Assembly: GCA_964424265.1 (NCBI GenBank)
Contig: CAYRHX010000001.1
Span: forward strand, 64,498 to 128,497
Reading direction: 5' to 3'
DNA length: 64,000 nt
DNA from: an uncultured Candidatus Saccharibacteria bacterium
Lineage (GTDB): Bacteria > Patescibacteriota > Minisyncoccia > Phycocordibacterales > UBA2100
Shown here: positions 1-64,000 of the stretch, piece after piece
How the letters are laid out: each line of letters begins with the position of its first letter
How positions within the stretch are numbered: position 1 is the first letter of the stretch
Notes under the pieces: model-generated
The model's database searches: none
What the model saw: only the letters and a program-made list of their open reading frames with translations
What the model was told of the DNA's origin: nothing
Program-made: the position numbers and the translations under genes

Positions 1-1010
1 CTGGCCACCCGGACAAAGTGTGCGACCAAATATCAGATGCGATCCTTGACGCGTGCCTTGCGCAAGATCCCACGAGCCGCGTCGCAGTCGAATCATTCGG
101 TAGCCATGGCACACTCATGCTCGGCGGCGAGGTGAAGACGAGCGCGAAAGTAAATTTTGAAAAAATCGCACGAAGCGTGTACAAAGAGATCGGCTACACC
201 GACACCCTCAAAGTGCTCAATACAATCGCCAAACAGTCCCCCGACATCGCGATGGGCGTCGACACCGGCGGCGCAGGAGATCAAGGCATTATGTACGGCT
301 ACGCGACCGACGAGACGAAAGAAATGCTTCCCCTCGGTGTGGTTCTTTCCCACGCGCTCGCCCGTCGCCTCGAAAAGCTACGCCGCGACGGCACGCTCAA
401 GTGGCTCAAGCCCGACGGCAAGACGCAAGTGACGATTGCAAATGGAAAGGTGATCACCGCTCTTTGCTCCACGCAACACGACAAGAAGGTCTCACAAGAA
501 GAAATTCGTGCCGCGCTCGTCAAACATCTGTTCAAACCAATTTTAGGAAACTTGGACAAGATCGAAATTCTGGTAAATCCAACCGGGCAATTCATCCTCG
601 GCGGATTTACAGCCGACGCTGGACTCACGGGACGCAAGATCATGGTAGATACCTACGGCGGTGTGATGCCACACGGAGGCGGCGCATTCTCAGGCAAAGA
701 TTCGACCAAGGTGGATCGCTCCGCGGCCTACATGTGTCGATTCGTAGCAAAAAACCTCGTAGCCAATGGCTACGCGAAAAAGGCCCTCGTCTCGGTGGCC
801 TACGCCATCGGCCGTATCGAACCCGTTATGATCGAGGCATTCGATGATCATGGCAAAAATCTCACCAAGGTCGTTACCGACAACTTCGACTTCCGTCCCC
901 GCGCAATCATTGATCGTCTCAAACTTCGCGAACCAATCTTCCAGGCTACAGCCGCCTACGGCCATTTCGGTGTCGCCGGCCGCTCGTGGGAGAAGATCGT
1001 GAAAATATAA
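1..1010 (+). CDS. metK: S-adenosylmethionine synthetase, 5' end cut by the window edge
   Basis: Translation from nt 3 reads GHPDKVCDQISDAILDA, the MetK N-terminal signature. GAGDQG and the conserved C-terminal region are present. The ORF-track start at 18 is internal. Confidence 0.9.
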   Translation, partial: GHPDKVCDQISDAILDACLAQDPTSRVAVESFGSHGTLMLGGEVKTSAKVNFEKIARSVYKEIGYTDTLKVLNTIAKQSPDIAMGVDTGGAGDQGIMYGYATDETKEMLPLGVVLSHALARRLEKLRRDGTLKWLKPDGKTQVTIANGKVITALCSTQHDKKVSQEEIRAALVKHLFKPILGNLDKIEILVNPTGQFILGGFTADAGLTGRKIMVDTYGGVMPHGGGAFSGKDSTKVDRSAAYMCRFVAKNLVANGYAKKALVSVAYAIGRIEPVMIEAFDDHGKNLTKVVTDNFDFRPRAIIDRLKLREPIFQATAAYGHFGVAGRSWEKIVKI

Positions 1011-1042
1011 AACGGCATCGCGTGAAAACGCCCAAAAGAAAC

Positions 1043-1062
1043 GGGCCGAACGAATTCGGCCC
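1043..1062. terminator. Bidirectional intrinsic-terminator-like hairpin between convergent genes
   Basis: Perfect hairpin GGGCCGAA-cgaa-TTCGGCCC lies between the metK 3' end and the convergent minus-strand gene. It is flanked by A-rich sequence on the plus side and T-rich sequence on the minus side. Confidence 0.5.
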
Positions 1063-1107
1063 GCTGCGCTCCCGATCAATCAAACCAGGCGCAGATCTAC
1101 TGCGACG

Positions 1108-1695
1108 CTACTTCCGCCGCACTTCGAGGATCGTGACGCTCGCCACCCACTTCCCGTCTGCCGTCAGACAGAAGTAGGTGGTGATGACATCGCCCTTCTC
1201 GATATCATCGGTCTGCGTACCGCAGACCTGCGTGAGGGCCAGTCCTTCCCCCCTCGCCTCCTCAATCTTTATTTTCGTTTTGGTTAGCCGGACACTCTTA
1301 TCCGGCCAAGACCAAAAAGTTTCGTAAGAATATTCCTTCCCGATATAGATCGGGAAGAAATCCCGCTGCCGATACGTCGTGGAGAAGGTCTGAACAAGTA
1401 CCCCCTCCTCCTCGTACGCCCCCATAAGGGTCGCCGGGTTCATCAGAGACTCCCTGACGACCCGTCCTCCTTGGAGAAGCTGCGCGTGAAGCCATAACTC
1501 TCCGCGGAGAGCGAAGATGTCCTGCGTCAGCTCGAAACGATCGCTCCCCACTTCGAGCACCCCCTCGAACGACTCCCCCACCTCATACGACGGCGGGTGG
1601 GAGATGAGCACTGCGCCGAGTTGGGCGTGTGCGGTCGTCGGCGACACGCCGACCGTGGCCAACATGGCCACGAGAACCCAAAGAACGATGCGCAT
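1108..1695 (-). CDS. Hypothetical secreted protein
   Basis: 195-aa ORF with a hydrophobic N-terminal signal-like segment (VLWVLVAMLATVGVSPTTAHA). No recognisable catalytic motif. Confidence 0.5.
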   Translation of the reverse strand: MRIVLWVLVAMLATVGVSPTTAHAQLGAVLISHPPSYEVGESFEGVLEVGSDRFELTQDIFALRGELWLHAQLLQGGRVVRESLMNPATLMGAYEEEGVLVQTFSTTYRQRDFFPIYIGKEYSYETFWSWPDKSVRLTKTKIKIEEARGEGLALTQVCGTQTDDIEKGDVITTYFCLTADGKWVASVTILEVRRK

Positions 1696-1787
1696 TTTTG
1701 CCTCCCTGCGCTAAGACCCCCGTGATTGGGGTATTCAGCCGTGGATCATGTCACGTGTTCAGGCGTCTGTCAATCTTCTAGCGTTGA

Positions 1788-3614
1788 CTACTCCACCGTC
1801 ACTGACTTCGCGAGATTTCTTGGGCGGTCGACGTTGAGGCCTTTTTCCTTTGCCACATAGTAAGCGAATAGTTGGAGCGGAACGACGTTGAGAATTGGTG
1901 AGAGCATCTCGATGGTCTGCGGCACGTAGATGACATCATCGGCGAGCTTTGCGATCTCCGTGTCCCCTTCCGTAGCTACCGCAATCACCGGCCCTTTGCG
2001 CGCCTTAATCTCGTGAATATTTGAGATCATCTTTTCGTACATACTGTCGTGGGTCGCGAGAGCCATTGTGGGAAATTTTTCGTCGATCATCGCAATCGGC
2101 CCGTGCTTCATTTCACCGGCACCACACCCTTCAGCATGAATGTATGAAATTTCCTTGAGCTTGATAGCTCCTTCGTAAGCGATCGGAAAATTATACTTGC
2201 GACCGATGTAGAGAAAATCGTGGACGTGCGCATACTTCTTTGCGAGAGATTGAATTGAGTCTTTACCGTCGAGAATCTTCTGCACCTTTTCGGGAAGCTC
2301 TCTGAGTGCCTTTGCGATTTCCTTCCCCGTTGCTTCCGACATTCCACGTTGTCTCCCCAAAAATATCGTGAAGAGCGCGAGGGCGGTCATCTGCGAAAGC
2401 ATCGCCTTGGTCGAAGCCACGCTGATCTCAGGGCCCGCGTGATTATAGACACCCGCGTCTGTCTCACGTGCGATGGTACTCCCCACGGTATTTACGATGC
2501 CGATCGTGAGCGCGCCGCGCCGCTTGCCCTCGCGAATCGCTTCGAGCGTGTCAAGCGTCTCACCTGATTGAGAAATACCAATCACCGCAGTCCTCTCGTT
2601 GATAACAGATTTTCGATAGCGGAATTCTGATCCGATCTCCACCTCGACAGGAATGCCTGCGTATTCTTCGAGCATGTATTCGCCTATGAGGCCTGCATAG
2701 TACGCCGTGCCGCATGCAACGATAATGATGCGCTCGATCTTTTCCAACTGCGGCGTAACAGTCTCAAGGCCTCCGAGCTTTGCGAGGCCTTTGTCCATAA
2801 TTAAGCGGCCACGCAATGTGTTGATGACGACTTCGGGTGCTTCCATAATTTCCTTGAGCATGAAGTGTTCGTAGCCACCCTTTTGTACCGCCTCGGCACT
2901 CCAATCAATGTCCGTCGCCTCGCGCTTTACCTTGGTCTCATCGAGTTTGAAGATGCGGTGGCCATCGGGCGATATCACCGCCACTTCGCCATCCTCAAGA
3001 AATACGACCTTACGAGTGTGGGGCAAGATCGGCGATGGATCGGATGCGATGAAATGCTCTCCGTCACCAAGCCCCAATACAATCGGTGAACCCATACGAG
3101 CGGCGATGATTCGATCGGGTTCTTTTTTGTATTGCAGAGCGATGCCGTAGGTCCCCCTCACCTCATTGAGCGCAAGCAGTGCTGCTTTCTCAAAATCTTT
3201 TGTGTGTTTCAAGTGTTCCTCGACGAGGTGCGCAAGCACTTCGGTATCGGTCTTTGATTTAAATTCGTGACCCGCGGCGATGAGTTTCTTTTTCAAATCT
3301 TTGAAATTTTCGATAATGCCGTTGTGCACCACCCATATCTCGCCCGTCGAGTCTGAGTGCGGATGCGCATTCGCCTCTGTCGGCTCACCGTGGGTCGCCC
3401 AGCGCAAGTGCGCGATGCCACTTTTGCCTTCAAAACCCTTGGGTATTTTTGCGCGCAACTCTGCAACTGCCCCTGGCGTCCTCACGCTTCCGCTCTCAGG
3501 AGTGTAGATACCTGCCGAGTCGTAACCGCGGTATTCGAGACTCAAAAGCCCATCAAGAAGCAGGTGGCTTGCCTCTTTTCCTTTATTCCCCGTATACGCA
3601 AAAATCCCACACAT
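1788..3614 (-). CDS. glmS: Glutamine--fructose-6-phosphate aminotransferase
   Basis: Starts MCGIFAY, with the Ntn-hydrolase Cys2. Two SIS domains follow and the protein ends ...VDRPRNLAKSVTVE. Length 608 aa. Confidence 0.95.
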   Translation of the reverse strand: MCGIFAYTGNKGKEASHLLLDGLLSLEYRGYDSAGIYTPESGSVRTPGAVAELRAKIPKGFEGKSGIAHLRWATHGEPTEANAHPHSDSTGEIWVVHNGIIENFKDLKKKLIAAGHEFKSKTDTEVLAHLVEEHLKHTKDFEKAALLALNEVRGTYGIALQYKKEPDRIIAARMGSPIVLGLGDGEHFIASDPSPILPHTRKVVFLEDGEVAVISPDGHRIFKLDETKVKREATDIDWSAEAVQKGGYEHFMLKEIMEAPEVVINTLRGRLIMDKGLAKLGGLETVTPQLEKIERIIIVACGTAYYAGLIGEYMLEEYAGIPVEVEIGSEFRYRKSVINERTAVIGISQSGETLDTLEAIREGKRRGALTIGIVNTVGSTIARETDAGVYNHAGPEISVASTKAMLSQMTALALFTIFLGRQRGMSEATGKEIAKALRELPEKVQKILDGKDSIQSLAKKYAHVHDFLYIGRKYNFPIAYEGAIKLKEISYIHAEGCGAGEMKHGPIAMIDEKFPTMALATHDSMYEKMISNIHEIKARKGPVIAVATEGDTEIAKLADDVIYVPQTIEMLSPILNVVPLQLFAYYVAKEKGLNVDRPRNLAKSVTVE

Positions 3615-3648
3615 AACAGAATCAATCTACCACGTTTGCGGCGAATGA

Positions 3649-4647
3649 TTAACCAAACACGATATCTGCAATTTCAGCGCGGAGTGCATTGATCGCGGAA
3701 TTGATCGAGGTAGCGTCTGGAGGTCGTTGGGGATATGTGCGATTTGAGAGTACGACCAACGCGATACCACGGTCAACATCACAGACGACCGAAGTGCCAG
3801 TGAAGCCAGTCTTTCCAAAGGCACTTGGACCCACTCGATGACCCATAAACCACGGGGCCGACGTTTGCCAGCCGAGACCTTTCTGCGCACCCGCAACGAC
3901 ATGAGGATACTTTCCCTGCAACAATGCCTCAAGAAAATTAAGAAGGTCGGGAGTGGTGGAAAATAACCCCGCGTGCCCCACCGCTCTTCGCGCACGCGCG
4001 AAGACGCGCGCGCTTTCATCGTGCACAATCCCGCGAATCTCTTCTCCATTTTCTCCAATTTCCGTCGGTGCAATATTAGTGGTTTCGTAAACCCCTATAT
4101 TTGAAAAGAGGGTTGTGTGCATTTTGAGCGGACCGAAAAGTTTACCTGCGGCACACGCGCCGAGCGATTCCCCTGTCATCCGCTCAATGACAATGCCTAA
4201 CAAAAATGCCGGCAAATTCGTGTACTGAGATTTACTCGGCGACGCGTTAAATCCGTGAGAGAAAATAAAATCGAATATTTCATCTGGTGTTTTGTTTCGA
4301 AGATTCGACATTTGCGGCCCTTTCACACGATACGTGAGCAGATCCTCAATCGTCGCCCCATAATCGTTGTGTAATTCGGGAATGTATTTTTTTACAGTAT
4401 CAGAAAGATCGAGCTTGCCCTCTCCGACCAAACTGAGTGTGAGTGATGCGACAGGAACTGACTTCGTTATAGATGCAAGATCATAGATCGTGTCCGTTGT
4501 AACGATGGGCGATTCAGTATCGTATGTAAGGCGTCCGAACGGCACCACATTACGATCACCGTTTGCACGCACCACGCCAATCACGCAACCCGGAAACGCT
4601 CGCCTTTCTATCGCCCCCACAACCGCGGATTGGATTCTCTCAGGCAT
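3649..4647 (-). CDS. Serine hydrolase, class C beta-lactamase / PBP-like
   Basis: S-x-x-K motif DLASITKS and an overall beta-lactamase-fold pattern. Start is placed at the internal ATG (MPERIQSAVVG...) so the gene overlaps pyrD by only 8 nt instead of 200 nt. Confidence 0.75.
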   Translation of the reverse strand: MPERIQSAVVGAIERRAFPGCVIGVVRANGDRNVVPFGRLTYDTESPIVTTDTIYDLASITKSVPVASLTLSLVGEGKLDLSDTVKKYIPELHNDYGATIEDLLTYRVKGPQMSNLRNKTPDEIFDFIFSHGFNASPSKSQYTNLPAFLLGIVIERMTGESLGACAAGKLFGPLKMHTTLFSNIGVYETTNIAPTEIGENGEEIRGIVHDESARVFARARRAVGHAGLFSTTPDLLNFLEALLQGKYPHVVAGAQKGLGWQTSAPWFMGHRVGPSAFGKTGFTGTSVVCDVDRGIALVVLSNRTYPQRPPDATSINSAINALRAEIADIVFG

Positions 4648-5686
4648 TCTTTTGTGCACGTTCGCGAATGGCTCTATTGATGCGGTACGGTAGTAGCGGG
4701 CCTTCAAACACGAGCCCCGTGTAAAGCTGAACGAGAGAGGCGCCCGCATCAAACATTCGAAGCGCGTCGTCGGGTGTGAATATTCCACCAACACCCACGA
4801 TCGGCAGACGAGGTAGGGCTTTGTGCGCATACTGCACCAATTCCAATGCACGCGCTTGGAGTGGCTGGCCGCTCAGACCGCCCGCTTCCGTACGATACGA
4901 CGAACGAAGGCCCGCGGGCCGCGCGATCGTCGTATTGCTGATGATAAGACCCTGTACACGGGATTCAGAAATCGCAAGAACATCGTCTAATTCTTCGGTC
5001 GTCAGATCAGGTGAAATTTTCAACAAGACAGGCTTCGGAGCATGTGCGCCCGCGCATGCTCCAATCTCTTGCTTCACACGATCCAAAAGTGCCTCCAATC
5101 GATCTTTATCCTGCAATCGCCGCAGGTCTTTGGTATTGGGAGAACTCGTATTGATCGTGAGGTAATCGGCGTATTGATAGAGCACTGCGATACCCTTTGC
5201 GTAATCCTCTGCGGCATCTTCGAGTGGGGTATCTTTGCCCTTGCCGACGTTTATACCAATCGGAATCCTGAGGGATCGATATGCAGACAACCGCTTTGCC
5301 ATCGCCTCTACTCCATAATTATTAAAACCCATTCGATTAATCACCGCCTGATCCTCCGTAAGACGAAACAGGCGAGGTCGCGGATTACCGGGCTGAGGCA
5401 GTGGTGTCACTGTCCCCACTTCTGCAAAGCCAAACCCAAAAGCCTCAAAACCGTAGAGGGAGCGCGCATGCTTGTCGAAGCCGGCTGCCACCCCAACAGG
5501 ATTCGGAAACGTGATCCCAAATACGGTCTTTTCGTTATTAACGAACCTAAAATTCCGAAGTATCTGGCGCAGGGGGGAAACTCCGCACATTCTCAATGCC
5601 AAAAGCGCATGATGGTGCGCACGCTCCCCATCAAAACCAGACGCGACATCTATCATAGGTCGCACCAATTTGGAGTACCATTCCAT
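4640..5686 (-). CDS. pyrD: Dihydroorotate dehydrogenase (quinone), class 2
   Basis: GFDKHARS, NVGKGKDTP and NTSSPNT motifs with the class-2 N-terminal extension (FDGERAHHH). Length 348 aa. Confidence 0.85.
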   Translation of the reverse strand: MEWYSKLVRPMIDVASGFDGERAHHHALLALRMCGVSPLRQILRNFRFVNNEKTVFGITFPNPVGVAAGFDKHARSLYGFEAFGFGFAEVGTVTPLPQPGNPRPRLFRLTEDQAVINRMGFNNYGVEAMAKRLSAYRSLRIPIGINVGKGKDTPLEDAAEDYAKGIAVLYQYADYLTINTSSPNTKDLRRLQDKDRLEALLDRVKQEIGACAGAHAPKPVLLKISPDLTTEELDDVLAISESRVQGLIISNTTIARPAGLRSSYRTEAGGLSGQPLQARALELVQYAHKALPRLPIVGVGGIFTPDDALRMFDAGASLVQLYTGLVFEGPLLPYRINRAIRERAQKNA

Positions 5687-5698
5687 ACACGTATCCTA

Positions 5699-6286
5699 TC
5701 ACTTTCCCGCGCCTGGAAGTTTCTTCCACTTATTGGCATCCATGTGCCACTGCGCCACGTTGGTCTTTTGCAGTTGGTCCCATAGCGCTTTCGCCGTCTT
5801 TGTGTAGAGTTTTTCGTCCCGGACGAATTTTCTCATTTTCGACCACTTAGCGGGGAGCTTGTGCCCCTGCTCTTCATATTCTTTCAGCTCGACATCGATG
5901 TCCAGATTGTCTGCATCTTTCACAATCTTGGCTTCGATTGAATCACGCTTTTCGTATTGCTCAAGCACGCGTTCGAGATCAGAAAACGCCGTTCCTTCAA
6001 ACAGATCGTGCGCGGCACGCAACTCGTCGGTCTTTGAATACACACGATGTACATACGCGAGATCCGCGGTGCGAGTCTCCGCAAGATCATGGACGAGTGC
6101 CATTTTCATAATGAGATTTTCATCGCCCTTTTTCTCGCGGCGTGCGATGAGAAGCGCGAGAAAGATAACGCGCATCGTGTGCTCGAGGTTACTTGCCACG
6201 GGAACTCCTAGGTGTTGTATCCACGCCCGAGGAATGTTGCGCATGGAGCCGATCTCAAAAAGGAATTCGAGATCTCGGCTTTTCAT
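5699..6286 (-). CDS. HD-domain phosphohydrolase (YfbR-like 5'-nucleotidase family)
   Basis: Metal-binding H...HD...D pattern (RVIFLALLIARREK ... LVHDLAETRTAD ... DADNLD). Length 195 aa. Confidence 0.7.
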   Translation of the reverse strand: MKSRDLEFLFEIGSMRNIPRAWIQHLGVPVASNLEHTMRVIFLALLIARREKKGDENLIMKMALVHDLAETRTADLAYVHRVYSKTDELRAAHDLFEGTAFSDLERVLEQYEKRDSIEAKIVKDADNLDIDVELKEYEEQGHKLPAKWSKMRKFVRDEKLYTKTAKALWDQLQKTNVAQWHMDANKWKKLPGAGK

Positions 6287-6312
6287 GCGGGCAGTATACC
6301 CACAAACTACCC

Positions 6313-6969
6313 CTACCGCACGGAACGTCTGCTTTCTCGTGTAACAAGAATCCCTACGAGCGTCCCTATAACGGCGCCCGCGAGTACATCAGACAGCCAA
6401 TGAAATCCTATTGCCGCCCCCACTCCGATGAAGACCGCATAGAGAACCGCACCGTAGCGAACCATTTTGTTGTGGCCGAACAAGATAATTAACGATGCAG
6501 CGAACGCGCACGCGACAGCGGTGTGTGAAGATGGCCACCCCCAAAAGATACCGTTCTCCCAAAAACCGAAATTAAAGTCATGACTGGTATCTAATCCAGC
6601 TACTGGAGCAAGAAACTCCGGCCCTATTCTACCCGTAAGTGCCTTATAGAACGATGAAACGATCCACGCCACGATGGCCGACTGTATGGACACAACACCG
6701 GCCTCTATAAGTGAGGCCTTTTTTCTCAGTTCGCCAGCAACGAACATCCCGATAGGAACAAGTACAGGAATGAAAAACCCCCCGATGCCTGATACCGTTA
6801 TTAATACATGGAAAGCGGGACTGCGAGTTGTTTCATAAAAGCTCCAATCCAAGCCAGAGACAACGAACACGTACGTAAGTGCCGCAGCACTAAAATGGTA
6901 TAAGATATTCTTCCCTCTGAAAACAGTGACGAGATGCCGCGGTACTTTCTTCAAAAATGCTCCAAACAT
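6313..6969 (-). CDS. PAP2-family membrane phosphatase
   Basis: Multi-TM protein with the PAP2 signature WPSSHTAVACAFAASL (PSGH-like) and a downstream SDVLAG. Confidence 0.7.
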   Translation of the reverse strand: MFGAFLKKVPRHLVTVFRGKNILYHFSAAALTYVFVVSGLDWSFYETTRSPAFHVLITVSGIGGFFIPVLVPIGMFVAGELRKKASLIEAGVVSIQSAIVAWIVSSFYKALTGRIGPEFLAPVAGLDTSHDFNFGFWENGIFWGWPSSHTAVACAFAASLIILFGHNKMVRYGAVLYAVFIGVGAAIGFHWLSDVLAGAVIGTLVGILVTRESRRSVR

Positions 6970-6987
6970 GAGCGATGCGCCTCGGCT

Positions 6988-7156
6988 ATTTCATACGCAC
7001 ACCCTTGAATGCCCGGCCCTTTTTCGCCATCTGGTCCATAAACTTGCCAGTCCCCGCATTCACTTTTGTCCAGCGTTTATTCCGCGGACTCAAGACTTGC
7101 GAGCGCTTACTGACCTCGCCCTTCCTACCATGTCCCTTTTGTGCGTTCTTTGCCAT
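6988..7156 (-). CDS. Possible small basic protein of 56 aa, absent from the ORF track
   Basis: Minus-strand ATG at 7156 gives MAKNAQKGHGRKGEVSKRSQVLSPRNKRWTKVNAGTGKFMDQMAKKGRAFKGVRMK in an otherwise empty intergenic gap. GAGGA lies just upstream of the ATG. No confident family. Confidence 0.25.
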
Positions 7157-7193
7157 GTCCTCATTCTATACTGACAAACAATCGCCAAGCCAG

Positions 7194-7790
7194 TTATCCA
7201 CTCTGCCACGATGCGATAGTTTCAAAAGGATACGCGAGATTAATGACGTTGAGAATAAGGTTGTCGCGTATTGCATACAATACAAAAAGCTCGAAAAATA
7301 TGCCGAGAGCGATTGTTGTCCATACTGGCCACCTCCACGCCATCATAAATCCAAGCATCATCGATATGGTATCGAAAACGGAATTAATAACGCTGTCGCC
7401 TGTATAACCTTGTGCCAGCGCCTGTTCGCGATAGTGCTGAATAACCATTGGGGTATTTTCTGCAATTTCCCACGCCACTTCTATCCCAATGGCCAAGAGA
7501 AGCCTGCGAGATACTGGCATCCGTGGAAAGAAAAACCACAGACCCAGATAAAAAACGAATCCATGAAGGATGTGGGAAAAGGTGTACCAATCCGTAAGGT
7601 GTTGAGAGTTGCCAGGACTCAAGACAACACCTTCCCATGCCTTTACATACCCACATTCGCATAGAGCAGGTTGACCGAACCAGAAGAGCGTAACGGCCTG
7701 TATGCCTATGAGGATCAATATTATGACGACAGATGAACGAATTATCATTATCTTCCAGTGTATCCTATACACACACGCCGCTTTCTCCAC
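7194..7790 (-). CDS. Hypothetical integral membrane protein
   Basis: 198 aa with 4-5 predicted TM helices. The overlapping plus-strand ORF 6975-7664 is low complexity and is judged spurious. Confidence 0.5.
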   Translation of the reverse strand: MEKAACVYRIHWKIMIIRSSVVIILILIGIQAVTLFWFGQPALCECGYVKAWEGVVLSPGNSQHLTDWYTFSHILHGFVFYLGLWFFFPRMPVSRRLLLAIGIEVAWEIAENTPMVIQHYREQALAQGYTGDSVINSVFDTISMMLGFMMAWRWPVWTTIALGIFFELFVLYAIRDNLILNVINLAYPFETIASWQSG

Positions 7791-7838
7791 ATATGGGGAG
7801 AGTTATACTCAAAGAGTTACTATTAGTACATTACTCGT

Positions 7839-8171
7839 ATGGACGAACAAACGCCGATAAGCCAGGGCAAGCCAGAGCAGAAGACGCTGATGGGGATCTT
7901 GGCATATGTTGGCATTCTCATTATCATCCCGTTCTTGATGGCAAAAGATGATCCTTTTGTAAAATTCCACATTAAGCAGGGTATGGTGCTGGTTATCGTT
8001 GAAATCGCAGTATGGGTTGTCGGAAGTATGATGTGGTCACTCTGGGGTATTCTTAGTCTGGTCAATATAGCGACTCTTGTTCTTTCCATCATAGGCATCG
8101 TCAATGTGGTTCAGGGCCAGCAAAAAGAGCTCCCCCTCGTGGGCGGATTTGCAAAGAATTTCACGTTTTAA
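7839..8171 (+). CDS. DUF4870-like small membrane protein
   Basis: Conserved PFVKFHIKQG motif followed by two TM helices, typical of DUF4870. Confidence 0.65.
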   Translation: MDEQTPISQGKPEQKTLMGILAYVGILIIIPFLMAKDDPFVKFHIKQGMVLVIVEIAVWVVGSMMWSLWGILSLVNIATLVLSIIGIVNVVQGQQKELPLVGGFAKNFTF

Positions 8172-8743
8172 CCGTACACAACAACGACTCGGCGCAGCTC
8201 TCTACGGATCGTTTTGTGTTCGGGGATTGTCTGCGCCACAAGGTTCCAAAATCTCTTACTGTGGTTCATTTCGGAACGATGGCATAGCTCGTGGACAATA
8301 ATGTAATCTGCTATGCGCGGAGGCAAAACTGCAATTTTGTAATTAAAGCTAAGATTTCCGCTGTGTGTACAACTCCCCCATCGTGTCTTTTGCGCACGTA
8401 TTGAAATCTTTTTGAATGTTACACCATATACTTCGGCAAAATGACCGCAGCGCGCGCTCGCAAGAGCGAGCGCGCGCTGCTTCAGCAGGAATATGTCTGC
8501 GCGTCTTATAGGGATTACAGTGCGCTTTTTCGCTCGCTCAAGATTTCTCGATATCCAATCCGAGTGCTTAAGAATAAACCGCTCAATGATGCCAAGGCGA
8601 AAAGAGTGCGGCGCCGTAACCACAACGCGCGCATCAGGATGAACTGTGAGTCGTAGTGTTCGCGCCCGACGACTGCGTTTTAATTCATATTTCACAGGCC
8701 TATTGTAGTGTTCGGCGCCACCTCGACGAGAATGCCGTTTCAT
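8168..8743 (-). CDS. YgjP-like metal-dependent hydrolase (DUF45 / WLM-SprT-like HExxH)
   Basis: WGSCTHSGNLSFNYKI ... HELCH matches the COG1451/DUF45 pattern. Overlaps the upstream gene by 4 nt. Confidence 0.7.
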   Translation of the reverse strand: MKRHSRRGGAEHYNRPVKYELKRSRRARTLRLTVHPDARVVVTAPHSFRLGIIERFILKHSDWISRNLERAKKRTVIPIRRADIFLLKQRALALASARCGHFAEVYGVTFKKISIRAQKTRWGSCTHSGNLSFNYKIAVLPPRIADYIIVHELCHRSEMNHSKRFWNLVAQTIPEHKTIRRELRRVVVVYG

Positions 8744-9726
8744 CTAAAAAGACCTGAATTACACCTGTTATCGAGGGCTGCTAGATCGTCCGCCGTCAAT
8801 GCTAGAGCGTCCCCCTCGTTCATCATATACATAATAGCTTCACGATCGCGAACGTGACCGAGCCCGAGCGCGTGCCCCATTTCGTGGGCAAGTACGCGCA
8901 CCAGCACATTGCGGCTCGAGTATTCGTATATATCTATTTTTTGCTTTCCGGCAGCGCTTTCGTACACACCCTCCTCAAATTCGCCAAGCGATCCTCCTAC
9001 TTGGTTATATTGCTGTACATGCAAATTCAGTTCCACTATAAGCTGATTCAGTGTCGTCGCGAGGTCGTTGAGTATTTTTATGTCGTTATTCAATTGAAGC
9101 TGCTCTGCATTTACCATCTTGAGCAAGCTCTCGAGAGCTTGCTTTTCAAGTTGGAGCTGTTCAAAAACTTTCTTTGGAGCACCACCGCGGCGATTCCATG
9201 AAGACACTTCCTCATTGTATGCGGATTGGCGATTTTCATATGCGGTGATTTGCCTATCAAATACAAGCTTCTCTCTCTTCACCAAGACTGCGAGTGAATC
9301 GTATTTCTCCTTTAATGAATCGTAGAGCGCCCTTCGTTCGTCGATCTGTGCCTCTGTCGCCTCCAATGTGTCGGTGGTCGCCTGACGACGATCGTAGACG
9401 AAATTGATCGTCACGTCGCCACCCACAGGTTCATACGCAAAAAGATCTCTTCCAGACGGAGTTTCCCATATCCACTCTGCCTCCTTTAGATTTGAAATTA
9501 TTTCTTCAGTAGATATCTCAAACCGAGAATCGACGAGTCCAAGCGAATAAGTGACGGGTGATCGGCATGGCAAAGCTCGCGCCTCTAGCTGACGCACAGC
9601 AACACGCACAACCTCCTGATGCGAAAACCAATAATAGCCGGCAGCCCCCAAAAGAGCGACCAAGATAAGGATATCTGCGATGCGACGCATGACCCCAGTA
9701 TACAAAGCTTCTGAGGTAATTTGCAC
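8740..9726 (-). CDS. Membrane-anchored matrixin-like zinc metalloprotease with a coiled-coil region
   Basis: N-terminal TM segment, a long predicted coiled coil, and a C-terminal HEMGHALGLGH motif followed by the Met-turn AIMYM. Start may be the internal MRRIAD. Confidence 0.65.
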   Translation of the reverse strand: MQITSEALYTGVMRRIADILILVALLGAAGYYWFSHQEVVRVAVRQLEARALPCRSPVTYSLGLVDSRFEISTEEIISNLKEAEWIWETPSGRDLFAYEPVGGDVTINFVYDRRQATTDTLEATEAQIDERRALYDSLKEKYDSLAVLVKREKLVFDRQITAYENRQSAYNEEVSSWNRRGGAPKKVFEQLQLEKQALESLLKMVNAEQLQLNNDIKILNDLATTLNQLIVELNLHVQQYNQVGGSLGEFEEGVYESAAGKQKIDIYEYSSRNVLVRVLAHEMGHALGLGHVRDREAIMYMMNEGDALALTADDLAALDNRCNSGLFR

Positions 9727-9745
9727 TCACCGAAGATTGTACTGA

Positions 9746-10009
9746 TCAGCCTCTGTGTACCTTATTCCACACGGTTGCAAGCACATAACCAACGCAGTAA
9801 CCCACAACCGAAGCGAGAATAACGACAGTCGTCGCCGCTCCCACTTCAAACGGTCCAACGACGAGCGGCGTATGTGCCATGTGTGCCCACATCGAGAAAT
9901 CAAGAAGTGGCTGCGCCCAGCCTACAAGTACTAATAATGACCACAAAACGTGCCACCCACCGAGAACCGCCCCACCTACGATTCCTACTTTCCCTGGATT
10001 CATATGCAT
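9746..10009 (-). CDS. Small hypothetical membrane protein
   Basis: 87 aa with two hydrophobic helices. Immediately upstream of the metalloprotease gene on the same strand. Confidence 0.35.
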   Translation of the reverse strand: MHMNPGKVGIVGGAVLGGWHVLWSLLVLVGWAQPLLDFSMWAHMAHTPLVVGPFEVGAATTVVILASVVGYCVGYVLATVWNKVHRG

Positions 10010-10125
10010 ACCAATGTTGCGTACGCTAATAATATAGAAAGTATACTCCTATTTTTCACCTACAACTGCTCGCGCAGACAAAATCGTGGACGTAAAGAAA
10101 GCGCAGCAGAAACCGCCCGGACACC

Positions 10126-10812
10126 TCATCCCAAAAGTCCCTTTTTAGCTCGACCAGAATGAGTGTCGCAGCGAAGCTCGATACCAGAGCCTCCGACCTC
10201 AACAAAATGGAGTCCGGTTTGAATTTCACACAGGACGCACCTCCCTTTACCGCGCGTCCACGCATCGGACTTCACAGTAGCTGAGATCATGCGCTCGGCA
10301 ACATCAGGATCTCCCGGGCTATAAAACTCTGCATCGGCAAGCGTGAAGTAAAACTTGAAGACCTTTCTTCCGTCTTCTCTAATGTGTTTTGCGTCAATAC
10401 AATTAAAAATCCCCTTGTCGTACCACACGCCGGGATCAAGTTTCTCGTATATTTGTACCTGAAGCGGTTCTGTGCGGAGACCCCCCTTAAAGGCATGCGC
10501 AGCTTTAAAGAATTTCCCGTTCTCCGTAAGCGAGCCACTTTCGTACATTGCCAGTTGATCCACCGATTTTCCCCTCTCCACGGTTGTAGAATCATGACCT
10601 TCATATTCATACACTCCAGATTCCTCATTCCACACGTCTCTAAATCCAGTAGCCCGCGGCAACACCAAAAACACCGACAACTGGGTACCTGCATCCCTAA
10701 AATTCATCCCCTTCTGCGGCTCAATTCCTTCTCGCGTGATAAGCTCACTCGTCGAAATAATCGACGAGACCTGTTGCGGTGTCCCAACGTCGCCCAAAAA
10801 GTTCGACACCAT
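10126..10812 (-). CDS. SRA/YDG-like domain protein with a Cys/His-rich C-terminus; possible modified-DNA-binding nuclease
   Basis: GMNFRDAGTQLSVFLVLP ... GVYEYEGHD ... VWYDKGIF matches the SRA (YDG) pattern GIHGRSNDGAYSLVLA ... YTGSGG ... YDG. The C-terminal CVLCEIQTGLHFVEV...RCDTHSG looks like a degenerate HNH/Zn motif. Confidence 0.45.
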   Translation of the reverse strand: MVSNFLGDVGTPQQVSSIISTSELITREGIEPQKGMNFRDAGTQLSVFLVLPRATGFRDVWNEESGVYEYEGHDSTTVERGKSVDQLAMYESGSLTENGKFFKAAHAFKGGLRTEPLQVQIYEKLDPGVWYDKGIFNCIDAKHIREDGRKVFKFYFTLADAEFYSPGDPDVAERMISATVKSDAWTRGKGRCVLCEIQTGLHFVEVGGSGIELRCDTHSGRAKKGLLG

Positions 10813-10818
10813 ACCCTT

Positions 10819-11139
10819 TTAGCCCATCACCTGCTTCATTTGCTCTTCAATCGCCCGTTTAATTTTCCCCTCAAAAAGCCGCAGCATGAGCGGCAACTTC
10901 GCCGTTATGTCAAACTCGCGATCTTTGATCACCAACTGTCCGCTCACGTGTTGCCTTTCTGTCGTAAAGGCGAAATGAAGGGTTGAACCTTCCCAACGCT
11001 CTTCTTCGATCGTTGCTTTGCCTAAGAGCTGGGGACGCACATGTTCCAACGTTTTTTTTACCCTCAAGAGCGCGTCGTGTTTTGAAAGATTGTGTGGAAC
11101 CTTGAATTGCATCGGCAAACTATACGGCATCAAGCCCAC
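10819..11139 (-). CDS. PHA_gran_rgn-family small protein (TIGR02610-like)
   Basis: About 100 aa with the pattern hKVPHNLS...FTTERQHVSGQLVIKDREFDITAKLPLMLRLFEGKIKRAIEEQ, resembling the putative polyhydroxyalkanoic-acid-system protein family. Stop is 6 nt before the SRA gene start. Confidence 0.5.
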   Translation of the reverse strand: MGLMPYSLPMQFKVPHNLSKHDALLRVKKTLEHVRPQLLGKATIEEERWEGSTLHFAFTTERQHVSGQLVIKDREFDITAKLPLMLRLFEGKIKRAIEEQMKQVMG

Positions 11140-11229
11140 TCTGCAAAATTGCTACTCACGATGTGATTGATTGAATTGAGTCGAGCGTTACCCAAAGAAA
11201 AAAGGTGCCGGACAAAGCCAAGCACCTTC

Positions 11230-11826
11230 TCAATGTTTCGTCCGCCCTTTCGAGACGGCAGCGGCTCTTTTGCCGAGTGCCTGCCTCGTGCCGACGAGCT
11301 TTCTGGCGGTATACCACCAGAGCCGCATGTACGGCCCGCTCACCGCGGCCCGTATTTGGGCGGGGATCCTTTTCCACGCCAGAGGCACGTGCGCCTCGAG
11401 CCCCTTCAGCGTCGCTGAACGCATGAGGTATGGCGTCGCCACCTCTCGCATCCAGATTCCGATGAACGGAATCTTGCCCACATGCACCGGCATGATGAGC
11501 AAGACGAAGGCCGCGAAGCCACCGCAGAGCCCGCCTGCGATCAGCATCGCGAAGCGGATTGGCCATGTGGCCTGAATCCACCGCACGCGGACGACCTCGA
11601 ACCTCTCGAGCGTCGCGTGTGTGAGGCTTTTTGCCAATGCCTGATATGCCCGCCGCCATTTCATTGGCATGACCATGAGGCTCAGAAGCCATACGATCTT
11701 GCCGATAAACCGGCGAAATATTATCGCCACGACGGCTAGCACGATGGCTGCCACCTCTGGCGAAAAAAACACCGCAACCCCTGCACCGGTAAGCAGAATT
11801 GCGACGATCACAACGATGAATCGCAT
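11230..11826 (-). CDS. Hypothetical membrane protein in a GC-rich patch
   Basis: Multiple TM helices. The overlapping same-strand ORF 11156-11692 lacks protein-like features and is considered spurious. Confidence 0.45.
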   Translation of the reverse strand: MRFIVVIVAILLTGAGVAVFFSPEVAAIVLAVVAIIFRRFIGKIVWLLSLMVMPMKWRRAYQALAKSLTHATLERFEVVRVRWIQATWPIRFAMLIAGGLCGGFAAFVLLIMPVHVGKIPFIGIWMREVATPYLMRSATLKGLEAHVPLAWKRIPAQIRAAVSGPYMRLWWYTARKLVGTRQALGKRAAAVSKGRTKH

Positions 11827-11859
11827 CTCTGCCTCCTGTTTGGTGATTCGGGATCGCTA

Positions 11860-12606
11860 TTAGAGCATGGATTCGCCAAATGTAAACGATCCCACTAAAT
11901 TTTCAGCGATTTTGAAATCATCGGGAAGCGGTGCCACGAACTTCTCCCTTTTTCCTCCACGCATGAAAGAGATACTATGCGCATGCAGCGCGGGTCGTTT
12001 AAATCCAAAAAGAGCTGGTCTACCCTCTGCATACAAGTGATCTGCGACAAGCGGATGCCCGATGGATGCAAAATGAACGCGGATCTGGTGCGTACGCCCT
12101 GTTTTTGGAGACACTTCGATATACGCTGCGGATTCACCTGTGTCCGTCACGTTTTTGAGAAGCCGCCATTCAGTGATCGCCGCACGCTTCTCACCCTCGT
12201 CGCATAATCGAGCGTACCAGCGCTTCGGCAGTGTGTTGCTTCGCATGACTTCGGCGACTATCTTGCCATCATCGCTTTCCATGCGCCCATAGACAAACGC
12301 TCGATACACCTTCTCAACCCTCCTCTCTTTGAATTCGTGTTTCAAATACTCATACGCCTCAGGTGTTTTGGCCACGACCAGAATGCCACTTGTCGTACGA
12401 TCAAGTCGATGCACGATTCCCCGCAGAGGCACATGCTCGCTCTGAGGCGACACCCATGAGCCACCCACATCTGCAAGTGCCGGATATCTCTCAAAAATCC
12501 AATCAGCAAGAGACGGCTCGTGAGTGCGACCATCGTTGTGTACAATAAGGCCCGCTGGTTTATTGACGACAAGTACATCGTCCGTCTCAGCAAGTACTCT
12601 TGGCAC
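11860..12606 (-). CDS. RluA-family 23S rRNA/tRNA pseudouridine synthase
   Basis: Catalytic HRLDRTTSG motif, VVNKPAGL, and GRTHQIRVH. No S4 domain. Confidence 0.85.
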   Translation of the reverse strand: MPRVLAETDDVLVVNKPAGLIVHNDGRTHEPSLADWIFERYPALADVGGSWVSPQSEHVPLRGIVHRLDRTTSGILVVAKTPEAYEYLKHEFKERRVEKVYRAFVYGRMESDDGKIVAEVMRSNTLPKRWYARLCDEGEKRAAITEWRLLKNVTDTGESAAYIEVSPKTGRTHQIRVHFASIGHPLVADHLYAEGRPALFGFKRPALHAHSISFMRGGKREKFVAPLPDDFKIAENLVGSFTFGESML

Positions 12607-12609
12607 ACT

Positions 12610-13791
12610 TCAGCGCCACCCCTTGGCAACATCCATTTTAATTTTCACAACCGAACCGAGCGTGAGCAGCACGATGAGAAACTTCGCGGTATAGCCGAGG
12701 AGCGGAATGAATCCGATGAGCGTGTACACGACGGCACCAAGGAGTATCGTCTTCCAAGAAATCTGATACACGACGGGTTTGAATATCCATTTATGGACGA
12801 CGCTTCCCGTGATAATGAGCGACAATCCGCTCGTTACGAGCATGAGGATAATAAACGCGAGAAGACCAAGGATCCCGAGAGGAATGCCGATGATGGTCAC
12901 CAGAGCCATAATGGAGGCAACGGGTAGAACGATAAGCACAATAAGGCCTCTTCCCATCTCAAGCAATGGTTGCGAAGTCGCGTGTTCAACAAGTGTTTGA
13001 GCGTAATGCTTAAATAAAAGACCTAGGACGAGAGCAAAGACGAACATCGCCAGGAATTTTCCAAGAATGAAGATTGAGAGGATAGCAAGAATGCCTTTTG
13101 CTGAAATACGATTTGAAGGTGACGATGCTTTGAGCGGTACGAATGTGGTCTTGCCCCGTACGACGGCCCCTTCTTCCATCACGGCCTCCGACTCGGCTAC
13201 ATAATCAAGGTTCCCATCGACGATAGCGCCTTTACCGAGCGTAATCTTTCCGCCCTTAAACTCGACGTTACCGCGCACGTGTGAATTGATTGTCACTTCC
13301 CCGCCGGAGAGACTCATATTCCCTCCCACAGGCGACGTCACATGAAGCGCCCCTCCAACCCACAAGACATCACCACCGACATTGCTTCCAGAAATTTGTA
13401 CCTGCCCGCCACCTATCAGTACATCGTTCCCAACCTTTCCGTTTATGAGAATGTTTCCACCTCCAATACGCACATCGTCTCCCACATCAGCGATTACAGT
13501 AATCGATCCGGCTCCCACGATAAGATCTTGCGAGACAGAGCCATTAACAACAACAGTACCACCCGCGGCGATGAGATCACCATTTACCTTCCCTGCGCTT
13601 GTCGTGTTACCTCCCATGAGGTAGATGTCGCCTTTGGTCGTTTCGGCTTGCGCGAGCGTTGGCGAGTTTCCTGTCCGCACCTCTGCTGCGAAGGTGACTA
13701 CTGGAATAATAAGCATACCTACCATTAATACCCCCCACGAAACCCGGTCTCGTGTTTTCATGCAATAACTATACCCCTCCCTATCGCGCAT
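12610..13791 (-). CDS. Beta-helix-repeat (bactofilin-like) protein with a C-terminal multi-TM domain
   Basis: Signal/TM at the N-terminus, then repeated GxVxGDVxxGGG beta-helical repeats (VNGSVSQDLIVGAGSITVIADVGDDVRIGGGNILINGKVGNDVLIGGG...), then four C-terminal TM helices. Confidence 0.5.
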   Translation of the reverse strand: MRDREGYSYCMKTRDRVSWGVLMVGMLIIPVVTFAAEVRTGNSPTLAQAETTKGDIYLMGGNTTSAGKVNGDLIAAGGTVVVNGSVSQDLIVGAGSITVIADVGDDVRIGGGNILINGKVGNDVLIGGGQVQISGSNVGGDVLWVGGALHVTSPVGGNMSLSGGEVTINSHVRGNVEFKGGKITLGKGAIVDGNLDYVAESEAVMEEGAVVRGKTTFVPLKASSPSNRISAKGILAILSIFILGKFLAMFVFALVLGLLFKHYAQTLVEHATSQPLLEMGRGLIVLIVLPVASIMALVTIIGIPLGILGLLAFIILMLVTSGLSLIITGSVVHKWIFKPVVYQISWKTILLGAVVYTLIGFIPLLGYTAKFLIVLLTLGSVVKIKMDVAKGWR

Positions 13792-13853
13792 GCAACACTC
13801 CGCAACAATGGGGAAAAGCGGCTCGAAATCAAAGCAAAATGGCTCACGACCAT

Positions 13854-14159
13854 CTACGACCTCACAGAGATCGTGAAAGAGATCATGTCTCCAGTTTCGA
13901 TCCCTTCGGCCTTCCGAACACTCAACTTAAGAGGTAATAGATACGTCCCTGATTGTTTGTCGGGAAAGATAGACGTGTCCCAGATCGTTTTCCCCAGTGT
14001 CACGCGCACTCGTATAGAGCCGAACCCTCTTTTCACTTTTCCATACTTTTCTTTGATCTCGGCAGATTGCTTCTTATCAACATTCACAAAATGCCAAGCG
14101 GCCATGCCGGGGTATAGCCAGACTTCCGAACGAATCGTGTACTTCTTTTTCGCTACCAC
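13854..14159 (-). CDS. DUF1905-family protein
   Basis: YTIRSEVWLYPGMAAWHFVNV ... GSIRVRVTLGKTIWDTSIFP matches the DUF1905 pattern. Confidence 0.6.
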   Translation of the reverse strand: MVAKKKYTIRSEVWLYPGMAAWHFVNVDKKQSAEIKEKYGKVKRGFGSIRVRVTLGKTIWDTSIFPDKQSGTYLLPLKLSVRKAEGIETGDMISFTISVRS

Positions 14160-14162
14160 ACG

Positions 14163-14831
14163 CTATGGCGTTTGAGCAGGGATTTGAGATGCAGGCGCCG
14201 AGACCGGGCCCAATCGTAGCGACTGACGAATCGTGTCAAATGCCGCAATCAGCTCCTCGCGATCAAACTCGCGAATTGCGCCTGCACTGTAGTTCTCGAT
14301 CGCCGTTGAATGAATGAAATAACGCATCGCGGTGCACGGTGAACTATCCGAGAGAGCATAGACCACTTCCTCGTACCGATTGCCTGTGGCCGCACCGCTT
14401 GAGATCGCAACTGAGTATCGTACCCCATTTTCAGTAACAGTGATCGGCTTTACATCAGCTGCCAAATAGATATCTCCCGTGCAATTTTTTGCCCGCGGAA
14501 GCTGCTCAACCGATATGCCAGTGTCATAGCTTGAGAGGTTCGTACCAGTAGCCATTGCAATTGGAACGATGAATTTCACGCCATAAATCGGCTTCTTGGG
14601 ATTCACTTGATCATTTACGTATTCTCTATTTACGGAAAAATCATTGGGGTAAACCAGTGAATATGTGGTCGTTGCATACGTACTCGTGGCCATTTGCTGA
14701 GGCGCAGCAACGACTGGTTCTTCAACGGATGGCGATGCGCTCGGCAGTGTCATCCACACAAAGATTGCAATAGCTACGAGAAAAATGGCTGCGACCCCTC
14801 CGATAATTATTTTCATGTTTGCCATACGCAT
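14163..14831 (-). CDS. Hypothetical membrane-anchored extracellular protein
   Basis: N-terminal TM anchor (IIIGGVAAIFLVAIAIFVWM) followed by a 200-aa soluble domain. No recognised motifs. Confidence 0.45.
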   Translation of the reverse strand: MRMANMKIIIGGVAAIFLVAIAIFVWMTLPSASPSVEEPVVAAPQQMATSTYATTTYSLVYPNDFSVNREYVNDQVNPKKPIYGVKFIVPIAMATGTNLSSYDTGISVEQLPRAKNCTGDIYLAADVKPITVTENGVRYSVAISSGAATGNRYEEVVYALSDSSPCTAMRYFIHSTAIENYSAGAIREFDREELIAAFDTIRQSLRLGPVSAPASQIPAQTP

Positions 14832-14838
14832 TACATTG

Positions 14839-15159
14839 TTATTTAGTAGTATCCTCCCCGCCTTTCATTATATCCTTGGTCTGGATTGGAGATTGGATGC
14901 CCGGCACCCATTCCGCGTTAATAGTACCAAACTGTTTCTCATAGTCAGCGATCTGGTGTGCTAAGTATTGCGAAAGCCGTTTCATGTGCTGCGGTGTAAG
15001 CGCGTACATAATACCAGCCTCTCCCGTGAGCATTCCCATAACAAAAAACTCCCGAGAAAATGCGACCGTGATGTTCTCACAAAACTGCTTGGCGACCTTA
15101 TTGAAGTCCATAGGGTCATTATAGGCTCGCGAAGGCACTTGTCCAAAGGTAGCGCGCAA
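14839..15159 (-). CDS. DUF3467-family protein
   Basis: ITVAFSREFFVMGMLTGE ... LTPQHMKRLSQYLAHQIADYEKQFG fits the DUF3467 pattern. Confidence 0.55.
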   Translation of the reverse strand: MRATFGQVPSRAYNDPMDFNKVAKQFCENITVAFSREFFVMGMLTGEAGIMYALTPQHMKRLSQYLAHQIADYEKQFGTINAEWVPGIQSPIQTKDIMKGGEDTTK

Positions 15160-15212
15160 TCATTTGAGGGATCTAAGGGCTTCGATGAGTCGGCCACCAG
15201 GTCCTTTACCTG

Positions 15213-15713
15213 CTAAAATTTCGTGAAATGAAGCCTGCTTCCACCTTCCAAATAGACAAGATCGAGTGCTCCTTCGGCCAGACTCACCCTAAAATACCGC
15301 GCATTGCCATCGATCGTCATGAGTAGGTACACGAGCCCCGGAACGAGATCCGAGGATGCGTCCTCTGCCATGTCAGCGGTAAACACCCCCCACGTGCCGA
15401 CCTTAGTAATGAGCGTATCGCCAACATATCGGTCCACGACAATTCCATTCGAGGCAAACTCGAGCCTGAATCTATAATCTTCATCATTTTGCCAACTCCC
15501 CTCGAGAGATCGCATGACGTCGCTCGCCTCACGACTCATGCCAACATCGGGGATGCGCGACACATACTGCGTCGCCACCGGACTCGCCACCTGGCTCGAG
15601 ATACTCGGAAGACCATCCGCACGAAGCCCCACAAAGTACGCTCCAACACCCAACACAATGGCCACGATGATGCCAAAAAAAATCTTTTGACCTGCCGACT
15701 CTTTCATAATCAT
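15213..15713 (-). CDS. Hypothetical membrane-anchored protein
   Basis: N-terminal TM anchor and a 140-aa C-terminal domain. Confidence 0.45.
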   Translation of the reverse strand: MIMKESAGQKIFFGIIVAIVLGVGAYFVGLRADGLPSISSQVASPVATQYVSRIPDVGMSREASDVMRSLEGSWQNDEDYRFRLEFASNGIVVDRYVGDTLITKVGTWGVFTADMAEDASSDLVPGLVYLLMTIDGNARYFRVSLAEGALDLVYLEGGSRLHFTKF

Positions 15714-15794
15714 TTTTCTTCCAAATTATACCAAACCAACCGCCATGAAAATACCGAGGCCTCGGACGCACCAAGTATTGAATCCCGAACGCGA

Positions 15795-17156
15795 TCAGCC
15801 AAAGAAAATGCTGTACAAAAGCCACAGGTTGAGAGAAGCAATAATCGTCCCAATGACCCATGCGGCAGTGTTGAGGAGCTTCGAGTTAGCAAACTCACCC
15901 ATTATGCGCTTGCTGCCTGTAAACATAAGGAGCGGAAAAACAGCAAATGACAGCTGGATGCTTAGCACCACCTGACTAAGTATCAGTAGGTCCGTAACAC
16001 TTTCGGAACCGTAGACACCAATAAAAAGTATAGCTGGTACTATGGCGATGAGTCGGGTAATCATGCGACGTAGCCATGGCTTGATCTTGAGGTTGATAAA
16101 GCCTTCCATAATGATCTGCCCGGCAAGCGTGCCCGTGATGGTCGAGTTTTGTCCCGATGCAAGGAGCGCCACGCCGAAGAGAATGCTTGCGAAGCTAACT
16201 CCGAGGAGCGGCGACAACAGCTTGTATGCTTCTTCGATGTCAGCCACGTCTTGATAGCCGGAGAAGTGGAACGTTGCAGCAGCCACAATCAAAATGGCAG
16301 CATTTACGAAGAGGGCGAGCGTGAGCGCAAACGTAGAGTCAATGGTAGCAAACTTTATAGCCTCTCTCTTACCTTTTGGTGTCTCTTCATAGTTTCTGGT
16401 TTGCACAATCGCGGAGTGAAGGTAGAGGTTGTGAGGCATTACCGTCGCACCGAGAATACCAATAGCGATATAGAGCATTTCTGGATTGAACACGAGCTGC
16501 GTGGTCGGAATGAACCCAATCAGAAGCGGCGCAACTGCAGGCGCCGACAAGAGGATTTCCACGCCAAAAATTGAAGCGATAGTAGCTATGAGTACGATAA
16601 TGAATGCCTCAAGGTATCGGAACCCCTTACTTTGAAGAATAAGGATCACCAGTACATCGAGCGCTGTAATCAGCACCCCGAAAATGATGGGAATGTTAAA
16701 CAAAAGATAGAGCGCTACTGCCGAACCAAGGAGTTCTGCCAAGTCGCAAGCGATAATCATGATTTCCGCCATAAGCCAGAAGAATATAGCTGTCGGCTTA
16801 TTGAAATTCTCTCGACACATCTGTGCCAAGTCTCTACCGGTAGCGATACCGAGCTTAAGAGCCAAATGCTGCAACAGCATAGCAAAGAAGTTTGAAATGA
16901 GAATAACGGCCAAAAGCGCGTAGCCAAACTGTGCGCCTCCGGCCAAGTCAGTAGCCCAGTTACCCGGGTCCATGTATCCCACCGCCACCAAGAAGCCCGG
17001 CCCAGCGAACGCAAGGAGTTTTCGAAAGAAGGCGTAGTGTTGTGGGACAGGAATTGATTTATGTACCTCCGGCAAGCTCTTGTTTGAAAAAAGTTCGCCA
17101 TCAGTGCCGAGTCCTTTTTTCCACCCCAGAGCTTCGAGTAAATTTGTGTGTGTCAT
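15795..17156 (-). CDS. mntH: Nramp-family divalent metal (Mn2+/Fe2+) transporter
   Basis: GPGFLVAVGYMDPGNWATDLAGGAQFGY Nramp signature with 11 TM helices. Length 453 aa. Confidence 0.9.
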   Translation of the reverse strand: MTHTNLLEALGWKKGLGTDGELFSNKSLPEVHKSIPVPQHYAFFRKLLAFAGPGFLVAVGYMDPGNWATDLAGGAQFGYALLAVILISNFFAMLLQHLALKLGIATGRDLAQMCRENFNKPTAIFFWLMAEIMIIACDLAELLGSAVALYLLFNIPIIFGVLITALDVLVILILQSKGFRYLEAFIIVLIATIASIFGVEILLSAPAVAPLLIGFIPTTQLVFNPEMLYIAIGILGATVMPHNLYLHSAIVQTRNYEETPKGKREAIKFATIDSTFALTLALFVNAAILIVAAATFHFSGYQDVADIEEAYKLLSPLLGVSFASILFGVALLASGQNSTITGTLAGQIIMEGFINLKIKPWLRRMITRLIAIVPAILFIGVYGSESVTDLLILSQVVLSIQLSFAVFPLLMFTGSKRIMGEFANSKLLNTAAWVIGTIIASLNLWLLYSIFFG

Positions 17157-17181
17157 AGTGATTTTCTAAGTAATTTTTTAA

Positions 17182-17604
17182 TCATTTGGTACCTTTAGAA
17201 ATAGCTGAACCATGAGGATCCTGCTTTGGTTTCCCCAGAAATGCGTCCAGATTTTTTGTTACGACATCGCTGAGCGCGTGCTCAAGCTTGTGCGCCTCTT
17301 CGTGAACCTGATTAATTGGGATTTTGAGGACGGTGTGCAGAAATACTTCTGCAATTCGGTGCTTGTACGTCAATTTTTCGGCCAATTTCCTACCTTTTTT
17401 GGTAAGAACGATTTCAGAATATTCCGCAGGAGCGACGAGCTTCTGACGCATAAGATCCCGCAACCGCTCTGAAACCGTCGATTTGCTCAGATTCATATAC
17501 TTTGCGATCCGCACCGTACCGGTCGTACCCTCGTTATTTTTCTGGGAAATAAGAATGGCCCTCAGATAATCTTCCTGTGTGAGAGTGATTGGTTTTGCTT
17601 TCAT
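17182..17604 (-). CDS. mntR: DtxR/MntR-family metal-dependent transcriptional repressor
   Basis: N-terminal winged HTH (QEDYLRAILI...VRIAKYMNLSKSTVSERL) plus a metal-binding helical domain. Directly upstream of mntH on the same strand. Confidence 0.8.
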   Translation of the reverse strand: MKAKPITLTQEDYLRAILISQKNNEGTTGTVRIAKYMNLSKSTVSERLRDLMRQKLVAPAEYSEIVLTKKGRKLAEKLTYKHRIAEVFLHTVLKIPINQVHEEAHKLEHALSDVVTKNLDAFLGKPKQDPHGSAISKGTK

Positions 17605-17670
17605 ACAAAGTTCGTATATACGAACATTTAGAGTACAGTACCATCAACCTCTGCTTCGCGCAATCAGCGG

Positions 17671-19452
17671 TTAGCGTCGCGCTTTGGAGCGATCCGTCTC
17701 GGTAAGCTGTTGTTTGCGGAGGCGCACAGACGTAGGAGTAATTTCGAGGTACTCATCTTCGGCCATGACTTCCATGCCGCGTTCGATAGAGAGCGAGAAT
17801 GGCGGAATAAGATTGATCGCCTCATCCGCCCCGCTCGAACGCATGTTGGTCAACTGCTTACCCTTCGTTGGGTTCACGCTCATTTCCTCGCCTTTCGAGG
17901 TGTTACCAATCACCATTCCCTCATACACCTCTACCGCAGGCCCAATATAGAGGACACCGCGCTCCTGGAGATTCCAGAGAGAGAATCCGAGTGCCTTTCC
18001 GCTTGCCATCGAGATCATGGAACCCACTTGCTTGCGTTTGATTTCACCAACATGCGACTTAAAGCCAACGACGCGAGAAGAGAGAATCCCCTCACCTTTT
18101 GTATCGAGCACGAATTGCGAGCGATAACCCAAGAGCCCGCGTGTCGGACCTTCAAAAATGAGACGGACGCTACTTTCGTGCACCTTCATATCTTTCATCA
18201 CAAATTTGCGTGTTCCCAAACGCTCGATAATGGCACCCTGATACGTCTGCGGAGTATCGACGACTACTTCCTCAAAAGGCTCAGATTTTATGCCCCCTTC
18301 CTCGTGGAAAATCACTTGCGGCTGAGAGACTTGCATTTCGTAACCCTCGCGACGCATGTTTTCGAGTAAAATCGCTATGTGCAATTCTCCACGGCCCGAG
18401 ACCTTAAACGTGTCGCCGCCAGAAAAGTCCACCCGAAGCCCAACGTTGATCTCAAGTTCGCGTTCAAGACGATCACGGATCTGCCGTGATGTAACAAATT
18501 TTCCTTCGCGGCCAGCAAAGGGAGAATTATTGACGAGAAAATTGAGAGTAATGGTCGGCTCGTCGATAGCAATAGCGGGAAGCGGCTCCGTGTTCTGATC
18601 TGTGGTGATGGTTTCTCCGATGAAGATATCGGGAAGTCCTGCGATCATCGCAATATCCCCTGCTGCTACTTCTGTCGATTCGATTTTTTGCAAACCTTTG
18701 AAAGTAAACATCTTTGTGATCTTGCCAGAGCGCGTCTCTCCCGTAGGCTTCTTTACAAACACCGTGTCACCCGTCTTGAGCACTCCCTCATAGACGCGCA
18801 CAACCGCAAGGCGACCGAGGAAGTTGTCGTATCCAAGATTGAATGGCTGTAACTTCGCGGCACGCGCATCTTCTGCGACTTCGGTGGGTGGCACATGAGA
18901 AAGCACCATCTCAAGAAGCGGTGTCAGATCGGATGACTCATCGGTGAGTTTGAGTTTGGCGATTCCTTGTCTTCCAATAGCATAAACGATTGGAAAATCC
19001 GCCTGCTCATTGCTCGCGCCAAGCTCGAGGAAGAGCTCAAGCACCTGCTCCTCGGTACGTGCAGGATCTGCCGCTGGCTTGTCGATCTTGTTGATGACCA
19101 CGATCGGTTTGAGTCCGAGCTCAAGAGACTTCTTGAGTACAAAACGCGTCTGTGGCATTGGACCTTCTTGCGCGTCAACGACGAGCAAAACGGAGTCGAT
19201 CGATCGCAATACGCGTTCGACCTCAGAGCCAAAGTCGGCGTGTCCAGGAGTGTCGACGATGTTGATCTTGGTGCCCTTATAAAATACAGCAGCATTTTTG
19301 GAATATATGGTGATACCACGTTCGCGCTCAAGCGCATTCGAATCCATGGATACCCCCTCCTCAGCCACGCCCATCTGACGCAAAAGCGCGTCCGTGAGCG
19401 TGGTCTTCCCATGATCCACGTGTGCGATGATGGCAATGTTTCTAATTTGCAT
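17671..19452 (-). CDS. typA: Translational GTPase TypA/BipA
   Basis: [20 protein letters not shown]1 motif, DTPGHADF, and the NKID motif. Start is trimmed to the conserved ATG at 19452. Confidence 0.9.
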
Positions 19453-19454
19453 AG

Positions 19455-19480
19455 ATAAAATAAAAATGCCCGAGGGCATT
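19455..19480 (-). terminator. Intrinsic terminator hairpin downstream of the DsbA-like gene, abutting the typA start
   Basis: Minus strand reads AATGCCCTCGGGCATT followed by TTTTTATTTT. The hairpin ends 3 nt before the typA ATG. Confidence 0.4.
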
Positions 19481-19537
19481 GAAGGAGCAAATATACCCCT
19501 TTTTTAGGTATCTGTCAATTGCGAAATGCAGTCACTC

Positions 19538-20305
19538 TTACTGAGAATCTATCGCGGTTATAAACGACTGCAAACCCTGCGCTCCCTCAATCAACGTATT
19601 ACCAACGACGAACCCAGGGGTACCCCCAACGCCCGCCTTGCCACCCTCGGACTGCCCGAGTGCAATCAACTGCTCGTATTCCGCCATCTTCGAAGCGACT
19701 CGGGCCTTGAGCTTATTCGTATCCATACCCCCGAGTGATGCAATCAACTTGAGGACACTTTCCTCATTCCCAAAGCCACCATGCTCCTGATCTTGAGCCT
19801 TGTACATCGCTTCATTCCACTCAAAAAACTTGCCTGGGTATAAATCCCACACTGCATGCTTATAGAGCGCGGCGGTCGTGGAATCCGGTCCGAGAAAGGC
19901 AAAGTCCATAAAGACAATCTTGAGTTTCCCCGTGTCAACGTACTGCTTAACGAGTGCTGGCAACACCTGTGTCTCAAACTGTTTGCAAAATGGGCACTGG
20001 TAATCCGACCAATACGCCATTGTAAGAGGGGCATTTGCTTTACCGATGAACGGCGCGCCTTTGATATTCACGTCTTTGATATCAACGGCAACAGGGCCCG
20101 GGGCAACACCCGGTCCAGCAACATTTTCCGTCTTCGACGCGAGCGACGCATAGAGAGCTCCACCTATCAGCGCACCGGCCACGACGATGGCGATCGGGGT
20201 ATAGAGCGCGCTTATGTCTCTCTTCGGAGTTGCCGCGGCAACCGATCCAGCTGGTATTTCTTCCTGTGTCATCGAGGCATTGTACACTATACGTAAAAAT
20301 TGCAA
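19538..20305 (-). CDS. DsbA-family thiol:disulfide oxidoreductase, membrane-anchored
   Basis: CxxC active site in WSDYQCPFCKQFE, an N-terminal TM segment, and a thioredoxin fold. Start is uncertain and may be MTQEE. Confidence 0.75.
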   Translation of the reverse strand: MQFLRIVYNASMTQEEIPAGSVAAATPKRDISALYTPIAIVVAGALIGGALYASLASKTENVAGPGVAPGPVAVDIKDVNIKGAPFIGKANAPLTMAYWSDYQCPFCKQFETQVLPALVKQYVDTGKLKIVFMDFAFLGPDSTTAALYKHAVWDLYPGKFFEWNEAMYKAQDQEHGGFGNEESVLKLIASLGGMDTNKLKARVASKMAEYEQLIALGQSEGGKAGVGGTPGFVVGNTLIEGAQGLQSFITAIDSQ

Positions 20306-20308
20306 ACG

Positions 20309-21505
20309 TCACTTCTTCACACCCTCCAAGGTTTTCCAAATATTCGGATCCTCTCCTCCGTCAAATTTGAAAACCGAGATACCACGTACGCCGAGCTTCT
20401 TGGCAAGATCAATCTTGGTCTGCAAAGAGTGCGCATCTGACCAATTCACGAGACGGAAACCGAGATGCGAATTATATGTATCGGCATACGCCGTCGCAGT
20501 AACGGCAGCGAAAAGCGCCGAGTTAAGGCCGAGAGAAACCGGTGTCGTGCTTGTAGCCGCGTTCGCGACATACGTGAAATACATCTCGCCAGCCGCATTT
20601 CTCTGCGGAGTGACTCCGTGTTGCGCGGCGAGCGGTATGGCATACCCAGGATTAAAGGTCCACAAAATGTCGTACACATACTCTTTCCCCGCATACGCAA
20701 CAACATCATACTCATAGCCATAGGTCGGTACTCCGATTAAAATCTTACTTTTCTTAATGTCCTTCGACATAAGTCTTATTACTTTCTCAACCCAGACTGG
20801 ATCAGCCACGGGCGCATACAACTCAGACGAGGAAGCTGCTGCTGTCGAGAGCTTGAGGTCTATACCCTGCTGATCGTACGTCATGATTCGGACTCGATCA
20901 CAATACTTATTTATCTCTTTCAAGTCGTTTGCATACATCAAAGCATCAGCTGGGGGCGTGGTGCCGTAGTATCGAGATTCAAGCGGTGTGCGAGACTCAA
21001 TAGTACACATCACCCATTTATTTCCCATTCTCTGGTAGAGCCCCTTAAGAAATGTCGAAAAGTACGTCTTGTCGGCGGCGCGCTTGCCCTCAAAATCAAT
21101 ATCGATGCCGTCGAAGCCGTTGTCTTTCACCAACTTCGCGATGCGATCTTCGAGTGCGATGCGTTTTTTCTGATTGCTCAACAATTCGTGAAGCAATTCG
21201 CTATTGCTCGTCATAATCGTGGGGATGACCCGGACCTTCTGTCTCTTTGCCTCTGCAATAAAACTCAACCACGGCTCTTGATCAAGCTTGCCGTTATCTA
21301 CGAAGGTGCCGTCGGATTTTATAGTATACACAAAAGGGTTTACTTCTGTGAGCTTACTCAAATTTGGCAACACATCTGCCGTACCCGTTGCACTGCGCCA
21401 ATACGGGATCCAGCCGGTTACCTCAAACTTTGTGGCTGTGGCCGCAGATGCCGAGATCGGCACCATACATAAAAACGCGACAAAGAGACTGAGACTGTAC
21501 TTCAT
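20309..21505 (-). CDS. Glycoside hydrolase family 18 (chitinase-like), secreted
   Basis: GFDGIDIDFEG contains the DxxDxDxE catalytic motif. Signal peptide MKYSLSLFVAFLCMVPISASA. Start is placed at this Met to avoid overlapping the ABC permease. Confidence 0.75.
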   Translation of the reverse strand: MKYSLSLFVAFLCMVPISASAATATKFEVTGWIPYWRSATGTADVLPNLSKLTEVNPFVYTIKSDGTFVDNGKLDQEPWLSFIAEAKRQKVRVIPTIMTSNSELLHELLSNQKKRIALEDRIAKLVKDNGFDGIDIDFEGKRAADKTYFSTFLKGLYQRMGNKWVMCTIESRTPLESRYYGTTPPADALMYANDLKEINKYCDRVRIMTYDQQGIDLKLSTAAASSSELYAPVADPVWVEKVIRLMSKDIKKSKILIGVPTYGYEYDVVAYAGKEYVYDILWTFNPGYAIPLAAQHGVTPQRNAAGEMYFTYVANAATSTTPVSLGLNSALFAAVTATAYADTYNSHLGFRLVNWSDAHSLQTKIDLAKKLGVRGISVFKFDGGEDPNIWKTLEGVKK

Positions 21506-21551
21506 ACTATGCTTATGAGACGCCTCAGTATAGCAATTCTTGCATGCTTTG

Positions 21552-22349
21552 TTACGGCCCTTCGGCATCGAAGCGTGAGACCATTCCGTCGCGGATAACC
21601 CTTCGATATGTGGCGACGAAGAAGAAGTACGCGAGGGCGATATAGCACGTTGCGAGTATCATACCGAACAAAAGGGGTTCGAATGAAAAGTCGCGCGTGA
21701 TGAGCGCGGAGCGCATGCCTTCAAACACGTAGGTTGGTGGAAGAATGTAGGAAACCAGCTGCATCCACGAAGGAAGCACCGATACTGGATACATGATGCC
21801 GACAAAAGGCCCGAGCACCGCTGGTATCGGCCACATGAGCCATTCGGCAGAAGGACCGAGGCGCAATACAACCGCCGTGCCCACGATACCAAGTGCGATG
21901 CCAAAGAGAAAAAGAATGAAGAGAAAAGGGATGATGAGTAAGCCGAGCATGAAAAGATTTAACCCGAAGAAGACTCCTGCGAGCAAAAGCATAGCGATAA
22001 GCCCCGCGGCGCTCGTAACCGTGCTTGTGAGCACAAAGCCGGTCATGTATTCACTGACCTTGAGTGGCGAAGCAAACATATTGAGAAAATTCTTCGACCA
22101 CACGTCTTCTAGAAACGGCATGGTGACCCCCTGCTGTACACGCACGAGAAAATCCCAAAGCAAAATTCCACCAAGAAGCGTCGGGACAAATGCGAGATCG
22201 AAGTCTATGCTGCTTAAATATCGCGTGATAAATCCCCAGAGAACAATGTCGAGGACGGCCCATAAAAAATACGGTATGAGTCGCATGGGATTATCGCGCA
22301 AAATAAATACTTGACGAAGAAATATGCCGTAGATGCGCGTAATATTCAT
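21552..22349 (-). CDS. ABC-2-type transporter permease
   Basis: Six TM helices with ABC-2 permease topology. Adjacent to and co-directional with the ATPase gene. Confidence 0.7.
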   Translation of the reverse strand: MNITRIYGIFLRQVFILRDNPMRLIPYFLWAVLDIVLWGFITRYLSSIDFDLAFVPTLLGGILLWDFLVRVQQGVTMPFLEDVWSKNFLNMFASPLKVSEYMTGFVLTSTVTSAAGLIAMLLLAGVFFGLNLFMLGLLIIPFLFILFLFGIALGIVGTAVVLRLGPSAEWLMWPIPAVLGPFVGIMYPVSVLPSWMQLVSYILPPTYVFEGMRSALITRDFSFEPLLFGMILATCYIALAYFFFVATYRRVIRDGMVSRFDAEGP

Positions 22350-22351
22350 AT

Positions 22352-23092
22352 CTATTCAAGCTCGAGCGTAAGCGGCTCACGCGCCACAGTAATAAAAAGC
22401 TCTTCAAGATTTGCCTTGCCATATTCTCGGGGCAAAGTTTTGGGATTCCCCTCGAGGAGGATCTCGCCGTGAGAGAGGAAAAGCACGCGATCACACATCG
22501 CCTCTACCTCATGCATATTATGCGATGTCCACAACACTCCACCTGTACCCGAAGATGCGAACTGGCGAATCGTCTCTCGAATAGTCCGAGCTGTCGATGG
22601 ATCGAGCGAGGCCGTAGGTTCGTCGAGCAAAAGCAGATGTGGAGTATTGAGCATGGCCTTTGCAAGCGACACGCGCGTTTGTTCTCCTGAAGAAAGGATG
22701 CCGCATTTTGTGTCTGCAAATGTCTCAAGATCAAACTCTTTCAATACTTTCTGAATTCGTTCGTGCAAATGAGGTACCGTATAGATAAGCCCGAAGATGT
22801 GTAAATTCTGGGTGACGGTCATGTTGCCGGGAAGCTGTGCGTACACAGCTGCAAAATTGGTCCGCACGAGAGCTTCTGAGCGATGTCGCGCCACATCTAT
22901 CCCCTCAATAGCAATAGAGCCCCCACTCGGCTCAAGCACCCCCAAAATCATATTGATGGTGGTTGTTTTTCCGGCACCGTTGGGACCAAGAAGTCCTACG
23001 ATCTCATTTTTATTCACCGTAAACGAAATCTCCTTGACGGCGATTGTGTCGCGATACCTTTTTTGTAATTTCTTTACTTCAAGAACAGGCAT
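22352..23092 (-). CDS. ABC transporter ATP-binding protein
   Basis: Walker A GPNGAGKTTT, signature LSSGEQTRVSLA, Walker B LLLLDEPT, and an H-loop. Confidence 0.85.
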   Translation of the reverse strand: MPVLEVKKLQKRYRDTIAVKEISFTVNKNEIVGLLGPNGAGKTTTINMILGVLEPSGGSIAIEGIDVARHRSEALVRTNFAAVYAQLPGNMTVTQNLHIFGLIYTVPHLHERIQKVLKEFDLETFADTKCGILSSGEQTRVSLAKAMLNTPHLLLLDEPTASLDPSTARTIRETIRQFASSGTGGVLWTSHNMHEVEAMCDRVLFLSHGEILLEGNPKTLPREYGKANLEELFITVAREPLTLELE

Positions 23093-23105
23093 ACTATTTC
23101 ACACT

Positions 23106-23474
23106 CTATTTGATCACAATAGTCGCGGTGAATACACTGCCGACGATGGAGCAGGTGCCGGCGGAAATCCCCATAAACGTCGCTGCATACAATGGTGGAT
23201 CAACTGTAGAGATCGATGGCACAATCTGTACGATACCTTCCGGATGGCACGTCAAACTGCGAGAAGGGTCTTTTCGTTCATCGAGAAAAAGAGTAAAGAG
23301 AGTCCCTTTCGCGTACATAAACGTCTCCCCTGCGTCGCCCTCATAGATCTCCGTGGAACACGCGCCAATCTCGCAGGAAGATTCACCATTAGAAAATTTA
23401 CTCAGTTTCTGGACACCGAGCAAAAGCCCCCCGAGAAGAACAAGAGGAACGACGAGAATATAAAAAGTCCTCAC
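23106..23474 (-). CDS. Small hypothetical secreted protein
   Basis: 122 aa with an N-terminal signal-like helix and several Cys residues. Confidence 0.4.
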   Translation of the reverse strand: MRTFYILVVPLVLLGGLLLGVQKLSKFSNGESSCEIGACSTEIYEGDAGETFMYAKGTLFTLFLDERKDPSRSLTCHPEGIVQIVPSISTVDPPLYAATFMGISAGTCSIVGSVFTATIVIK

Positions 23475-23493
23475 GCTGCAATTTTACCATTTA

Positions 23494-24174
23494 TTACCAC
23501 GTTGCCGCGCCATCACCGGACAGTGGGACAATAGGCTCAAGATGCGTCGGCACCCTCTCGAAGATCACGTCAATCAGAGCTTTTGTCGACGCCGGGATCT
23601 CTCGAGTGTAGTCATAGATCGAACCCCCGCTTCCCGCCACAACGCCATACGCTGGAATCCCAAGCCGGCGAGCGATCCAGAGGGCCCGAGGCATATGGAA
23701 ATCTTGGGTTACGATGAGAAGTGACTTCGATTGGTACACATCCCGAGCTCTATACATGCTGCTGTATGTATCGAAACCAGCATGATCAAGGAAAATATCG
23801 CTCGAGGGGATCCCCGCCTGCGTGAGATATTTTCTCACCGGAGTCACTTCATCATGAGAAATATCCGCGCTATCACCTGTTACGAGAATTTTCGGCGCTT
23901 TGCCGCTTTGATAGAGCGCGATTGCGGTGTCTGTTCTTTCCGCCAAAACGGGAGACGGAATCCCGCGGGCAACGGACGCGCCGAGCACCAATATCGCATT
24001 CGCGTGAGGCGCACGCTCGACACTCGAGAATACGTACTGATCTACCATGCCTCGCATTGTGATAGGCACCATAAGAGCCGCCACACCAAACGCGAGGACA
24101 CAAAAAAGGATTTTCTCGACAATACTTACCATAGTCGCGTACCTCAATCCCGTGCCTCTAAAATACAAAATCAC
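23494..24174 (-). CDS. SanA/YdcF (DUF218)-family protein
   Basis: N-terminal TM segment followed by the DUF218 pattern AILVLGASV ... ILVTGDSADISHDE ... LIVTQDFHMPRA. Confidence 0.7.
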   Translation of the reverse strand: MILYFRGTGLRYATMVSIVEKILFCVLAFGVAALMVPITMRGMVDQYVFSSVERAPHANAILVLGASVARGIPSPVLAERTDTAIALYQSGKAPKILVTGDSADISHDEVTPVRKYLTQAGIPSSDIFLDHAGFDTYSSMYRARDVYQSKSLLIVTQDFHMPRALWIARRLGIPAYGVVAGSGGSIYDYTREIPASTKALIDVIFERVPTHLEPIVPLSGDGAATW

Positions 24175-24177
24175 GAA

Positions 24178-25971
24178 CTACTGTACGATCTGAAGTTGAA
24201 TTGTGTTTGTCGTCCCATTGTTGTTTTTAACATACACCTGGATCGGCCCGGGCAAAACCTGTTGGACATTTAGCGTACACGCGCCCCCCTGAACCACCAG
24301 ATCACAGGGCGAGACGTATGCCGGGATGGTGTAATAGATGACTGTGCCGTTTTGTGAAGGTACGTGCTGTGTACCACCGATGCCGAAGTGCACAGTATTT
24401 TCAAGCGGCGTAAAACCACTCCCAGAAAGCGCGATTTGCATTCCCACACGGGCCGACATAGGGGTAATCGACGTGAGCGCAACGTTTCCGTACTGGCCAG
24501 AACCACTCACAACGACAGTGGCACTCAACGTATTTGATTGCCCCGAAGAGTTACTTACTGTGAACACGACTGTGTATGTCCCTGCCGCCTGATACGTATG
24601 AGTGAATGTCAGCGTGTTTTCTCCCTGCTGATACGTGGTCTGCGGGACGGAAGCACTCGCATAACCAAGCCCTGAATCACCCCAATTCACTGAGGTGGTC
24701 ATATACGAGCTATATGGATTATGTACCCGTATGGTCCATGTGCCTTGGACCCCCGTATTGAGCGAGGTCGGACCATTCAGATTCGATATTGTGGGCGCAC
24801 CATATGCGCCAGATGTCACGGTAAAGGACACCGCGTTACTCGTATAGCCCGAGCTATTCGAAACCGAGATGCTGTACGTACCAGGCGTTACGACTGAAGA
24901 TCCGTATGTTCCCGATAGATAGGTGGGCACCGTAAACGTAAGCGAGGTTCCGTTATACGATGAAATGTTGGCAATGGTCGCACTCCCAAACCGGACGGTA
25001 TTTCCCGAGTAACTGAATCCAGTACCATACACGGTCACACTTGTTCCCACAGAGCCGGAGGTTGGATTCACGTATGTGATGGTGGGATACTGGCTGGTTG
25101 GAGGGCAGTAGCCATACCCCGAACCGCCATAACTTCCGTAGACATATGAACTATACTGGCCAAGACAACCGTACGAGGCCAACACGCCAAAGCTCAATGT
25201 GCCGCTTGTCCCACGAGAATTCACAACGTATACGCCAACGGTACCGGCAGTGGCGTATGAAGGAACGGTAAATGTGATCGAGGTACCGTTGTAGGAAGGG
25301 ATATTCGTAACTGGCACCTGGCCGAAGTACACGGTGTTATTTGAGTAATCAAATCCCGAACCGTAGATTGTGACGCTCGCTCCTGGAAGCCCCGACACGA
25401 CGGAAAGAGAGCTCAACGAGACATTTCCGTATCCGTAGCCCGAATAATTACAAGTGTATGGGAAGGTATAGTAGCAATTTGTGTTATTTCCGTATCCGTA
25501 ATTACTGACTGGTGGAGCGACATACGGATAGGTGTTGCCATAGCTAAATACACCGTATCCACCGCAGCTCACGCGATTGATTGCGGCACGAGTCGCCGCA
25601 TCCACCACACCCGTGACAGGAAGTCCTTGCTGCTGCTGAAAATTTCTCACCGCGGCAAGAGTCGCAGACCTGAAATTCCCCGTGATCATCCACGCTCCAC
25701 TGCCAGGGAAATTTTGAGCGACGAGAAATGTTTGTAGTTGTCGCACTTGAGTGCCGCCTGAACCATACGAGAGATCACTCGCGATATTTACACATGCGCC
25801 TCCGTATTGCGGGTACGAAGCAGCGATGCTGAAGGCAGGCACGCCGTACGCGGGAAAGCTGTTCACGGGTGTGCCATACGTAGGAGAGGTGTAATAGTAG
25901 CCCTGTGCTGATGCAACATTTGCGCCAAGAGCCATGAACGCAATCAGAGAAAAAACGAGTATTTTGTTCAT
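24178..25971 (-). CDS. Secreted cell-surface protein with a peptidoglycan-binding domain and four IPT/TIG-like repeats
   Basis: Signal peptide, then a PG_binding_1-like segment (GTQVRQLQTFLVAQNF ... VRNFQQQQGLPVTGVVDAATRAAI). Four repeats of the type VTIYGSGFDYSNNTVYFG...NGTSITFTVP follow, in a Gly/Tyr/Ser/Thr-rich sequence. Confidence 0.65.
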   Translation of the reverse strand: MNKILVFSLIAFMALGANVASAQGYYYTSPTYGTPVNSFPAYGVPAFSIAASYPQYGGACVNIASDLSYGSGGTQVRQLQTFLVAQNFPGSGAWMITGNFRSATLAAVRNFQQQQGLPVTGVVDAATRAAINRVSCGGYGVFSYGNTYPYVAPPVSNYGYGNNTNCYYTFPYTCNYSGYGYGNVSLSSLSVVSGLPGASVTIYGSGFDYSNNTVYFGQVPVTNIPSYNGTSITFTVPSYATAGTVGVYVVNSRGTSGTLSFGVLASYGCLGQYSSYVYGSYGGSGYGYCPPTSQYPTITYVNPTSGSVGTSVTVYGTGFSYSGNTVRFGSATIANISSYNGTSLTFTVPTYLSGTYGSSVVTPGTYSISVSNSSGYTSNAVSFTVTSGAYGAPTISNLNGPTSLNTGVQGTWTIRVHNPYSSYMTTSVNWGDSGLGYASASVPQTTYQQGENTLTFTHTYQAAGTYTVVFTVSNSSGQSNTLSATVVVSGSGQYGNVALTSITPMSARVGMQIALSGSGFTPLENTVHFGIGGTQHVPSQNGTVIYYTIPAYVSPCDLVVQGGACTLNVQQVLPGPIQVYVKNNNGTTNTIQLQIVQ

Positions 25972-26120
25972 ATATATGATTAAAATATGGCTTAGATACT
26001 GGACAAGCTAATAAGGATGAGGGCTAATAACGCCAATATGCACCCACTTCGATTATTGCGCAAGTATCGCCACTTTTGAGGTTTCCCCCAATAAAAAATT
26101 CTGAGTTCGTCGGAAAACTA

Positions 26121-27416
26121 CTAACGAAACGACCGACGGGGGCCGCCGCGCGATGGAGCACGGCCGCGTGGACGGCTAAAGCCAGAACCGCCCGGCCGGG
26201 TGTAGCCGCCTGGCTGCGGACGACTAAAACGACGAGGTCGATCGTCATCAACATACGAATGATCTGCTGCGCGTGCGGGCGGTAGCGCGGGAAGTACCGA
26301 GATGGGGACCGTCTTCCGAATCAAATGTTCGATATCTCGGATTTCGCGCTTTTGATGCGGCTCGGCAAATGAAATCGCATGACCTTCGGCCCCGGCGCGC
26401 GCAGTACGTCCGATTCGATGGACATAATCGGAAGAATCCATCGGCAAATCGTAATTAATGACCAGTTCAATTCCTTTCACGTCAATACCACGCGACGCAA
26501 TATCCGTCGCCACAAGCACGCGATACTTACCATTCTTGAATCCATCAAGCGCCTCGCGCCGCTGTGCTAGAGATCGGTTACCATGAATTTCTGCTGCCGT
26601 GTGTCCCATTGACGCAATCGTCCGCATGATTTTTTTCGCTCCGTGCTTAGTACGTGAAAAGACAAGTGTTGAACCTTTGTAATCGCCGAGAATTTTCTCG
26701 AGCAAACGGCTTTTGTCCTCTTTGCGCACGATAAAAAATTCCTGGCTGATCTTCTCTACTGTCGTACCTGCGGGAGCCACTTCAATGCGAAGTGGGATCT
26801 TCATATGTTGCGTGGCGAGCTGCATGATGTCGCGTGAAAGCGTCGCGGAAAAAAGCATGGTCTGACGTTCCGCAGGCGCTGCGGCGATGATCTTCTTCAC
26901 TTGTGGCCAAAAACCCATGTCGAGCATGCGATCAGCTTCGTCAAGTATGAGCACCTCCACTTGATCGAGACGAATGGTCCCCTGTGCGAGGTGATCGAGC
27001 AAACGCCCTGGCGTTGCGATCACCACGTGCGGATCACGACGCAGTGAGGAGATCTGCATCCCCATCGATGCGCCCCCTATAAACACCGCTGTTCGAATAC
27101 CGAGCGGGCGTGCGATCTTTGAAAGGGTCTCGTCCACCTGGAGCGCAAGCTCGCGTGTCGGAACAAGGATGAGTCCTCGGCCACGGCCGCTCACCAATCG
27201 CTGCAAGAGAGGGATACCGAATGCCAGGGTTTTACCCGTTCCTGTTTGCGCTACTCCCACCACATCCTTACCTGCCACACCTTCAGGAATAGCCCGGTAT
27301 TGGATCGGGGTCGGCGTCGTAAAGTTGAGCTTGGCCAATATATCCAAGATGTTGGGCGATATACCAAGCCCATTAAAAGTATGCTCCGGCGTATGCGGTG
27401 TGGGTGTTGGGGTCAT
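26121..27416 (-). CDS. DEAD-box ATP-dependent RNA helicase with an RGG-rich C-terminal tail
   Basis: Q-motif, AQTGTGKT, DEAD, SAT, and HRIGRTARAG motifs. C-terminus reads RPQPGGYTRPGGSGFSRPRGRAPSRGGPRR. Confidence 0.9.
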   Translation of the reverse strand: MTPTPTPHTPEHTFNGLGISPNILDILAKLNFTTPTPIQYRAIPEGVAGKDVVGVAQTGTGKTLAFGIPLLQRLVSGRGRGLILVPTRELALQVDETLSKIARPLGIRTAVFIGGASMGMQISSLRRDPHVVIATPGRLLDHLAQGTIRLDQVEVLILDEADRMLDMGFWPQVKKIIAAAPAERQTMLFSATLSRDIMQLATQHMKIPLRIEVAPAGTTVEKISQEFFIVRKEDKSRLLEKILGDYKGSTLVFSRTKHGAKKIMRTIASMGHTAAEIHGNRSLAQRREALDGFKNGKYRVLVATDIASRGIDVKGIELVINYDLPMDSSDYVHRIGRTARAGAEGHAISFAEPHQKREIRDIEHLIRKTVPISVLPALPPARAADHSYVDDDRPRRFSRPQPGGYTRPGGSGFSRPRGRAPSRGGPRRSFR

Positions 27417-27495
27417 GCAGAAAAGCCCGTAGGCATTGAACTAATGTTTGGATGATACCATGAAAATCCCGGGAACGCAATTTTTCAGCTCCCCA

Positions 27496-27738
27496 TCAAG
27501 AAGTGCCCCGTATGAGCCTCAATTTCTCCTCCCGCTTCCACCCCTTGATTTGAGCCTCGCGCTTCGACGCAGAAGATCGGTCTGCGTGCTTTTCAATGTA
27601 CCGCACTTTCACTGCCCCCCTTGATCGCGTGTAGTGTCCGCCAGCCCCTTCTTTGTGCTCCTCAAAACGACGCTCGACGTCCGTCGTTATACCGGTATAC
27701 AGTGAACCGTCGCCGCACTCGAGGATATAGAGAAAATA
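27496..27738 (-). CDS. GIY-YIG-family nuclease domain protein
   Basis: MYFLYILECGDGSLYTGITTDVERRFEEHK matches the GIY-YIG motif. Start is trimmed to that Met. Confidence 0.7.
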   Translation of the reverse strand, partial: YFLYILECGDGSLYTGITTDVERRFEEHKEGAGGHYTRSRGAVKVRYIEKHADRSSASKREAQIKGWKREEKLRLIRGTS

Positions 27739-27860
27739 CATACCGTGCCGATCCAATGATTGTAACGCCTGCGTTGATCTTTCAAGATCTCGCCGATTGA
27801 CAGCGTGCCCCAGATTCCCTATGTTTCTTTGGGCTTGCTCAAAAGCCAAGGGAGGCACTC

Positions 27861-28223
27861 ATGAGCTCAAAAGCAATACGCGACATTCATGTGGCGTTGT
27901 TCGTTGGGCTCATGGTCGCGTCACCCCTGAGCTCACTTGCCGTGATCTTCTTCCCGACGATCTTGTCGGGATCCGAACTGGTGGCCATCTGTGCCACTGG
28001 GATCCTCACTTTGGGGGTTCTAAGGTTCCGGTACGGCGGATGCCCCCTGACCATACTGGAAAATAATGCGATAGAAAGAGAGGGGGGCATCCCCTACCGA
28101 AGTAATTGCATAAGCTATTACCTCGGCAGGTGGATCGGCATCCACCTGCCGGTTTACGCGAGTCCGATTATCACTGTCGGACTCATGGCGGCGCCAATCG
28201 CCGTCGGAATCTTCTACTCTTGA
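27861..28223 (+). CDS. DUF2784-family membrane protein
   Basis: Conserved GGCPLTILENNAIEREG motif between TM helices. Confidence 0.55.
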   Translation: MSSKAIRDIHVALFVGLMVASPLSSLAVIFFPTILSGSELVAICATGILTLGVLRFRYGGCPLTILENNAIEREGGIPYRSNCISYYLGRWIGIHLPVYASPIITVGLMAAPIAVGIFYS

Positions 28224-28276
28224 CCCGGTCTTCGCGCCGGGTCATTCGTTTTGATCCGAAGATATACGCACAACGA

Positions 28277-28663
28277 CTATGTGCGATACACTAAAAACGT
28301 GAAGAGGGCTGCGCCCAAGAGCATGCCGAGACCGTTGCTGATCAAATCGAGCCACGTGTCGTTTATGTCGACTGAAAAGACGAGTGGCATATAGTTTTGT
28401 AAAACAAACTCGACTATTTCGTTACCTACCCCCATTGCAGTCACAACAAGGACACTGAATACAAAAAACTGAAATTTACTTATGAGCAATCGACTGTCTC
28501 GTACAACCCGAAAACAAATAAAAAACGACACGAAACCTCCAGTGAGCGCGTGAAGAGCTCTGTTACTCCAGACGGGATCTGCAATATTTTCGCTCACGAA
28601 GTAGTAGGTCGCCAAGATCAGAAGCGTAATATATGCAAGCGAAGATACTGAACTCACTCTCAC
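28277..28663 (-). CDS. Hypothetical membrane protein, possibly VanZ-like
   Basis: Four TM helices with a C-terminal DxxDxxxNxxG pattern (DINDTWLDLISNGLG). Confidence 0.4.
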   Translation of the reverse strand: MRVSSVSSLAYITLLILATYYFVSENIADPVWSNRALHALTGGFVSFFICFRVVRDSRLLISKFQFFVFSVLVVTAMGVGNEIVEFVLQNYMPLVFSVDINDTWLDLISNGLGMLLGAALFTFLVYRT

Positions 28664-28870
28664 CCTAGCAACATCCCTTTAAAAAACAGTGAGAAGAGGA
28701 TGCCAATGTACGAACCGCACAGACCAACGATCAGTGCGACGAGGTACATAGCAAAAGATGATGAAAATCTATTAGAAGAAAAATTTACCGATCACTTCGG
28801 CTCCGATCCGCACAATAGCCGAGTCCACATCGTCCACCGGGGAGCTCTCCGAGGAAGATTGGCAACCCTT

Positions 28871-29623
28871 TTACAGAGCTCGGATGAAACTTTCAACATC
28901 CTTGCCGCCAAGTTTGATGAGCTCATCTATAGCTTTTGCTTGAAGCCTCTCCTTTGTAGCCCTTTCTTCGGCACTCATCCCTACAATCGAACGCACTTCT
29001 TTGTACTTATCGCCTAACTCTTTTGCTCGCCTCATGTCATCCGGATCGGTATAACCTTTTTTAACAGCAAAGAAATCTTCCTTCCAACGGCTCATCAGTT
29101 TGGTTAGGTCCGGTAACACCTTACCTAAAGAAACGGCTGATGGATCGCCGAGACGTTGGAGATGTACCAGTTGTGTGCCGAGACTTTCGACTTTGTCCTG
29201 ACACTGAAAAAAAGTCACACCAGGGTCTACCATATTCTCCACATCTGCCGACAAATTCTTTACGAGATCGGTGTACGTCTGATTCGCAATCGGTGGTGTT
29301 TTATTAACAACATTCTTGAGACGCTCAACATACACAAGCACGACACCCCTCCTTTTGTACCCCTGACGAAATCCTTCTACCTTATCGGCTGAATCATATT
29401 CCAACGCCGACTTCAGTCGCGAGGAGGTAGTCGAGACAAACTCTTCTGCAACTCGTCGCGCAATTTTCCCCTGATTCTCTACAGCTTCGACATTTCGTTC
29501 AGGCTTTCCGACTTCAATTTTGGCTTGAGCGGAGCCCTCACTCACCCCTCCCGCTACCATGCCCATAGCCGCACCAAGACCTTTCAAAAAATTCCTACGA
29601 TTAGGTTGTCTAGGTTGTTCCAT
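28871..29623 (-). CDS. Hypothetical Tat-secreted protein
   Basis: Twin-arginine signal NRRNFLKGLGAAMGMVAGG at the N-terminus. No other recognised domain. Confidence 0.5.
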   Translation of the reverse strand: MEQPRQPNRRNFLKGLGAAMGMVAGGVSEGSAQAKIEVGKPERNVEAVENQGKIARRVAEEFVSTTSSRLKSALEYDSADKVEGFRQGYKRRGVVLVYVERLKNVVNKTPPIANQTYTDLVKNLSADVENMVDPGVTFFQCQDKVESLGTQLVHLQRLGDPSAVSLGKVLPDLTKLMSRWKEDFFAVKKGYTDPDDMRRAKELGDKYKEVRSIVGMSAEERATKERLQAKAIDELIKLGGKDVESFIRAL

Positions 29624-29694
29624 ACACAAAATTATGAGCTCCGTGTGATGCTAATGACTTCATAGTAGCAGACGGCGAAGGGAAGGAAACCGGA

Positions 29695-30180
29695 TCAGAG
29701 ATAGCTATCGAAATATATTGCGTGGCATGTGTAGCCACCCGGATTTTTTTGCAGATAGTCCTGGTGATAACTCTCGGCCTCATAAAACCCTGTGAACGGC
29801 TCGATAGACGTAACCACGGGGTCGGGCCAGCGTTCAGACTGATTCACGATATCGATAAACTTGAGTGCCTCCTCTTTTTCTTCTTCGTTTGAGTAAAAGA
29901 TGACGGACCGGTAGGAGGTGCCTCTATCATTCCCTTGCTGGTTGAGAGTCGTAGGATTATGAATCTGAAAGAAAAAATCGAGAATGTTCTTGAGCGATGT
30001 CTTGTGCGTGTCGTATTCGATCTCGACCACCTCCGCGTGCCCTGCGTGATTTTCGTAGGTAGGATTTTTCTCATTCCCCCCAGCATAGCCGACCCGCGTG
30101 TGCACCACACCCGGTTGCGACCGTATGAGATCCTGCAATCCCCAAAAGCATCCGCCACCTAAAACTACTTTTTTTGTCAT
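29695..30180 (-). CDS. msrA: Peptide methionine sulfoxide reductase MsrA
   Basis: Active-site GGGCFWG motif with MsrA-length conservation (161 aa). Confidence 0.9.
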
Positions 30181-30283
30181 ATGGGTGTCATTTCAGTGAT
30201 CGTTCTTGCGTCGATGGACACAACCAGCCCAGCGGCACGGCCTGCAGATACCACTGCCTAACTTTGTATTCGCTTTCATAGTA

Positions 30284-30694
30284 CTACCAGTTGAGATAGG
30301 TGATGGTGAGTTGCAAAAAGGTCGCGAAGGTGCCCCACAATAGATACGGAATATTCGCATAGACGACCCAGCGGAGTGCGGGCGATGCATGCCAAAGAGC
30401 GCCGAGCGCCCAGATGAGCGTGCCGAGAACGAGCACAATATCGATCGATGCCAGGAGATTGTTCTTGAGACCAAATTGAATTGGTGTAAACGCAAAATTG
30501 AAGATGAGATTGAGCGCAAAAGGAAGTGCGACCATCCACGAAATCTGTTTCGTCACTGTTTTATAAAAGACGGTAGCGAAGGAAACCGCAATAATCGCAT
30601 ACAGCACCGTCCACACAGGGCCAAAAATCCACGATGGCGGGGCCCATGTCGGCTTGATGAGATATGAGTACCAGGTGTAGGTTTCTGTGTTCAT
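30284..30694 (-). CDS. TspO/MBR-family membrane protein (tryptophan-rich sensory protein)
   Basis: PSWIFGPVWTVLY motif, five TM helices, and a Trp-rich sequence. Confidence 0.7.
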   Translation of the reverse strand: MNTETYTWYSYLIKPTWAPPSWIFGPVWTVLYAIIAVSFATVFYKTVTKQISWMVALPFALNLIFNFAFTPIQFGLKNNLLASIDIVLVLGTLIWALGALWHASPALRWVVYANIPYLLWGTFATFLQLTITYLNW

Positions 30695-30782
30695 ATTATA
30701 CGCGAACCATTGTTATGGGCGGAAATGCAGTATATAGCACTCTTTCGCCAGTGGCATAGACTCCGAGCGCCCCTGAAAATGT

Positions 30783-31433
30783 CTACTTCCTTCCCCTTCC
30801 TCCTCCAGATGCCTGAGAGAAGTACGCGACAAGACCATCATACATAGCTTGTGCCTCTGCCTGGATATGCGCTTGCGCGCCCAAGAAGTCGCACGCCTCG
30901 CTTTCGTTGGTGATAAAGAATGATTCAGTAAGTACACCTGGAAGCGATCCGTAGACGGTCATTCCATACCCATCGCTCTTAATACCTTTATCGATAAGAT
31001 CGAGTGCGGACACGATTTTCGGATGGATAAAACTCGCTAAGACCTTATCGTTCTTCTGCGTGACAAAACTCTGTGTGTAATTGGCTGTGGTGTTGGTAGA
31101 GCCATTGTGATGGATGGAGATCAGTACGTCAGAATTAGCCTTTTCAGCATCGGCCACTCGGTCGCTTCTTGAGGATAGTTGTGCCACTTCGTAGCCAGTA
31201 CCTCCATCAGCATCAATCTTCGCCTTGAGGAGAGTTCGCACGGCAAGATTTACATCTGCTTCAGCAACAGGCACGCCAGCACAATAACCAGTAGCACCGC
31301 CTCCATCGCTACCACCATGACCCGCATCAAGCGCAACAACCTTGCCTGCCAGCGGCGAAACTTCTGCAATAGCAAGTGCCGGTAATGCGATAAAACTGAA
31401 AATAAGCGCCGGAATAATTATTAGATTCTTCAT
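30783..31433 (-). CDS. N-acetylmuramoyl-L-alanine amidase (Amidase_3 family), secreted
   Basis: LDAGHGGSDGGG ... ISIHHNGS zinc-binding motifs. Signal peptide from MKNLIIIPALIFSF, and the start is trimmed to that Met. Confidence 0.8.
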   Translation of the reverse strand: MKNLIIIPALIFSFIALPALAIAEVSPLAGKVVALDAGHGGSDGGGATGYCAGVPVAEADVNLAVRTLLKAKIDADGGTGYEVAQLSSRSDRVADAEKANSDVLISIHHNGSTNTTANYTQSFVTQKNDKVLASFIHPKIVSALDLIDKGIKSDGYGMTVYGSLPGVLTESFFITNESEACDFLGAQAHIQAEAQAMYDGLVAYFSQASGGGRGRK

Positions 31434-31574
31434 ACCGCCATTGTAACTAATCTTATGAGTTTCGTATATACCACCATCACCCTGCGAAGGCCATTGGTCA
31501 TGCGATGATGTTACCAGAATTTCAAGCATCTCCCCCCCCCGTAACTCGAGCTCAACATCTGGTATTATGGAGGC

Positions 31575-31874
31575 ATGACCAAGAACCCACAGGTCAATGC
31601 GCTTGGGGCGGGGCTGTATATCGTCTTTGTCGTTCTCCTTATTACCTACGGCCCCACGTTTGTACGAGATGAACCGGACACCATCTTCGCTCCCATTGCG
31701 ATGCTAAGCCTCCTTGTGCTCTCGGTCGTTTTCATGGGATACACATTCTTTTTCCAGCCCGTTCTCATGTACATCGATGGCCAGAAGCGTGAAGCAATAG
31801 AACTCTTTACGAAAACACTCTTCACATTCGCAGCGGTTACTGCAATCGTGGTGACCGTGGCTTTTTCTCTTTGA
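31575..31874 (+). CDS. Small hypothetical membrane protein
   Basis: 99 aa with three hydrophobic helices. Divergent from the large gene next door. Confidence 0.35.
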   Translation: MTKNPQVNALGAGLYIVFVVLLITYGPTFVRDEPDTIFAPIAMLSLLVLSVVFMGYTFFFQPVLMYIDGQKREAIELFTKTLFTFAAVTAIVVTVAFSL

Positions 31875-31930
31875 ATACTGCTTTCGAGCGACTGAACTGA
31901 TGTACCCCCCAATCTAGGCGATACGAAACT

Positions 31931-34840
31931 TTACGCAGTTTTCCTTGATGCGAGAATATCCCACTGTGCTTGAATATCCAAAATCGCGCGTTCTTCTTCG
32001 GTCACAGATTGGCCCGATTGGAGTTTATTCGCAATAGAGGATACCCTCTCCAACATCGATACGAAGAGAGATTGCATTGCGTGCATGAATTCGTATCCGT
32101 GATCCATTGAATGATTGTGTGCAATTTCGTGAGTGAACGTGCTTAATGCCTCGGTAAAGGCGACGTCAAGGAGCGACGCGTGCAACCCGATTGCTTTCTG
32201 ACCGATATTGACTCCTTTTGAGCCTGTACCTCCGTAGAGGAATAGGTCGTTTGGAAGCGCAGCACTGGTCGTAACGTGGGCGTAATGGCGCAGCAATCCA
32301 AGTTGAGCAAGCTGGCGCTCGCTGGGACTAGTGATAAGTTCGAAGTCATCGATCTCATGCTCACCGGGAGACATGCGCTCGACTATTTCTTTAAGCCGCC
32401 TTCTAACTCCTTGAAGCGCTGCCTCAGCTGGCGAAATTTCTCGGACTTCGCGTCGACTTTCGATATTTGCTTGATTGTCAGCATCCACGAGCTCAAATAA
32501 ACCCTTGCCTGTGAGGTAGTTCGCATTATCACCGAGCTTGCCGTAGAAATCGGGTGACGCTCTCCAGATTAGATACTGTTCCGCAGCGCTTTTTCCTGTT
32601 GGAGCTTCAATTTTTCTACGCGGCACTGCGGCTTCAAGTGATTCGATCATTGCCAACATTCCTGGTAGATCTTTCTCCATTTGCGTGATGCGATCCTTGT
32701 CTGTATCCGAAAGTGTAGTCTCGACAGGAGTTGCTTCGCGTCCCCCGACTTTACCCTCGGGCTGATCGACAGGTATATTTTTAAAGTCATTTTTTACTCG
32801 TTCCCACTTCAAAATAGCTTCATCCTCTTCTGGAGTACGAGCATCTGGGGCTTTGGCACTCGCAATCTCGTAAAGATTCTGATCTCCAGGAGTCCATTGC
32901 TCTTTTTCAGTCCCCGCCTTTTGCTGCTTTGGCTGCGCTTCTCTCTCTATCGCAGGCTGTGTCGGTCTCTGTTCAGGCATTTCTTGTTCTGGTACTACGG
33001 TACTGACGCTTCGAATGCTTAACTTTTGGAGCGCAGCGTCATAAAGGACTTTAGCGTTTTCTTCGGAAAGTTCCAATTCCATGAACACACCGCCCCCTGC
33101 TTTGTGCGGAGTATTACGTGCGATAAGAACATTCGCTTTGACTACCGCATCGTAGCTCAATCCGAAAGTCGTCACGAACGCCCCTTGAGACGTGAAGATC
33201 TTTTTAAATAGTTTGTTTTCCAATCCGGCAGCCGCAATGCCCCGGATGCTATAAAGCATGCGTTGCTCATCAGTAGCGGGGCGGGAAAGCCGGTGCGTGA
33301 GAAGTTCTGAGGGAACTTCAGTTTTTAGTTTGAATCGAAGAGTTGTTATTGACGATCCCACCCATTCTACGGCAGCGATCTCGTTTTGTATGTCACTGGT
33401 CAATCGATCGAAAAACTTAGCGGGATCTTTTCCGTCATACATCGCATGATCAACCTCAATACCATGCTCCTCCGCCATCCGAGCTAGTTGAAAGCTGGAA
33501 AGCTGTGGCGTTCTGTTGCTCGCGACCTCGATTGCGCCGAGCTTACTACTAGCGGTTGGCATACCGAGCTTTCCAAAGAAATTGGGACAAACGACGTACC
33601 CATCCTTTCGCAACTCCTCGATCTGCGCAGCAGAAACGGCGCTGTCGACAGCGATATATTTTTCGTATTTTGGAAGCGAAAACGCCTCCTTCCATTCGCG
33701 CGGATCGTATTTCTTCCAAGATAACTGTGTTGCGATTTTGTCGAGCACGACCATGAACCCTTCTTTCTCGAATGAATAACCGCCTCCGGGATTTCCAGCC
33801 CATAAGTGTTCTGATTCTTTAAGTTGTGCCAAAAGATCCTCTTTTGTCATGGCACTCACAAATCCATCGAGATACGTGCCGAGGTCGAAAGCGCCTATGG
33901 GTGGTCGATCGATGCTCATTTTGTACTTCACGTTGTTGAGTTGAAGGCTCAGGCCTTCAGGTCCGTCCCAATATCGAGATGGGTCTGCATCAACTTTTTT
34001 GTAATGCATGACTTGACCGTTCAGAAAAAGTCTCCCACGTGGTATTGCGCCTGTTTCCAAGCGAGGTAACCATCGTATCTTTCCGTTTGGATTTTCGTAC
34101 TGCGAGTCTCTGAGAAACGGGTTTTCTTTCGAGACTCCAAGGGTTGAGAGTTCGCTCAGGGCTGCAATAACGACGGGGTTATCTGTTTCTATGATGTATG
34201 CATTGCTTCCCATAATTTTAGATTGCTCAATCGCACCGATAAGCCAATCGAATCGCAGCGCTTGTTTGGGATCACGGAGCTCCGGATGAGTCTTCGCAAG
34301 ATTCTGTCGCTTTGCTTCAAGCTCTTGTGCTCGCGCTAGCTGGTAGCGTACGAGCCATCCCTCTCCTTGCACGTCGAATGTGCTCACGCCGAAATCGCGT
34401 AATAGGCGGAGCGCTGTTTGTTTGAGACCAATCCCGTTTCCACCTGCGGTATTAAAGTTCACGGGTTTGTCCGAGTGCGGCGCAAGTACTCCAGTTGCGT
34501 CTTCAAAAGGCCATTTTCCGCTTATTGTGAATCGAGTCTTGCCGCTTTTCATCTTTTCCGAAGCAAAATGAACACCGTTCAAAGTCCCGGGGTCAGCCTG
34601 GTTGTGATCGACAAAATTCTGTATAAGCTCCCGAGCAAGCCAAGGTGGCGGATATGCATCACGAGACTTGTCGATGAATGTGTCGGTTGCGATCGGTTGC
34701 GCATGAATGCCTTCTTGTTCAAGCATCCATGTGACTAATTTTGGCTGGGCCACGAGTGCACTTCGCGGAATTTCACGCGCTGCCTCCTCAACTTTTTTCT
34801 TGTCATTTCTTCCGGTGAGGCCTCCAAGAAAATTCTTCAT
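31931..34840 (-). CDS. Large (969 aa) protein with an N-terminal GHKL/sacsin-Hsp90-type ATPase signature and a C-terminal HExxH motif; function unknown
   Basis: N-box-like LARELIQNFVDHNQADPG and G1-box-like NTAGGNGIGLKQTALRLL near the N-terminus. C-terminal THEIAHNHSMDHGYEF is a zincin-like HExxH motif. The ORF is uninterrupted and immediately followed by tRNA-Gln. Confidence 0.6.
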   Translation of the reverse strand: MKNFLGGLTGRNDKKKVEEAAREIPRSALVAQPKLVTWMLEQEGIHAQPIATDTFIDKSRDAYPPPWLARELIQNFVDHNQADPGTLNGVHFASEKMKSGKTRFTISGKWPFEDATGVLAPHSDKPVNFNTAGGNGIGLKQTALRLLRDFGVSTFDVQGEGWLVRYQLARAQELEAKRQNLAKTHPELRDPKQALRFDWLIGAIEQSKIMGSNAYIIETDNPVVIAALSELSTLGVSKENPFLRDSQYENPNGKIRWLPRLETGAIPRGRLFLNGQVMHYKKVDADPSRYWDGPEGLSLQLNNVKYKMSIDRPPIGAFDLGTYLDGFVSAMTKEDLLAQLKESEHLWAGNPGGGYSFEKEGFMVVLDKIATQLSWKKYDPREWKEAFSLPKYEKYIAVDSAVSAAQIEELRKDGYVVCPNFFGKLGMPTASSKLGAIEVASNRTPQLSSFQLARMAEEHGIEVDHAMYDGKDPAKFFDRLTSDIQNEIAAVEWVGSSITTLRFKLKTEVPSELLTHRLSRPATDEQRMLYSIRGIAAAGLENKLFKKIFTSQGAFVTTFGLSYDAVVKANVLIARNTPHKAGGGVFMELELSEENAKVLYDAALQKLSIRSVSTVVPEQEMPEQRPTQPAIEREAQPKQQKAGTEKEQWTPGDQNLYEIASAKAPDARTPEEDEAILKWERVKNDFKNIPVDQPEGKVGGREATPVETTLSDTDKDRITQMEKDLPGMLAMIESLEAAVPRRKIEAPTGKSAAEQYLIWRASPDFYGKLGDNANYLTGKGLFELVDADNQANIESRREVREISPAEAALQGVRRRLKEIVERMSPGEHEIDDFELITSPSERQLAQLGLLRHYAHVTTSAALPNDLFLYGGTGSKGVNIGQKAIGLHASLLDVAFTEALSTFTHEIAHNHSMDHGYEFMHAMQSLFVSMLERVSSIANKLQSGQSVTEEERAILDIQAQWDILASRKTA

Positions 34841-35030
34841 ATTTGAGTAAATCTGGAGAAGTACCGTAATGTTAGCACACGGAACGAAGCGGGGGCGATG
34901 GGGCGATTAGTCCTCTGTCGGGTTCTCGCGAAAATATATTCGGACTTTTTCTAACAAACACAGCAAACTTAGACACCCTTCGGAATTTTTGAAACCAAGA
35001 GGCGCGCTTCCGAGGGTCATTCAATTCGGA

Positions 35031-35101
35031 CTGCGGGACTTGGATTCGAACCAAGATACACTGCTCCAGAGGCAGTAGTCCTACCATTAGACGATCCCGC
35101 A
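35031..35101 (-). tRNA. tRNA-Gln (anticodon CTG)
   Basis: Minus-strand cloverleaf TGCGGGA...ACTGC-CTCTGGA-GCAGT...GGTTCGAATCC...TCCCGCA-G. It has the U1:A72 pair and G73 discriminator typical of bacterial tRNA-Gln. CCA is not encoded. Confidence 0.85.
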
Positions 35102-35180
35102 CTATTTTGAAGTTACCGATCACCGACCCCAAAAACGAAACGGGCGGACGATCCGGCAATAAGGTACAACTTACACGAAT

Positions 35181-36101
35181 TTAGACTTTATTCAACGGAC
35201 ACGTGCGGCCATCCCTCTTGAGTTCAACGGGGATTTCTTCGACGTACATCACGCCGCTTGAATCTAATGCAACCCTCACAGTGAGCCCGTGGCTCACCGC
35301 ATCATCCCAATACTGATCGAAGATCAGATTGCCAAGAGAGTAGTAGATGTATTTTTCTTTATAAAATTCTCGCTCCCCTACCACGTGCGGATGCGATCCG
35401 ATAATAATCTCTGCTCCCGCGTCTACAAATCGATGAGCAAGCGCGCGTATGTATTCGGGAGTAGTCGACGAATATTCGACCCCCCAGTGCGTGTAGACGA
35501 TGGGCAGCCTCCCCTTTCCCCGCACCTCTATTATTTGTCGCACGGTCGTCGTAGCGTTTCCGCCAAACTCATTGTAGTTGATAAATGAGAGAAATACTCC
35601 GCCTACCTCTTCGGCAGCTACCGTAAAATCGAGCGGGTCTCCAAAGTAGCCAACACGAGCGTCCTCGAGCGCGGCCGTGGTCGAGCTAACGCCGCTCTGA
35701 CCAAAGTTTTCGATGTGGTTGTTGCCAAGATTCACGAGACGAATGTTATGCGCATACAAAAGATCCGCGGTGGAGGTCGGAAATGTAAACGTCATGTTCT
35801 CAATAGAGCCCGACACGGTGCCAATGCTGACGGAAGCATGATCGGTCATGGGACCCTCGAGATTTGCTACTACCAAATTCTCATCTTCGAGCAGCGGATC
35901 AATACAAGAAAAAATAAAATCTCCCCCTTTCTCTTTTGCGATTGAGCGAATCGAGCGATCAAGCATCATGTCTCCACCAAACAATATTGAAACGTGCGAG
36001 GACCGTACCTCCGGAGCGGCATGCGCGGGAAAGACGTTGAAATTAAAAAGTGCTGCGACGGATGCGACGATAGTGGCAAATATCTGTGTAAAATCAGCCA
36101 T
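35181..36101 (-). CDS. CapA/PgsA-family metallophosphoesterase (poly-gamma-glutamate synthesis-like)
   Basis: IFGGDMMLDRSIRS ... ANLEGP ... GSHPHVVG pattern of CapA, with an N-terminal signal/TM segment. Confidence 0.75.
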   Translation of the reverse strand: MADFTQIFATIVASVAALFNFNVFPAHAAPEVRSSHVSILFGGDMMLDRSIRSIAKEKGGDFIFSCIDPLLEDENLVVANLEGPMTDHASVSIGTVSGSIENMTFTFPTSTADLLYAHNIRLVNLGNNHIENFGQSGVSSTTAALEDARVGYFGDPLDFTVAAEEVGGVFLSFINYNEFGGNATTTVRQIIEVRGKGRLPIVYTHWGVEYSSTTPEYIRALAHRFVDAGAEIIIGSHPHVVGEREFYKEKYIYYSLGNLIFDQYWDDAVSHGLTVRVALDSSGVMYVEEIPVELKRDGRTCPLNKV

Positions 36102-37148
36102 TTATCCGGTGATTCCTGCGAGCGAGTGAGGCTTGCCTTCGGCGATCGCTGCGTGCGTAATACGAATGAATTGTGCTTTCTTTTCGAATTCGGCAATCGT
36201 GCTCGCTCCTACATACCCCATACCTACTTGAATACCCGACGCGAGCTCGGCAATGATCTCACTCACAGGCCCTTTATATGGCACAAGCGCCTCGACACCC
36301 TCGGGCACGGCTTTACGACCGTGCGTAAAGTATCGCTCAGACCCAGACGCACTCTTGATTACCGCCTGTGATCCCATCCCGCGATACTCTTTGAATTTCC
36401 TCCTATCTTTCTCTACCGTCTTTCCCGGCGTTTCATCACTGCCGGCAAACAAATTCCCGAGCATGACGGCTGACGCACCGGCAGCAAGCGCTTTCGCAAT
36501 GTCACCCGATGTGCGAATACCGCCGTCTGCTATGACAGGCACCTTGTATTTCTTTGCCACTGCCGCCACTTCGAGCACCGCAGAAAGCTGCGGCACGCCA
36601 ACGCCCGAGATGATGCGTGTGGTGCAAATCGATCCAGGACCCACGCCCACTTTTATCGCATCCGCAAAGGTACAAGCGGCCTTCGCTGCCTCTCCAGTCG
36701 CGATATTCCCAAAAATCATTTTTGCATGCTTAAGATTCTTCTTTATTTTCCTCGCGCTCTCCACAACATTCAAATTGTGTCCGTGCGCGCAGTCAATGAC
36801 GATCGCATCACACCCCGCTTCGTCGAGTGCACGCGCTCGATCGGCCGCGAACGGCCCGCATGCGGCCGCCACGGGTACGCCAGCTTTTTTCGCCTCGCGC
36901 ACCATGCGTACTTGCTCTTCAATTGAGCAGTTGCGGTGGATGACGCCAAGCCCGCCAAGATTGCCAAGCGCCACTGCCATCTGTACTTCCGTCACGCGAT
37001 CCATCGCTGCAGAGAGGAATGGGACCGAGAGGTCGATGCCCGCAATTTTTGTTTTGAGAGATGCTTCGGCAGGCTCCATCTGTGAGGCGCCCGGCCGGAT
37101 CAAGACATCATCGAAGGTAAAGCCTTCTTTGAGAATTTTGATAGCCAT
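36102..37148 (-). CDS. IMP dehydrogenase/GMP reductase-family protein lacking CBS domains
   Basis: N-terminal GFTFDDVLIRPG and catalytic loop GVGPGSICTTR. Length 348 aa with no CBS insert. Confidence 0.8.
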   Translation of the reverse strand: MAIKILKEGFTFDDVLIRPGASQMEPAEASLKTKIAGIDLSVPFLSAAMDRVTEVQMAVALGNLGGLGVIHRNCSIEEQVRMVREAKKAGVPVAAACGPFAADRARALDEAGCDAIVIDCAHGHNLNVVESARKIKKNLKHAKMIFGNIATGEAAKAACTFADAIKVGVGPGSICTTRIISGVGVPQLSAVLEVAAVAKKYKVPVIADGGIRTSGDIAKALAAGASAVMLGNLFAGSDETPGKTVEKDRRKFKEYRGMGSQAVIKSASGSERYFTHGRKAVPEGVEALVPYKGPVSEIIAELASGIQVGMGYVGASTIAEFEKKAQFIRITHAAIAEGKPHSLAGITG

Positions 37149-37177
37149 GTGCCATTATACTTCGCGCACAGAAAATG

Positions 37178-37918
37178 TCAACCGACCGTCCGTGCGACGC
37201 TCGCAGTAAGCGCACGGTGGTCTGAAACACCAGAGATAAGCTCGACATCGGAAACAGAGTACGCGGGAGTGGAGAACATGCCGTCGACCATGAGCTCAAG
37301 ACCATCGATGCGATGACGCTCAGGATCAAGACTGCTCGCGTACTTTGCGGGTATGTTGTCCTTATATGCTGCACTCAAGACGGAAAAGATCTCTCTCCCC
37401 CGTGGCGCATTAAAGTCTCCCACGAGAACAAGCTCTCCGAGCGGGGCGAGTATGCGCAGAAGCTCCTTCACGTCTCGCCTCTGATCAACGTCGGCCTGCC
37501 CATCGGGTGTCCAAGTAAAGTGTGTGGTCGCGATGCGATATGGCACTCCGTCTTTCTGCACATCGCACCACACGAGCGGAAAGTTTTTGTTGTTCCAGGT
37601 CTCGGGATTATCTTGATCAAGCTCCGGCAGATGCGCTGGATCACCCCTATAGAAAATCACGCCAGAATCGCTGACGGGAAGCTTGGTAAAAATACCGACC
37701 CCAAAAATCCGCGGGGGGTCATCACGTATATATCGCGACATGGGTGCGAATATGCACGGCGCATCGCCCAGCGCTTTCGAGAGTTTCGGGATATCTGTCT
37801 CGTACAATTCTTGAATGCATGCCACATCGGACATTTTAGATTCCAAAAAGGGTAATACCAGGGGCAAATGATTTGCACGCTGAATATTGAGAGAAAGAAG
37901 CTGGAGCGGCCTCCTCAT
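37178..37918 (-). CDS. Endonuclease/exonuclease/phosphatase (EEP)-family protein
   Basis: LLSLNIQ ... CIQE ... GDFNAPRG ... SDHRAL EEP motifs. Overlaps the pyrG stop by 4 nt. Confidence 0.7.
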   Translation of the reverse strand: MRRPLQLLSLNIQRANHLPLVLPFLESKMSDVACIQELYETDIPKLSKALGDAPCIFAPMSRYIRDDPPRIFGVGIFTKLPVSDSGVIFYRGDPAHLPELDQDNPETWNNKNFPLVWCDVQKDGVPYRIATTHFTWTPDGQADVDQRRDVKELLRILAPLGELVLVGDFNAPRGREIFSVLSAAYKDNIPAKYASSLDPERHRIDGLELMVDGMFSTPAYSVSDVELISGVSDHRALTASVARTVG

Positions 37919-39570
37919 GAAGTCTTTCTTTCAGTTGCAGCTTTTATGAAGGCGTCAAATAAAGGGTGCGGAGAGAGCGGGCGCGCCTTGAGCTCAGGGT
38001 GGAATTGGGTCCCCACCATAAAGGGATGCACGCTTTTCGGGAGTTCTGCGATCTCCATCAGTTGACCATCGAGCCAGCGACCGGAAAACACGAGGCCCGC
38101 CTTCTCAAGCTGTTCTACATAAACGGGGTTTATTTCGTATCGATGACGATGACGTTCGGAGATTCTCGCCGTCCCATATGCCTCGCGAACAATGGTCCCC
38201 TCGTTGAGAACGCAGGGATACGCCCCGAGCCGCATGGAGCCGCCGTAATCTCTTTTGGCGAGTTTTTTCTTTTGCTCGGGAAGGATGTCTATCACGGGAT
38301 GCGGCGTTTTAGGGTTGATCTCCGTCGTGTTCGCACCTGTGAGTCCCACCACATTCCTCGCGTACTCGATAACTTGCATGTGCAGACCATAACAAAGACC
38401 AAAGTATGGGATCTTATTCTCACGAGCATATTGCGCGGTTTTAATCTTTCCCTCGATGCCGGTTTCTCCAAACCCGCCCGGGACAATGATTCCGTCGTAC
38501 GCACTGAGCGATGCGATGGGTAATGTCCCATCCTGGATTTCCTTGGCGTTGATCCAAGAAATTTGCGGCTTCTTTCCCTGCGCATATGCTGAGAACTTTA
38601 TTGCCTCGATGACAGAGAGGTATGCATCTGAGAGTACGAAATCTCCTGTATCGAAATATTTACCCACGATGCCTATTTTCACCGTTTCGTGTCCGTTGTG
38701 CGCATGTTCCACAAACGACTTCCACTCCGAAAAATTCGGCGTCTGCTTGGCGCGCTTCCCCATGAGACTCATGAGTACATCGCCCAGCTTGTCGCGCTCA
38801 AAATTCAACGGCACATCGTATATCGATTCGACATCAGGTGCGGAAATGATGCGATCCGCCTGGACGTTGCACCAGATTGCGAGTTTTTCTTTTCGCTTCT
38901 TGTCTAACGTGTGCGTGGATCGCGCAATGATGATATCGGGTTGAACACCATATGAATTCAACATACGCACTGCGTTTTGCGTCGGCTTCGTCTTCATCTC
39001 GCCTATCGTATTAGGGACCGGAAGATACGAAACCATGACGAAAAGCACGTCGGACGGATGTTCGAGATGCATCACCCGCGCCGCTTCGATAAAGAGAGCA
39101 TTTTGGAAATCCCCCACCGTCCCCCCGATCTCGACCACTGAGACATCGGAATCTGCTACTTTCGCTGCATTTTTGAGACGCTCGATGACCTCATCGCGTA
39201 CGTGCGGAATCGTTTCCACGCACTTCCCGCCGTACCCGAGATTCCTCTCGCGAGCGATCACCGACGCGTAGACCATGCCACTTGTCATGTAATCGTCCGG
39301 CCCAAGATCGCGACCAAGGAAGCGCTCATAATTTCCCATATCTTGATCAGTCTCCAGTCCCGAATCCAAGATGAAGCACTCCCCATGCTCAATCGGATTC
39401 ATAGTCCCGGCATCAACATTTAAGTACGGGTCGATCTTTACAAGATTGACCGAAAGTCCGCGTGCCATGAGAAGCTTTCCGATTGATGCGGTAGCGATCC
39501 CTTTTCCGACGGCCGACATGACACCGCCCACAACGAAAACATACTTATGACCTGCGCGCGCACGCTTCAT
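37915..39570 (-). CDS. pyrG: CTP synthase
   Basis: N-terminal VFVVGGVMSAVGKGI, a GATase domain with GLCYGLH, and a length of 551 aa. Confidence 0.95.
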   Translation of the reverse strand: MKRARAGHKYVFVVGGVMSAVGKGIATASIGKLLMARGLSVNLVKIDPYLNVDAGTMNPIEHGECFILDSGLETDQDMGNYERFLGRDLGPDDYMTSGMVYASVIARERNLGYGGKCVETIPHVRDEVIERLKNAAKVADSDVSVVEIGGTVGDFQNALFIEAARVMHLEHPSDVLFVMVSYLPVPNTIGEMKTKPTQNAVRMLNSYGVQPDIIIARSTHTLDKKRKEKLAIWCNVQADRIISAPDVESIYDVPLNFERDKLGDVLMSLMGKRAKQTPNFSEWKSFVEHAHNGHETVKIGIVGKYFDTGDFVLSDAYLSVIEAIKFSAYAQGKKPQISWINAKEIQDGTLPIASLSAYDGIIVPGGFGETGIEGKIKTAQYARENKIPYFGLCYGLHMQVIEYARNVVGLTGANTTEINPKTPHPVIDILPEQKKKLAKRDYGGSMRLGAYPCVLNEGTIVREAYGTARISERHRHRYEINPVYVEQLEKAGLVFSGRWLDGQLMEIAELPKSVHPFMVGTQFHPELKARPLSPHPLFDAFIKAATERKTS

Positions 39571-39584
39571 ATCCTATAAGACTA

Positions 39585-40514
39585 TCACGCGTCAAGGTAC
39601 CTACGAACAGCAAGGTAACTGGATAGCGCTCCGAGGGCTATGCCTGAGCCCATAATTACGAAGAAAAACAAGGGGAAAGCACCAATATAGTACGTAAATA
39701 CGTTGAATGACCCCAGGAAACGCTCCGTGCCGGGCCCGAGCCACAACGTGAGCGGGTAGAGTATGAGTAATACAGCCACTCCAGAAATGGCACCGTAGAG
39801 AATGCCCGCAATGACAAAAGGCCCTCGGACAAACCATCGAGAAGCGCCTACAAGATTCATTACGCCGATCTCGTCGCGCGATGTATAGATGGTGAGACGA
39901 ATCGTATTGAAAGCAATGAGCAACGACGCGAAACCAAGTACAAGAGCGAGCGCAAAGCCGAGTCGCCTCGACGTCCCGATGATGTTCGTCAAGCGATCGA
40001 TCGCTGTTTTATTTTGTGAGAAGTTCACTTTTTCGATGGCGGCGCCAGCATCCGAACGGGCGGCCTGTTGATCTGCCAGATATTTTGAAATCGCCTCATA
40101 CTGTGAAGTGTCTTTCGCCTGGATTTCAAGCGATGCTCCGAGAGGATTTCCGCCGAGCTCTTCGAGAGCCTGCATTGTGAGCTGGTCATTCTTATGCCGT
40201 GCTTGAAATTGAGAAAGCGCATCTTCCCTTGAGACATACACTACCGACGAGACCTGCGGAAGCGCTTCTACGGCTCGCTTCACTTCAGAAATCTGGCTTT
40301 CTGAGGCACTGGTCGTGAAATAGACCGTCACGTCGACTTTGTTCGTAAGCTGTTGAAGCACTGAATTAAGCGCGGCGCCCCCCATCATGAGTGCCGCGAC
40401 CACAAAGAGTGTGATCGTCATGATGAGAACACCCGCGAGCGAAACAAAGCCATTGCGGATAAATCCTACAAATCCGTATCTCCCCACCCTCTTAATCGTC
40501 GCCCAGTAAGACAT
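39585..40514 (-). CDS. ftsX: Cell-division ABC transporter permease FtsX
   Basis: FtsX topology with an N-terminal TM helix, a periplasmic loop and three C-terminal TM helices. Directly downstream of ftsE. Confidence 0.8.
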   Translation of the reverse strand: MSYWATIKRVGRYGFVGFIRNGFVSLAGVLIMTITLFVVAALMMGGAALNSVLQQLTNKVDVTVYFTTSASESQISEVKRAVEALPQVSSVVYVSREDALSQFQARHKNDQLTMQALEELGGNPLGASLEIQAKDTSQYEAISKYLADQQAARSDAGAAIEKVNFSQNKTAIDRLTNIIGTSRRLGFALALVLGFASLLIAFNTIRLTIYTSRDEIGVMNLVGASRWFVRGPFVIAGILYGAISGVAVLLILYPLTLWLGPGTERFLGSFNVFTYYIGAFPLFFFVIMGSGIALGALSSYLAVRRYLDA

Positions 40515-40523
40515 ACGGATATT

Positions 40524-41207
40524 CTACAATGTATATTTACCTTCTTTATCGTCACGCACGATTCGGCCCTGATCCATTGTGATGACGCGTCGCCCCACGG
40601 CATCTACCACTGATTTATTGTGCGTCGTGAGAAGGACGGTTGTCCCAAGGTCGTTGATCTTTTTCAAAATCCCTACAACGTCATGCGCATTTATGGGATC
40701 AAGATTGCCTGTCGGTTCGTCAGCAATCAAAACATCGGGCTGATTCACGATCGCACGTGCGATCGCCACGCGCTGCTGTTCGCCACCGGAAAGTTCGTGC
40801 GGGAAACTCCATATCTTTTCGGGAAGTCCTACGAGATCGAGCACGTGCGGTACGTCACCGGCGATATCTTCATCTGACCGTCCCGCCACTTCGAGAGCAA
40901 ATGCGATGTTTTCATAGACATTTTTCGTGGGCAGGAGCCTAAAGTCTTGGAAGATAGTGCCGATCTTGCGCCTCATTCGAAGCAAGTCGTTTCTCGATAA
41001 TTTGCTGATTTCGTGCGAACCGAAATACACTGCGCCCGACGTCGGCTCGACTTCCGCAAAAAGCATTTTGAGCAGAGTTGTCTTTCCCGCGCCTGAATGA
41101 CCGACGATCGATACGAATTCGCTCGGCTCGACAGTGAGCGTTATATCTTCGACAGCAGCCGGACCTCCTGCCTGATACACTTTTGTAACCTTGTCGAAAT
41201 AAATCAT
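40524..41207 (-). CDS. ftsE: Cell-division ATP-binding protein FtsE
   Basis: Walker A GHSGAGKTTLL, signature LSGGEQQRVAIARA, and Walker B VLIADEPTGNLD. Confidence 0.85.
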   Translation of the reverse strand: MIYFDKVTKVYQAGGPAAVEDITLTVEPSEFVSIVGHSGAGKTTLLKMLFAEVEPTSGAVYFGSHEISKLSRNDLLRMRRKIGTIFQDFRLLPTKNVYENIAFALEVAGRSDEDIAGDVPHVLDLVGLPEKIWSFPHELSGGEQQRVAIARAIVNQPDVLIADEPTGNLDPINAHDVVGILKKINDLGTTVLLTTHNKSVVDAVGRRVITMDQGRIVRDDKEGKYTL

Positions 41208-41224
41208 ACAAACAATGCTGCCTA

Positions 41225-42103
41225 TTATACCGCCTTTTCAGCATCTATGAATGATTGGATATCTCCGTTTAACACCTTGTCGACATCTCGCCGCTCATGA
41301 TCCGTTCGATGATCCTTAACCATCTGGTACGGATGTAATACGTACGAACGTATCTGACTTCCCCATTCAATCTTGGTCGTCGCTGCCACGGAGAGCCCTC
41401 TCGATTCGGCCTGCTCTTGTTCTTCACGTAGTCGATACAGCTTGCCTCTCAATAATTCGAGTGCCTTCTCACGATTTTGCGCCTGACTGCGCTCAGAAGT
41501 GACATGGACGGAAAAACCCGTCGGCTTATGTGTCATTCGCACGGCCGTGTCACGCTTGTTGACGTTTTGCCCACCCGGACCCCCTGAACGAGCAACGGTA
41601 ATTTCGAGATCCGTTTCAGAAATTTTCAGATCTCCCTGGTCGGGAAGTTTGGGAAGTATTTCAACAAGCGAAAAGGAAGTCTGGCGCTTTCCCGCGGAAT
41701 TAAAAGGTGACATGCGAACCAGACGATGCACACCTGCCTCATGCTTCAACGTGCCATATGCATTTTTTCCATCTACTTCAAAAGAAATGCTACGGTAACC
41801 TCCCATCGAATTTTCGTTTGCCCCAATGAGTCCGGTATTCCATCCCTTTGATGCAGAATATTTTTTATACATCTCGAAGAGGATCCTAGAAAAGTCCTCG
41901 GCGTCGTCTCCCCCCGCCCCCGAAACTATGGTGACCAGCGCGTCCTTCGTGTCGTGAGCGCCACCACCTTCCAATGTGGTTTTCAAATCCTGGTACTCTT
42001 TCAAAATTGCTTGCGCCTTGCCCTTGTCGACCCAAAAATCTGATGCTGCCATCATAGCTTCGATCTCTGAAATTCGTGCCTCTATGCCCGCCTTTGAATG
42101 CAT
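41225..42103 (-). CDS. prfB: Peptide chain release factor 2 with a short domain 1 and no programmed frameshift
   Basis: SPF tripeptide ([15 protein letters not shown]), GGQ motif ([11 protein letters not shown]), and a C-terminal [14 protein letters not shown]. Length 292 aa. No upstream ORF0/CUU-UGA-C frameshift context was found. Confidence 0.8.
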
Positions 42104-42160
42104 TCGATGAGTATACCCCGTGAAATAAAAGTGTTCGACCCTGTGATATATACTTGACGC

Positions 42161-42469
42161 ATGGAGATTTCCCCGGAAAGAATGAATATGTGGGTGCCGG
42201 CTCCTGGTACTATCGTCCGTATGAAACGAGGTTTTGACAACTCCCGAGAAGCCTCTGCATTGGCGCGAGCGGGTGTAGACGAGCTGAAGGAGGGGAAACT
42301 CTACGAAGTCCTAGAGTATATTCAAAACCCAGAACAGCGGGCACTGCGCCTGCAAGAAGTGGAGATTACATATATAGGTGGAAAGCAACACAAAAAGGTG
42401 ACTCGAATAATCCCTTTCACCCCAAAACTAGATTTTTTTGAGCCCGCGAGAGAACACTACGATACATAG
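42161..42469 (+). CDS. Hypothetical protein
   Basis: 102-aa ORF with no recognisable motifs. It is the only plus-strand ORF in this stretch. Confidence 0.35.
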
Positions 42470-42495
42470 CATTGATTTTGCCGACCGAGACTCGG

Positions 42496-42568
42496 AGCCA
42501 CCTCGCGGAATTGAACCGCGGACCCCAACTTTACGAAAGTTGTGCTCTACCAACTGAGCTAAGGTGGC
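42496..42568 (-). tRNA. tRNA-Thr (anticodon CGT)
   Basis: Minus-strand cloverleaf GCCACCT...CAACT-TTCGTAA-AGTTG...CGCGG-TTCAATT-CCGCG-AGGTGGC-T. Length 73 nt. CCA is not encoded. Confidence 0.85.
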
Positions 42569-42616
42569 AAACACAAACATCCTACGCTAAAAACCTATGG
42601 ATTTCCAATTTGCGTG

Positions 42617-42689
42617 AGCCGATGTCCGGGATTGAACCGGAGACCTCGTCCTTACCAAGGACGTGCTCTACCAACTGAGCTACATCGGC
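42617..42689 (-). tRNA. tRNA-Thr (anticodon GGT)
   Basis: Minus-strand cloverleaf GCCGATG...CGTCC-TTGGTAA-GGACG...TCCGG-TTCAATC-CCGGA-CATCGGC-T. Length 73 nt. Confidence 0.85.
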
Positions 42690-42728
42690 TTTTGCTCCGT
42701 TCTCTGGTTCGGAGCTTCGCAGAGAATA

Positions 42729-43385
42729 TCACGAGACGGGATACTCCCACAATTTTTCAATAATCGGAGCGACTGCCGCGTCATTGATATTCTCGGGACG
42801 AATCGAAGCGCCGACAAACAATTCCTCCTCAAGATCATGCGCAGCCTGCGCGAGACTTTGAAATTCTGCGTCGGACCGCGTCGAAAAAGAGGACTTTTTT
42901 TTCTTGTAGCGTTCCCTTCCCTCAGAAAGACGATCACGCAGAGAAAGTACGCCATGTGGCCCTACGCGCATGTCGGCATACTGGCAAATTTTGAGCTCAA
43001 TGGATCCGTTTTCTAAGATAGTTTTTACCTTACCAAAACCACTCGAGTTCATGATTTCAATTGCCGATTGCGGAAGACCGATCTCTCGAGCAATCGCGGC
43101 GTTTACCGTGTGCTGTTCGGCTCCATATTTTTCGAGAAAATCTTTCTTTACTGACTCCCAGTACTCACGACCTTCTGGCTGTATGAAATCTGGAAAGTAA
43201 TCGAGGTCTGACTTTACGATGTTACCCATGTCGTGAAAAAGGCATTCAAGGAGCACCGTGTGCATATCGATAGATCTGCCGGTGTTTTCACACACCATCT
43301 TCGCCACAGCCGCCACGCGCAGCTGATGAAATCGCAAACTCGACATGATCCTATAGTGCGCGTAAATCTCGCGCGGCGTTTTCAT
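42729..43385 (-). CDS. HD-domain phosphohydrolase
   Basis: H...HD...D pattern (FHQLRVAAVAKMV ... LFHDMGN ... YADMRVG). Length 218 aa. Confidence 0.65.
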   Translation of the reverse strand: MKTPREIYAHYRIMSSLRFHQLRVAAVAKMVCENTGRSIDMHTVLLECLFHDMGNIVKSDLDYFPDFIQPEGREYWESVKKDFLEKYGAEQHTVNAAIAREIGLPQSAIEIMNSSGFGKVKTILENGSIELKICQYADMRVGPHGVLSLRDRLSEGRERYKKKKSSFSTRSDAEFQSLAQAAHDLEEELFVGASIRPENINDAAVAPIIEKLWEYPVS

Positions 43386-43401
43386 GAACCGATTCTAACA
43401 C

Positions 43402-43992
43402 CTACGCCGCTTTTTCTAGATGGCTCGATTCGTTGTCATTGGCTGCAGCGTCTTCAATAATTAAACGATTCTGATGTTCAGGAAAAGTGCGATACCGCTT
43501 AAACCCTTCTGATTGCGCTACTGGCCGAATATGAAGTTTGGAATAACTTTGCGCCCCCTTTTCAAGCTGTGTCAATGCACCGTTAATGAGGTTCACAATT
43601 ATTGACTGCTGCTCTTCCGAATCATTGGTGCTCATCCATAGGTTTTTGACCTCTGCGGTATGCGTACCTTTCTCGACAGAAATAAATCCGACTACTTTCT
43701 CTCCTTCTTTTGCCACGAGCGTCAATCCGCTACGCTCCGATACTCTCATCTCCTCCAATATATTATGGAGCGCCGTCTTTCGCTCCGAAATACTTCCACC
43801 TTTCGACTGGTCGAGTGTCGTATCCAGCGCATTCTTCTCCAGACCAGCGATTTGATGTTCATATTCGTTCAAACGAGCTCGCTCCACAACCTCTACTTGG
43901 ATACCCCGCGTCTCTGGCGACTCAGATTGAGACGCCCCCTTTCCTATCCCCTCTCCTCCTTTTGGCATCAACATATACAGGAATCGTAGCAC
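43402..43992 (-). CDS. Hypothetical protein with weak acetyltransferase-like features
   Basis: 196 aa. LTLVAKEGEKVVGFISVEKG is weakly GNAT-like. No confident motif. Confidence 0.4.
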   Translation of the reverse strand: MLRFLYMLMPKGGEGIGKGASQSESPETRGIQVEVVERARLNEYEHQIAGLEKNALDTTLDQSKGGSISERKTALHNILEEMRVSERSGLTLVAKEGEKVVGFISVEKGTHTAEVKNLWMSTNDSEEQQSIIVNLINGALTQLEKGAQSYSKLHIRPVAQSEGFKRYRTFPEHQNRLIIEDAAANDNESSHLEKAA

Positions 43993-44059
43993 ATTTATGT
44001 AAAAGGCAATGCCAAGCTCATTGTGCGCATTTAGGGACTAGGTCACAAATATCTCCTCG

Positions 44060-44330
44060 CCGCCGCTCGGACATTCCGCGACCCCGGCTCGCGGTTCGAC
44101 CTACTAGCCTCACGTCGCTCCGCCCTTCGAGTCCCTGCACTCTGCTGCAGAAATATAGTCGACCGACGCTCCGCGTCGTTCTCTTTATTTTTGCGCGAGT
44201 GAGACTCGGTCACAGATAATTCGTTTGCCGTTGCAAGCGAATTTCCGCGACCCCGACTCGGCGACCCGTTTGCTAACGGGTACCCCGCCTCCTTCTTTCG
44301 AGTTCCTTCACTTCGCTCCAAAATACAACA
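44060..44330. repeat. Degenerate tandem duplication carrying tRNA-Asp-derived fragments
   Basis: Two diverged ~80-nt units start at 44068 and 44243; each begins TTCCGCGACCCCG and contains CTTCGAGT(C/T)CCT(G/T)CACT(C)T(G)C, which resembles the tRNA-Asp T-arm/acceptor 3' half in inverted orientation. A direct partial copy of the tRNA-Asp 3' end (TTTTGCGCGAGTGAGACTCG) lies at 44189-44215. Confidence 0.5.
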
Positions 44331-44354
44331 AACCTAAAGACACGCTTTAGGTTT
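44321..44354 (-). terminator. Intrinsic terminator immediately 3' of tRNA-Asp
   Basis: Minus strand reads AAACCTAAAG-cgtgt-CTTTAGGTTT followed by GTTGTATTTTGG. Confidence 0.5.
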
Positions 44355-44363
44355 GGCGTTTTG

Positions 44364-44437
44364 CGCGAGTGAAGGGACTCGAACCCTCGACCTTTCCCGT
44401 GACAGGGGAACGCTCTAACCAGCTGAGCTACACCCGC
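44364..44437 (-). tRNA. tRNA-Asp (anticodon GTC)
   Basis: Minus-strand cloverleaf GCGGGTG...TTCCC-CTGTCAC-GGGAA...GAGGG-TTCGAGT-CCCTT-CACTCGC-G. Length 74 nt. Discriminator G, as in bacterial tRNA-Asp. Confidence 0.9.
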
Positions 44438-44518
44438 AGTATTCGCAACGATCGCACGACTTCATGCGACCGCGACACGCACACAATACTTGAAAAAACG
44501 AGTTCTATCAATCTCTCA

Positions 44519-44590
44519 TGCCGACGGCAGGGATCGAACCTGCGGCCCAGCCCTTATGAAAGGCTTGCTCTGCCACTGAGCTACGTCGGC
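44519..44590 (-). tRNA. tRNA with CAT anticodon: elongator Met or lysidine-modified Ile2
   Basis: Minus-strand cloverleaf GCCGACG...AGCCT-TTCATAA-GGGCT...GCAGG-TTCGATC-CCTGC-CGTCGGC-A. G1:C72 is paired, so it is not an initiator. Length 72 nt. Confidence 0.8.
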
Positions 44591-45279
44591 CTCTTGGGAT
44601 GCGCACCGAGTGCATCTATATAACCGAGAATTTTGTATTTCAAATCCGTCCCCCTTCTCACCCGCAGTGCTAAGACACCATAATACGAATTATGATTTTC
44701 GTAAACCTTCTTGTTCTTTACTTTTATGAACACGACCTTCCGAAATTGATTATACGGCATCTCAAGCAAGCGGGACCAGAATTGCATGATGACCCTCTCT
44801 CGCGATCGGTGTGATTCGTTGATAAACACCTGAGGTCGAAACATTTCCCTTGGGACACCGAAAACTAGTCGGAACCATTCCAGCATAAAGAGAACGAGGC
44901 CGGGATCTGAATTTGATATTGCCACCGTCCCCTTTCCTTTTATCCCCTCACCCCAATACACGCCGAGTCCTGCAAGAAAAATCTCGCGACGAGTCAGTAC
45001 GTGAAAATCACGGTACGCTTCGGCACGATGCCGAGCAATCGTGTCTTCTTTCTTCTTTTGATTCGTAGCTGCCCCATTGAGTTGCCCTCGCCGAACACCT
45101 CTCTCAGCACGCCTCATGAGTGTGTCTTTCTGCTTTTCGGTCAAAGCTATGTCTGAGCACCACACGCTAACGCTCGCACGAGAAACGCCGAGCTCGGTGG
45201 CAATCGAACGAATTCCCCATCCCTTCTTCCGAAGGACACGCGCACTAATCCGTTTTTCAGACTTTGCCATTATGTGCAT
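44581..45279 (-). CDS. HTH plus LAGLIDADG-like (homing-endonuclease-like) domain protein
   Basis: N-terminal transposase/resolvase-type HTH (RVLRKKGWGIRSIATELGVSRASVSVW). It is followed by FLAGLGVYWGEGIKGKGTVAISNSDPGLVLFMLEWF, which resembles a single LAGLIDADG motif with the following beta-strands. The 3' end overlaps the tRNA-CAT 5' end by about 10 nt. Confidence 0.45.
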   Translation of the reverse strand: MHIMAKSEKRISARVLRKKGWGIRSIATELGVSRASVSVWCSDIALTEKQKDTLMRRAERGVRRGQLNGAATNQKKKEDTIARHRAEAYRDFHVLTRREIFLAGLGVYWGEGIKGKGTVAISNSDPGLVLFMLEWFRLVFGVPREMFRPQVFINESHRSRERVIMQFWSRLLEMPYNQFRKVVFIKVKNKKVYENHNSYYGVLALRVRRGTDLKYKILGYIDALGAHPKRPT

Positions 45280-45347
45280 TATACAGCCCGAAGACGCATG
45301 TTTATTTCTCTATCCGCACAAGCCTGCCGCATGATATTCTCACACAC

Positions 45348-45524
45348 ATGTGGCACATCGTCTTGATCACTAATTCCATCCTGCTGGCACTTTCAGCACT
45401 CTACCTCGTCTATTCATTCGGTCATCTTATTTTGACCTTTTCTTGGAAGGAATTCCTTCTCGCCCTCGTCATCTTCGCCTTCCTCGCCGTGGCCGAGGTG
45501 GCCCTCGGCGCCATCAACTCCTAA
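45348..45524 (+). CDS. Possible small membrane protein (58 aa)
   Basis: MWHIVLITNSILLALSALYLVYSFGHLILTFSWKEFLLALVIFAFLAVAEV forms two hydrophobic helices. A terminator-like hairpin follows it on the plus strand. Confidence 0.3.
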   Translation: MWHIVLITNSILLALSALYLVYSFGHLILTFSWKEFLLALVIFAFLAVAEVALGAINS

Positions 45525-45542
45525 CGAGTCTAACTGAACATT

Positions 45543-45575
45543 GAAAAGCCCTCGCGAGTCGAGAGCTTTTACAGT
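45543..45575. terminator. Terminator-like hairpin; first copy of a repeated about 48-nt element
   Basis: GAAAAGCCCTCG-cgagt-CGAGAGCTTTTAC followed by AGTGTTTGCGG. It lies between the convergent small plus ORF and the minus-strand UPF0114 gene. Confidence 0.45.
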
Positions 45576-45630
45576 GTTTGCGGCGCGTTACTCCGGACAC
45601 TCACTTGTCTTTCCGCAAGGCGACAACTTC

Positions 45631-46146
45631 TTATGTTTTACTTGCCCTAGTTAAATATTCTGAAAATGCAATCCCCATAGCAGCAAACACGAACAGCACG
45701 TGGATAAGAACGACTACAGCAATATCTTTCACTGGCATACTCCCCTGTAGGTAGGTCTTGAGTGCGTGAACGCCAGAGATAGAAATAATTGCGAAAGCGA
45801 GCTTCAACTTCAGATTATAGGTGTTTACATGATCTAACCAATCGGGTTTAGTAATCTCTTTTCCCTCAAAATGGGCATTTGTTACAAAAAGAGAGAAACC
45901 CGCGAGTGCTACGACCCACACGAGTTGAGCAACCATTGTGATATCTACAAGCTCGAGAACTTTGATAATCAGGTCAATCTTTCCGATCTCTTGACCCAGA
46001 ACTGATACGAGGAGGTGCAGGATCTCCAAGCTGAATTTCCAAAGAATGGCAAGTAAAATTATGATTAGCCCAATATAAAAGAAAGACATGACAAATCGCA
46101 TCTTAAAAAGCGTTTCTCCGACAAAGGCAAGAAGAGTTCTTTCCAT
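45631..46146 (-). CDS. UPF0114/YqhA-family membrane protein
   Basis: MERTLL start and LIIKVLELVDITMVAQLVWVVALAGF ... ISISGVHALKTYL match the YqhA pattern of about 165 aa with four TM helices. Confidence 0.6.
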   Translation of the reverse strand: MERTLLAFVGETLFKMRFVMSFFYIGLIIILLAILWKFSLEILHLLVSVLGQEIGKIDLIIKVLELVDITMVAQLVWVVALAGFSLFVTNAHFEGKEITKPDWLDHVNTYNLKLKLAFAIISISGVHALKTYLQGSMPVKDIAVVVLIHVLFVFAAMGIAFSEYLTRASKT

Positions 46147-46296
46147 GAAGCTATACTAACGACACGACTCCTATTTGCAAGCCCGCACGCGTGTAAAGCA
46201 GTTTGCTCGCTCCCCGCACAATCAAAATACCGAAAAACCTCCCGCACGGAGAGGCTTTTCTGTACTTGTTGCACTCATAGGACGGGTGGCATCTGC

Positions 46297-46821
46297 TTAT
46301 CGAATGGCGGCAGTCGGCACGTGCCGTGCTTGAGTGTTAGTAGTAGCGAGCCGAATGAGGTTCTCGGGAGTCAAACTTGAAGCAACGAAATCCCTGACCT
46401 TACCCCAGTCTTTAAAAGTGAATTTATAAGGTGCGCTCGGCTTGACCAGGAGAGGAATCTCTAGGCGCGAATACTGTCCGACTTCTTTTGGAACAATGTA
46501 ATTGCCTGGCTCTATATCCATTTCTTTGGTTGCATCGAGTTTTGAAGCGTCGTATCCGTTTATATCTTGCTTAGGTACACGAACTGTCACGATATTCCCT
46601 CCGGGTTTTCGTGTGTTAATGTAGGCCGATAAGTCGCCCAAATTGCTAGTGAACCACGTACCCACGAGATCTCTTTTGCTTACATCTCCCTCCCTTCTTT
46701 CGTCGTATGCCTCGGTTGGTTTTTCATAGCGATACAGTGTGACATATTGCTCATCGCGGTACACGTCGGCTACAGTTCGCTCCACTGGTTTATCTACCTT
46801 TTCTGCGCGTGCTCTTTCCAC
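46297..46821 (-). CDS. Hypothetical protein (track start codon is GTG)
   Basis: 174 aa, hydrophilic, with no recognisable motifs. Confidence 0.45.
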   Translation of the reverse strand: MERARAEKVDKPVERTVADVYRDEQYVTLYRYEKPTEAYDERREGDVSKRDLVGTWFTSNLGDLSAYINTRKPGGNIVTVRVPKQDINGYDASKLDATKEMDIEPGNYIVPKEVGQYSRLEIPLLVKPSAPYKFTFKDWGKVRDFVASSLTPENLIRLATTNTQARHVPTAAIR

Positions 46822-47044
46822 ACAGAAATAGTACCACGCACTCTAAAGCGTGCTGATGACCAACCCAGTCCTATTTACTACTCTTCGTGTTGCGGGGGGA
46901 GGCTCGGTCACCTCGAAATTGCGCCGTCGCACAATTTCTCCTCGACCCCGGAATTTTGGTTTTGCCTACTGACAAAACATCATAATTCCTTGCAAGTCCT
47001 CACACGAGGCGCGCAGGCGCCTCGTTCCTCGCACAATCCCAACA

Positions 47045-47084
47045 CTGAAAAAGCTCTCGACGAGCGAGAGCCTTTTCAGTTTTT
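47045..47084 (+). terminator. Intrinsic terminator on the plus strand; second copy of the repeated element
   Basis: CTGAAAAAGCTCTCG-acgag-CGAGAGCCTTTTCAG followed by TTTTTGTTG. There is no upstream plus-strand ORF, which suggests a non-coding transcript. Confidence 0.55.
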
Positions 47085-47090
47085 GTTGCG

Positions 47091-47403
47091 GGGGCAGGAC
47101 TTGCACCTGCGACCTCAAGGTTATGCATACCACTTCGACTTTGGCCGCGGCAAATCCCATAAAATTCACAGGACGCCTTCGTGGTCTGGACTATACCTTC
47201 ATCCCGTCGAATTGCCATTGCGGCAATCAGTCGGGAGCCTGCCATCTAGTCTCTACACCTTCTCTTCGATTTCTCTCAGAGCTTGGCTCGGTATTGCCAC
47301 TTCGCACAGCGGAAGAGGTTTCACCGAATTTGACAAGTGTTCCGATCACAATTACTCGTGAGCGAGCCCAATGTGAGCCTTGCGAGCTACTACTGCTCCA
47401 CCC
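47091..47403 (+). ncRNA. Structured RNA with tRNA-like termini; tentative tmRNA (ssrA) candidate
   Basis: 5' GGGGCAG at 47091 pairs with 3' CTGCTCC at 47393-47399, including a G3:U70 wobble. Discriminator A and CC follow. CAAGGTTATGCATACC resembles the E. coli tmRNA PK1 segment CAAGGUGCAUGCC. The region is ORF-free and hairpin-rich. No canonical T-arm or ...AA-stop tag frame was found, and the strand assignment is uncertain. Confidence 0.3.
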
Positions 47404-47458
47404 CGCTGCGAGAAATATACTACAAAAAGGTAGGAGCGCAATGTTCCGGAGGAAAAAA

Positions 47459-48160
47459 TTACTGGATGTAGTGAAATTCTCTCAGAACTCTCTCATACAA
47501 AGCGATGACGCGTCGTATCTCGCGCTCGGTCATCGTGTGAGCGTCGCCGTCGTGAGCAATCCTATTGCGCACTTTGTGCGCTTCCCAGGCAAGATCAATC
47601 GTATTGAAATTTGCCCGATCAACATTGCGCATTTTGTCGGCCATAGTTTCTCCTTTGTACCCCAAAACGTCGAGAAGTTCATTGAGCATGATGTCCGCTT
47701 CAAGTATTGCGAGGCGCGCCGCCTTTGGGTTATCACCCGATACCTGCTCAAGAATCCTATTCCACCGAAGCTGCACCTTAGGCGTGTCGTGTGCGGCTAC
47801 TGCATTTTGCGCTGCAGCAAATCGATGTCGCTCCTTCTGACGTATTTGAAAGACACGAACACAGCAATAAATGATGAGCGCGATGAAAGATAGCGAAAAT
47901 AGGAGTGAGAACGCAACAAACGTGCTCCATTTATGGAAAATGGCATCGTAGGCCCCTGGAGCAGAGGCCATCTGGAGGTATTCGACAACCTGAGGCGCGC
48001 TCACAGGAGTGGTGATGATGGTAGTAACTGGGTCTGGCCCACTACCCGCACCTGTGCCCACGATAGATGCCACGGTACCCGGCACCCACTTGAACGCGAG
48101 TTCGCTCAAAAACCAGAGCGACCAACCGATTGAACCGTCGGTAGTAAGTGTTGGCTCCAT
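47459..48160 (-). CDS. Membrane-anchored HEPN/DUF4145-like domain protein
   Basis: N-terminal TM helices. C-terminal about 110 aa read AARLAILEADIMLNELL ... WEAHKVRNRIAHDGDAHTMTEREIRRVIALYERVL, containing the HEPN R-x4-H motif (RNRIAH). Confidence 0.5.
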   Translation of the reverse strand: MEPTLTTDGSIGWSLWFLSELAFKWVPGTVASIVGTGAGSGPDPVTTIITTPVSAPQVVEYLQMASAPGAYDAIFHKWSTFVAFSLLFSLSFIALIIYCCVRVFQIRQKERHRFAAAQNAVAAHDTPKVQLRWNRILEQVSGDNPKAARLAILEADIMLNELLDVLGYKGETMADKMRNVDRANFNTIDLAWEAHKVRNRIAHDGDAHTMTEREIRRVIALYERVLREFHYIQ

Positions 48161-48167
48161 GCGTGGA

Positions 48168-49583
48168 TTATACCGCTATTTTTTCAACTTCCCTTCCAAG
48201 AATACATGCCGCATCTTCGTTCCCCCATTCAGAGATGAGCTGAAAACCGATTGGGAGCTTGCAGCCGTCGCGCACAACCGTACCTGAAGGTACTGAGATG
48301 GCGGGAATCCCCGCGAGGTTGACGGGCACGGTAAAAATATCGGCAGCATACATCGCAAGAGGATCAGACTTTTCACCCAGTTTCCACGCTGGCACAGGGC
48401 TCGTGGGCAACGCTATCGCATCGACGGATTCAAACGCTTTCGCAAAATCCCGTCGGATAACCTCCCGCACCGCACGTGCTTTACGATAGTATGCATCGAC
48501 ATACCCCGAAGAGAGCACGAATGTCCCTAAGACGATGCGGCGACGCGTCTCAGGGCCGAAGCCAGCAGCGCGACTCTTGGCATACACATCAAAAATGGTA
48601 TCGGCGTCGACAGACAAACCGTATCTAATTCCGTCGAATCGCGCCAAGTTGGTCGACACCTCTGCCGGGTTGACGATGTAATAGACAGCGAGCGCGTACG
48701 CGAGCGTGGGCAACTCAATATCAACAATTGAATACCCGGTTTTCTCCAAAGCGGCAAGGGTGATTTCAAACTGCGCACGCACATCCGTATCTATCCCCTC
48801 TTTGAGAGATGCGCGTGGCACGCCAATTTTTTTTGGAATTTTCGCGCTGTGGGGAATCTTGGGAAGAGATGTCGAATCGTTTTCATCGTACCCCTGAATC
48901 ACCCCGAGTACCATCCGCGCGTCTTCGATGGTCTTGCCGATAACACCAATTTGATCGAGTGATGAGGCGGCCGCAATCAGGCCAAATCGCGAAACAGCTC
49001 CGTACGTCGGCTTAAGACCGACGACTCCACAAAAGGCTGCGGGCTGGCGAATTGAGCCACCCGTATCGCTTCCGAGTGCAGCGAGCGCCATGCCCGAGGC
49101 AACGGCCGCGGCCGAACCACCCGAGGTACCACCCGGTACCCGCGAGAGATCGTGAGGGTTTCGGGTGGGGCCATAGGCTGAATTTTCGGTCGATCCCCCG
49201 AGCGCGAATTCGTCCATGTTGGTGCGACCGAGAAACACAGCTCCCTGCTCTTTCAGTTTCGTGACGACCGTCGCGTCGTATGACGCGACGTATTTCTCGA
49301 GCATTTTCGATGCAGCACTCGCGATACGTCCTTCTATAAGAATGTTGTCCTTGATCGCGATTGGTATGCCGGTAAGCGGCATCGCCTTCCCCCCTGCAAT
49401 TATTTCATCAGCAGCCCGAGCCTCCTTTCTCGCTGAATCGGCCCACACTTCGAGGTATGCATGAATCTCGCCGTCTCTTTTTGCGATGCGATCGAGATAC
49501 GCATTGGTCAGATCGAACGCCGTGTATTCCTTGGCGTCGAGCGCGCGGCGCGCTTCCACTATGGTGAGCGTATCGAGGTTCAT
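48168..49583 (-). CDS. gatA: Glu-tRNA(Gln)/Asp-tRNA(Asn) amidotransferase subunit A
   Basis: Amidase signature GGSSGGSAAAVASGMA with a Ser-cisSer-Lys triad context. Length 471 aa. Confidence 0.9.
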   Translation of the reverse strand: MNLDTLTIVEARRALDAKEYTAFDLTNAYLDRIAKRDGEIHAYLEVWADSARKEARAADEIIAGGKAMPLTGIPIAIKDNILIEGRIASAASKMLEKYVASYDATVVTKLKEQGAVFLGRTNMDEFALGGSTENSAYGPTRNPHDLSRVPGGTSGGSAAAVASGMALAALGSDTGGSIRQPAAFCGVVGLKPTYGAVSRFGLIAAASSLDQIGVIGKTIEDARMVLGVIQGYDENDSTSLPKIPHSAKIPKKIGVPRASLKEGIDTDVRAQFEITLAALEKTGYSIVDIELPTLAYALAVYYIVNPAEVSTNLARFDGIRYGLSVDADTIFDVYAKSRAAGFGPETRRRIVLGTFVLSSGYVDAYYRKARAVREVIRRDFAKAFESVDAIALPTSPVPAWKLGEKSDPLAMYAADIFTVPVNLAGIPAISVPSGTVVRDGCKLPIGFQLISEWGNEDAACILGREVEKIAV

Positions 49584-49939
49584 GTCTTCTTTTGGGTAGC
49601 TTTCTTCGAAACTACACTTGGATTTTCATAGTCGCCCTGCTCGTTGAAAATCTCGGCGCGTGAAATAACTTGTTTTACCGCTATGCGATTTCCCTTGCGA
49701 GATGGAGCCGCTTTCAAAAGTACTTCTGTGTATTTTCCGCTTTCGTGAGGATTTTCATCGGATCGCATCACATTGTGAAGCCCTCGCACATCTCTCTCCT
49801 CCGCCGTCGCAACCTTTTGTATGACCTCCACGAATGCAAGGATTTCTGGAATCTCTCCTTCGAGTCTCGTGATCTCCTCTTTTGATACTTCTATCCGCGC
49901 AAGCTTCGCAAGCGCGGCCACGTCCACTTTGGTAGCCAT
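49580..49939 (-). CDS. gatC: Glu-tRNA(Gln) amidotransferase subunit C
   Basis: About 95-aa GatC-like core (VAALAKLARIEVSKEEITRLEGEIPEILAFVEVIQKV ... RSDE) plus a short C-terminal tail. 4-nt overlap with gatA. Confidence 0.7.
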   Translation of the reverse strand: MATKVDVAALAKLARIEVSKEEITRLEGEIPEILAFVEVIQKVATAEERDVRGLHNVMRSDENPHESGKYTEVLLKAAPSRKGNRIAVKQVISRAEIFNEQGDYENPSVVSKKATQKKT

Positions 49940-49966
49940 GAGCGTATCATACGCACAAAGTCGATC

Positions 49967-50476
49967 TCAGTCACTATGCGTTATCGATTCAAATCTTCCT
50001 ACCTCTCTATTTTTCTTAACATTATTCCAGGCATACGTTTCCCCACCCATGGCCACCCATACACCCGACGGCAATAGATGAGCGGCCGCCAACGCATATC
50101 CCAGGTTGAAAACGGCATCTGAATCTTTCTGCGAAAGTGGTACAAATGAACCCACAAGCACCACGACCTTGCTCCCCACGCCCTTCGCACCGAGAAATTG
50201 CGCAGTCTCCGTCATGGTATCGGTGCCGTGCGTCACAATGATACGATCTTCGGGCGCATTTACACAACTCGCCCAAATCTGTTTTCTATCGATGTCATCA
50301 AGGTCATTCGAATCCTTCTGAAATAATGGCTCGTGAGAAATTGAAACGGTGAGTCGCGCATCCTCAAGTGTGCGTGAGAGATTCGTACCGTTAAATACCG
50401 ATTTTTCTTTCGGATTGTATTCTGGCGAAGAATCAATTGTTCCTCCTGTCGAAATAATACGTATTAAGTTTCTCAT
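49967..50476 (-). CDS. L-asparaginase N-terminal-domain-only protein
   Basis: IISTGGTIDS contains the TGGTI threonine motif and VTHGTDTM is also present. Only about 169 aa, so the C-terminal asparaginase domain is absent. Sits directly upstream of gatC. Confidence 0.65.
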   Translation of the reverse strand: MRNLIRIISTGGTIDSSPEYNPKEKSVFNGTNLSRTLEDARLTVSISHEPLFQKDSNDLDDIDRKQIWASCVNAPEDRIIVTHGTDTMTETAQFLGAKGVGSKVVVLVGSFVPLSQKDSDAVFNLGYALAAAHLLPSGVWVAMGGETYAWNNVKKNREVGRFESITHSD

Positions 50477-50482
50477 ACTAGG

Positions 50483-53059
<2,577 letters not shown>

Positions 53060-53063
<4 letters not shown>

Positions 53064-53623
53064 GGTGATGTTTCGTCCTTAACCCAACGATACAGATTTT
53101 CAGAAATACTAAATGTGCGTGTCTGAAATGCTCCTGTGCTCCAAGAAACAGTGACCGTTACCCTCAGTTCATCATTTGATCCACCAACCTTTGTGACACG
53201 GACGGTCCGTGTAAAATTTGTATCTGCCCACCCAGACTGATAACCATATATCGTACCGTTTGTCTTTAACGACTCGCACGTGCCTGAACACACAGGTGGA
53301 TCTGAAGAAAATGGATCGGTTAAACGCGCATCGACAATGAATGGTTTTTCATTTCCTGATGAACTTATGGGGATATCCCCGAAGATATCAAGGGTTGGAT
53401 CGCTCGGATTTTGCACGATCTGGAGAATTCGCCCGTCACGATACGCTCGAATCGCCTCAAGAGCCTCTTGAGCAAGGTAATACGCGGTCACCTGATCACG
53501 TGCATAGTATGATGCCGAGAGGCTCTTGGATGCGAGTGACATCGGAGCAACGATAGCAATGGTAAGAAGAGAAACAGCTGCTAGCGTTTCGATAAGCGTA
53601 AATCCAGTTGGTCGTTTTTTCAT
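53060..53623 (-). CDS. Type IV pseudopilin (prepilin-type N-terminal cleavage/methylation domain)
   Basis: MKKRPTGFTLIETLAAVSLLTIAIV is a classic prepilin leader plus the GFTLIE motif. Confidence 0.7.
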
Positions 53624-54189
53624 AGGTCTAATACTCGCTGCACCGCAGTCGCCTGAATATGGAAGGTGGTGCGCGCGCTCGTACCCGCTACTCCCGCACT
53701 CCCCTTGATGGTAATGATCACTTTAGGTTGGAAGATATCACCCGGAGTGGTTCCGACGACATAAAATCTCATGTCATCGATAGTGATTTCTGGCGCTGTG
53801 ATTGGGCTCAGATCGCTGATATTTCCCGTGACCGACCTTTCCAAACGATGCGTACCTTCATCGAATGAGTATATCCACACAGGCTCACTCACCAAGCCTC
53901 GAGGCCGAAACGCAAAAACGCTACCGCCGTTCGGACAATCCTCGGGTGTGGTGAGGTTAGATGCATTACAACCATGGAATGTCGATCCCTCTCTCGCGGC
54001 GCGCACCATGCCATCGAGCGCAATATTGAGATTGTTCATGACTGATTGTATCGCCTGAGCCTTTCTGTTTGCCTTCACCAAGGAGAGCAGCGTACTGACA
54101 GAAATCACCATGACAGTGGCAAACAACGCAACGGCCACGATCATCTCGACGAGCGTGAATCCAGCGGTGTGTGTGCGTTTCCGATGCAT
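53620..54189 (-). CDS. Type IV pseudopilin (prepilin-type N-terminal domain)
   Basis: HRKRTHTAGFTLVEMIVAVALFATVMV prepilin motif. Confidence 0.7.
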   Translation of the reverse strand: MHRKRTHTAGFTLVEMIVAVALFATVMVISVSTLLSLVKANRKAQAIQSVMNNLNIALDGMVRAAREGSTFHGCNASNLTTPEDCPNGGSVFAFRPRGLVSEPVWIYSFDEGTHRLERSVTGNISDLSPITAPEITIDDMRFYVVGTTPGDIFQPKVIITIKGSAGVAGTSARTTFHIQATAVQRVLDL

Positions 54190-54190
54190 A

Positions 54191-54859
54191 CTAATTCAAA
54201 AGACGCCCCACAGAAATCTGCCCGCTCGCGTCGATGGTCACATCCATCTTATTTCCCCTTGGCGATTGGAGCTGAATGCGCGCAGCACTCTGACATGCAG
54301 AGGCATTCGAAATACAAGAATCACCGCCTCCTCTACTTATATGCGCATCAGGATCGGGGCGAATAAAGAAGATGTCGAGAGTTTGCGGGCCGCCATTTTG
54401 GTCGGAACAAGTCTCCCCAGTGCTCGAGGTTGCGCAAATCTTCTTGATGAAGAAACCTCCCGACATAGCGCTACTCTGCACTTTCTCATCCGGATTACCG
54501 CCATTGTTGTAGCGCCAATCCGCGGGAGTCACGACATCAGCAAACATGACATATTCTGTGGGACTCATGATATCAAAGTGAACGCCAAAACCAGAAGAGA
54601 AGCTCGCTCCGAACCGCGCGACAGATATACCGTAGAGCTGCGCTTGCCTGATAGAGAGCGCCACGTCGTAGGCGAAGCTCTCGAGCCTTACCGCACCTCC
54701 AAATCGCACGTTGTCGACCAACACGATAGACGTCACGACGACCATGATCGCCGTCACCACAATGAGCTCAACAAGTGAAAATCCTCTTTTTAATACCCGC
54801 CGAGCGGCAAAATCCCCAGGTCGTGGAGTGGATCGATGCCGTAGAGAGTACAGAGCCAT
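54191..54859 (-). CDS. Type IV pseudopilin with a long leader
   Basis: Prepilin motif RRVLKRGFSLVELIVVTAIMVVV. Start is placed at the nearest upstream ATG (MALYSL), giving a leader of about 25 aa. This start overlaps the pilD 3' end by about 70 nt and is uncertain. Confidence 0.55.
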   Translation of the reverse strand: MALYSLRHRSTPRPGDFAARRVLKRGFSLVELIVVTAIMVVVTSIVLVDNVRFGGAVRLESFAYDVALSIRQAQLYGISVARFGASFSSGFGVHFDIMSPTEYVMFADVVTPADWRYNNGGNPDEKVQSSAMSGGFFIKKICATSSTGETCSDQNGGPQTLDIFFIRPDPDAHISRGGGDSCISNASACQSAARIQLQSPRGNKMDVTIDASGQISVGRLLN

Positions 54860-55626
54860 AGCGTTATACAACTGATGATGAGAAACGGGCCAAACGGAAT
54901 CTCGCTGCTCATTGTAAACCGCCCGCTCGGCATATCCAAAGAAGTTATCCCGTATTTCTGGAGCGCTTGCAGGATGTGCGGAAGCGGCATCAGTACGCCA
55001 ACAGAAATGACAGCGCCAATAATGAAAGAGAGGAAGACCGCAACGAGGCCGAGTGGAAATCCGAGCAACCACCCAATGCCAAGCGCCAATTTTGAATCCC
55101 CCAGCCCCATCCACCGTCCACCGGAGACGAGCCACAGAAGGAAAAGCGGCGCGGCAGCAAGCGGCCCTGCAAGAAGGAAAAGAGCGACTGTACTTGTCTC
55201 ACCAAGCGATACAAGTGATCCGCCTATGAGAAATGAAAAGCCTGCAAAGGTATACGCCCACTCGTCGGGAATAATAGTGTGCCGAATGTCGTAGGCAGCG
55301 ATCGCGATCAAGATCGCGGCCTCGGCACACAAGAGGATCTTGTAGAATATTCCGACGAAAGGCGCGCCGCCGATCGCAGCAAACAATATCGCCGTCGTCG
55401 CCTCAACGAGCGGATATTGGACGGAGATCGGCGCGCGACATTCGCGACACTTCCCCCCAAGCGCAATCCACGAAAAGACGGGGATCATGTCGTACCACTT
55501 GAGCCGTGCCCCGCACGCCATGCACCCACTCCGGCCTCCCACAGACCGTACCCCGTGTCGAATGATGAGGACATTGAGAAAACTACCGACAATGAGGCCA
55601 AACAGTCCAAACACGAGCGCAAACAT
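54790..55626 (-). CDS. pilD: Prepilin peptidase (A24 family) PilD
   Basis: N-terminal GLFGLIVGSFLNVLI, a tetra-Cys Zn motif CMACGARL...CRECRAP, and catalytic Asp motifs YDIRH and GLGDSKL. Start is trimmed to the ATG at 55626. Confidence 0.85.
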   Translation of the reverse strand: MFALVFGLFGLIVGSFLNVLIIRHGVRSVGGRSGCMACGARLKWYDMIPVFSWIALGGKCRECRAPISVQYPLVEATTAILFAAIGGAPFVGIFYKILLCAEAAILIAIAAYDIRHTIIPDEWAYTFAGFSFLIGGSLVSLGETSTVALFLLAGPLAAAPLFLLWLVSGGRWMGLGDSKLALGIGWLLGFPLGLVAVFLSFIIGAVISVGVLMPLPHILQALQKYGITSLDMPSGRFTMSSEIPFGPFLIISCITLWLCTLYGIDPLHDLGILPLGGY

Positions 55627-55644
55627 GCACCGAGTATACAACAC

Positions 55645-55668
55645 AAAACCCCGCGTTCGCGGGGTTTT
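55645..55668. terminator. Intrinsic terminator/attenuator hairpin between pilA and pilD
   Basis: AAAACCCCGCG-ttc-GCGGGGTTTTGT, a perfect GC-rich stem with A/T-tract flanks. Confidence 0.6.
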
Positions 55669-55691
55669 GTTCCTCTAATCACCAGGCTAAC

Positions 55692-56222
55692 CTACGGTCT
55701 GACATCATAGATGAGACCGTCCGCACTTCCATTGAAACCCCCGCTCGCTGCCGCAATATCAGCGTTACCTGCCCAATCGCCACCGGTGCATTGACTACTT
55801 GCAACGGAATCATAATCAGCATCCGAGTTTAGCACGGTATGTCCAGCCGTCTCGAGCTTGGTACCAAGGTGGTAACTCGAGCAAATAGCACCACTTCCGA
55901 TCGCTTCATATGCGTATCCGAGACCACTTGTCGGGTCATTCGGGACAGCTGCGATATAGCTGTTGCCTACAAGGCCTCCGTCGGAACAACCCGTTCCAGA
56001 GGTGTCGGTAAATTGTGCCGCGACTGGGTAACTGCCGCAAGCATCGTAATAGAGCTCAAGTGCAAGCTGAAGTTGCTTGATATCCGAGACGCGACGAGCA
56101 TCACGGCCCTTTTTGCGAGCACTGTTAAGAGAGGCGAGAACGATTGACGAGAGAATGCCGATAATCGCGATCACTACTAGGAGCTCGATCAACGTAAACC
56201 CTCGCTTATAAGTTTTTGTCAT
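55692..56222 (-). CDS. pilA: Type IV major pilin (PilA-like)
   Basis: Leader MTKTYKRG followed by FTLIELLVVIAIIGILSSIVLASL, and a C-terminal domain with Cys residues. Start is chosen to give a short canonical leader. Confidence 0.8.
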   Translation of the reverse strand: MTKTYKRGFTLIELLVVIAIIGILSSIVLASLNSARKKGRDARRVSDIKQLQLALELYYDACGSYPVAAQFTDTSGTGCSDGGLVGNSYIAAVPNDPTSGLGYAYEAIGSGAICSSYHLGTKLETAGHTVLNSDADYDSVASSQCTGGDWAGNADIAAASGGFNGSADGLIYDVRP

Positions 56223-56320
56223 ATATGACATGAAATTAGCCATTAGCCCGTCAATAATATATCGTAATTGTATATCCCTGTTGAAGAGGCTGTCGGAGAG
56301 GGTGGGGATAACCAAAAATC

Positions 56321-57529
56321 CTAGAAACTCGAGGCGATGTTGTAGATAGGCAGGAGCACGGCGGCGAGAAGTACTGCGACGCCCAGGGCGAGCATCACGA
56401 TCATCATTGGTTCGATGAGGCCTACCAGAGTATCAACCGCGTTATTTACCTCGCGACGGTAGAATCGTGCCATGGTCTCCAATATCTTCGACATGTTACC
56501 CGTCTCTTCGCCGATTTTGACCATAGCGACGACGATCCCCGGAATCTCTCTGTGCTTTCTCAAGGCTTCCGACAGCGGCAACCCTCCCTTCACGTCGTTT
56601 GCCGCCGCAGCCAATACCTTCTCATACACCGCATCTCCGACCACCGAGCTCGTGATCTCAAGGCCGCGCAATACCTGAATACCGCTACGCAACATGGTAG
56701 AAAGGTTGTCGGCAATGCGTGAGATGAAAATCTTTTGATAAATGTCGCCTATCGCGGGTGTTTCGAGTCGAGCCCGAGAAAGCACCTCCCTCCCCCGCGC
56801 TGTTTGTGAGAATCGGTAGACGAAGACAATGCCGATCGCAAGCATGATTCCAATCAAGAGTATGTACTTGCTGAGAAACGTGGACATACCGATCACTACT
56901 TTCGTGTATATGGGTACGTTTTGCCCTACTTCCGACAACATGCTTGCCAAATTCGGGATAACGAGCGTCATCATGAGCACCATCACGACGACAAAGGTGA
57001 GCACGATAAACGCCGGATATACGAGAGCATTTCTCGCCTTCTGACTCAACTCGTAGTTGCGGTCCATGTAATCTGCAAGAAAAGCGAAGGTCTCGTCGAG
57101 CTTTCCTGTCTCTTCGCCTGCCCGCACCATGTTGACGTAAAACACCGAAAACGCCTGAGGGTGTTTGCCGAGCGCCGCTGCGATCGAACTGCCGCTTTGC
57201 AAATCATTGGCCACGCCCGTGAGCGCGTCTCCCAAAGCGGGGGTACGCGCCTCGGCAGCGAGAAGTCGAAATGCCCGTAGCGCAGAGACCTGCGCCTCGA
57301 AAAGCGTTGTGATCTGCCTACTTATCATCACCACGTCGGCATTCGTAATGCGATCAAAAAGCGAAAGCCGCGTGGAAAGCGCAGAAGAGCTCTTCACCGG
57401 ATCAATGCCCGAGATGATGAGCCCGCGCCGCTGCAGGGCAGCGATCGCGACATCCATGTTGACCGCATCGATCGTGCCATGCCGTTCGTTTCCTTGCGCG
57501 TCGAGCGCGGTATAGGTAAACAGCGCCAT
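56321..57529 (-). CDS. pilC: Type IV pilus inner-membrane platform protein PilC (GspF family)
   Basis: Two T2SSF repeats with three TM segments. Length 402 aa. Confidence 0.9.
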   Translation of the reverse strand: MALFTYTALDAQGNERHGTIDAVNMDVAIAALQRRGLIISGIDPVKSSSALSTRLSLFDRITNADVVMISRQITTLFEAQVSALRAFRLLAAEARTPALGDALTGVANDLQSGSSIAAALGKHPQAFSVFYVNMVRAGEETGKLDETFAFLADYMDRNYELSQKARNALVYPAFIVLTFVVVMVLMMTLVIPNLASMLSEVGQNVPIYTKVVIGMSTFLSKYILLIGIMLAIGIVFVYRFSQTARGREVLSRARLETPAIGDIYQKIFISRIADNLSTMLRSGIQVLRGLEITSSVVGDAVYEKVLAAAANDVKGGLPLSEALRKHREIPGIVVAMVKIGEETGNMSKILETMARFYRREVNNAVDTLVGLIEPMMIVMLALGVAVLLAAVLLPIYNIASSF

Positions 57530-57532
57530 GCC

Positions 57533-58597
57533 TTAGAGCAACCTTTGCAAGAGGTTGGGGTTTAGGGAATATTGGTATGCGTTTTCGGGCGTGATCTCCC
57601 CGCGACCGACTAATTCTGCAAGGGAGCGATTCATGTCGAGCATGCCCTCGGTCGACCCCGTCTCTATCACCGTGTTGATCTCATGCGTCCGCTTCTCACG
57701 AATGAGATTCGCCACGGCTTTGTTATTGATAAGCAGCTCACACGCAGGGATGAGCCCCCCAGAGATTCGTGGAATGAGACGCTGAGAAAAGATACCCGCA
57801 AGGGAAGATGCTAACTGCAAACGAATCTGATCCTGCTGACCTCCGGGGAAGGTATCGATGATTCGATCGATCGTCTGCGCCGCGTTGTTGGTGTGAAGCG
57901 TTGAAAACACGAGGTGACCCGTCTCGGCGGCCGTCACCGCTGCAGCCATCGTCTCGGGTCCACGCATCTCCCCCACCAAAAGCACATCCACATCTTCTCG
58001 AAATGCCGACTGAAGTGCTGAGGCGAAATCTCTTGTGTCGATCCCAACCTCACGCTGATCGACGAGAGATTGCTTCGGCTCGAAGACGTACTCGATAGGG
58101 TCTTCAACGGTGATGATGTGCTCCATCCTTTCAGTGTTGATGAGCTCGATCATCGCGGCAAGCGTGGTGGTCTTGCCTTGTCCTACAGGCCCTACGACGA
58201 GGAAAAATCCTTGAGATTTCCGAGCAAAAGAAAGCAAGACCTCCGGAAGGTTCAACTCTTGCAACGTGGCGATTCGTTTTGGAATGAGCCGCAACGCTAT
58301 GCCTACTGCTCCTCTCTGGAAAAACGCGTTGCCTCGAAAACGCTGGTTGTCGGACGTTTCGTAGGCAAAATCTATTTCCTGCCGCTCGAGAAAACGCTTT
58401 TCTTGATCCGGACTGATCATCGTCTTCAAAAATCCTCGCGTATCTTCAGGAGTGAGGATATCCTCTTTGAGCATCGGGGTGAGCGAGCCGGAGACACGGA
58501 TGGTGGGATGCGCACCCGTGGAAAAATGGAGGTCAGACCCGCCCTCGTGCGCAAGGACGTTTATATACTTTTTGAACAGTGCGGGGTAATCCTTCAT
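57533..58597 (-). CDS. pilT: Type IV pilus retraction ATPase PilT
   Basis: PilT-length protein (354 aa) with SDLHF, Walker A VGPVGQGKTTTL, Asp box, Walker B DVLLVGEMRG and His box FSTLHTN. Confidence 0.85.
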   Translation of the reverse strand: MKDYPALFKKYINVLAHEGGSDLHFSTGAHPTIRVSGSLTPMLKEDILTPEDTRGFLKTMISPDQEKRFLERQEIDFAYETSDNQRFRGNAFFQRGAVGIALRLIPKRIATLQELNLPEVLLSFARKSQGFFLVVGPVGQGKTTTLAAMIELINTERMEHIITVEDPIEYVFEPKQSLVDQREVGIDTRDFASALQSAFREDVDVLLVGEMRGPETMAAAVTAAETGHLVFSTLHTNNAAQTIDRIIDTFPGGQQDQIRLQLASSLAGIFSQRLIPRISGGLIPACELLINNKAVANLIREKRTHEINTVIETGSTEGMLDMNRSLAELVGRGEITPENAYQYSLNPNLLQRLL

Positions 58598-58615
58598 GAT
58601 GAAATGATAACAGCA

Positions 58616-59038
58616 CTAAGCGCGTCGTTTCGTGAGCTCTTCGGTAATGGTGTTAACAACTTCGGAGGGAATCATGTTGGCCTTAACGATGTACCGCATC
58701 GCGCCGAGATCAGCTATCTTCATTCTCTCGGCGTCGTCGTTTTGATTTGTAAGTGCAATTTTGATAGATACTGGAGCCAGGTGCTCTTCGGAAACCGCCC
58801 TGAGAAAAGAGAAGCCATCGAGCTCGGGCATGGTGATATCGAAGAGTATGACATCGGGAGTAAAGCCCCCACGTAAGAGGACGAGAGCTTCTTTAGCCGA
58901 TAAACATGCGTTTACAGAGTAGCCCATAGCCGTAAATTTCATCACGTACATGTCGAGAAGAAATTTGTCATCGTCGACTAAGAGCACGACCCCTTTTGTT
59001 GTGTTTGTGGTTTCTGACATGGTTTTATTTTTTATCAA
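58616..59038 (-). CDS. Single-domain response regulator (REC, CheY-like) embedded in the pilus cluster
   Basis: VLLVDDD, phospho-acceptor context ILFDITMPELDG, and a later K. Length 140 aa. Confidence 0.75.
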   Translation of the reverse strand: MIKNKTMSETTNTTKGVVLLVDDDKFLLDMYVMKFTAMGYSVNACLSAKEALVLLRGGFTPDVILFDITMPELDGFSFLRAVSEEHLAPVSIKIALTNQNDDAERMKIADLGAMRYIVKANMIPSEVVNTITEELTKRRA

Positions 59039-60737
59039 TCGTATCCGCCTCGGAGGACGAACCGCTCACGGGCGTCGGCTCTTCTTCCCCTCCCGCGAGC
59101 ATGAGCGTACTCAAGGTGTTCACTTCCGAGAATGGGATCTTCTGCTCGAACGCTTTCATCATAGCATCCTCGCGCATTGTGAGCATACCTTGAGTGCGCG
59201 CCACAGCCCAAATACGAGAATCTACAGGATCGTCCAGAATGATTTTCTCGATCTCAGGAGACATCTCCAGCACCTCAAACACAGCCATACGACCCTTAAG
59301 CCCAGTGGGACACGTCGGGGTACGCATTGCTTCATACGCGTGGTCTGGAATGGGAAATCGATACTTTTCTGGCAATGATTCAAACTGTTTTTCGAAACTC
59401 TTTTTCATTGATGGAGTGAGCGGCATCTCCTTCGCCGCCCCCGCGCAAAACGTACGCGTGAGCCTCTGCGCTATGGAAAGCGTGAGCACGGGGGGGATCA
59501 AGTACGGATCTACACCCATGTCGATAAGGCGGGGTATCACGCCGACAGCGTCGTTGGTGTGAATAGTGGAAAGTACGAGGTGACCCGTAAGTGCTGCCTG
59601 GATCGCGAGTTTGGCCGTCTCTCCATCGCGGATTTCTCCAACCATGATCACATCGGGATCTTGGCGAAGTGTGGTGCGCAGGCCTGTCGCAAATGTGTAG
59701 CCGATCTCGGGACGAACCTGCGACTGAATCACACCCTCAATGTAGTACTCGACGGGGTCCTCAAGCGACAAAACGTTTTTGTGTTCTCTATCCACTTCGG
59801 AGAGCATGGAATAGAGCGTCGTCGATTTTCCCGATCCGGTCGGGCCGGAAATGAGGATGAGTCCATACGGTTTCTTAATTGCCTGACGAATCAATTCAAG
59901 ATTCCGCGGCGTAAGCCCGATCTGATCAAGTGGTATAAATCCTTGTTCACGGTCAAGAATACGAATCACTACCTTTTCTCCATTGAATGAAGGAAACGTC
60001 GAGACGCGGAAGTCGATCTGCCGATTATCGATCTTGGCAGAAAAACGACCGTCTTGCGGTTTCCGCATTTCGTCGAGACGAATGCTTGCAAGCACCTTTA
60101 CACGCGCGACAAGCGCGCGATGCGTGTTGAGCGGGAGGACGACGCTCGTGTGCAAATCGCCGTCAACACGATACCGCACCCTTACACCAGTCGGCTGAGG
60201 TTCGATATGAATATCTGATGCGTTGCCGTCTACTGCATACCGAAGAATCGTCGAGACTATTTTTATCGTGGGAGCGTCTTCTTGTATCTTCGCCATCTTG
60301 TCTCCAGGCGTTCGTCCAATCGTCGGGTCTTCAAGATCAAGCCCGGCCACTTCACCTTCTTGCTCTTTGTTTTTATTTTGTTTTTGCTCCGATTGGAGAT
60401 CGGTGACCGCCCTCTCTACCTCCCCGCCCAAACCACGATACATCGCGAGTACACGATCAAGATCTTCTGGTGAAATCTTGAATACTTTAAACGGCATCCC
60501 AGAAACACGGGTAATAAAGTTGAGCGCATCGATGCCATCGATATCCTCCGGATCTACCATGCCGACCTCAAGGACACCTTCCACCACACCGAGTGGGACG
60601 AGGCGGTAGTGCGTCGCCGACTCTTCTGGCACATACCGAAGCACGTCGTAGGGAATTCGTATCTCCCCTATGGATCGAGTGTCCACGACAGAATCATCTG
60701 TGACATTCTTTGTCGCCCCTGTTCCAACTCCTGGCAT
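59025..60737 (-). CDS. pilB: Type IV pilus assembly ATPase PilB (GspE family)
   Basis: N-terminal GSPII_E_N-like domain, Walker A GPTGSGKSTTLYSML, Walker B VIMVGEIRD, and a tetra-Cys region CAGAAKEM...C..TGLKG. Length 570 aa. Confidence 0.9.
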   Translation of the reverse strand: MPGVGTGATKNVTDDSVVDTRSIGEIRIPYDVLRYVPEESATHYRLVPLGVVEGVLEVGMVDPEDIDGIDALNFITRVSGMPFKVFKISPEDLDRVLAMYRGLGGEVERAVTDLQSEQKQNKNKEQEGEVAGLDLEDPTIGRTPGDKMAKIQEDAPTIKIVSTILRYAVDGNASDIHIEPQPTGVRVRYRVDGDLHTSVVLPLNTHRALVARVKVLASIRLDEMRKPQDGRFSAKIDNRQIDFRVSTFPSFNGEKVVIRILDREQGFIPLDQIGLTPRNLELIRQAIKKPYGLILISGPTGSGKSTTLYSMLSEVDREHKNVLSLEDPVEYYIEGVIQSQVRPEIGYTFATGLRTTLRQDPDVIMVGEIRDGETAKLAIQAALTGHLVLSTIHTNDAVGVIPRLIDMGVDPYLIPPVLTLSIAQRLTRTFCAGAAKEMPLTPSMKKSFEKQFESLPEKYRFPIPDHAYEAMRTPTCPTGLKGRMAVFEVLEMSPEIEKIILDDPVDSRIWAVARTQGMLTMREDAMMKAFEQKIPFSEVNTLSTLMLAGGEEEPTPVSGSSSEADTIDKK

Positions 60738-60746
60738 ACAAAAGTA

Positions 60747-61103
60747 CTACCTCGGACTGAAGATCTGTGCCGCTTTGGTTGTGCTCGCGGAAACGAAACC
60801 TGGGGAAATGAGGGGGGCAAACGGATTCTCACGACCAATGGGTTCGGCGACAATTTGAGTCGAGAAGTCTTTTAAGGTCATAAACGGAACGGAGTTGAGA
60901 ATCTTGGGATCGAGCTCGACCGATCGAAATGTAAGGAGCGTGGTCACGAGACTCTGCTCAATGGGGCTACTTGCACCCTCCACAGGTATCGTGACGAGAT
61001 CGGGAACCGAAGTACTTGAGGAGAGGCCATACCACACACCACCTGCAATCAAGACGGCGACTCCGATGAGGGCTAGTTTATGTTGAGAAAAAATTTGAAG
61101 CAT
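60747..61103 (-). CDS. Hypothetical small membrane-anchored protein in the pilus cluster
   Basis: N-terminal TM helix (LALIGVAVLIAGGVWYGL). Lies between pilB and the pilO-like gene. Confidence 0.4.
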   Translation of the reverse strand: MLQIFSQHKLALIGVAVLIAGGVWYGLSSSTSVPDLVTIPVEGASSPIEQSLVTTLLTFRSVELDPKILNSVPFMTLKDFSTQIVAEPIGRENPFAPLISPGFVSASTTKAAQIFSPR

Positions 61104-61115
61104 AGTTGAGGTACA

Positions 61116-61700
61116 TTATTTGAGCCAGTATGTTCGGAGCACAACATTGAACGTATATTGAGGTTCTACGCTTCCTGAAGCTTGGGAGAATGCATCTGCG
61201 CTCGGGCTCATCGTGAGCGAAACGAGGTCGACGATACGGAGACTCAATTCTAGATCCCGCAGAAAACGACTAAAGGTCGCGTAGGATGCTCGAGTACTAA
61301 ACGTAAAAGTCAGTGAGTCGTATTTTTGATCGGACGTGCCTATCTCCACGGCCGCAATTTGGTTCTTGGACGCCCTGTTCAAAGAACTCGAGACGTCGAC
61401 ATTCTGGAGCGCTATTCCGTGCTGCCCCGCGAGGTTATCGAGGTCGAGAATCAATCGCACGTTGTTGACGTGATCCGGAAGTAACTTCTCGAGCCTCTCG
61501 ATGTCTGTGAGCTTGAACGCGTTGAATCGAGACAAAAGACTGGCGTTGAGTCTTTGCAATTCCGCAGCCTTTTCGAGCACTGCGTCATACTGCGCAATCT
61601 CAGTCTGGACGCTCTTTACGCTATCGTAAGTCGGTTTGGTATAGAAAAAAAATACCACTCCAGAAAGAACAAATCCTATAACTGCAATGATTATTTGCAT
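61116..61700 (-). CDS. PilO-like pilus assembly protein
   Basis: N-terminal TM helix, a coiled-coil segment (VQTEIAQYDAVLEKAAELQRL), and a C-terminal domain. Confidence 0.6.
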   Translation of the reverse strand: MQIIIAVIGFVLSGVVFFFYTKPTYDSVKSVQTEIAQYDAVLEKAAELQRLNASLLSRFNAFKLTDIERLEKLLPDHVNNVRLILDLDNLAGQHGIALQNVDVSSSLNRASKNQIAAVEIGTSDQKYDSLTFTFSTRASYATFSRFLRDLELSLRIVDLVSLTMSPSADAFSQASGSVEPQYTFNVVLRTYWLK

Positions 61701-61702
61701 AG

Positions 61703-62398
61703 CTAATTAGTAGTCGGGGTGTCTGTCGGCGCCCCCAAGGGAGATTCTGTCCCGGTCGGGAGTGCCCCTTGCGGCGCTCGAGGATTTTGTGGGACAGATC
61801 CCGGCACACCGCTCACAAGACTTGCGTAGTTTATTTCAGCCGGATTCACCATGGCCGCTAGATTGAAATGAACTCCATCTTTGTCTCTCGCGATACCGGA
61901 AAAAATTGGACTTGTGATGATTCCATTTTTGCTAAAGATGTCCGCTTGCAACGCGATTGAATTTACGCTCTGAGCAACCCCCGCCATCTGGACGGAGATA
62001 TGTTGGGAATCGACCATTTCGAGATTAAGCGTGCGAAACGAGACTGTCTTGAGGGTCGCTTGCTGAAGAGCCAGGAAAAACGCCGTCGGAGCCGTGTGGG
62101 CCGACAAAATGCGTTCTGCCGCTTTCATGCGATCGTCGAGTCTCGTCAGCGTGTGAATGAGTGAGGGATTAAACGACTCTTTAGCACGGTTAAGCTGTTC
62201 AAGCTTGGATGAACTCTCTGTAGCTAAGTACTGTTGATACACAAAGACCCCCGCCGCGAGAGCGACAGAAGCCACCAAAAGTACGATAGCGCAGAGCAAA
62301 AGGAGCTCGTTGAGTCCCCCGCCCTCTCTCCTTTGGCCCGCGTAGGGGGCACCCGTATCTTGCGGTATGAAAGAGACTGGTGCATTTGTTTCTGCCAT
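61703..62398 (-). CDS. PilN-like pilus assembly protein
   Basis: Short cytoplasmic N-terminus, a TM helix (LLLLCAIVLLVASVALAAGVFV), and a coiled-coil periplasmic domain. Confidence 0.6.
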   Translation of the reverse strand: MAETNAPVSFIPQDTGAPYAGQRREGGGLNELLLLCAIVLLVASVALAAGVFVYQQYLATESSSKLEQLNRAKESFNPSLIHTLTRLDDRMKAAERILSAHTAPTAFFLALQQATLKTVSFRTLNLEMVDSQHISVQMAGVAQSVNSIALQADIFSKNGIITSPIFSGIARDKDGVHFNLAAMVNPAEINYASLVSGVPGSVPQNPRAPQGALPTGTESPLGAPTDTPTTN

Positions 62399-62403
62399 AT
62401 TTT

Positions 62404-63552
62404 TTAAGCGTTCTTCAACTCTCTGAGAGCAATGCCGACCGCGACCGCAAAACCAGGGCCAATGTCTCGCAACACTTTCGCGAGAAACGCGGGTGCCTCG
62501 GTATGCGCGAATGGATTTGCTATCTCCACTTCGACAGAAAGCGAGCTGTGTGCTACTTCTCTTAAGCCAGGAAGCGAAGCGCCGCCTCCCGTAAGAACCA
62601 CACGCGGCACGTTTTTGTTGTACCGCTGCCCGTAACTCAATAGTACTCGATTCACTTCTGAAAACACACGCGTTAGTGTTGATAACAAAGCGGTCTTGAT
62701 TCGATCATTCTCCTCGGGACTATATGCATTCGAACTTACCAAGCCACATTCACGTTTTATGCGCTCCGCCTTCTCAAAGTCCCACTCGAGTGAGCGCGCC
62801 AGATTCTCCGTCATGTGCTGCCCCCCCGTGCTCATGAGATGAGAAGAACGCACGATACCTCTCTCGACGATGTACATCTTTGTCGTCGCGGCGCCCAAAT
62901 CGACAATGAGGACAGGAGCCACGCCGTGCCCCACTGAAGAGCGCGCGGTACTGAAGATTTCGATCTCAAAGAAGTCGATCTTGAGGCCAGTACTTGCTGC
63001 GATCTCTTGATAGCTTTGCAAAATGTTGTTGTGTATCGCCACTAAGAGGACTTCTTGTCCTTTTACCTGGAGCGCCGTTTCCTTCTCCACTCGATCGAAT
63101 GCGCTTTGCTCTCCCTCGTCTTTTGGAATCACGAACCAATCGAGCTTCACCTCATCCACGGGAAGCGGAATGTATTTGCGTGCCTCAATGGGAATAATGC
63201 GTTTGAGCTGTTCGTGATCGACATTTGGAACGTTCAGAACCGTAATCAAACTTGAAGAGAATGGGATGGATAATCCACCTGCTCGAGCAGTCACATTGGC
63301 CTCGCGCATGACATCGACAAGGGCCTCGGTAATCTTCTCTGGCGGGATTTTCACCGCTTTCCCAATTGGTTGCTGTCCAAAAGGACCAAGTGCGATCTCA
63401 CCATACGTCTCGAGGATCGCTACCCCACGCGAAGTACGTAGCTGGACGATCTTCGCACTTGATGAGCCAATATCGATACCCAAAACACTTCTTTCAGAAG
63501 GTTTTCCGAAGGACGCCAGACTTTTGAAAACATCTCCGAGAGAAAACACCAT
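62404..63552 (-). CDS. pilM: Type IV pilus assembly protein PilM (actin-like ATPase)
   Basis: N-terminal phosphate-1 motif LGIDIGSSSAKIVQL and actin/FtsA-like fold motifs (VLTGGGASLPGL). Length 382 aa. Confidence 0.85.
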   Translation of the reverse strand: MVFSLGDVFKSLASFGKPSERSVLGIDIGSSSAKIVQLRTSRGVAILETYGEIALGPFGQQPIGKAVKIPPEKITEALVDVMREANVTARAGGLSIPFSSSLITVLNVPNVDHEQLKRIIPIEARKYIPLPVDEVKLDWFVIPKDEGEQSAFDRVEKETALQVKGQEVLLVAIHNNILQSYQEIAASTGLKIDFFEIEIFSTARSSVGHGVAPVLIVDLGAATTKMYIVERGIVRSSHLMSTGGQHMTENLARSLEWDFEKAERIKRECGLVSSNAYSPEENDRIKTALLSTLTRVFSEVNRVLLSYGQRYNKNVPRVVLTGGGASLPGLREVAHSSLSVEVEIANPFAHTEAPAFLAKVLRDIGPGFAVAVGIALRELKNA

Positions 63553-63564
63553 TCTACAATTGTA

Positions 63565-63891
63565 TCACGCGATTTTGTCGATCTTCGCAGCAAGAATGAA
63601 GTCATTCTCCGAAAGGCCGTGAATTGCATGAGTGGTGAGGTCGACGGTGACCTTCCCCCATCCAATCGAGAGATCAGGATGATGGCCCTCGCGCTCCGCG
63701 ATGGGCGTGATCACGTTGGCAAATCCCATTGCTTCTACAAAATTCTTGAATGTGAATTGTTTGGATATTTTTTTGACATCTTCCGATAGCGACCAGCCAT
63801 GTACGTGCCCTAACATCGCCCTCGCTTCCATCTCAGTGAGCGGCTTCGCGTCCCCTTCACACGCAACACACCGTTTTTGCGACAAATCCAT
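63565..63891 (-). CDS. Pterin-4a-carbinolamine dehydratase (PCD/DCoH)
   Basis: EREGHHPDL catalytic motif in a 108-aa protein. Confidence 0.85.
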   Translation of the reverse strand: MDLSQKRCVACEGDAKPLTEMEARAMLGHVHGWSLSEDVKKISKQFTFKNFVEAMGFANVITPIAEREGHHPDLSIGWGKVTVDLTTHAIHGLSENDFILAAKIDKIA

Positions 63892-64000
63892 CTCCCCACT
63901 CTATCACGCACAGAATCCTCGACTATTCGCCGTGCCCTGCGTACAATCCCCCGGATGTACAGAGCAGTGGCGATGGTTCGATATACGTGTGAAGCCCTTC

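Follow-up and report, generated by a model that had tools for sequence, protein, structure and literature searches.

A protein of 228 residues encoded in a 64,000-nucleotide stretch of DNA (the window) is best explained as a descendant of the SRA-HNH type IV restriction endonucleases that has lost its nuclease and would now act as a non-cleaving reader of modified DNA, a reading to which we assign a probability of about 0.6. Structure prediction and profile comparison support the N-terminal two thirds of the protein as an SRA/YDG-type domain, and the C-terminus is an HNH domain that has been deprived of its catalytic core, with the lead-in helix and a β-hairpin left. To our knowledge, bacterial SRA domains are familiar almost only as the modules that direct type IV restriction nucleases to their targets. 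The protein described here belongs to a large, conserved and unannotated family in which the sensor has been kept, the nuclease cleanly lost and new conserved termini gained, and the retention of such a gene in ultra-small CPR genomes implies that it is of use.

The gene and its selective constraint

Both open reading frames of the locus, encoding 228 and 106 residues, are found on the minus strand at the coordinates given by the first-pass annotation (Table 1), and the longer product carries all the strings that had been quoted from it, namely GMNFRDAGTQLSVFLVLP, GVYEYEGHD, VWYDKGIF and CVLCEIQTGLHFVEV...RCDTHSG. The 228-aa ORF, whose stop codon occupies positions 10126-10128, is a real gene, because it has 192 homologues at E≤1e-3, including one of 100% identity, 34 invariant columns in the 40-sequence family alignment, the putative Zn ligands among them, and a low dN/dS. 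The family is under purifying selection: wherever dS could be estimated, dN/dS comes to about 0.05-0.1 over the full gene, and it is 0.12-0.15 for residues 175-228, all of these being rough values obtained with saturated dS. The ORF has neither frameshifts nor internal stops, and the length of its close homologues is constant. As far as its members are labelled, the family is limited to Paceibacteria-type CPR bacteria; wherever its records bear a name, this is "hypothetical protein", and it is covered by no Pfam or NCBIfam model.

Table 1. Features of the SRA locus (positions in the window; aa, amino acids)
Feature	Position	Strand	Basis
SRA + vestigial-HNH gene (228 aa)	10126..10812	-	ORF; 192 homologues; AlphaFold (AF2) model with pLDDT 85.6 and pTM 0.83
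N-terminal tail, residues 1-13, M-x-S-N-F-L-G-[DE]	10774..10812	-	Conservation, pLDDT
SRA (YDG) domain, residues ~15-160	10333..10770	-	Foldseek, HMM alignment to SUVH5
Linker and helices, residues 161-187 (E173-R174...K181...W185)	10252..10332	-	Alignments
HNH remnant with putative CCCH zinc knuckle, residues 188-220	10153..10251	-	A2 alignment, hhalign, AF2
C-terminal tail, residues 221-228, ending in clade-specific G-L-L-G	10129..10152	-	Pentamer counts, pLDDT
PHA_gran_rgn small gene (106 aa, GTG start)	10819..11139	-	Pfam PF09650
Terminator-like hairpin, weak, just past the SRA gene stop	10103..10117	-	Consensus scan only

The stop codon of the small gene (10819-10821) is separated from the ATG of the 228-aa gene by a spacer at 10813-10818, the 6-nt gap noted before, and the two genes are probably co-transcribed here. 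The true start of the small gene is probably the ATG at 11112 (M10), because its homologues begin there. The description of its product as PHA_gran_rgn-like is borne out by PF09650 (E=7e-15; 55.5 bits, above the cut-off of 26.6), although the TIGR02610 type is not, the score for that model (21.9 bits) falling below its cut-off of 40.25. The same consensus scan that gave the hairpin downstream of the SRA gene returned 8 terminator-like sites in the region versus 2.8 expected.

The SRA domain and its candidate pocket

When the AF2 model was compared with the PDB by Foldseek, the best 50 matches consisted of SRA domains only, including those of SUVH5, SUVH9/KYP/SUVH6, UHRF1/2, AspBHI and ScoMcrA; 23 matches had E≤1e-3, with a probability of 1.0 and a target-normalised TM-score of up to 0.64. 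The E-values were 1.8e-5 for SUVH5 (4ygi), 1.2e-4 for AspBHI (4oc8) and 6e-3 for ScoMcrA (5zmn), and the sole significant match to a viral structure was a ScoMcrA-like SRA protein (E=2.6e-6). The model and these matches agree with the twisted, crescent-shaped β-barrel of the SRA fold. A search with the family profile A2 pointed in the same direction, retrieving the SRA domain of SUVH5 at E=1.3e-4 and UHRF1 at 0.08, and in the alignment with SUVH5 the segments VWxDKGxF, IYEGH and Y-x-D are placed over YVYDGLY, IYTGQ and Y-N-D, respectively. Since the structural matches are all SRA and the profile aligns with SUVH5 and UHRF1, with the YDG and pocket motifs in register, the SRA/YDG assignment made in the first-pass annotation is retained. 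Membership in another PUA-like family, which would have overturned it, finds no backing in the fold or profile matches, and neither the 50 best Foldseek matches in the PDB nor the Pfam scans contained EVE, ASCH or YTH domains.

The identification came only through structure prediction and the wider profile. Pfam and NCBIfam scans of the 228-aa protein gave no match, and searches of PDB sequences, by phmmer with the single sequence and by hmmsearch with the A1 profile, yielded nothing usable. Likewise, Pfam SAD_SRA (PF02182, or PF18491) matched neither the protein nor 40 family members, and distant relatives align to PF02182 with E-values of ~1e-5 and 19.8-25.5 bits, below the gathering threshold of 30.7, which no relative reaches.

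The flipped-base pocket of SRA domains has been described in TagI and UHRF1 (PMC6212794), and the family conserves the residues that build it in SUVH5, UHRF1 and TagI, with a pair of aromatic side chains for the walls, a carboxylate, and the YDG motif. The pocket candidates are F57-x-D59, in which F/Y57 stands at the Y-N-D of SUVH5, and Y70 (Tyr or Phe in the family), at the Tyr of IYTGQ. The YDG motif reads W130-Y-D132-K-G134-I-F in the 228-aa protein and W130-[YF]-D132-K-G134 in the family, lying on YVYDG of SUVH5, with D59 and G134 varying little if at all. The site of IYTGQGG in SUVH5 is occupied by G72-H-D-S, after which come the D85-Q86 and N98 motifs. Because GHDS replaces the classical GSGG/GQGG in the putative pocket, the ligand could differ from 5mC.

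The C-terminal HNH remnant and the conserved tails

An exhaustive profile search gathered 571 relatives. The distant ones contain an intact LHFDHIIPxSKGG...NIQLLCxxHNLxKSD and score above the Pfam HNH cut-off and just below that of SAD_SRA. Intact relatives are proteins of ~230 aa with SRA and HNH domains (for example, P0133, P0136 and P0137) that form an uncharacterised clade, and hhalign aligned the CPR family (A1) with them (A3) at a probability of 100% and E=3.9e-56; the 208 aligned columns take in the C-terminus, so that the homology spans both domains. Within this alignment, residues 161-187 are homologous to the HNH lead-in helix (R-x-I-P-x-x-V-K-x-x-V-W), and they also match weakly the beginning of the Cap5 HNH. 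The segment that follows has the pattern G190-R-C192-x-x-C195 ... L201-x-F ... L213-x-C215-x-x-H218, in which C192, C195 and C215 are invariant and position 218 holds His except in one subgroup, which has Asp; the CxxC ... CxxC/H arrangement of a structural zinc site is thus present at the sequence level, with C192, C195, C215 and H218 as putative Zn ligands. In the AF2 secondary structure, strands E202-206 and E210-214 form a β-hairpin, with no helix after it.

The catalytic residues of an HNH nuclease (general-base His, structural Asn, metal-binding His/Asn) are not found. According to the alignment and hhalign, an 11-residue deletion in the 228-aa clade takes out DHIIPxSKGG together with the catalytic Asp-His, and both HNH Asn residues, the structural and the metal-binding one, are substituted. 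The Asp-His dyad is kept in none of the 109 full-length close members versus 35 of 53 distant representatives, and the two Asn residues are missing in all 109. In TagI, the equivalent HNH residues His229, Asn245 and His254 are essential, as seen by mutagenesis, and the dimer is formed by the HNH domains (PMC6212794). The suggestion that the C-terminus might be a degenerate Cys/His nuclease or Zn module can therefore be made more precise, as a degenerate HNH across which homologues with an intact HNH align, while the idea of a functional sensor-nuclease fusion is contradicted by the loss of the Asp-His and both Asn in 109 of 109 close homologues. H202 was considered as a replacement catalytic residue and discarded, because family members have His, Arg or Tyr there and the position is not conserved. 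Modification-dependent cleavage or restriction by the 228-aa protein is predicted to be absent. Other nuclease-dead lineages have arisen repeatedly among the relatives.

Two terminal peptides are specific to the nuclease-dead clade. At the N-terminus, S3, N4, F5, L6 and G7 are each at least 90% conserved in the 40-sequence alignment, and SNFLG[DE] occurs in 90 of 115 close members; residues 1-13 are predicted to be disordered (pLDDT <50), and the tail is missing from the HNH-intact relatives, which begin at about residue 15. At the other end, the commonest C-terminal pentamers are WGLLG, GGLLG, RGLLG, KRGLL and similar ones, with a pLDDT <50 for residues 225-228. A search of the literature returned no paper in which an SRA domain is mentioned together with terms for CPR bacteria, Patescibacteria or Paceibacteria, and the main paper screening SRA-HNH proteins does not mention inactive or degenerate members.

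Genomic context, candidate functions and known systems

The surroundings of the gene were compared over ~6 kb on each side of 30 homologous, non-redundant loci (less at contig ends) by phmmer for PHA_gran_rgn and by clustering of neighbouring ORFs. In most loci the SRA gene sits among housekeeping genes: 12 of the 30 have a YgjP-like gene downstream, a cyclophilin gene is found in 12 and DUF2585 in eight, and RluA, EF-Tu and S10 genes also occur. Accessory-looking contexts exist, such as a locus with RelB/ParE and Fic/RhuM genes nearby (L001) and another with Gp49/HTH and PIF1 helicase genes (L003). In view of its mostly housekeeping synteny, the 228-aa gene does not appear to be a mobile defence gene, in contrast to an intact relative that lies among transposases, NERD and ParB_N genes. 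YgjP-like genes accompany some type I R-M loci; here, because other genes always separate it from the target, the YgjP-like gene was taken as a matter of synteny and rejected as a functional partner. In 5 of 57 informative loci an intact relative is immediately followed by a MazG-like gene, which elsewhere lies at variable distances, and this is suggestive of a link for some intact enzymes; the MazG-like gene is no general companion of the family: it directly follows the SRA gene in one CPR member (L012), is not a feature of the window gene, and was not retained as its conserved partner.

No conserved neighbouring effector emerged from the clustering in the 30 loci, and no methyltransferase motifs were detected within ~6 kb in any of them. 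In the 64-kb window no C5-MTase motifs turned up when it was scanned, which is a weak negative confined to that stretch, and the single ORF with [DNS]PP[YFW] (37226-37852) has no Pfam match. PADLOC gave no significant match, its sole one (E=0.022) covering positions 1-30 of an endonuclease effector model, a stretch that corresponds to the HNH lead-in helix.

The first-pass annotation had seen the SRA and PHA_gran_rgn genes as a cassette, in which case the protein would act as the sensor, and the PHA_gran_rgn product as the effector or regulator, of a defence system made of two genes. The short spacer and common strand, the promoter-like site before the small gene, the terminator-like hairpin after the SRA gene and the maintenance of the pair within the species (strains or contigs L007-L009) agree with this proposal, but the adjacency is confined to the window's own species, i.e., to 1 of the 30 loci. 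In four others the PHA_gran_rgn gene is 2.8-5.7 kb away (3.6 kb in L021, 5.7 kb in L016 and 4.9 kb in L012), and in 25 it is absent within ~6 kb (less at contig ends); in L010, an orthologue of 66% identity with the same synteny, two unrelated genes stand between both. The small protein, of 97-106 aa, moreover lacks a recognisable nuclease or other effector domain. The cassette is thus dropped as highly improbable, the linkage is not conserved, one of the outcomes that the annotation had listed as refuting it, and the PHA_gran_rgn gene is an incidental neighbour and no conserved partner, which removes the pair as a false lead towards a defence architecture. A further rival, akin to the annotation's reading, is an active type IV modification-dependent endonuclease, made of an SRA sensor and a minimal working HNH. 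Homology to SRA-HNH enzymes, the restriction of modified DNA by TagI and ScoA3IV of the same class (PMC6212794; PMC4333417; PMC6765204), the conserved Zn ligands and the His at position 202 in the window protein speak for it, yet it is very unlikely in view of the universal loss of the DH dyad among the 109 members, the variability of position 202, the lack of a predicted helix after the hairpin and the essential nature of the HNH catalytic residues in TagI.

The loss of the catalytic core might instead be taken as a sign that the gene is a decaying restriction remnant with no current function. This is scarcely credible for a family with 192 homologues of constant length, Zn ligands among its invariant columns, a dN far below dS, a window gene free of frameshifts and internal stops, and newly gained terminal motifs. 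A less improbable alternative, though still an unlikely one, is defence without catalysis, in which modified phage or foreign DNA would be bound and either have its replication and transcription blocked by occlusion or be handed to an unlinked nuclease recruited through the termini; the restriction-enzyme ancestry, the intact SRA pocket, the SNFLG and GLLG termini, which are conserved, disordered and unique to the clade, the toxin-antitoxin, Fic or PIF1 genes adjoining some loci and the repeated nuclease-dead lineages are compatible with it, whereas the lack of a conserved effector nearby, the mostly housekeeping synteny with a pattern of vertical inheritance and the PADLOC result weigh against it.

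The preferred reading, a former restriction enzyme that reads modified DNA, makes reading without cleavage the most likely function. Duplex DNA with 5mC, 5hmC or another cytosine modification of this kind would, by homology, be bound through base flipping; because the nuclease is lost and its core deleted, the DNA would probably be bound and not cut by the protein itself. The Zn knuckle may survive to give structural support, to contact DNA or to mediate dimerisation, and the SNFLG[DE] and GLLG termini could, speculatively, be docking peptides for an unlinked partner. A chromosomal role would be likelier than classical restriction, because in Paceibacteria-type CPR genomes the gene is inherited vertically inside a syntenic block of housekeeping genes; examples would be the reading of the cell's own methylation, the reading of incoming methylated DNA, or the occlusion or marking of modified DNA. 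A more specific version, which we put forward only tentatively, pictures a domesticated restriction sensor that has become a vertically inherited "epigenetic reader" of Paceibacteria, recognising methylated and possibly hemimethylated cytosine in own or acquired DNA and recruiting an unlinked partner via SNFLG/GLLG.

Should binding without cutting be true, the family would offer a simple bacterial model of reader-type SRA function and a small candidate reagent for binding 5mC/5hmC. It would also show that restriction enzymes have been exapted repeatedly, given the several further lineages without a working nuclease among the relatives, and the domesticated-reader version would add a prokaryotic functional analogue of the UHRF1 or SUVH-type SRA readers.

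Among known systems, the closest in architecture are the SRA-HNH type IV enzymes TagI, ScoA3IV/Sco5333 and TbiR51I (PMC6212794, PMC4333417, PMC6765204), with the same order of N-terminal SRA, lead-in helix, CxxC, β-hairpin and C-x-x-H, although TagI is so distant that the family profile misses it at E≤1. The ~230-aa SRA-HNH clade is homologous over the full length (hhalign 100%, ~30-35% identity) and shares the pocket and Zn ligands. Unlike all these enzymes, the 228-aa clade lacks the catalytic Asp-His and both Asn, has the 11-residue core deletion, adds the SNFLG N-tail and the GLLG C-tail, and is found in the housekeeping synteny of Paceibacteria-type CPR genomes rather than in a mobile or defence context. 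The SRA sensor fold is also common to the SRA-PD-(D/E)XK enzymes MspJI, AspBHI and PvuRts1I and to ScoMcrA (SBD-SRA-HNH), which differ in having other, active nucleases and extra domains. With UHRF1/2, SUVH5 and KYP the protein shares the predicted fold and the aligned YDG, aromatic-x-Asp, DQ and N motifs and would, by analogy, share the condition of non-nucleolytic reader, the eukaryotic proteins recruiting other activities; it differs from them in being bacterial, in lacking SET, RING, PHD and Tudor domains, in having GHDS for GSGG/GQGG, and in carrying a vestigial HNH.

Two tandem genes

The two ORFs reported in the first-pass annotation lie in tandem exactly where it had placed them. A spacer of 6 nt divides the stop codon of the small gene from the start codon of the SRA gene, and every peptide string quoted there is present in the translation. 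The small product had been described as PHA_gran_rgn-like, of the TIGR02610 type; it is a member of Pfam PF09650 (PHA_gran_rgn; E=7e-15, over the gathering score), but it scores under the TIGR02610 cut-off. Comparison with four homologues indicates that the small gene probably starts at ATG 11112 rather than at GTG 11139, because the homologues of two CPR loci carrying the SRA family (L012 and L021) begin at the equivalent Met. A promoter-like site (TTTGCA-17-TATAGT, a consensus match only) ends at 11119 and would put the transcript start at or beside this ATG, so that the small gene may possess a leaderless mRNA.

That the SRA ORF is a real gene is borne out by 192 homologues (E<=1e-3), each of about 210-250 aa, all unnamed or tagged "hypothetical" and, where their source is labelled, derived from Candidatus Paceibacterota, Kaiserbacteria or Minisyncoccia MAGs; an alignment of 40 diverse members contains 34 invariant columns. 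For gene pairs with 70-86% identity, dN is about 0.1 with dS saturated, and under that saturation dN/dS is about 0.05-0.1 over the whole gene and 0.12-0.15 over the C-terminal 54 residues. The gene is under purifying selection. Two other long ORFs overlap it, and antisense ORFs are seen over the SRA gene in 22 of 30 homologous loci; such ORFs are most likely a by-product of the conserved sense frame and not genes.

Coordinates of the features in the window
Feature	Position	Strand	Description
SRA gene	10126-10812	-	ORF, 228 aa, ATG start
PHA_gran_rgn small gene	10819-11139	-	ORF, 106 aa from GTG start
Promoter-like site and probable ATG start of the small gene	11112-11147	-	consensus match only
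Antisense ORF	10384-10986	+	200 aa, antisense to SRA gene
Alternative-frame ORF	10287-10694	-	135 aa, within SRA gene
G-H-D-S motif	10588-10599		residues 72-75 of the SRA protein
Co-directional run	8168-12606	-	seven genes, short gaps

The SRA domain and the vestigial HNH module

The 228-aa protein had no match in Pfam or NCBIfam, nor among PDB sequences by single-sequence search or with a close-family profile. Its AlphaFold2 model, obtained from the 40-sequence alignment, is confident (pLDDT 85.6, pTM 0.83) and disordered only at residues 1-13, 78-80 and 225-228. The top 50 Foldseek matches in the PDB are exclusively SRA domains (probability 1.0, target-normalised TM-score <=0.64), among them SUVH5 (E=1.8e-5), SUVH9, KYP, SUVH6, UHRF1/2, AspBHI and ScoMcrA, and include no EVE, ASCH or YTH structure; in a viral structure library, the sole significant match was a ScoMcrA-like SRA protein. 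From sequence alone, a wider family profile matched the SRA domain of SUVH5 (E=1.3e-4) and, more weakly, that of UHRF1 (0.08). In the SUVH5 alignment, the family's VW[YF]DKG[IF]F lies opposite YVYDGLY, which holds the YDG motif, IYEGH opposite IYTGQ, [FY]-x-D opposite Y-N-D, and DQ...N opposite DQ...N. In the TagI structure paper, the SRA flipped-base pocket is described as two tyrosine walls and a closing carboxylate (PMC6212794); F/Y57, Y/F70 and the nearly invariant D59 correspond to these in the present family. No family member reaches the curated score of Pfam SAD_SRA (25.5 bits for the best relatives vs 30.7). Fold, profile and motif support the N-terminal part as an SRA domain with conserved pocket residues, as the SRA/YDG proposal had it. 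Whereas UHRF1 and SUVH5 carry G-S-G-G or G-Q-G-G beside the pocket, the same position is occupied here by G-H-D-S, invariant in the family (G-H-D in the relatives with a whole HNH motif), and its His and Asp could point to recognition of some modified base other than plain 5mC.

The nature of the C-terminus emerged when a profile was run exhaustively against 1.84 billion representatives, yielding 571 relatives. The closer ones share the architecture of the window protein and, from about E=1e-46 downward, the matches are proteins of about 230 aa with an intact HNH C-terminus (R-x-I-P-x-x-V-K-x-x-V-W-x-R-D-x-G-R-C-x-x-C-G-x-x-x-N-L-H-F-D-H-I-I-P-x-S-K-G-G-...-N-I-Q-L-L-C-x-x-H-N-L-x-K-S-D), above cut-off for Pfam HNH PF01844 and PF14279. 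Profile-profile comparison of both groups (probability 100%, E=3.9e-56, 208 columns including the C-terminus) demonstrates homology to SRA-HNH enzymes. In the joint alignment, the window's clade keeps the lead-in helix E173-R174...K181...W185, followed by G190-R-C192-x-x-C195, L-x-F and L-x-C215-x-x-H218, and has deleted the eleven residues D-H-I-I-P-x-S-K-G-G-x; variable residues replace the Asn of N-I-Q-L-L-C and that following the last His. In accordance with these changes, the modelled C-terminus is a beta-hairpin whose strands span 202-206 and 210-214, and no helix comes after it. The Asp-His dyad occurs in none of 109 full-length close homologues and in 35 of 53 full-length distant representatives, and mutagenesis has shown the corresponding TagI residues His229, Asn245 and His254 to be essential (PMC6212794). 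By sequence, the module is an HNH that has lost its catalytic core and kept a predicted CCC(H/D) zinc site; joint alignment, dyad counts and TagI mutagenesis therefore make its earlier description as a short, degenerate Cys/His nuclease or Zn module accurate.

At least ten further representatives (P0139, P0144, P0152, P0163, P0166, P0172, P0176, P0178, P0187 and P0197) have the whole length of the HNH region, Zn ligands included, with no Asp-His dyad (LRFAPL..., LHFALR... or LSIMSS..., for example), and nuclease inactivation thus seems to have been repeated within the SRA-HNH clade, beyond the window's lineage. Unusual fusions also occur among the relatives P0141, P0174, P0239, P0203 and P0261: HIT-SRA-HNH; PemK/MazF toxin-SRA-HNH; a D12-class N6-adenine methyltransferase with SRA, which ends inside the SRA domain, maybe cut by the contig end; and SRA with an HNH_2 (PF13391) type nuclease.

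The nuclease-dead clade has termini of its own, absent from the intact relatives: an N-terminal extension with S-N-F-L-G-[DE] (90 of 115 members) and a final G-L-L-G or G-L-L. Because both are conserved and yet fall in segments disordered in the model, they may be peptide docking sites.

Genomic neighbourhood

Thirty non-redundant loci (the window, four encoding-contig look-ups and 25 GTDB genome loci, a few of them near-duplicates) were compared by seeking relatives of the small protein and clustering all neighbouring ORFs in flanks of up to about 6 kb per side, shorter at contig ends. PHA_gran_rgn adjoins the SRA gene only in the window's species (L007-L009). L010 holds an orthologue of 66% identity in a shared syntenic block, and there the pair is split by two unrelated genes, one GSDH-like and the other a 236-aa ORF; elsewhere, the small gene lies 3.6 kb (L021) or 5.7 kb (L016) upstream or 4.9 kb downstream (L012), and it was not found within these flanks in the other 25 loci. 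The recurrent neighbourhood is loose and of housekeeping type, with a downstream YgjP-like hydrolase (12/30), cyclophilin (12/30), MazG-like (10/30), DUF2585 (8/30) and M10 peptidase (7/30) genes, and RluA, EF-Tu and S10 in single loci. Across these loci the SRA gene has no conserved neighbour, and its context is vertical and non-island. The seven-gene run in the window comprises genes for an RluA-type pseudouridine synthase, a 198-aa membrane protein, PHA_gran_rgn, SRA, an 87-aa membrane protein, an M10 peptidase and a YgjP-like hydrolase; parts of the order SRA ... peptidase or cyclophilin ... YgjP-like ... DUF2585 are seen again in up to 12 of the 30 loci from Paceibacteria, a pattern that indicates inheritance by vertical descent. 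The suggested search for a Dcm-like enzyme covered the 64-kb window and the 30 loci, and no DNA methyltransferase motif was detected in these stretches.

Among intact relatives, the one examined individually (P0137) neighbours IS3 and Y1 transposases, a NERD nuclease and a ParB_N protein, and the contexts of 80 others are heterogeneous. In five of 57 informative metagenome loci (L036-L039 and L113), the intact SRA-HNH gene is followed 16-216 nt downstream by one for a MazG-like nucleotide pyrophosphohydrolase (PF12643), and an 803-aa protein combining a Schlafen-group-3 helicase with an S24 peptidase is also near in L037, L039, L055 and L113; together they may form a small defence cluster against modified nucleotides. 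In the CPR family, 10 of 30 loci carry a MazG-like gene no further than about 5.5 kb away (at 1095-1496 in L011, for example), and that of L012 (6710-7072) lies 38 nt downstream of the SRA gene.

A candidate reader and its relation to known systems

These observations can be integrated in a model, to which we assign a probability of about 0.6, in which the SRA protein would bind modified-cytosine DNA via base flipping without cleaving it, the Zn knuckle would be retained for structure, DNA contact or dimerisation (the TagI dimer is formed by its HNH domains; PMC6212794), and the conserved termini would recruit a partner encoded elsewhere. Its role may be reading the cell's own methylation, telling apart acquired DNA or non-nucleolytic defence; a specifically defensive version is a tentative reading, rather unlikely at present. 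That the protein is still an active nuclease, as its descent might suggest, is improbable and conflicts with direct evidence, since the HNH catalytic core is deleted, with the Zn ligands kept.

Even less credit can be given to a cassette of SRA and PHA_gran_rgn. The 6-nt spacer, the promoter-like site that precedes the small gene and a weak terminator-like hairpin that follows the SRA gene (both consensus matches only) do suggest that the two are co-transcribed in the window's genome, but co-transcription in one species does not amount to a system; the direct evidence of the 30 loci conflicts with the pairing, and the "new defence architecture" does not exist. Decay into a pseudogene, which the shortened C-terminus could evoke, is the least probable of all, in conflict with the direct evidence of purifying selection. 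The non-cleaving reader is thus preferred, and this nuclease-dead SRA family, which is large, conserved and unannotated and occurs in minimal genomes, offers restriction and epigenetics specialists a directly testable candidate bacterial modified-DNA reader.

Active SRA-HNH enzymes have been described by Han et al. 2015 (PMC4333417), Kisiala et al. 2018 (PMC6212794) and Lutz et al. 2019 (PMC6765204), the last of which does not mention inactive or degenerate members, and a limited literature search found no paper combining "SRA domain" with CPR terms. By descent, the window protein belongs to this restriction-enzyme lineage, but it lacks the catalytic residues that define an SRA-HNH endonuclease, and it is predicted to work like an SRA reader.

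Follow-up and report, generated by a model that had tools for sequence, protein, structure and literature searches.

A conserved three-helix RNA element in the 3' flanks of tRNA genes of Patescibacteria

The tRNA-Asp locus and its tandem units

The stretch of DNA analysed here (the window, 64,000 nucleotides long) carries on its minus strand an HTH-encoding reading frame (the HTH ORF), genes for tRNA-Met and tRNA-Asp, and behind these two copies of an RNA element, U2 (proximal) and U1 (distal), which are listed with their arms and flanks in Table 1. The stretch that is copied into the arms of the element is the 3' end of tRNA-Asp, from C56 to the end, named S here, and the terminator-like hairpin behind the gene separates S from the first antisense arm. 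The preliminary description of this DNA had proposed a diverged tandem duplication 3' of tRNA-Asp, and this is borne out by two direct units (44021-44208 and 44189-44380) with a period of 167 to 171 bp, each about 170 bp long and without an ORF. With the tRNA-like boxes left out, local alignment of the unit interiors gave a score of 35, against a mean of 16.3 (sd 2.4) and a maximum of 32 in 1000 shuffles. Tandem Repeats Finder reported no repeat at 43800-44700, because the unit copies are too diverged.

The additional direct copy of the 3' end of tRNA-Asp and the two inverted fragments that had also been described were found as well. In forward letters the direct copy, which forms the 3' flank of U2, reads TTTTGCGCGAGTGA, a 3-nt gap, then GACTCGG, and it includes a 14-nt exact match (44189-44202 = 44359-44372). 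The inverted fragments are the 5' arms of the two elements; of 12 positions, that of U2 pairs 11 with the tRNA versus 8 with the copy that follows downstream, and in the minimum free energy (MFE) fold of the whole region the 5' arm is paired with the tRNA. The core of U2 is a three-way junction made of P2 with hairpin 1, then GGG, then P3 (GUCGCGGAA ... UAUCUGUGAC), and its single-sequence MFE fold recovers the same three helices (z=-4.9); the MFE fold of U1 is likewise a three-way junction (z=-3.0). A further, degenerate copy brings the number in the window to three, and its arms match the 3' end of the tRNA-fMet that it follows (GGACUUGCA / CCCCCGCAACA).

Table 1. Features of the locus, in window coordinates
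Feature	Position	Strand	Details
HTH ORF	44581-45279	-	232 aa; N-terminal HTH and C-terminal LAGLIDADG-like domain (weak affinity)
tRNA-Met(CAT)	44519-44590	-	shares 10 nt with the HTH ORF, at the stop end of the ORF; outside the RNA element
tRNA-Asp(GTC)	44363-44437	-	ARAGORN; Rfam tRNA 69.3 bits
Intrinsic-terminator-like hairpin and U run	44329-44355	-	right behind tRNA-Asp; 11-bp stem, tail TTGTATTTTG
U2 5' arm (S')	44297-44316	-	GCGAAGUGAAGGAACUCGAA; antisense to tRNA-Asp 3' end; 94% complementary to 44368-44383
Element copy U2 (proximal)	44195-44311	-	covariance model R1, 78.0 bits, E=1.7e-19, full length
U2 3' flank	about 44189-44209	-	direct copy of tRNA-Asp 3' end: CGAGUC, 3-nt deletion, UCACUCGCGCAAAA
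GC-rich hairpin separating the two units	44164-44178	.	positional equivalent of the tRNA terminator hairpin
U1 5' arm (S')	44126-44145	-	GCAGAGUGCAGGGACUCGAA; antisense to tRNA-Asp 3' end; 17 nt, 94% complementary to 44367-44383
Element copy U1 (distal)	44028-44140	-	canonical family member; model R1, 85.7 bits, E=1.3e-21, full length
U1 3' flank	44021-44041	-	degenerate third copy of tRNA-Asp 3' end, CUAGUCCCUAAAUGCGCAC
Third, degenerate element copy	46893-47005	-	behind intron-containing tRNA-fMet; model R1, 18.6 bits, E=0.0035

Conservation of the element and its coupling to tRNA genes

The element is a strongly conserved RNA of about 110 nt with three helices, and it lies outside Rfam 15. 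Family members are structured elements of roughly 95 to 120 nt that form a three-way junction around an invariant core, CGAGNCGGGGUCGCGGAA ... UAUCYGUGAC. The junction is closed by helix P1, in which the inverted terminal arms meet, the 5' arm pairing with the 3' flank, and J1/2 is AAG or AAA. P2 opens with a covarying G-N-C/G-N'-C triplet, is interrupted by an internal loop of invariant sequence (GGAG/CGA), and is capped by a variable hairpin; after J2/3 (GGG) follows the long helix P3, with the invariant base GUCGCGGAA ... U(A)UCYGUGAC, a conserved G.U pair, and a variable end hairpin.

Covariance model R1 recognises 96 copies, distributed over 77 genome loci of Patescibacteria and Elusimicrobia, and their scores form a continuum between 111 and 20 bits. 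The window has two occurrences of the 18-mer core versus 0.09 expected by chance, and this core is found in more than 120 genome loci, about half of which are Patescibacteria or Elusimicrobia copies with the same architecture of about 100 nt. In an alignment of 57 sequences, 86% of cells are paired, compared with 36 to 46% when partners are slid, and none of 500 shuffles reached the observed 86%; in the model-based alignment of 96 sequences, both sides change in 25 of 27 pairs. The middle pair of P2 is CG in 36 sequences, AU in 22, GC in 20, and UA in 4. The ten pairs of P1 are paired in 35 to 84% of cases (65 to 84% for the six proximal to the junction), with compensatory changes in all of them. 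Only the strand of the tRNA fits both the invariant G.U pair and a pair that varies between G.U and G-C among copies.

A scan of the window against Rfam 15 at the gathering threshold gave no family for the element, and at E<=10 the region 43950-44460 and a canonical copy from another locus (L125) returned only tRNAs and chance matches to miRNA hairpins. Open-access full text searched for tRNA-linked RNA motifs of CPR bacteria, or for the core string, contained nothing relevant. Several known RNAs were also considered by eye: a tRNA pseudogene was rejected for want of a cloverleaf, and the invariant nucleotides do not fit the hammerhead, HDV, twister, or hatchet ribozymes, a K-turn at the GGAG/CGA loop, or the 11-nt tetraloop receptor. 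They do not fit RNase P CR-I or 5S rRNA either, and the Rfam models of all these candidates other than the pseudogene were without a match.

When the copies are placed into genomic context, a close tie to tRNA genes becomes apparent. Twenty-seven of 57 copies lie no more than 120 nt downstream of a tRNA gene on the same strand, and these tRNAs represent 13 amino acid specificities. About half of all copies stand 10 to 75 nt downstream of such a gene, which is the typical placement in Patescibacteria, usually past a terminator hairpin. The tRNA that precedes the element is matched twice over the stretch from C56 to its 3' end: the 5' arm of the element is antisense to this stretch, and the 3' flank repeats it in direct orientation. 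The direct copy is perfect over 19 to 23 nt in about 10 loci and degenerate in the window. Where the 3' copy has decayed, the 5' arm still fits the real tRNA, with 10 discordant positions agreeing with the tRNA and 0 with the copy. The arms vary with the neighbouring tRNA and are not a fixed terminal sequence, and the fact that they are copied from, and kept complementary to, the preceding tRNA implies a templated targeting or pairing mechanism. The Elusimicrobia copies have no adjoining tRNA. Between tRNA and element no promoter-like site was found, and as a strong intrinsic terminator stands there, expression of the element is putative.

The distribution of copies is patchy among close relatives. 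Comparison of the tRNA-Asp locus with its counterparts in the closest relatives, L001 and L006, shows that the repeats are absent from both; L001 instead has a 71.7-bit copy behind tRNA-fMet, at the position orthologous to 46893-47005. At a shared tRNA-Met/tRNA-Asp/tRNA-Thr locus, L128 is filled and L148 is empty, a difference that can also be read as a loss in place of a gain. U1 and U2 share only 61% identity, rank 29th and 23rd of 56 as mutual neighbours, and are each closer to elements of other genomes than to one another. Tandem pairs are also present in other genomes, and copies that share a genome are old and diverged, with no recent burst.

We also searched for a mobilising partner. 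Clustering of ORFs from 60 element-bearing loci revealed no protein family that is consistently adjacent: the clusters at distance 0 are only spurious ORFs reading through the element, no real neighbour protein recurs in more than 6 of the 60 loci, and the element has no integrase, transposase, or reverse transcriptase as a companion. In IMG/VR viral contigs, the 18-mer occurs at 6 loci, all of them chance matches in GC-rich DNA, and model R1 gave a single partial match of 18.6 bits. The lack of genuine copies in IMG/VR argues against a phage or integrative parent.

The HTH ORF beside tRNA-Met

The HTH ORF had been described as an HTH fused to a LAGLIDADG-like motif and as running into the tRNA-CAT gene at its 3' end. 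The overlap holds: the last 10 nt of the ORF lie within the tRNA-Met gene, and L001 shows the same overlap. The HTH is seen through weak Pfam matches of the N-terminus to HTH_23, HTH_7, and Terminase_5. The affinity of the second domain to LAGLIDADG proteins is weak, and sequence profiles are what suggest it. Among 63 homologous sequences, G104, Y108, W109, E111, and G112 of the motif (FLAGLGVYWGEGIKGKG) are invariant or nearly so, and the motif helix ends in an invariant acidic residue and Gly (YWGEG), as it does in the LAGLIDADG endonucleases I-DmoI and I-CreI. In the alignment with I-DmoI, E111 stands opposite the Glu of the LYVAEGDK motif, the catalytic E117 of that enzyme. With a domain-only profile, all 9 PDB matches are I-DmoI variants; with a full-length profile, I-DmoI accounts for 7 of 11 matches, the remainder being weaker and to HTH. 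The best E-value for I-DmoI is 0.003 (20 bits), over 57 to 77 residues, and domain 2 of that enzyme is the only PDB profile match of LAGLIDADG type.

An AlphaFold model of the ORF has the core order alpha-beta-beta-alpha-beta-alpha, and Foldseek gave no match to a LAGLIDADG fold in the PDB. Pfam LAGLIDADG_1/2/3 and the WhiA LAGLIDADG family did not match the ORF at E<=10, and no LAGLIDADG family of Pfam matched 24 domain-only family members. A search of a protein database with the domain profile returned 2042 matches; the best 120 of the 2042 were all close family members, and among these 120 there was no annotated LAGLIDADG protein to bridge to the family. WhiA is built as LAGLIDADG plus HTH, and the HTH ORF resembles it in fusing a LAGLIDADG-like domain to an HTH. 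The ORF differs from both LAGLIDADG endonucleases and WhiA in that it has a single such domain, places the HTH at the N-terminus, and carries an extra conserved C-terminal KVYENH..YYG module; unlike LAGLIDADG endonucleases, it is free-standing beside tRNA-CAT and not in an intron or intein.

The family comprises more than 2000 clusters, and its members with a taxonomic label are, among the matches listed, only Patescibacteria or bacteria of undetermined phylum. The preliminary description had proposed a search for the same architecture next to tRNAs, and it does recur there: in loci collected with an alignment of 34 closer sequences, the gene is directly upstream of tRNA-CAT in 70 of 75 (93%). 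The further suggestion that gene and repeats form one system did not hold. The HTH ORF is separate from the element, an independent conserved neighbour of tRNA-CAT genes, because relatives without repeats after tRNA-Asp have it in the same synteny, including the overlap with tRNA-Met, and because just 12 of the 80 family loci contain the element, with distances that vary. Conversely, tblastn of the HTH ORF against 60 element-bearing loci detected 4 weak homologues, with the same gene order only in L056.

Possible origin and role of the element

On balance, we consider it probable that these copies represent a small non-autonomous element, selected at the RNA level, that colonises the 3' flanks of tRNA genes by a mechanism that we infer. 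The tRNA 3' end would serve as the targeting and closing-arm sequence, the element would be transcribed on the tRNA strand through read-through or an unrecognised promoter, and the machinery that moves it would not be encoded beside it. Single copies would decay over time while the family persists, as it is proposed that only intact cores propagate. In being multi-copy, non-coding, and hairpin-forming, with inverted arms, a patchy presence between relatives, and tandem or clustered copies, the element resembles MITEs, REP/REPIN, ERIC, Correia, and RUP sequences. It differs from these sequences in that its arms are templated from the adjacent tRNA in place of fixed terminal repeats, its core shows cross-phylum conservation together with RNA-type covariation and G.U pairs, and copies from the same genome have diverged strongly (61%) and are not near-identical. 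Against mobility, it may be noted that a core so extremely conserved between two phyla would be compatible with a host function as well, and that the element has no associated transposase, integrase, or reverse transcriptase and its copies within genomes are old.

It is conceivable, if doubtful, that the element is instead a host-functional RNA of the tRNA operon, co-transcribed with the tRNA and acting as a released small RNA or as a maturation switch. For the former, there is a likeness to the rtT RNA of the E. coli tyrT operon (RF00391), whose repeat is 178 bp: both are RNA elements 3' of a tRNA gene, in tandem units of about 170 to 180 bp that each hold a copy of about 19 to 23 nt of the tRNA 3' end. 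In our element, the acceptor/T-arm end of a tRNA is mimicked by the closing helix and the 3' tail, and it is therefore conceivable that RNase P, RNase Z, and the CCA-adding enzyme could release a stable small RNA, for which rtT would be a precedent, being freed from tRNA-operon transcripts during processing according to PMC4986893 (citing Bosl and Kersten 1991). RF00391 itself did not match the element at E<=10, and the two differ in the three-way junction with its invariant GUCGCGGAA/UCYGUGAC stem, in the antisense arm to the tRNA, in the 13 kinds of tRNA that are followed, and in the occurrence in Patescibacteria and Elusimicrobia, not Enterobacteria. In the switch form, the antisense arm would alternate between two partners, the 3' end of the tRNA and the copy downstream, and the invariant junction may bind a ligand or protein. 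Either partner can indeed pair with the 5' arm, the fold of the region choosing the tRNA, and invariant junction nucleotides amid variable helices recall riboswitches: in three-way-junction aptamers such as the purine one, a variable P1 with an alternative pairing partner likewise closes two hairpins around an invariant junction. Those aptamers, however, stand in mRNA leaders and not 3' of tRNA genes, and the element has neither a conserved downstream gene nor an Rfam riboswitch match. A host role would also agree with the tRNA-associated copies always being on the same strand and immediately downstream, with the direct copy stopping at the tRNA 3' terminus, with complementarity to the real tRNA being kept (10 positions versus 0), and with a core conserved across phyla. 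It is harder to reconcile with arms fitted to 13 tRNA specificities, which need a templated copying that a purely cis-evolved regulator lacks, and with the decay of many copies, the patchiness among close relatives, the intervening terminators, and the Elusimicrobia copies away from tRNAs.

The preliminary description had read the repeats as the scar of a mobile element at the tRNA genes. The part of this that concerns gain or loss at tRNA genes is supported by L128 and L148, whereas decayed attL/attR sites left by integrase-mediated integration and excision at the tRNA-Asp T-loop are improbable, and this form of the proposal is largely refuted. For T-loop-type tRNA att sites one expects an identity block that starts in the T-loop and reaches the 3' end of the tRNA, and the direct repeats here do run from C56 to the 3' end and flank an insert beside an intact tRNA, with presence/absence polymorphism between genomes. 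The units are nevertheless not an att scar, because they recur as a conserved structured element with compensatory changes (the 96 copies in 77 loci), the very outcome that the preliminary description had named as refuting a scar, and no integrase is consistently associated with them, either inside or near the units in the 60 loci. The segment they bound is only about 110 to 170 bp, encodes no integrase, and consists of a structured RNA whose core of about 110 nt is conserved across phyla with RNA-type covariation; it includes an inverted copy of the tRNA end, an antisense arm that att sites do not have. No viral or integrative parent was found, the core is missing from IMG/VR viral contigs, and the simplest reading of L128 versus L148 places the insertion past the terminator and not in the T-loop. 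It is very unlikely that the HTH and LAGLIDADG-like protein, as a putative active homing endonuclease, made or mobilises the repeats, even with its gene two tRNAs upstream, an invariant Glu in its motif, and one other locus, L056, that repeats the order of gene, tRNA, and element. The synteny of the gene is identical where the tRNA-Asp repeats are missing, elements occur in just 12 of 80 family loci, the family is bound to tRNA-CAT and the elements to 13 tRNA types, and the elements reach Elusimicrobia, whereas labelled family members are, among the matches listed, from Patescibacteria or an undetermined phylum. A plain local tandem duplication of the tRNA-Asp trailer, of no wider significance, would account for two adjacent units of similar length; it is hardly credible and can be taken as refuted, because both units are full-length family members by score and each resembles elements from dozens of other genomes more closely than it does the unit beside it.

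A bolder idea, which we put forward tentatively and which is rather unlikely to be correct, is that of a new RNA class whose 5' arm guides against a specific tRNA 3' end, as an RNA-guided mobile element or as a conformational switch or ribozyme. If the mobile form were true, tRNA-gene 3' ends would be targeted and the arms re-templated at every new target; if the switch form were true, a 3'-located switch or even ribozyme would control maturation of the upstream tRNA. To our knowledge, neither an RNA-guided tRNA-targeting element nor a 3' switch of tRNA maturation has a described precedent.

The genomes of Patescibacteria (CPR) are tiny and offer selfish or regulatory DNA little space, yet the element is multi-copy in single loci and genomes, with an 18-nt core unchanged across two phyla. 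The covariance model, about 100 examples, and naturally filled and empty sites give RNA biology a three-way-junction motif that can be tested, and the element may account for some of the assembly breaks and annotation gaps beside CPR tRNA genes. The family of more than 2000 clusters with an HTH and a LAGLIDADG-like domain, almost always found before tRNA-CAT, represents in its own right an unexplained conserved linkage between a gene and a tRNA.

Tandem units behind tRNA-Asp and a third copy behind tRNA-fMet

About 330 bp separate tRNA-Asp from the next minus-strand ORF (start 43992), and two direct units with a period of 167-171 bp lie inside this interval. On the tRNA strand, each unit starts with an inverted copy of the tRNA-Asp 3' end and is closed by a direct copy of it. 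With the tRNA-like boxes left out, the unit interiors align with a score of 35, against 16.3 +/- 2.4 (maximum 32) in 1000 shuffles; the divergence of the copies is too great for TRF to detect them. The preliminary description of the repeats and the adjoining ORF is therefore accurate as regards the two direct units, the direct and inverted tRNA-end copies, and the overlap with tRNA-Met. The distal unit (U1) and the proximal unit (U2) share 61% identity over the core and, as each other's neighbour, rank only 29th and 23rd of 56, with U1 sharing 74-77% identity with elements of other genomes. They are therefore old family members in tandem, and the identity and ranks rule out a recent local duplication.

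Features of the region from the tRNA-Asp repeats to tRNA-fMet, in window positions
Feature	Position	Strand	Basis or remark
Direct copy of tRNA-Asp 3' end, degenerate	44021-44041	tRNA strand
Inverted copies of tRNA-Asp 3' end, starting each unit	44126-44145 and 44297-44316		94% complementary to real tRNA end
Direct copy of tRNA-Asp 3' end, 3-nt deletion	44189-44209	tRNA strand
tRNA-Asp(GTC)	44363-44437	-	ARAGORN, Rfam
tRNA-Met(CAT)	44519-44590	-	ARAGORN, Rfam
HTH ORF	44581-45279	-	overlaps tRNA-Met by 10 nt
Third element copy, degenerate	46893-47005	-	covariance model R1, 18.6 bits
Initiator-type tRNA(CAT), split in anticodon loop	~47086-47407	-	sequence read
Group I intron, ~250 nt	~47124-47375	-	Rfam RF00028, 58.3 bits, match 47174-47385

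The third copy has arms that match the 3' end of the initiator-type tRNA(CAT) just upstream; its helix P2 now reads GGAAUU/AAUUCC, a rebuilt form that has lost the invariant loop. ARAGORN misses this tRNA because the group I intron interrupts the anticodon loop. In the closest relative, L001, where the locus is syntenic and the ORF protein 70% identical, the orthologous tRNA-fMet (5401-5473) lacks the intron, which is therefore polymorphic between relatives. Behind this intron-less tRNA, at the same position as the third copy in the window, L001 carries a well-preserved 71.7-bit element (5553-5669); between its tRNA-Asp and the next gene there are no repeats, only a terminator. The tRNA-Asp copies are also absent from L006, and a tRNA-Met/tRNA-Asp/tRNA-Thr locus with flanks about 80% identical is filled in L128 and empty in L148. 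At 45631-46821 (minus strand), between tRNA-fMet and the HTH gene, the window has two genes more than L001: one for a UPF0114/TIGR00645 membrane protein of 171 aa, and an ORF of 174 aa without a family match.

A structured element family with tRNA-derived arms

The best-conserved block of both units, TTCCGCGACCCCGRCTCG, occurs twice in the window against 0.09 expected, and a search for it with one genome per species returned at least 120 loci. About half of the exact 18-mer matches listed are chance occurrences inside coding DNA of GC-rich Actinomycetes and Proteobacteria; these loci (L009, L010, L012, L014, and other GC-rich loci) have neither the element nor a structured tail. The remaining loci listed belong to Elusimicrobia and to Patescibacteria/CPR (Saccharibacteria, Kaiser-, Taylor-, Nomura-, Adler-, Yonath-, Lloyd-, and Zambryskiibacteria, and Paceibacteria), and their 18-mers are all embedded in one shared architecture of about 100 nt. 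On the tRNA strand, this runs from a 5' arm through (A)AAG-GNCGGAG, a variable hairpin, CGAG-N'-CGGGGUCGCGGAA, a second variable hairpin, and UAUCYGUGAC to a 3' flank. Scores of R1, the covariance model of the family, are continuous from 111 to 20 bits across 77 loci, with two or three copies, in some cases tandem, at several of them; the window units score 85.7 and 78.0 bits, both full length. No recurrent neighbouring protein family emerged from the ORFs compared near the element, and IMG/VR viral contigs yielded no genuine copy.

Elusimicrobia copies do not adjoin tRNAs, and a hairpin of their own sits 5' of the core. At eight loci (L013, L052, L064, L082, L111, L112, L114, and L118), a conserved nested hairpin (GGCCCGG ... 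CCGGGCC) precedes the element; there are several copies per genome, and three loci come from one Elusimicrobiales MAG. A 28-bit model match in a human gut MAG labelled Porphyromonadaceae (L076:3395-3506, minus strand) reflects either a genuine occurrence beyond CPR and Elusimicrobia or mis-binning of the contig.

An alignment of 57 sequences, the two window units among them, supports a three-way junction in which P1 pairs the 5' arm with the 3' flank, P2 begins with a G-N-C/G-N'-C triplet, and P3 is formed by GUCGCGGAA, a hairpin, and U(A)UCYGUGAC. From this alignment, RNAalifold recovers the helices P2 and P3; once P1 is included, the paired share of cells is 86.4%, compared with 36-46% when partners are slid by 1-3 columns, and the observed covariation was reached by 0 of 500 shuffles. 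Both sides change in 25 of 27 pairs in a model-based alignment of 96 sequences, which itself leans towards the structure. The middle pair of P2 occurs as CG (36), AU (22), GC (20), and UA (4), and single-sequence MFE folds of the window units give the same three helices. Within P3, G.U is almost invariant at one pair, and a second pair switches between G-C and G.U; G.U pairs are mismatches on the opposite strand, so the selected structure is that of the tRNA strand. This points to RNA, single-stranded DNA being less likely. A search of Rfam 15 relaxed to E<=10 gave no family for the window units or one canonical copy. In a sub-family (L036, L045, L065, L067, L094, and L033), GA(U/C)GAGAAAG replaces ...UCGAAAG at the junction-proximal end of P1, placing tandem sheared G.A/A.G pairs beside the junction and suggesting that the final 3-4 nt of the arm are part of the conserved core and not of the target.

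The arms tie the element to tRNAs. Within 120 nt downstream of a same-strand tRNA lie 27 of the 57 copies, where the chance for a random position is well under 1% (estimated from ~45 tRNAs per Mb), and these tRNAs span 13 specificities (Ser, Val, Ala, Thr, Gly, Ile, Glu, Asp, Pro, Leu, Lys, Met, and Arg). At one class of loci, GUGAC is followed by a 3' flank that directly repeats the upstream tRNA from T-loop C56 to the 3' end (perfect over 19-23 nt in L025, L045, L065, L067, L108, L122, and L125, among others), and the 5' arm complements this tRNA stretch over 9-23 nt. In a second class (e.g. L029), the arms derive from the tRNA end/trailer junction, with the terminator hairpin duplicated on each side. 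At positions where the direct copy and the tRNA have come to differ, the 5' arm keeps matching the real tRNA, with 10 discordant positions for the tRNA, 5 of them in the two window units, and 0 for the copy. Folding the entire stretch from tRNA-Asp to U1 gives an MFE structure in which each antisense arm pairs with the preceding tRNA-type end and encloses the terminator-like hairpin; the arm therefore has two possible partners. The tRNA genes of the window and of L007-L125 lack an encoded CCA, many having CA after the discriminator (...ACA, ...GCAA), and the direct repeats usually take in these extra bases.

The neighbouring HTH ORF family

Relatives of the 232-aa ORF product number 98 matches by single sequence, 2042 clusters by domain profile, and at least 518 loci in JGI metagenomes, named only "hypothetical" or "HTH domain"; the taxon-labelled matches among those listed are Patescibacteria or bacteria of undetermined phylum. 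An HTH forms the N terminus; the C-terminal domain is marked by the invariant signature YWGEG ... NSDP together with a conserved module, KVYENH..YYG. Confident AlphaFold models (pLDDT 90.7 and 87.4) give the order alpha-beta-beta-alpha-beta-alpha with a beta-beta-alpha extension after it. As to the LAGLIDADG likeness proposed earlier, the sole LAGLIDADG protein matched in PDB profile searches was I-DmoI (second domain, E about 0.003), whose Glu in LYVAEGDK aligns with the invariant Glu of the ORF. As this match is weak, Foldseek against PDB found no LAGLIDADG structure for the family models, and Pfam LAGLIDADG models matched none of the members tested, the domain is called LAGLIDADG-like but unproven.

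When tRNA-CAT genes (elongator Met, initiator, and Ile2 alike) are taken together in the family loci scanned (L127-L206), the gene end is followed within 60 nt by the start of a same-strand tRNA-CAT in 64 of 75 metagenome loci with room, and within 300 nt in 70 of 75. ARAGORN also places one upstream of the gene, on either strand, in about 30 of 80 loci, 17 of these within 130 nt. In a distant homologue (L056), the downstream tRNA is tRNA-Ile(TAT). The RNA element is present in only 12 of the 80 loci, at variable positions; thus, the ORF gene and the repeats, which the preliminary description had joined, are independent features, both tied to tRNA genes.

Origin and significance of the element

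There is good support for placing the units in a conserved family of structured, RNA-type elements linked to tRNA 3' flanks; the mode of action of the element we infer. Our preferred reading is a non-autonomous element under selection at the RNA level that would colonise tRNA 3' flanks and take its arms from the target, because matching arms to 13 types of tRNA requires a templated mechanism, the distribution is patchy among relatives, many copies are decaying and the family core is invariant, and nothing is co-encoded. The main rival is a host function, either as an rtT-like RNA processed from tRNA transcripts via the tRNA-like end or as a switch whose antisense arm pairs in turn with the tRNA 3' end and with the downstream copy. 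Such a function would account for the kept complementarity to the tRNA and for the riboswitch-like architecture. A strong terminator stands between tRNA-Asp and U2 with no promoter-like site between them, which weighs against expression of the element. The decayed integration scar suggested earlier fails as a model: the core is conserved and structured, there is no recombinase, an antisense arm is present, and the simplest reading of L128/L148 is insertion after the terminator. The recurrence of the units across the 77 loci as a conserved structured element likewise contradicts a scar.

At E. coli tyrT, 178-bp repeats each hold a copy of the tRNA-Tyr 3' end. This rtT/tyrT arrangement, from which an RNA is released from tRNA-operon transcripts (PMC4986893), is the nearest analogue; the element resembles it in position and tRNA-end copy but differs in sequence, structure, and taxon, and adds the antisense arm. 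It is small, structured, and multi-copy like REP- and MITE-like repeats, resembles three-way-junction riboswitch aptamers in architecture, and has a direct repeat like T-loop att sites, yet it fails the defining tests of all three. Relative to Rfam 15 and the searchable literature, it is new at the family level.

The finding is real and more interesting than first proposed: instead of a scar, the repeats represent a conserved and uncatalogued family of structured elements whose arms are tRNA-templated, and beside them stands an unrelated, unexplained tRNA-CAT-linked protein family.

Follow-up and report, generated by a model that had tools for sequence, protein, structure and literature searches.

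Our analysis shows that the minus-strand segment 47407..47086 of a Candidatus Saccharibacteria genome is a syntenic initiator-type tRNA-Met(CAU) gene with a group I intron between U33 and C34. Positions refer to the 64,000-nt stretch of DNA that was analyzed, which we call the window. The intron is 250 nt long, carries no ORF and falls by similarity into the IC3-like "fMet 33/34" class. Downstream of the split gene, a terminator is followed by a structured element of about 150 nt, which belongs to a family whose arms match the 3′ end of the upstream tRNA. We are highly confident that an intron-split initiator tRNA, its terminator and a tRNA-matched element jointly explain the locus. The original prediction correctly described a noncoding RNA locus that is densely structured and tRNA-like in character, and it rightly left strand and RNA family open; the locus proved to lie on the minus strand. 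Its favored call, a tmRNA, was wrong.

An initiator tRNA gene split by a group I intron

The 5′ exon (47376..47407, minus strand) supplies the acceptor 5′ strand, the D-arm, the 5′ strand of the anticodon stem, C32 and U33. The 3′ exon (47086..47125, minus strand) opens with CAU, A37 and A38 and continues through the 3′ strand of the anticodon stem and the variable loop to the T-arm (GCAGG-TGCAAGT-CCTGC), the acceptor 3′ strand and the discriminator A; CCA is not encoded. Spliced in silico, the exons gave a 72-nt tRNA-Met(CAT) that was recognized by ARAGORN and aligned with the uninterrupted orthologs of L001, L004 and other relatives and with E. coli tRNA-fMet. In relatives with an uninterrupted tRNA at this site, the flanking proteins are 74–80% identical. 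ARAGORN in intron mode also reported a split tRNA with a 250-nt intron, which it misnamed tRNA-Val because the splice junction is ambiguous from sequence alone.

Among the features that mark a bacterial initiator tRNA, the spliced product has the CAU anticodon (loop CUCAUAA), the 1:72 mismatch (A1 × A72; C1 × A72 in L001 and E. coli) and the A11:U24 pair of the D-stem (GAGC/GCUC). The run of three consecutive G–C pairs (29–41, 30–40 and 31–39) is absent, as 29–41 is A–U and just 30–40 and 31–39 are G–C. Position 55 is G. The uninterrupted orthologs also have G55 and two G–C pairs, and since they are identical there, the two-G–C-pair anticodon stem is a clade trait. The tRNA is probably formylated and probably serves in initiation.

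A putative −10-like promoter element, TGTAGTATATT (47414..47424, minus strand), lies just upstream of the tRNA 5′ end. Its position is conserved in L004 (TTTTTGTAGTATATT) and it is similar in L001; a sigma-70 consensus scan did not call it. At the other end, the tRNA trailer and an intrinsic terminator occupy 47041..47084 (minus strand). The terminator hairpin, originally placed at 47045–47084, is indeed present, and a terminator scan put its stem at 47071..47053, followed by TTTTTCAGTGTT. L001 and L004 have a hairpin and T-run at this position with differing sequences. The terminator is bidirectional in shape.

Rfam model RF00028 matched 47385..47174 on the minus strand with 58.3 bits (gathering score 50, E 3e-12), which places the intron in this family. 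The intron spans 47126..47375 (minus strand) and is a clean 250-nt insertion, since L001 and L004 have this tRNA at the corresponding position without any interruption. Among the junction placements that yield a CAU anticodon, U33|C34 alone combines U at −1 with a final intron G, in line with the junction rule (Williams 2020, bioRxiv 10.1101/2020.01.27.920355). The P1 guide sequence lies within 47375..47365, and GGCU|C pairs with GGGCU in P1, so that the exon ends in the invariant U33·G wobble; G47126, the last intron base, is the omega-G. This wobble was found in 8/8 intron homologs and the terminal G in all of them. The P7 strands lie within 47256..47245 and 47197..47183 and the L9 tetraloop within 47147..47136 (all minus strand).

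Ten homologous introns were found at the same tRNA site. Covariation was evaluated over P1–P9 (53 pairs), where 90.7% of cells were paired compared with 28–46% in slid controls. Changes on both sides were seen in 20 of the 53 pairs versus 4–8 in slid controls, and none of 500 shuffles reached the observed intron values. The conserved P3–P8 core, including the P3/P7 pseudoknot, is supported by this covariation. Persistence of the intron in at least ten lineages with compensatory changes indicates purifying selection on its fold. The best BLAST matches (E 5e-16 to 2e-10) were IC3-labeled tRNA introns from Table S5 of PMC13011429, and the IA1 and IB2 reference introns gave weak matches. The subgroup thus appears IC3-like, an assignment made by similarity rather than by subgroup covariance models. 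A literature search with the IC3 core sequence string returned no match.

The gene would be transcribed from a promoter just upstream, and the intron would fold into a P1–P9 ribozyme core. An external guanosine would attack after U33, held by the U·G wobble of P1, and the terminal G47126 would then replace this guanosine while the exons are ligated. The resulting 72-nt tRNA would be completed by 3′ trimming and CCA addition. We infer that splicing must work, because the locus, which is conserved throughout the clade, holds no other initiator tRNA. It is very improbable that the gene is instead a pseudogene holding a decayed, non-splicing intron, with the functional initiator tRNA elsewhere. 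Such decay might be read from the lack of a homing endonuclease gene in the intron and from its L9 tetraloop, which is CAAA where 6 of 8 homologs have GAAA and which could make a weaker tertiary contact. Against it, the window copy keeps all core helices, the U·G wobble, the P7 pairs and the omega-G intact, its exons are undamaged and 100% tRNA-like, and the locus is the conserved syntenic position of the initiator tRNA. The retention of homologous introns in at least ten lineages, with compensatory changes, also speaks against decay.

The tRNA-like strings, the many hairpins and the absence of an ORF had suggested a tmRNA with the acceptor stem GGGGCAG/CTGCTCC. Both strings exist (47091 and 47393); the acceptor pairing with its G3:U70 wobble does not, because, read on the minus strand, they prove to be the T-arm and D-arm of the well-supported tRNA encoded there. 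The proposed stem is an artifact of reading the wrong strand. Likewise, the "PK1-like" string CAAGGTTATGCATACC occurs at 47116–47131 and is not PK1; it is the reverse complement of the intron 3′ end joined to the anticodon (GGTATG|CATAACCTTG). The minus-strand string ATTCGACGGG is present as well (47212..47203) and sits in intron helix P8. ARAGORN found no tmRNA in the window or the stretch at issue, with or without intron mode. Rfam gave no match at E ≤ 10 to tmRNA, RNase P, 6S or SRP RNA on either strand, and the missing tag reading frame had already been pointed out. With these RNAs ruled out by ARAGORN and Rfam, the chance that the region encodes any of them is negligible. The lack of a significant covariance-model match was to refute the original prediction; a significant match exists, though to RF00028 on the minus strand, an outcome that differs from both options it had offered. 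The region is ORF-free in the useful sense, as claimed, since both long plus-strand ORFs shadow the RNA genes and genuine genes on the minus strand, among them a 233-aa gene (47459–48160, minus strand) with more than 1400 homologs.

A structured element matched to the tRNA 3′ end

The 166 nt 3′ of the terminator fold with z = −4.9, more stably than expected by chance. This segment holds the element copy iMet-1 (46888..47034, minus strand, 147 nt), which begins with a 5′ arm (47034..47027) and the P2 hairpin (47025..47004, loop CUGC). An antisense segment, AGGACTTGCA (47000..46991), follows and is complementary to the T-loop and T-stem of the tRNA. P4 lies between this segment and P5 (46949..46906), and the 3′ arm closes with CCCCCGCAACA (46898..46888), which repeats in direct orientation the tRNA 3′ end at 47094..47084 (all minus strand). 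The last ~20 nt of the tRNA are thus present in iMet-1 twice, in antisense in its 5′ part and as a repeat at its 3′ end. Most of the sequence features listed in the original prediction were found at or near their given coordinates, some of them shifted. TGTTGCGGGGG does occur twice on the plus strand, at 46888–46898 and 47084–47094 (given as 46893 and 47083). The hairpin ACGAGGCGC/GCGCCTCGT was recovered at 47004–47025, and GCAAGTCCT (46992–47000, plus strand) lies opposite AGGACTTGC (47096–47104) as described.

About 25–30 copies were found in related genomes, drawn from a sample selected through tRNA-iMet loci. Their upstream tRNAs are iMet, elongator Met, Asp, Phe and Arg, and the arms always match. 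In each case the 5′ arm is antisense to the last ~17–21 nt of the upstream tRNA and the 3′ arm repeats these nucleotides in direct orientation. The matched stretch runs from the T-loop to the tRNA 3′ end plus 1–7 nt of trailer. The arms also track lineage-specific changes in the T-stem.

The core helices P2, P4 and P5 are conserved and covary. Over 16 copies, 86.7% of core cells were paired (34–48% in slid controls) and 73 cells carried changes on both sides (15–32 in controls), and no measure was reached by any of 500 shuffles. Intron and element core each exceeded 500/500 shuffles and every slid control. Seven copies gave the same fold by MFE alone, P2 shows compensatory changes, and the element is conserved in L001 and L004 with compensatory changes. 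The core and P2 were tested separately instead of modeling covariance over the whole element, where MAFFT brings the variable hairpins out of register and RNAalifold consequently pairs P3 wrongly. Rfam 15 gave no consistent match to the element (E ≤ 10 in the window, E ≤ 1 at five clean-copy loci), and a keyword literature search for a comparable element found nothing relevant in the papers searched. The family is apparently undescribed.

Three further copies lie inside the window. Two of them form a tandem pair (44015..44318, minus strand) behind tRNA-Asp (44437..44363), and both were matched by a core-only profile (E 3e-6 and 1e-4). The arms of the first (44316..44297 and 44208..44189) and of the second (44145..44126 and 44040..44023) match the 3′ end of tRNA-Asp. 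The third is a decayed second module at 46161..46283 (minus strand, nhmmer E 8e-4). A degenerate repeat of the tRNA 3′ end, GTCCTATGAGTGCAACA (46283..46267), comes first; behind it stand a terminator (46260..46232) and an element of which the 5′ half is left (46219..46175), all on the minus strand. The modules next to the tRNA in L236, in L244 and in the window itself are colinear with it. The module is duplicated exactly at the tRNA 3′ end, with ORF174 between the copies. A weak terminator-like hairpin of uncertain role (46835..46852, minus strand) follows the iMet-1 element and overlaps a possible −10 sequence, TGGTACTAT, for ORF174.

In an unbiased scan, 18/533 tRNA contexts had at least 10 nt of the tRNA's own 3′ end copied in antisense downstream, compared with 2/512 in upstream controls. 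The antisense copies were paired with direct repeats of 11–19 nt. The presence of the element is sporadic among close relatives, and the gene content downstream of element loci is hypervariable.

Insertion module, transcribed RNA or scar

The sporadic presence, the tandem arrays and the precise duplication at the tRNA 3′ end suggest that the element is a non-autonomous module that inserts or recombines in a site-specific way at tRNA 3′ ends. We hold this reading with slightly less than even confidence. Its arms would be copies of the target and its core a scaffold. The element could duplicate in tandem, and cargo genes such as ORF174 could be inserted at the repeats. No integrase, transposase or other recombinase was found within about 20 kb or among the 26 window ORFs, and the viral contigs searched held no copy of the element. 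A phage attP carrying the element was considered and rejected, as the matches in the viral collection were due to chance; those to the tRNA 3′ half were whole tRNAs in 71/85. The 232-aa HTH protein beside the tRNA cluster, considered as a hidden homing endonuclease or recombinase, gave a confident structure model (pLDDT 91) and no fold match at E ≤ 0.001, and its only LAGLIDADG matches were weak (TM 0.3–0.38).

A doubtful alternative is that the element is a transcribed structured noncoding RNA of the 3′-trailer or 3′-ETS type, acting in processing, stability or as a decoy, whose arms resemble the tRNA merely because it arose by duplications of the tRNA end. All copies have the orientation of the tRNA and lie directly behind it, with a spacer of just 13 nt in L058, and several are followed by terminators. 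The given strand folded better than its complement in 6/7 copies, with 20 versus 7 G·U pairs. One G·U pair is conserved in 14/16 copies, and the loop motifs CUGC, GACG and the GGA/GA internal loop are kept across copies. A transcribed RNA accounts for this strand asymmetry no less well than a DNA site does. However, a strong terminator usually stands ahead of the element, with no promoter-like site between them. A transcribed RNA also gives no reason why, for five types of tRNA, the arms should copy the very tRNA upstream and follow lineage-specific T-stem changes, and the sporadic distribution, tandem arrays and cargo at the repeats are features of mobile DNA.

Two other RNA roles were dropped. 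An RNase P-processed, CCA-finished tRNA-like molecule did not fit: no NCCA-like tail stays free, since P1 runs on into the trailer, and the P1/P3 junction is off the acceptor/T-stem boundary. A leader or riboswitch of the next gene was rejected because the downstream genes are unrelated between loci.

It is improbable that the element and its repeats are inert scars, namely att duplications and arm fragments left by past integrative elements. The repeated block, from T-loop to 3′ end, is reportedly the segment typically duplicated by tRNA-targeting integrases. The hypervariable downstream region and the existence of decayed copies would also agree with scars, as would a gene for a large serine recombinase that lies within a few kb in L240. 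Scars should decay, yet the core helices are kept through many compensatory changes behind different tRNAs, the loop sequences are conserved, and att duplication doesn't explain the antisense arm.

Relation to known systems and significance

The intron arrangement is of a known kind, as it is IC3-like by similarity and occupies the classical "fMet 33/34" setting. This setting belongs to the bacterial tRNA-fMet 33/34 group I (IC3) introns ("fMet.2Ug"), first described in cyanobacteria. The window intron shares with them the type of host gene, the site after U33, the U at −1, the omega-G and core blocks common to IC3-labeled introns, and like them needs no homing endonuclease. It differs in its host, a member of the Saccharibacteria (CPR/Patescibacteria), in a P9 that forms a three-way junction and in its CAAA L9. 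Nakagawa et al. (2026, PMC13011429) described two Met(CAU) 33/34 introns in Patescibacteria, both in Microgenomatia, and assigned 0/22 Patescibacteria tRNA introns to IC. Those introns are also group I and also interrupt a tRNA anticodon loop in a Patescibacteria genome, whereas the window intron is IC3-like, lies in Saccharibacteria and has at least 10 relatives. IC3-type tRNA introns therefore appear to occur in Patescibacteria, namely in Saccharibacteria, although this recent complete-genome survey found none. The intron matters mostly for annotation, as an essential initiator tRNA is overlooked by default tRNA finders.

Integron attC sites and CTXphi attP(+) are imperfect palindromes of about 60–150 nt with conserved structure and variable sequence. 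Their inverted, target-like copies fold into a duplex that is used strand-specifically, and arrays form with cassettes between sites. In these general terms the element resembles them as a folded, conserved palindrome with target-like inverted copies, arrays and strand specificity. It differs from attC in that neither an IntI nor a Xer gene lies close by. The element lacks the attC core motifs RYYYAAC/GTTRRRY, and in arms such as GTTGCGGGGG...CCCCCGCAAC the order of GTT and AAC is opposite to that of attC. Moreover, its arms correspond to the tRNA 3′ end and change with the tRNA, and the elements sit behind tRNA genes and their terminators. Conventional integrase att sites in tRNA genes, seen as 3′-end duplications on both sides of genomic islands, share the direct repeat, which covers the T-loop through the 3′ end and a few bases of the trailer, and the variable cargo behind it. 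Unlike them, the element has a unit of just about 150–190 bp between the repeats, a conserved core that folds, one more copy of the repeat in antisense, and no integrase gene.

IS110 bridge RNAs, group II intron EBS/IBS pairings and the homing crRNAs of CASTs combine a scaffold with target-complementary segments, and tRNA genes can be among their targets. The element likewise has a conserved scaffold and variable target-complementary segments. In contrast to these RNAs, it has no associated recombinase or transposase, its antisense arm is predicted to be paired with the sense copy rather than exposed, and its size and fold match none of these Rfam families. One speculative extension, which we consider rather unlikely, is that CPR bacteria have in these elements a new class of mobile module that is programmable and targets tRNAs. 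The scaffold of P2, P4 and P5 would then carry two exchangeable arms that copy the 3′ end of the target tRNA. These arms would act as a folded single-strand attachment site mimicking the duplex target, or as a guide for a recombinase. If so, tRNA 3′ ends would serve as integron-like landing pads for tandem stacking and for the capture of cassettes like ORF174.

Herein, the element could matter more than the intron, with a conserved scaffold whose arms follow the target at the 3′ ends of no fewer than five tRNA types. It would be new in either case, whether as a small module for mobility or recombination in ultra-small CPR genomes or as a class of noncoding RNA linked to tRNAs. Either way, the elements mark sites of gene gain and loss in reduced genomes.

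The intron-containing initiator tRNA gene

The original prediction favored a tmRNA at 46830–47455. It correctly described this stretch as ORF-free and highly structured, and the long plus-strand ORFs that it dismissed are shadows, the real neighboring genes lying on the minus strand. ARAGORN (default mode) called five tRNAs in the window, each on the minus strand, and Rfam at gathering thresholds called those five tRNAs and one group I intron. The tmRNA assignment was wrong. ARAGORN found no tmRNA in the window, and a permissive Rfam scan of both strands (E ≤ 10, 46700–47600) added just two chance-level matches, with no tmRNA, RNase P, 6S, or SRP RNA. The acceptor stem proposed from GGGGCAG and CTGCTCC was also mistaken, as the tRNA-like strings belong to the minus strand. 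What mainly lies here is an initiator tRNA gene with an intron (tRNA-iMet), a familiar kind of gene that is nonetheless routinely mis-annotated.

On the minus strand, the 5' exon (47407..47376, AGCGGGGTGGAGCAGTAGTAGCTCGCAAGGCT) and the 3' exon (47125..47086, CATAACCTTGAGGTCGCAGGTGCAAGTCCTGCCCCCGCAA) joined in silico form a 72-nt cloverleaf, called tRNA-Met(CAT) by ARAGORN. From unspliced DNA, the intron mode of ARAGORN recovered this split gene and its 250-nt intron, naming the gene tRNA-Val(CAC) because the junction was placed 3 bases further on. Three junction placements yield the identical CAU product, since CA is common to both junctions. Only U33/C34 among them has the U at –1 and the terminal intron G that group I introns require, a rule that underlies the intron mapping method too (Williams 2020, bioRxiv 10.1101/2020.01.27.920355).

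By its GatA relatives, the window belongs to Candidatus Saccharibacteria; its source contig, ENA ERZ27247820 k141_841522, is identical to it over 8.7 kb. The order gatA (48168–49583, minus), a 233-aa gene (47459–48160, minus, >1400 homologues), and tRNA-iMet is conserved clade-wide. In the nearest genomes, L001 and L004 (GatA 78–80% identical), the tRNA is uninterrupted, and in a three-way alignment the window stands out by 250 nt cleanly inserted between GGCT and CATAA. With these empty sites, the exon junction is fixed without recourse to any model. The spliced tRNA carries the initiator-type 1:72 mismatch, A11:U24, and CAU anticodon. It is strongly similar to E. coli tRNA-fMet. Its anticodon stem is one short of the canonical three G-C pairs, as in the uninterrupted orthologues. 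Unusually, the T-loop of this clade's initiator tRNA reads TGCAAKT, with G replacing U at 55 (window 47086–47407, minus; L001, L004, L006, and many metagenome loci), and the 7-nt D-loop (AGTAGTA) lacks the customary GG. G55 is also present in the elongator tRNA-Met of metagenome locus L058. An aberrant second tRNA-iMet-like copy, in which an insertion replaces the 5' strand of the anticodon stem, was observed in locus L110 (minus strand) within the first 250 nt after tRNA-iMet.

Conservation and class of the intron

The intron matched RF00028 at 47385..47174 (minus) with 58.3 bits against a gathering score of 50 (E 3e-12). A metagenome scan with the tRNA 3'-half pattern of the clade gave 120 loci, where 8 tRNA genes in 7 loci were called interrupted. 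Among these loci, one full interrupted copy was missed by ARAGORN, three were truncated by contig ends, and one had a different intron, at 36/37. Two further introns came from loci retrieved via the neighboring protein. In L111 (2864–3300, minus strand of the locus), tRNA-iMet holds a different, longer group I-like intron at 36/37, not 33/34, running AAAACT...AAAG between exon ends GAGGCCCAT and AACCTCG.

Eight full-length homologues with 8 nt of each exon were aligned, and helices P1, P2, P3, P4, P5, P6, P7, P8, P9, and P9b of the group I core were placed. Paired cells amounted to 90.7%, against 28–46% with slid partners, and 20 of 53 pairs changed on both sides, against 4–8 in slid controls. 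No shuffle out of 500 reached the observed values. At the 5' splice site the U.G wobble never varies, nor do the five P7 pairs; P2, P3, P5, P8, and P9b covary. The L9 tetraloop (47136–47147, minus) is CAAA in the window, AAAA in L104, and GAAA in the six other homologues (6/8); CAAA could weaken the tetraloop-receptor contact. All else in the window intron is intact. No ORF fits inside it, so it has no homing endonuclease gene. The intron is conserved and looks functional.

Bacterial tRNA introns have four classical settings, fMet.2Ug (after U33) among them, and all four are IC3 (Williams 2020, bioRxiv 10.1101/2020.01.27.920355); tRNA-fMet 33/34 is confirmed as a common insertion site (Nakagawa et al. 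2026, PMC13011429). The latter study counted 22 tRNA introns in 95 complete Patescibacteria genomes, two of them at Met(CAU) 33/34, both in Microgenomatia, and assigned none of the Patescibacteria tRNA introns to subgroup IC. Compared with labelled sequences from its Tables S5 and S3, the window intron matched IC3 introns of tRNA-Leu, Ile2, fMet, and Lys at E 5e-16 to 2e-10, the Patescibacteria Asp 35/36 intron at 5e-7, and the IA1 and IB2 references at 0.01 and 0.2, respectively. It would therefore add a member to the already known class of IC3 fMet 33/34 introns, the modest twist being an IC3-like tRNA intron in Patescibacteria.

The distribution is patchy, with the intron in 3 of 7 close-relative lineages sampled via the neighboring gene. 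Short assemblies of the same strain end precisely at the exon-intron junction. Independent short assemblies (L229, L230, and L245 at contig ends, and L241) stop at the tRNA-iMet exon-intron junction (…GCTCGCAAGG) or in the T-loop, the latter being the start of the repeated 3'-end block. Such endings are expected at polymorphic or repeated sites and hint at possible polymorphism.

A structured element family with arms matching the upstream tRNA

On the minus strand, the intrinsic terminator of the tRNA (stem 47071..47053) is followed by iMet-1 (47034..46888), a 147-nt copy of a structured element. Within it lie the perfect hairpin noted by the original prediction (47025..47004), AGGACTTGCA (47000..46991), and CCCCCGCAACA in its second occurrence (46898..46888). 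L001 and L004 conserve the stretch with compensatory changes, and its fold is far better than those of shuffled sequences (z = –4.9). MFE alone gave the same five-helix shape in seven copies: closing stem P1; 9-bp hairpin P2, its loop often CUGC; P3, with a tRNA-antisense 5' strand; P4, with a GGA/GA internal loop; and long hairpin P5, its loop often GACG. An arm-free core profile, run on a locus sample gathered via tRNA-iMet, gave 23 matches, two of them tandem copies behind the window's own tRNA-Asp. A MAFFT-based alignment, the method used throughout, of 16 core sequences over 23 pairs was 86.7% paired (34–48% slid), with 73 cells changed on both sides (15–32 slid) and 0/500 shuffles reaching any measure. 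One G.U pair was retained in 14 of the 16 copies. No Rfam family matched the element, whether in the window or in five loci that hold cleaner copies, and a keyword search of part of the literature found nothing comparable.

In every genome, the 5' strand of P3 is the exact antisense, over 9–13 nt, of the same genome's tRNA T-loop and T-stem 3' strand, and the element's 3' end is a direct copy, over 8–19 nt, of the final tRNA bases. Both arms follow lineage-specific T-stem differences. Inverted copies of the tRNA 3' end therefore bound the element, and the right one doubles as a direct repeat of that end. In the best-preserved copies, P1 pairs the trailer as well (GTTGCGGGGG/CCCCCGCAAC in L042). 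Elements of this architecture, with a homologous core and arms matching their own upstream tRNA, also lie behind elongator tRNA-Met (L058, L107), tRNA-Asp (L020, L058, L110, L233), and tRNA-Phe (L031). A second subfamily with arms matched likewise occurs behind tRNA-Arg (Arg-GCG, L080) and tRNA-iMet (L104; L074, 8019–8388 side); the core in these three loci differs (GGGGTCGGGGAACGGGAGTTCCCCGTGGAGGAAGGAATGGGAAAACCGTGGGTTTCCC). When 533 distinct tRNA contexts were scanned without bias, 18 carried, no more than 160 nt downstream, a stretch antisense to 10 nt or more of their own tRNA's 3' end; the upstream control gave 2 of 512.

In 6 of 7 copies the given strand gave the better fold of the two (G.U pairs 20 vs 7 in the complement). 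This asymmetry would suit a co-transcribed trailer RNA equally well, an explanation we regard as unlikely, though the main rival: a purely RNA-level role gives no reason for the arms to equal one particular upstream tRNA, whichever of five types it is. Insertion does explain it, and we tentatively favor, as an inferred mechanism, a non-autonomous insertion module that joins a conserved scaffold to arms derived from the target. Site-specific insertion or recombination would require partner sites to share sequence, which would explain the arm-tRNA identity and also the sporadic presence, tandem arrays, and cargo between repeats.

Tandem copies, cargo, and gene flux

The element is sporadic among close relatives, and terminators often flank it on both sides. 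Tandem copies occur in L110, L244, and the window, where Asp-1 and Asp-2 (44318..44015, minus) follow tRNA-Asp (44437..44363) with arms matching its 3' end. Each of these two is preceded by its own hairpin. In L110 (minus strand), identical 105-nt tandem units follow tRNA-Asp, its 3' end closing each.

After ORF174, a 174-aa ORF (46297–46821, minus), the stretch 46300..46140 is colinear with the tRNA 3' end, trailer, terminator, and element 5' half of L236, L244, and the window's tRNA-proximal module. This older copy is decaying (46161–46283, minus), with a degenerate tRNA-iMet 3'-end repeat, a terminator, and the element 5' half. Repeats of the tRNA end thus lie on both sides of ORF174, as they would around a captured cassette. 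Either the module with its tRNA 3'-end copy was duplicated, or a new module and ORF174 inserted exactly at the tRNA 3' end. As an account of the element itself, inert integration scars, the next rival after the trailer RNA, are improbable.

Genes after the element and tRNA-iMet are wholly different among loci (Fic, PIF1-type helicase, AEP primase-helicase with DEAD helicase, NUDIX, and PaaX-like; L232–L244, 0–4 kb downstream). L233 has a PemK toxin gene upstream, and L240 a large serine recombinase gene a few kb away. The region after tRNA-iMet is hypervariable among relatives, a gene-flux hotspot. In L049 (5600–6253), a GIY-YIG-like ORF adjoining tRNA-iMet lies between partial tRNA duplicates (D-arm to 3' end) and resembles a free-standing insertion of the homing-endonuclease type, by which part of the tRNA was duplicated.

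Against the insertion module stand the lack of a recombinase within about 20 kb, zero element copies on viral contigs, and the strand asymmetry of the fold. A 232-aa protein (44581–45279, minus) adjoining the tRNA cluster is a tempting candidate enzyme, because its homologues (L244, L063, L108, L037, L072, L068, L074) always lie just upstream of some tRNA gene; it remains a lead only. It and its homologues end 0–130 nt upstream of a co-oriented tRNA gene for Met, Thr, or Arg, depending on the locus. The family is small (about 97 clusters), with an N-terminal HTH and an uncharacterised C-terminal domain, modelled with confidence, that bears the invariant motif LYWGEG.K...NSDP. Fold searches gave no significant match, only a weak LAGLIDADG resemblance.

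The second object within 46830–47455 is one copy of a family matched to tRNA 3' ends and assigned to no known family, and it deserves follow-up.
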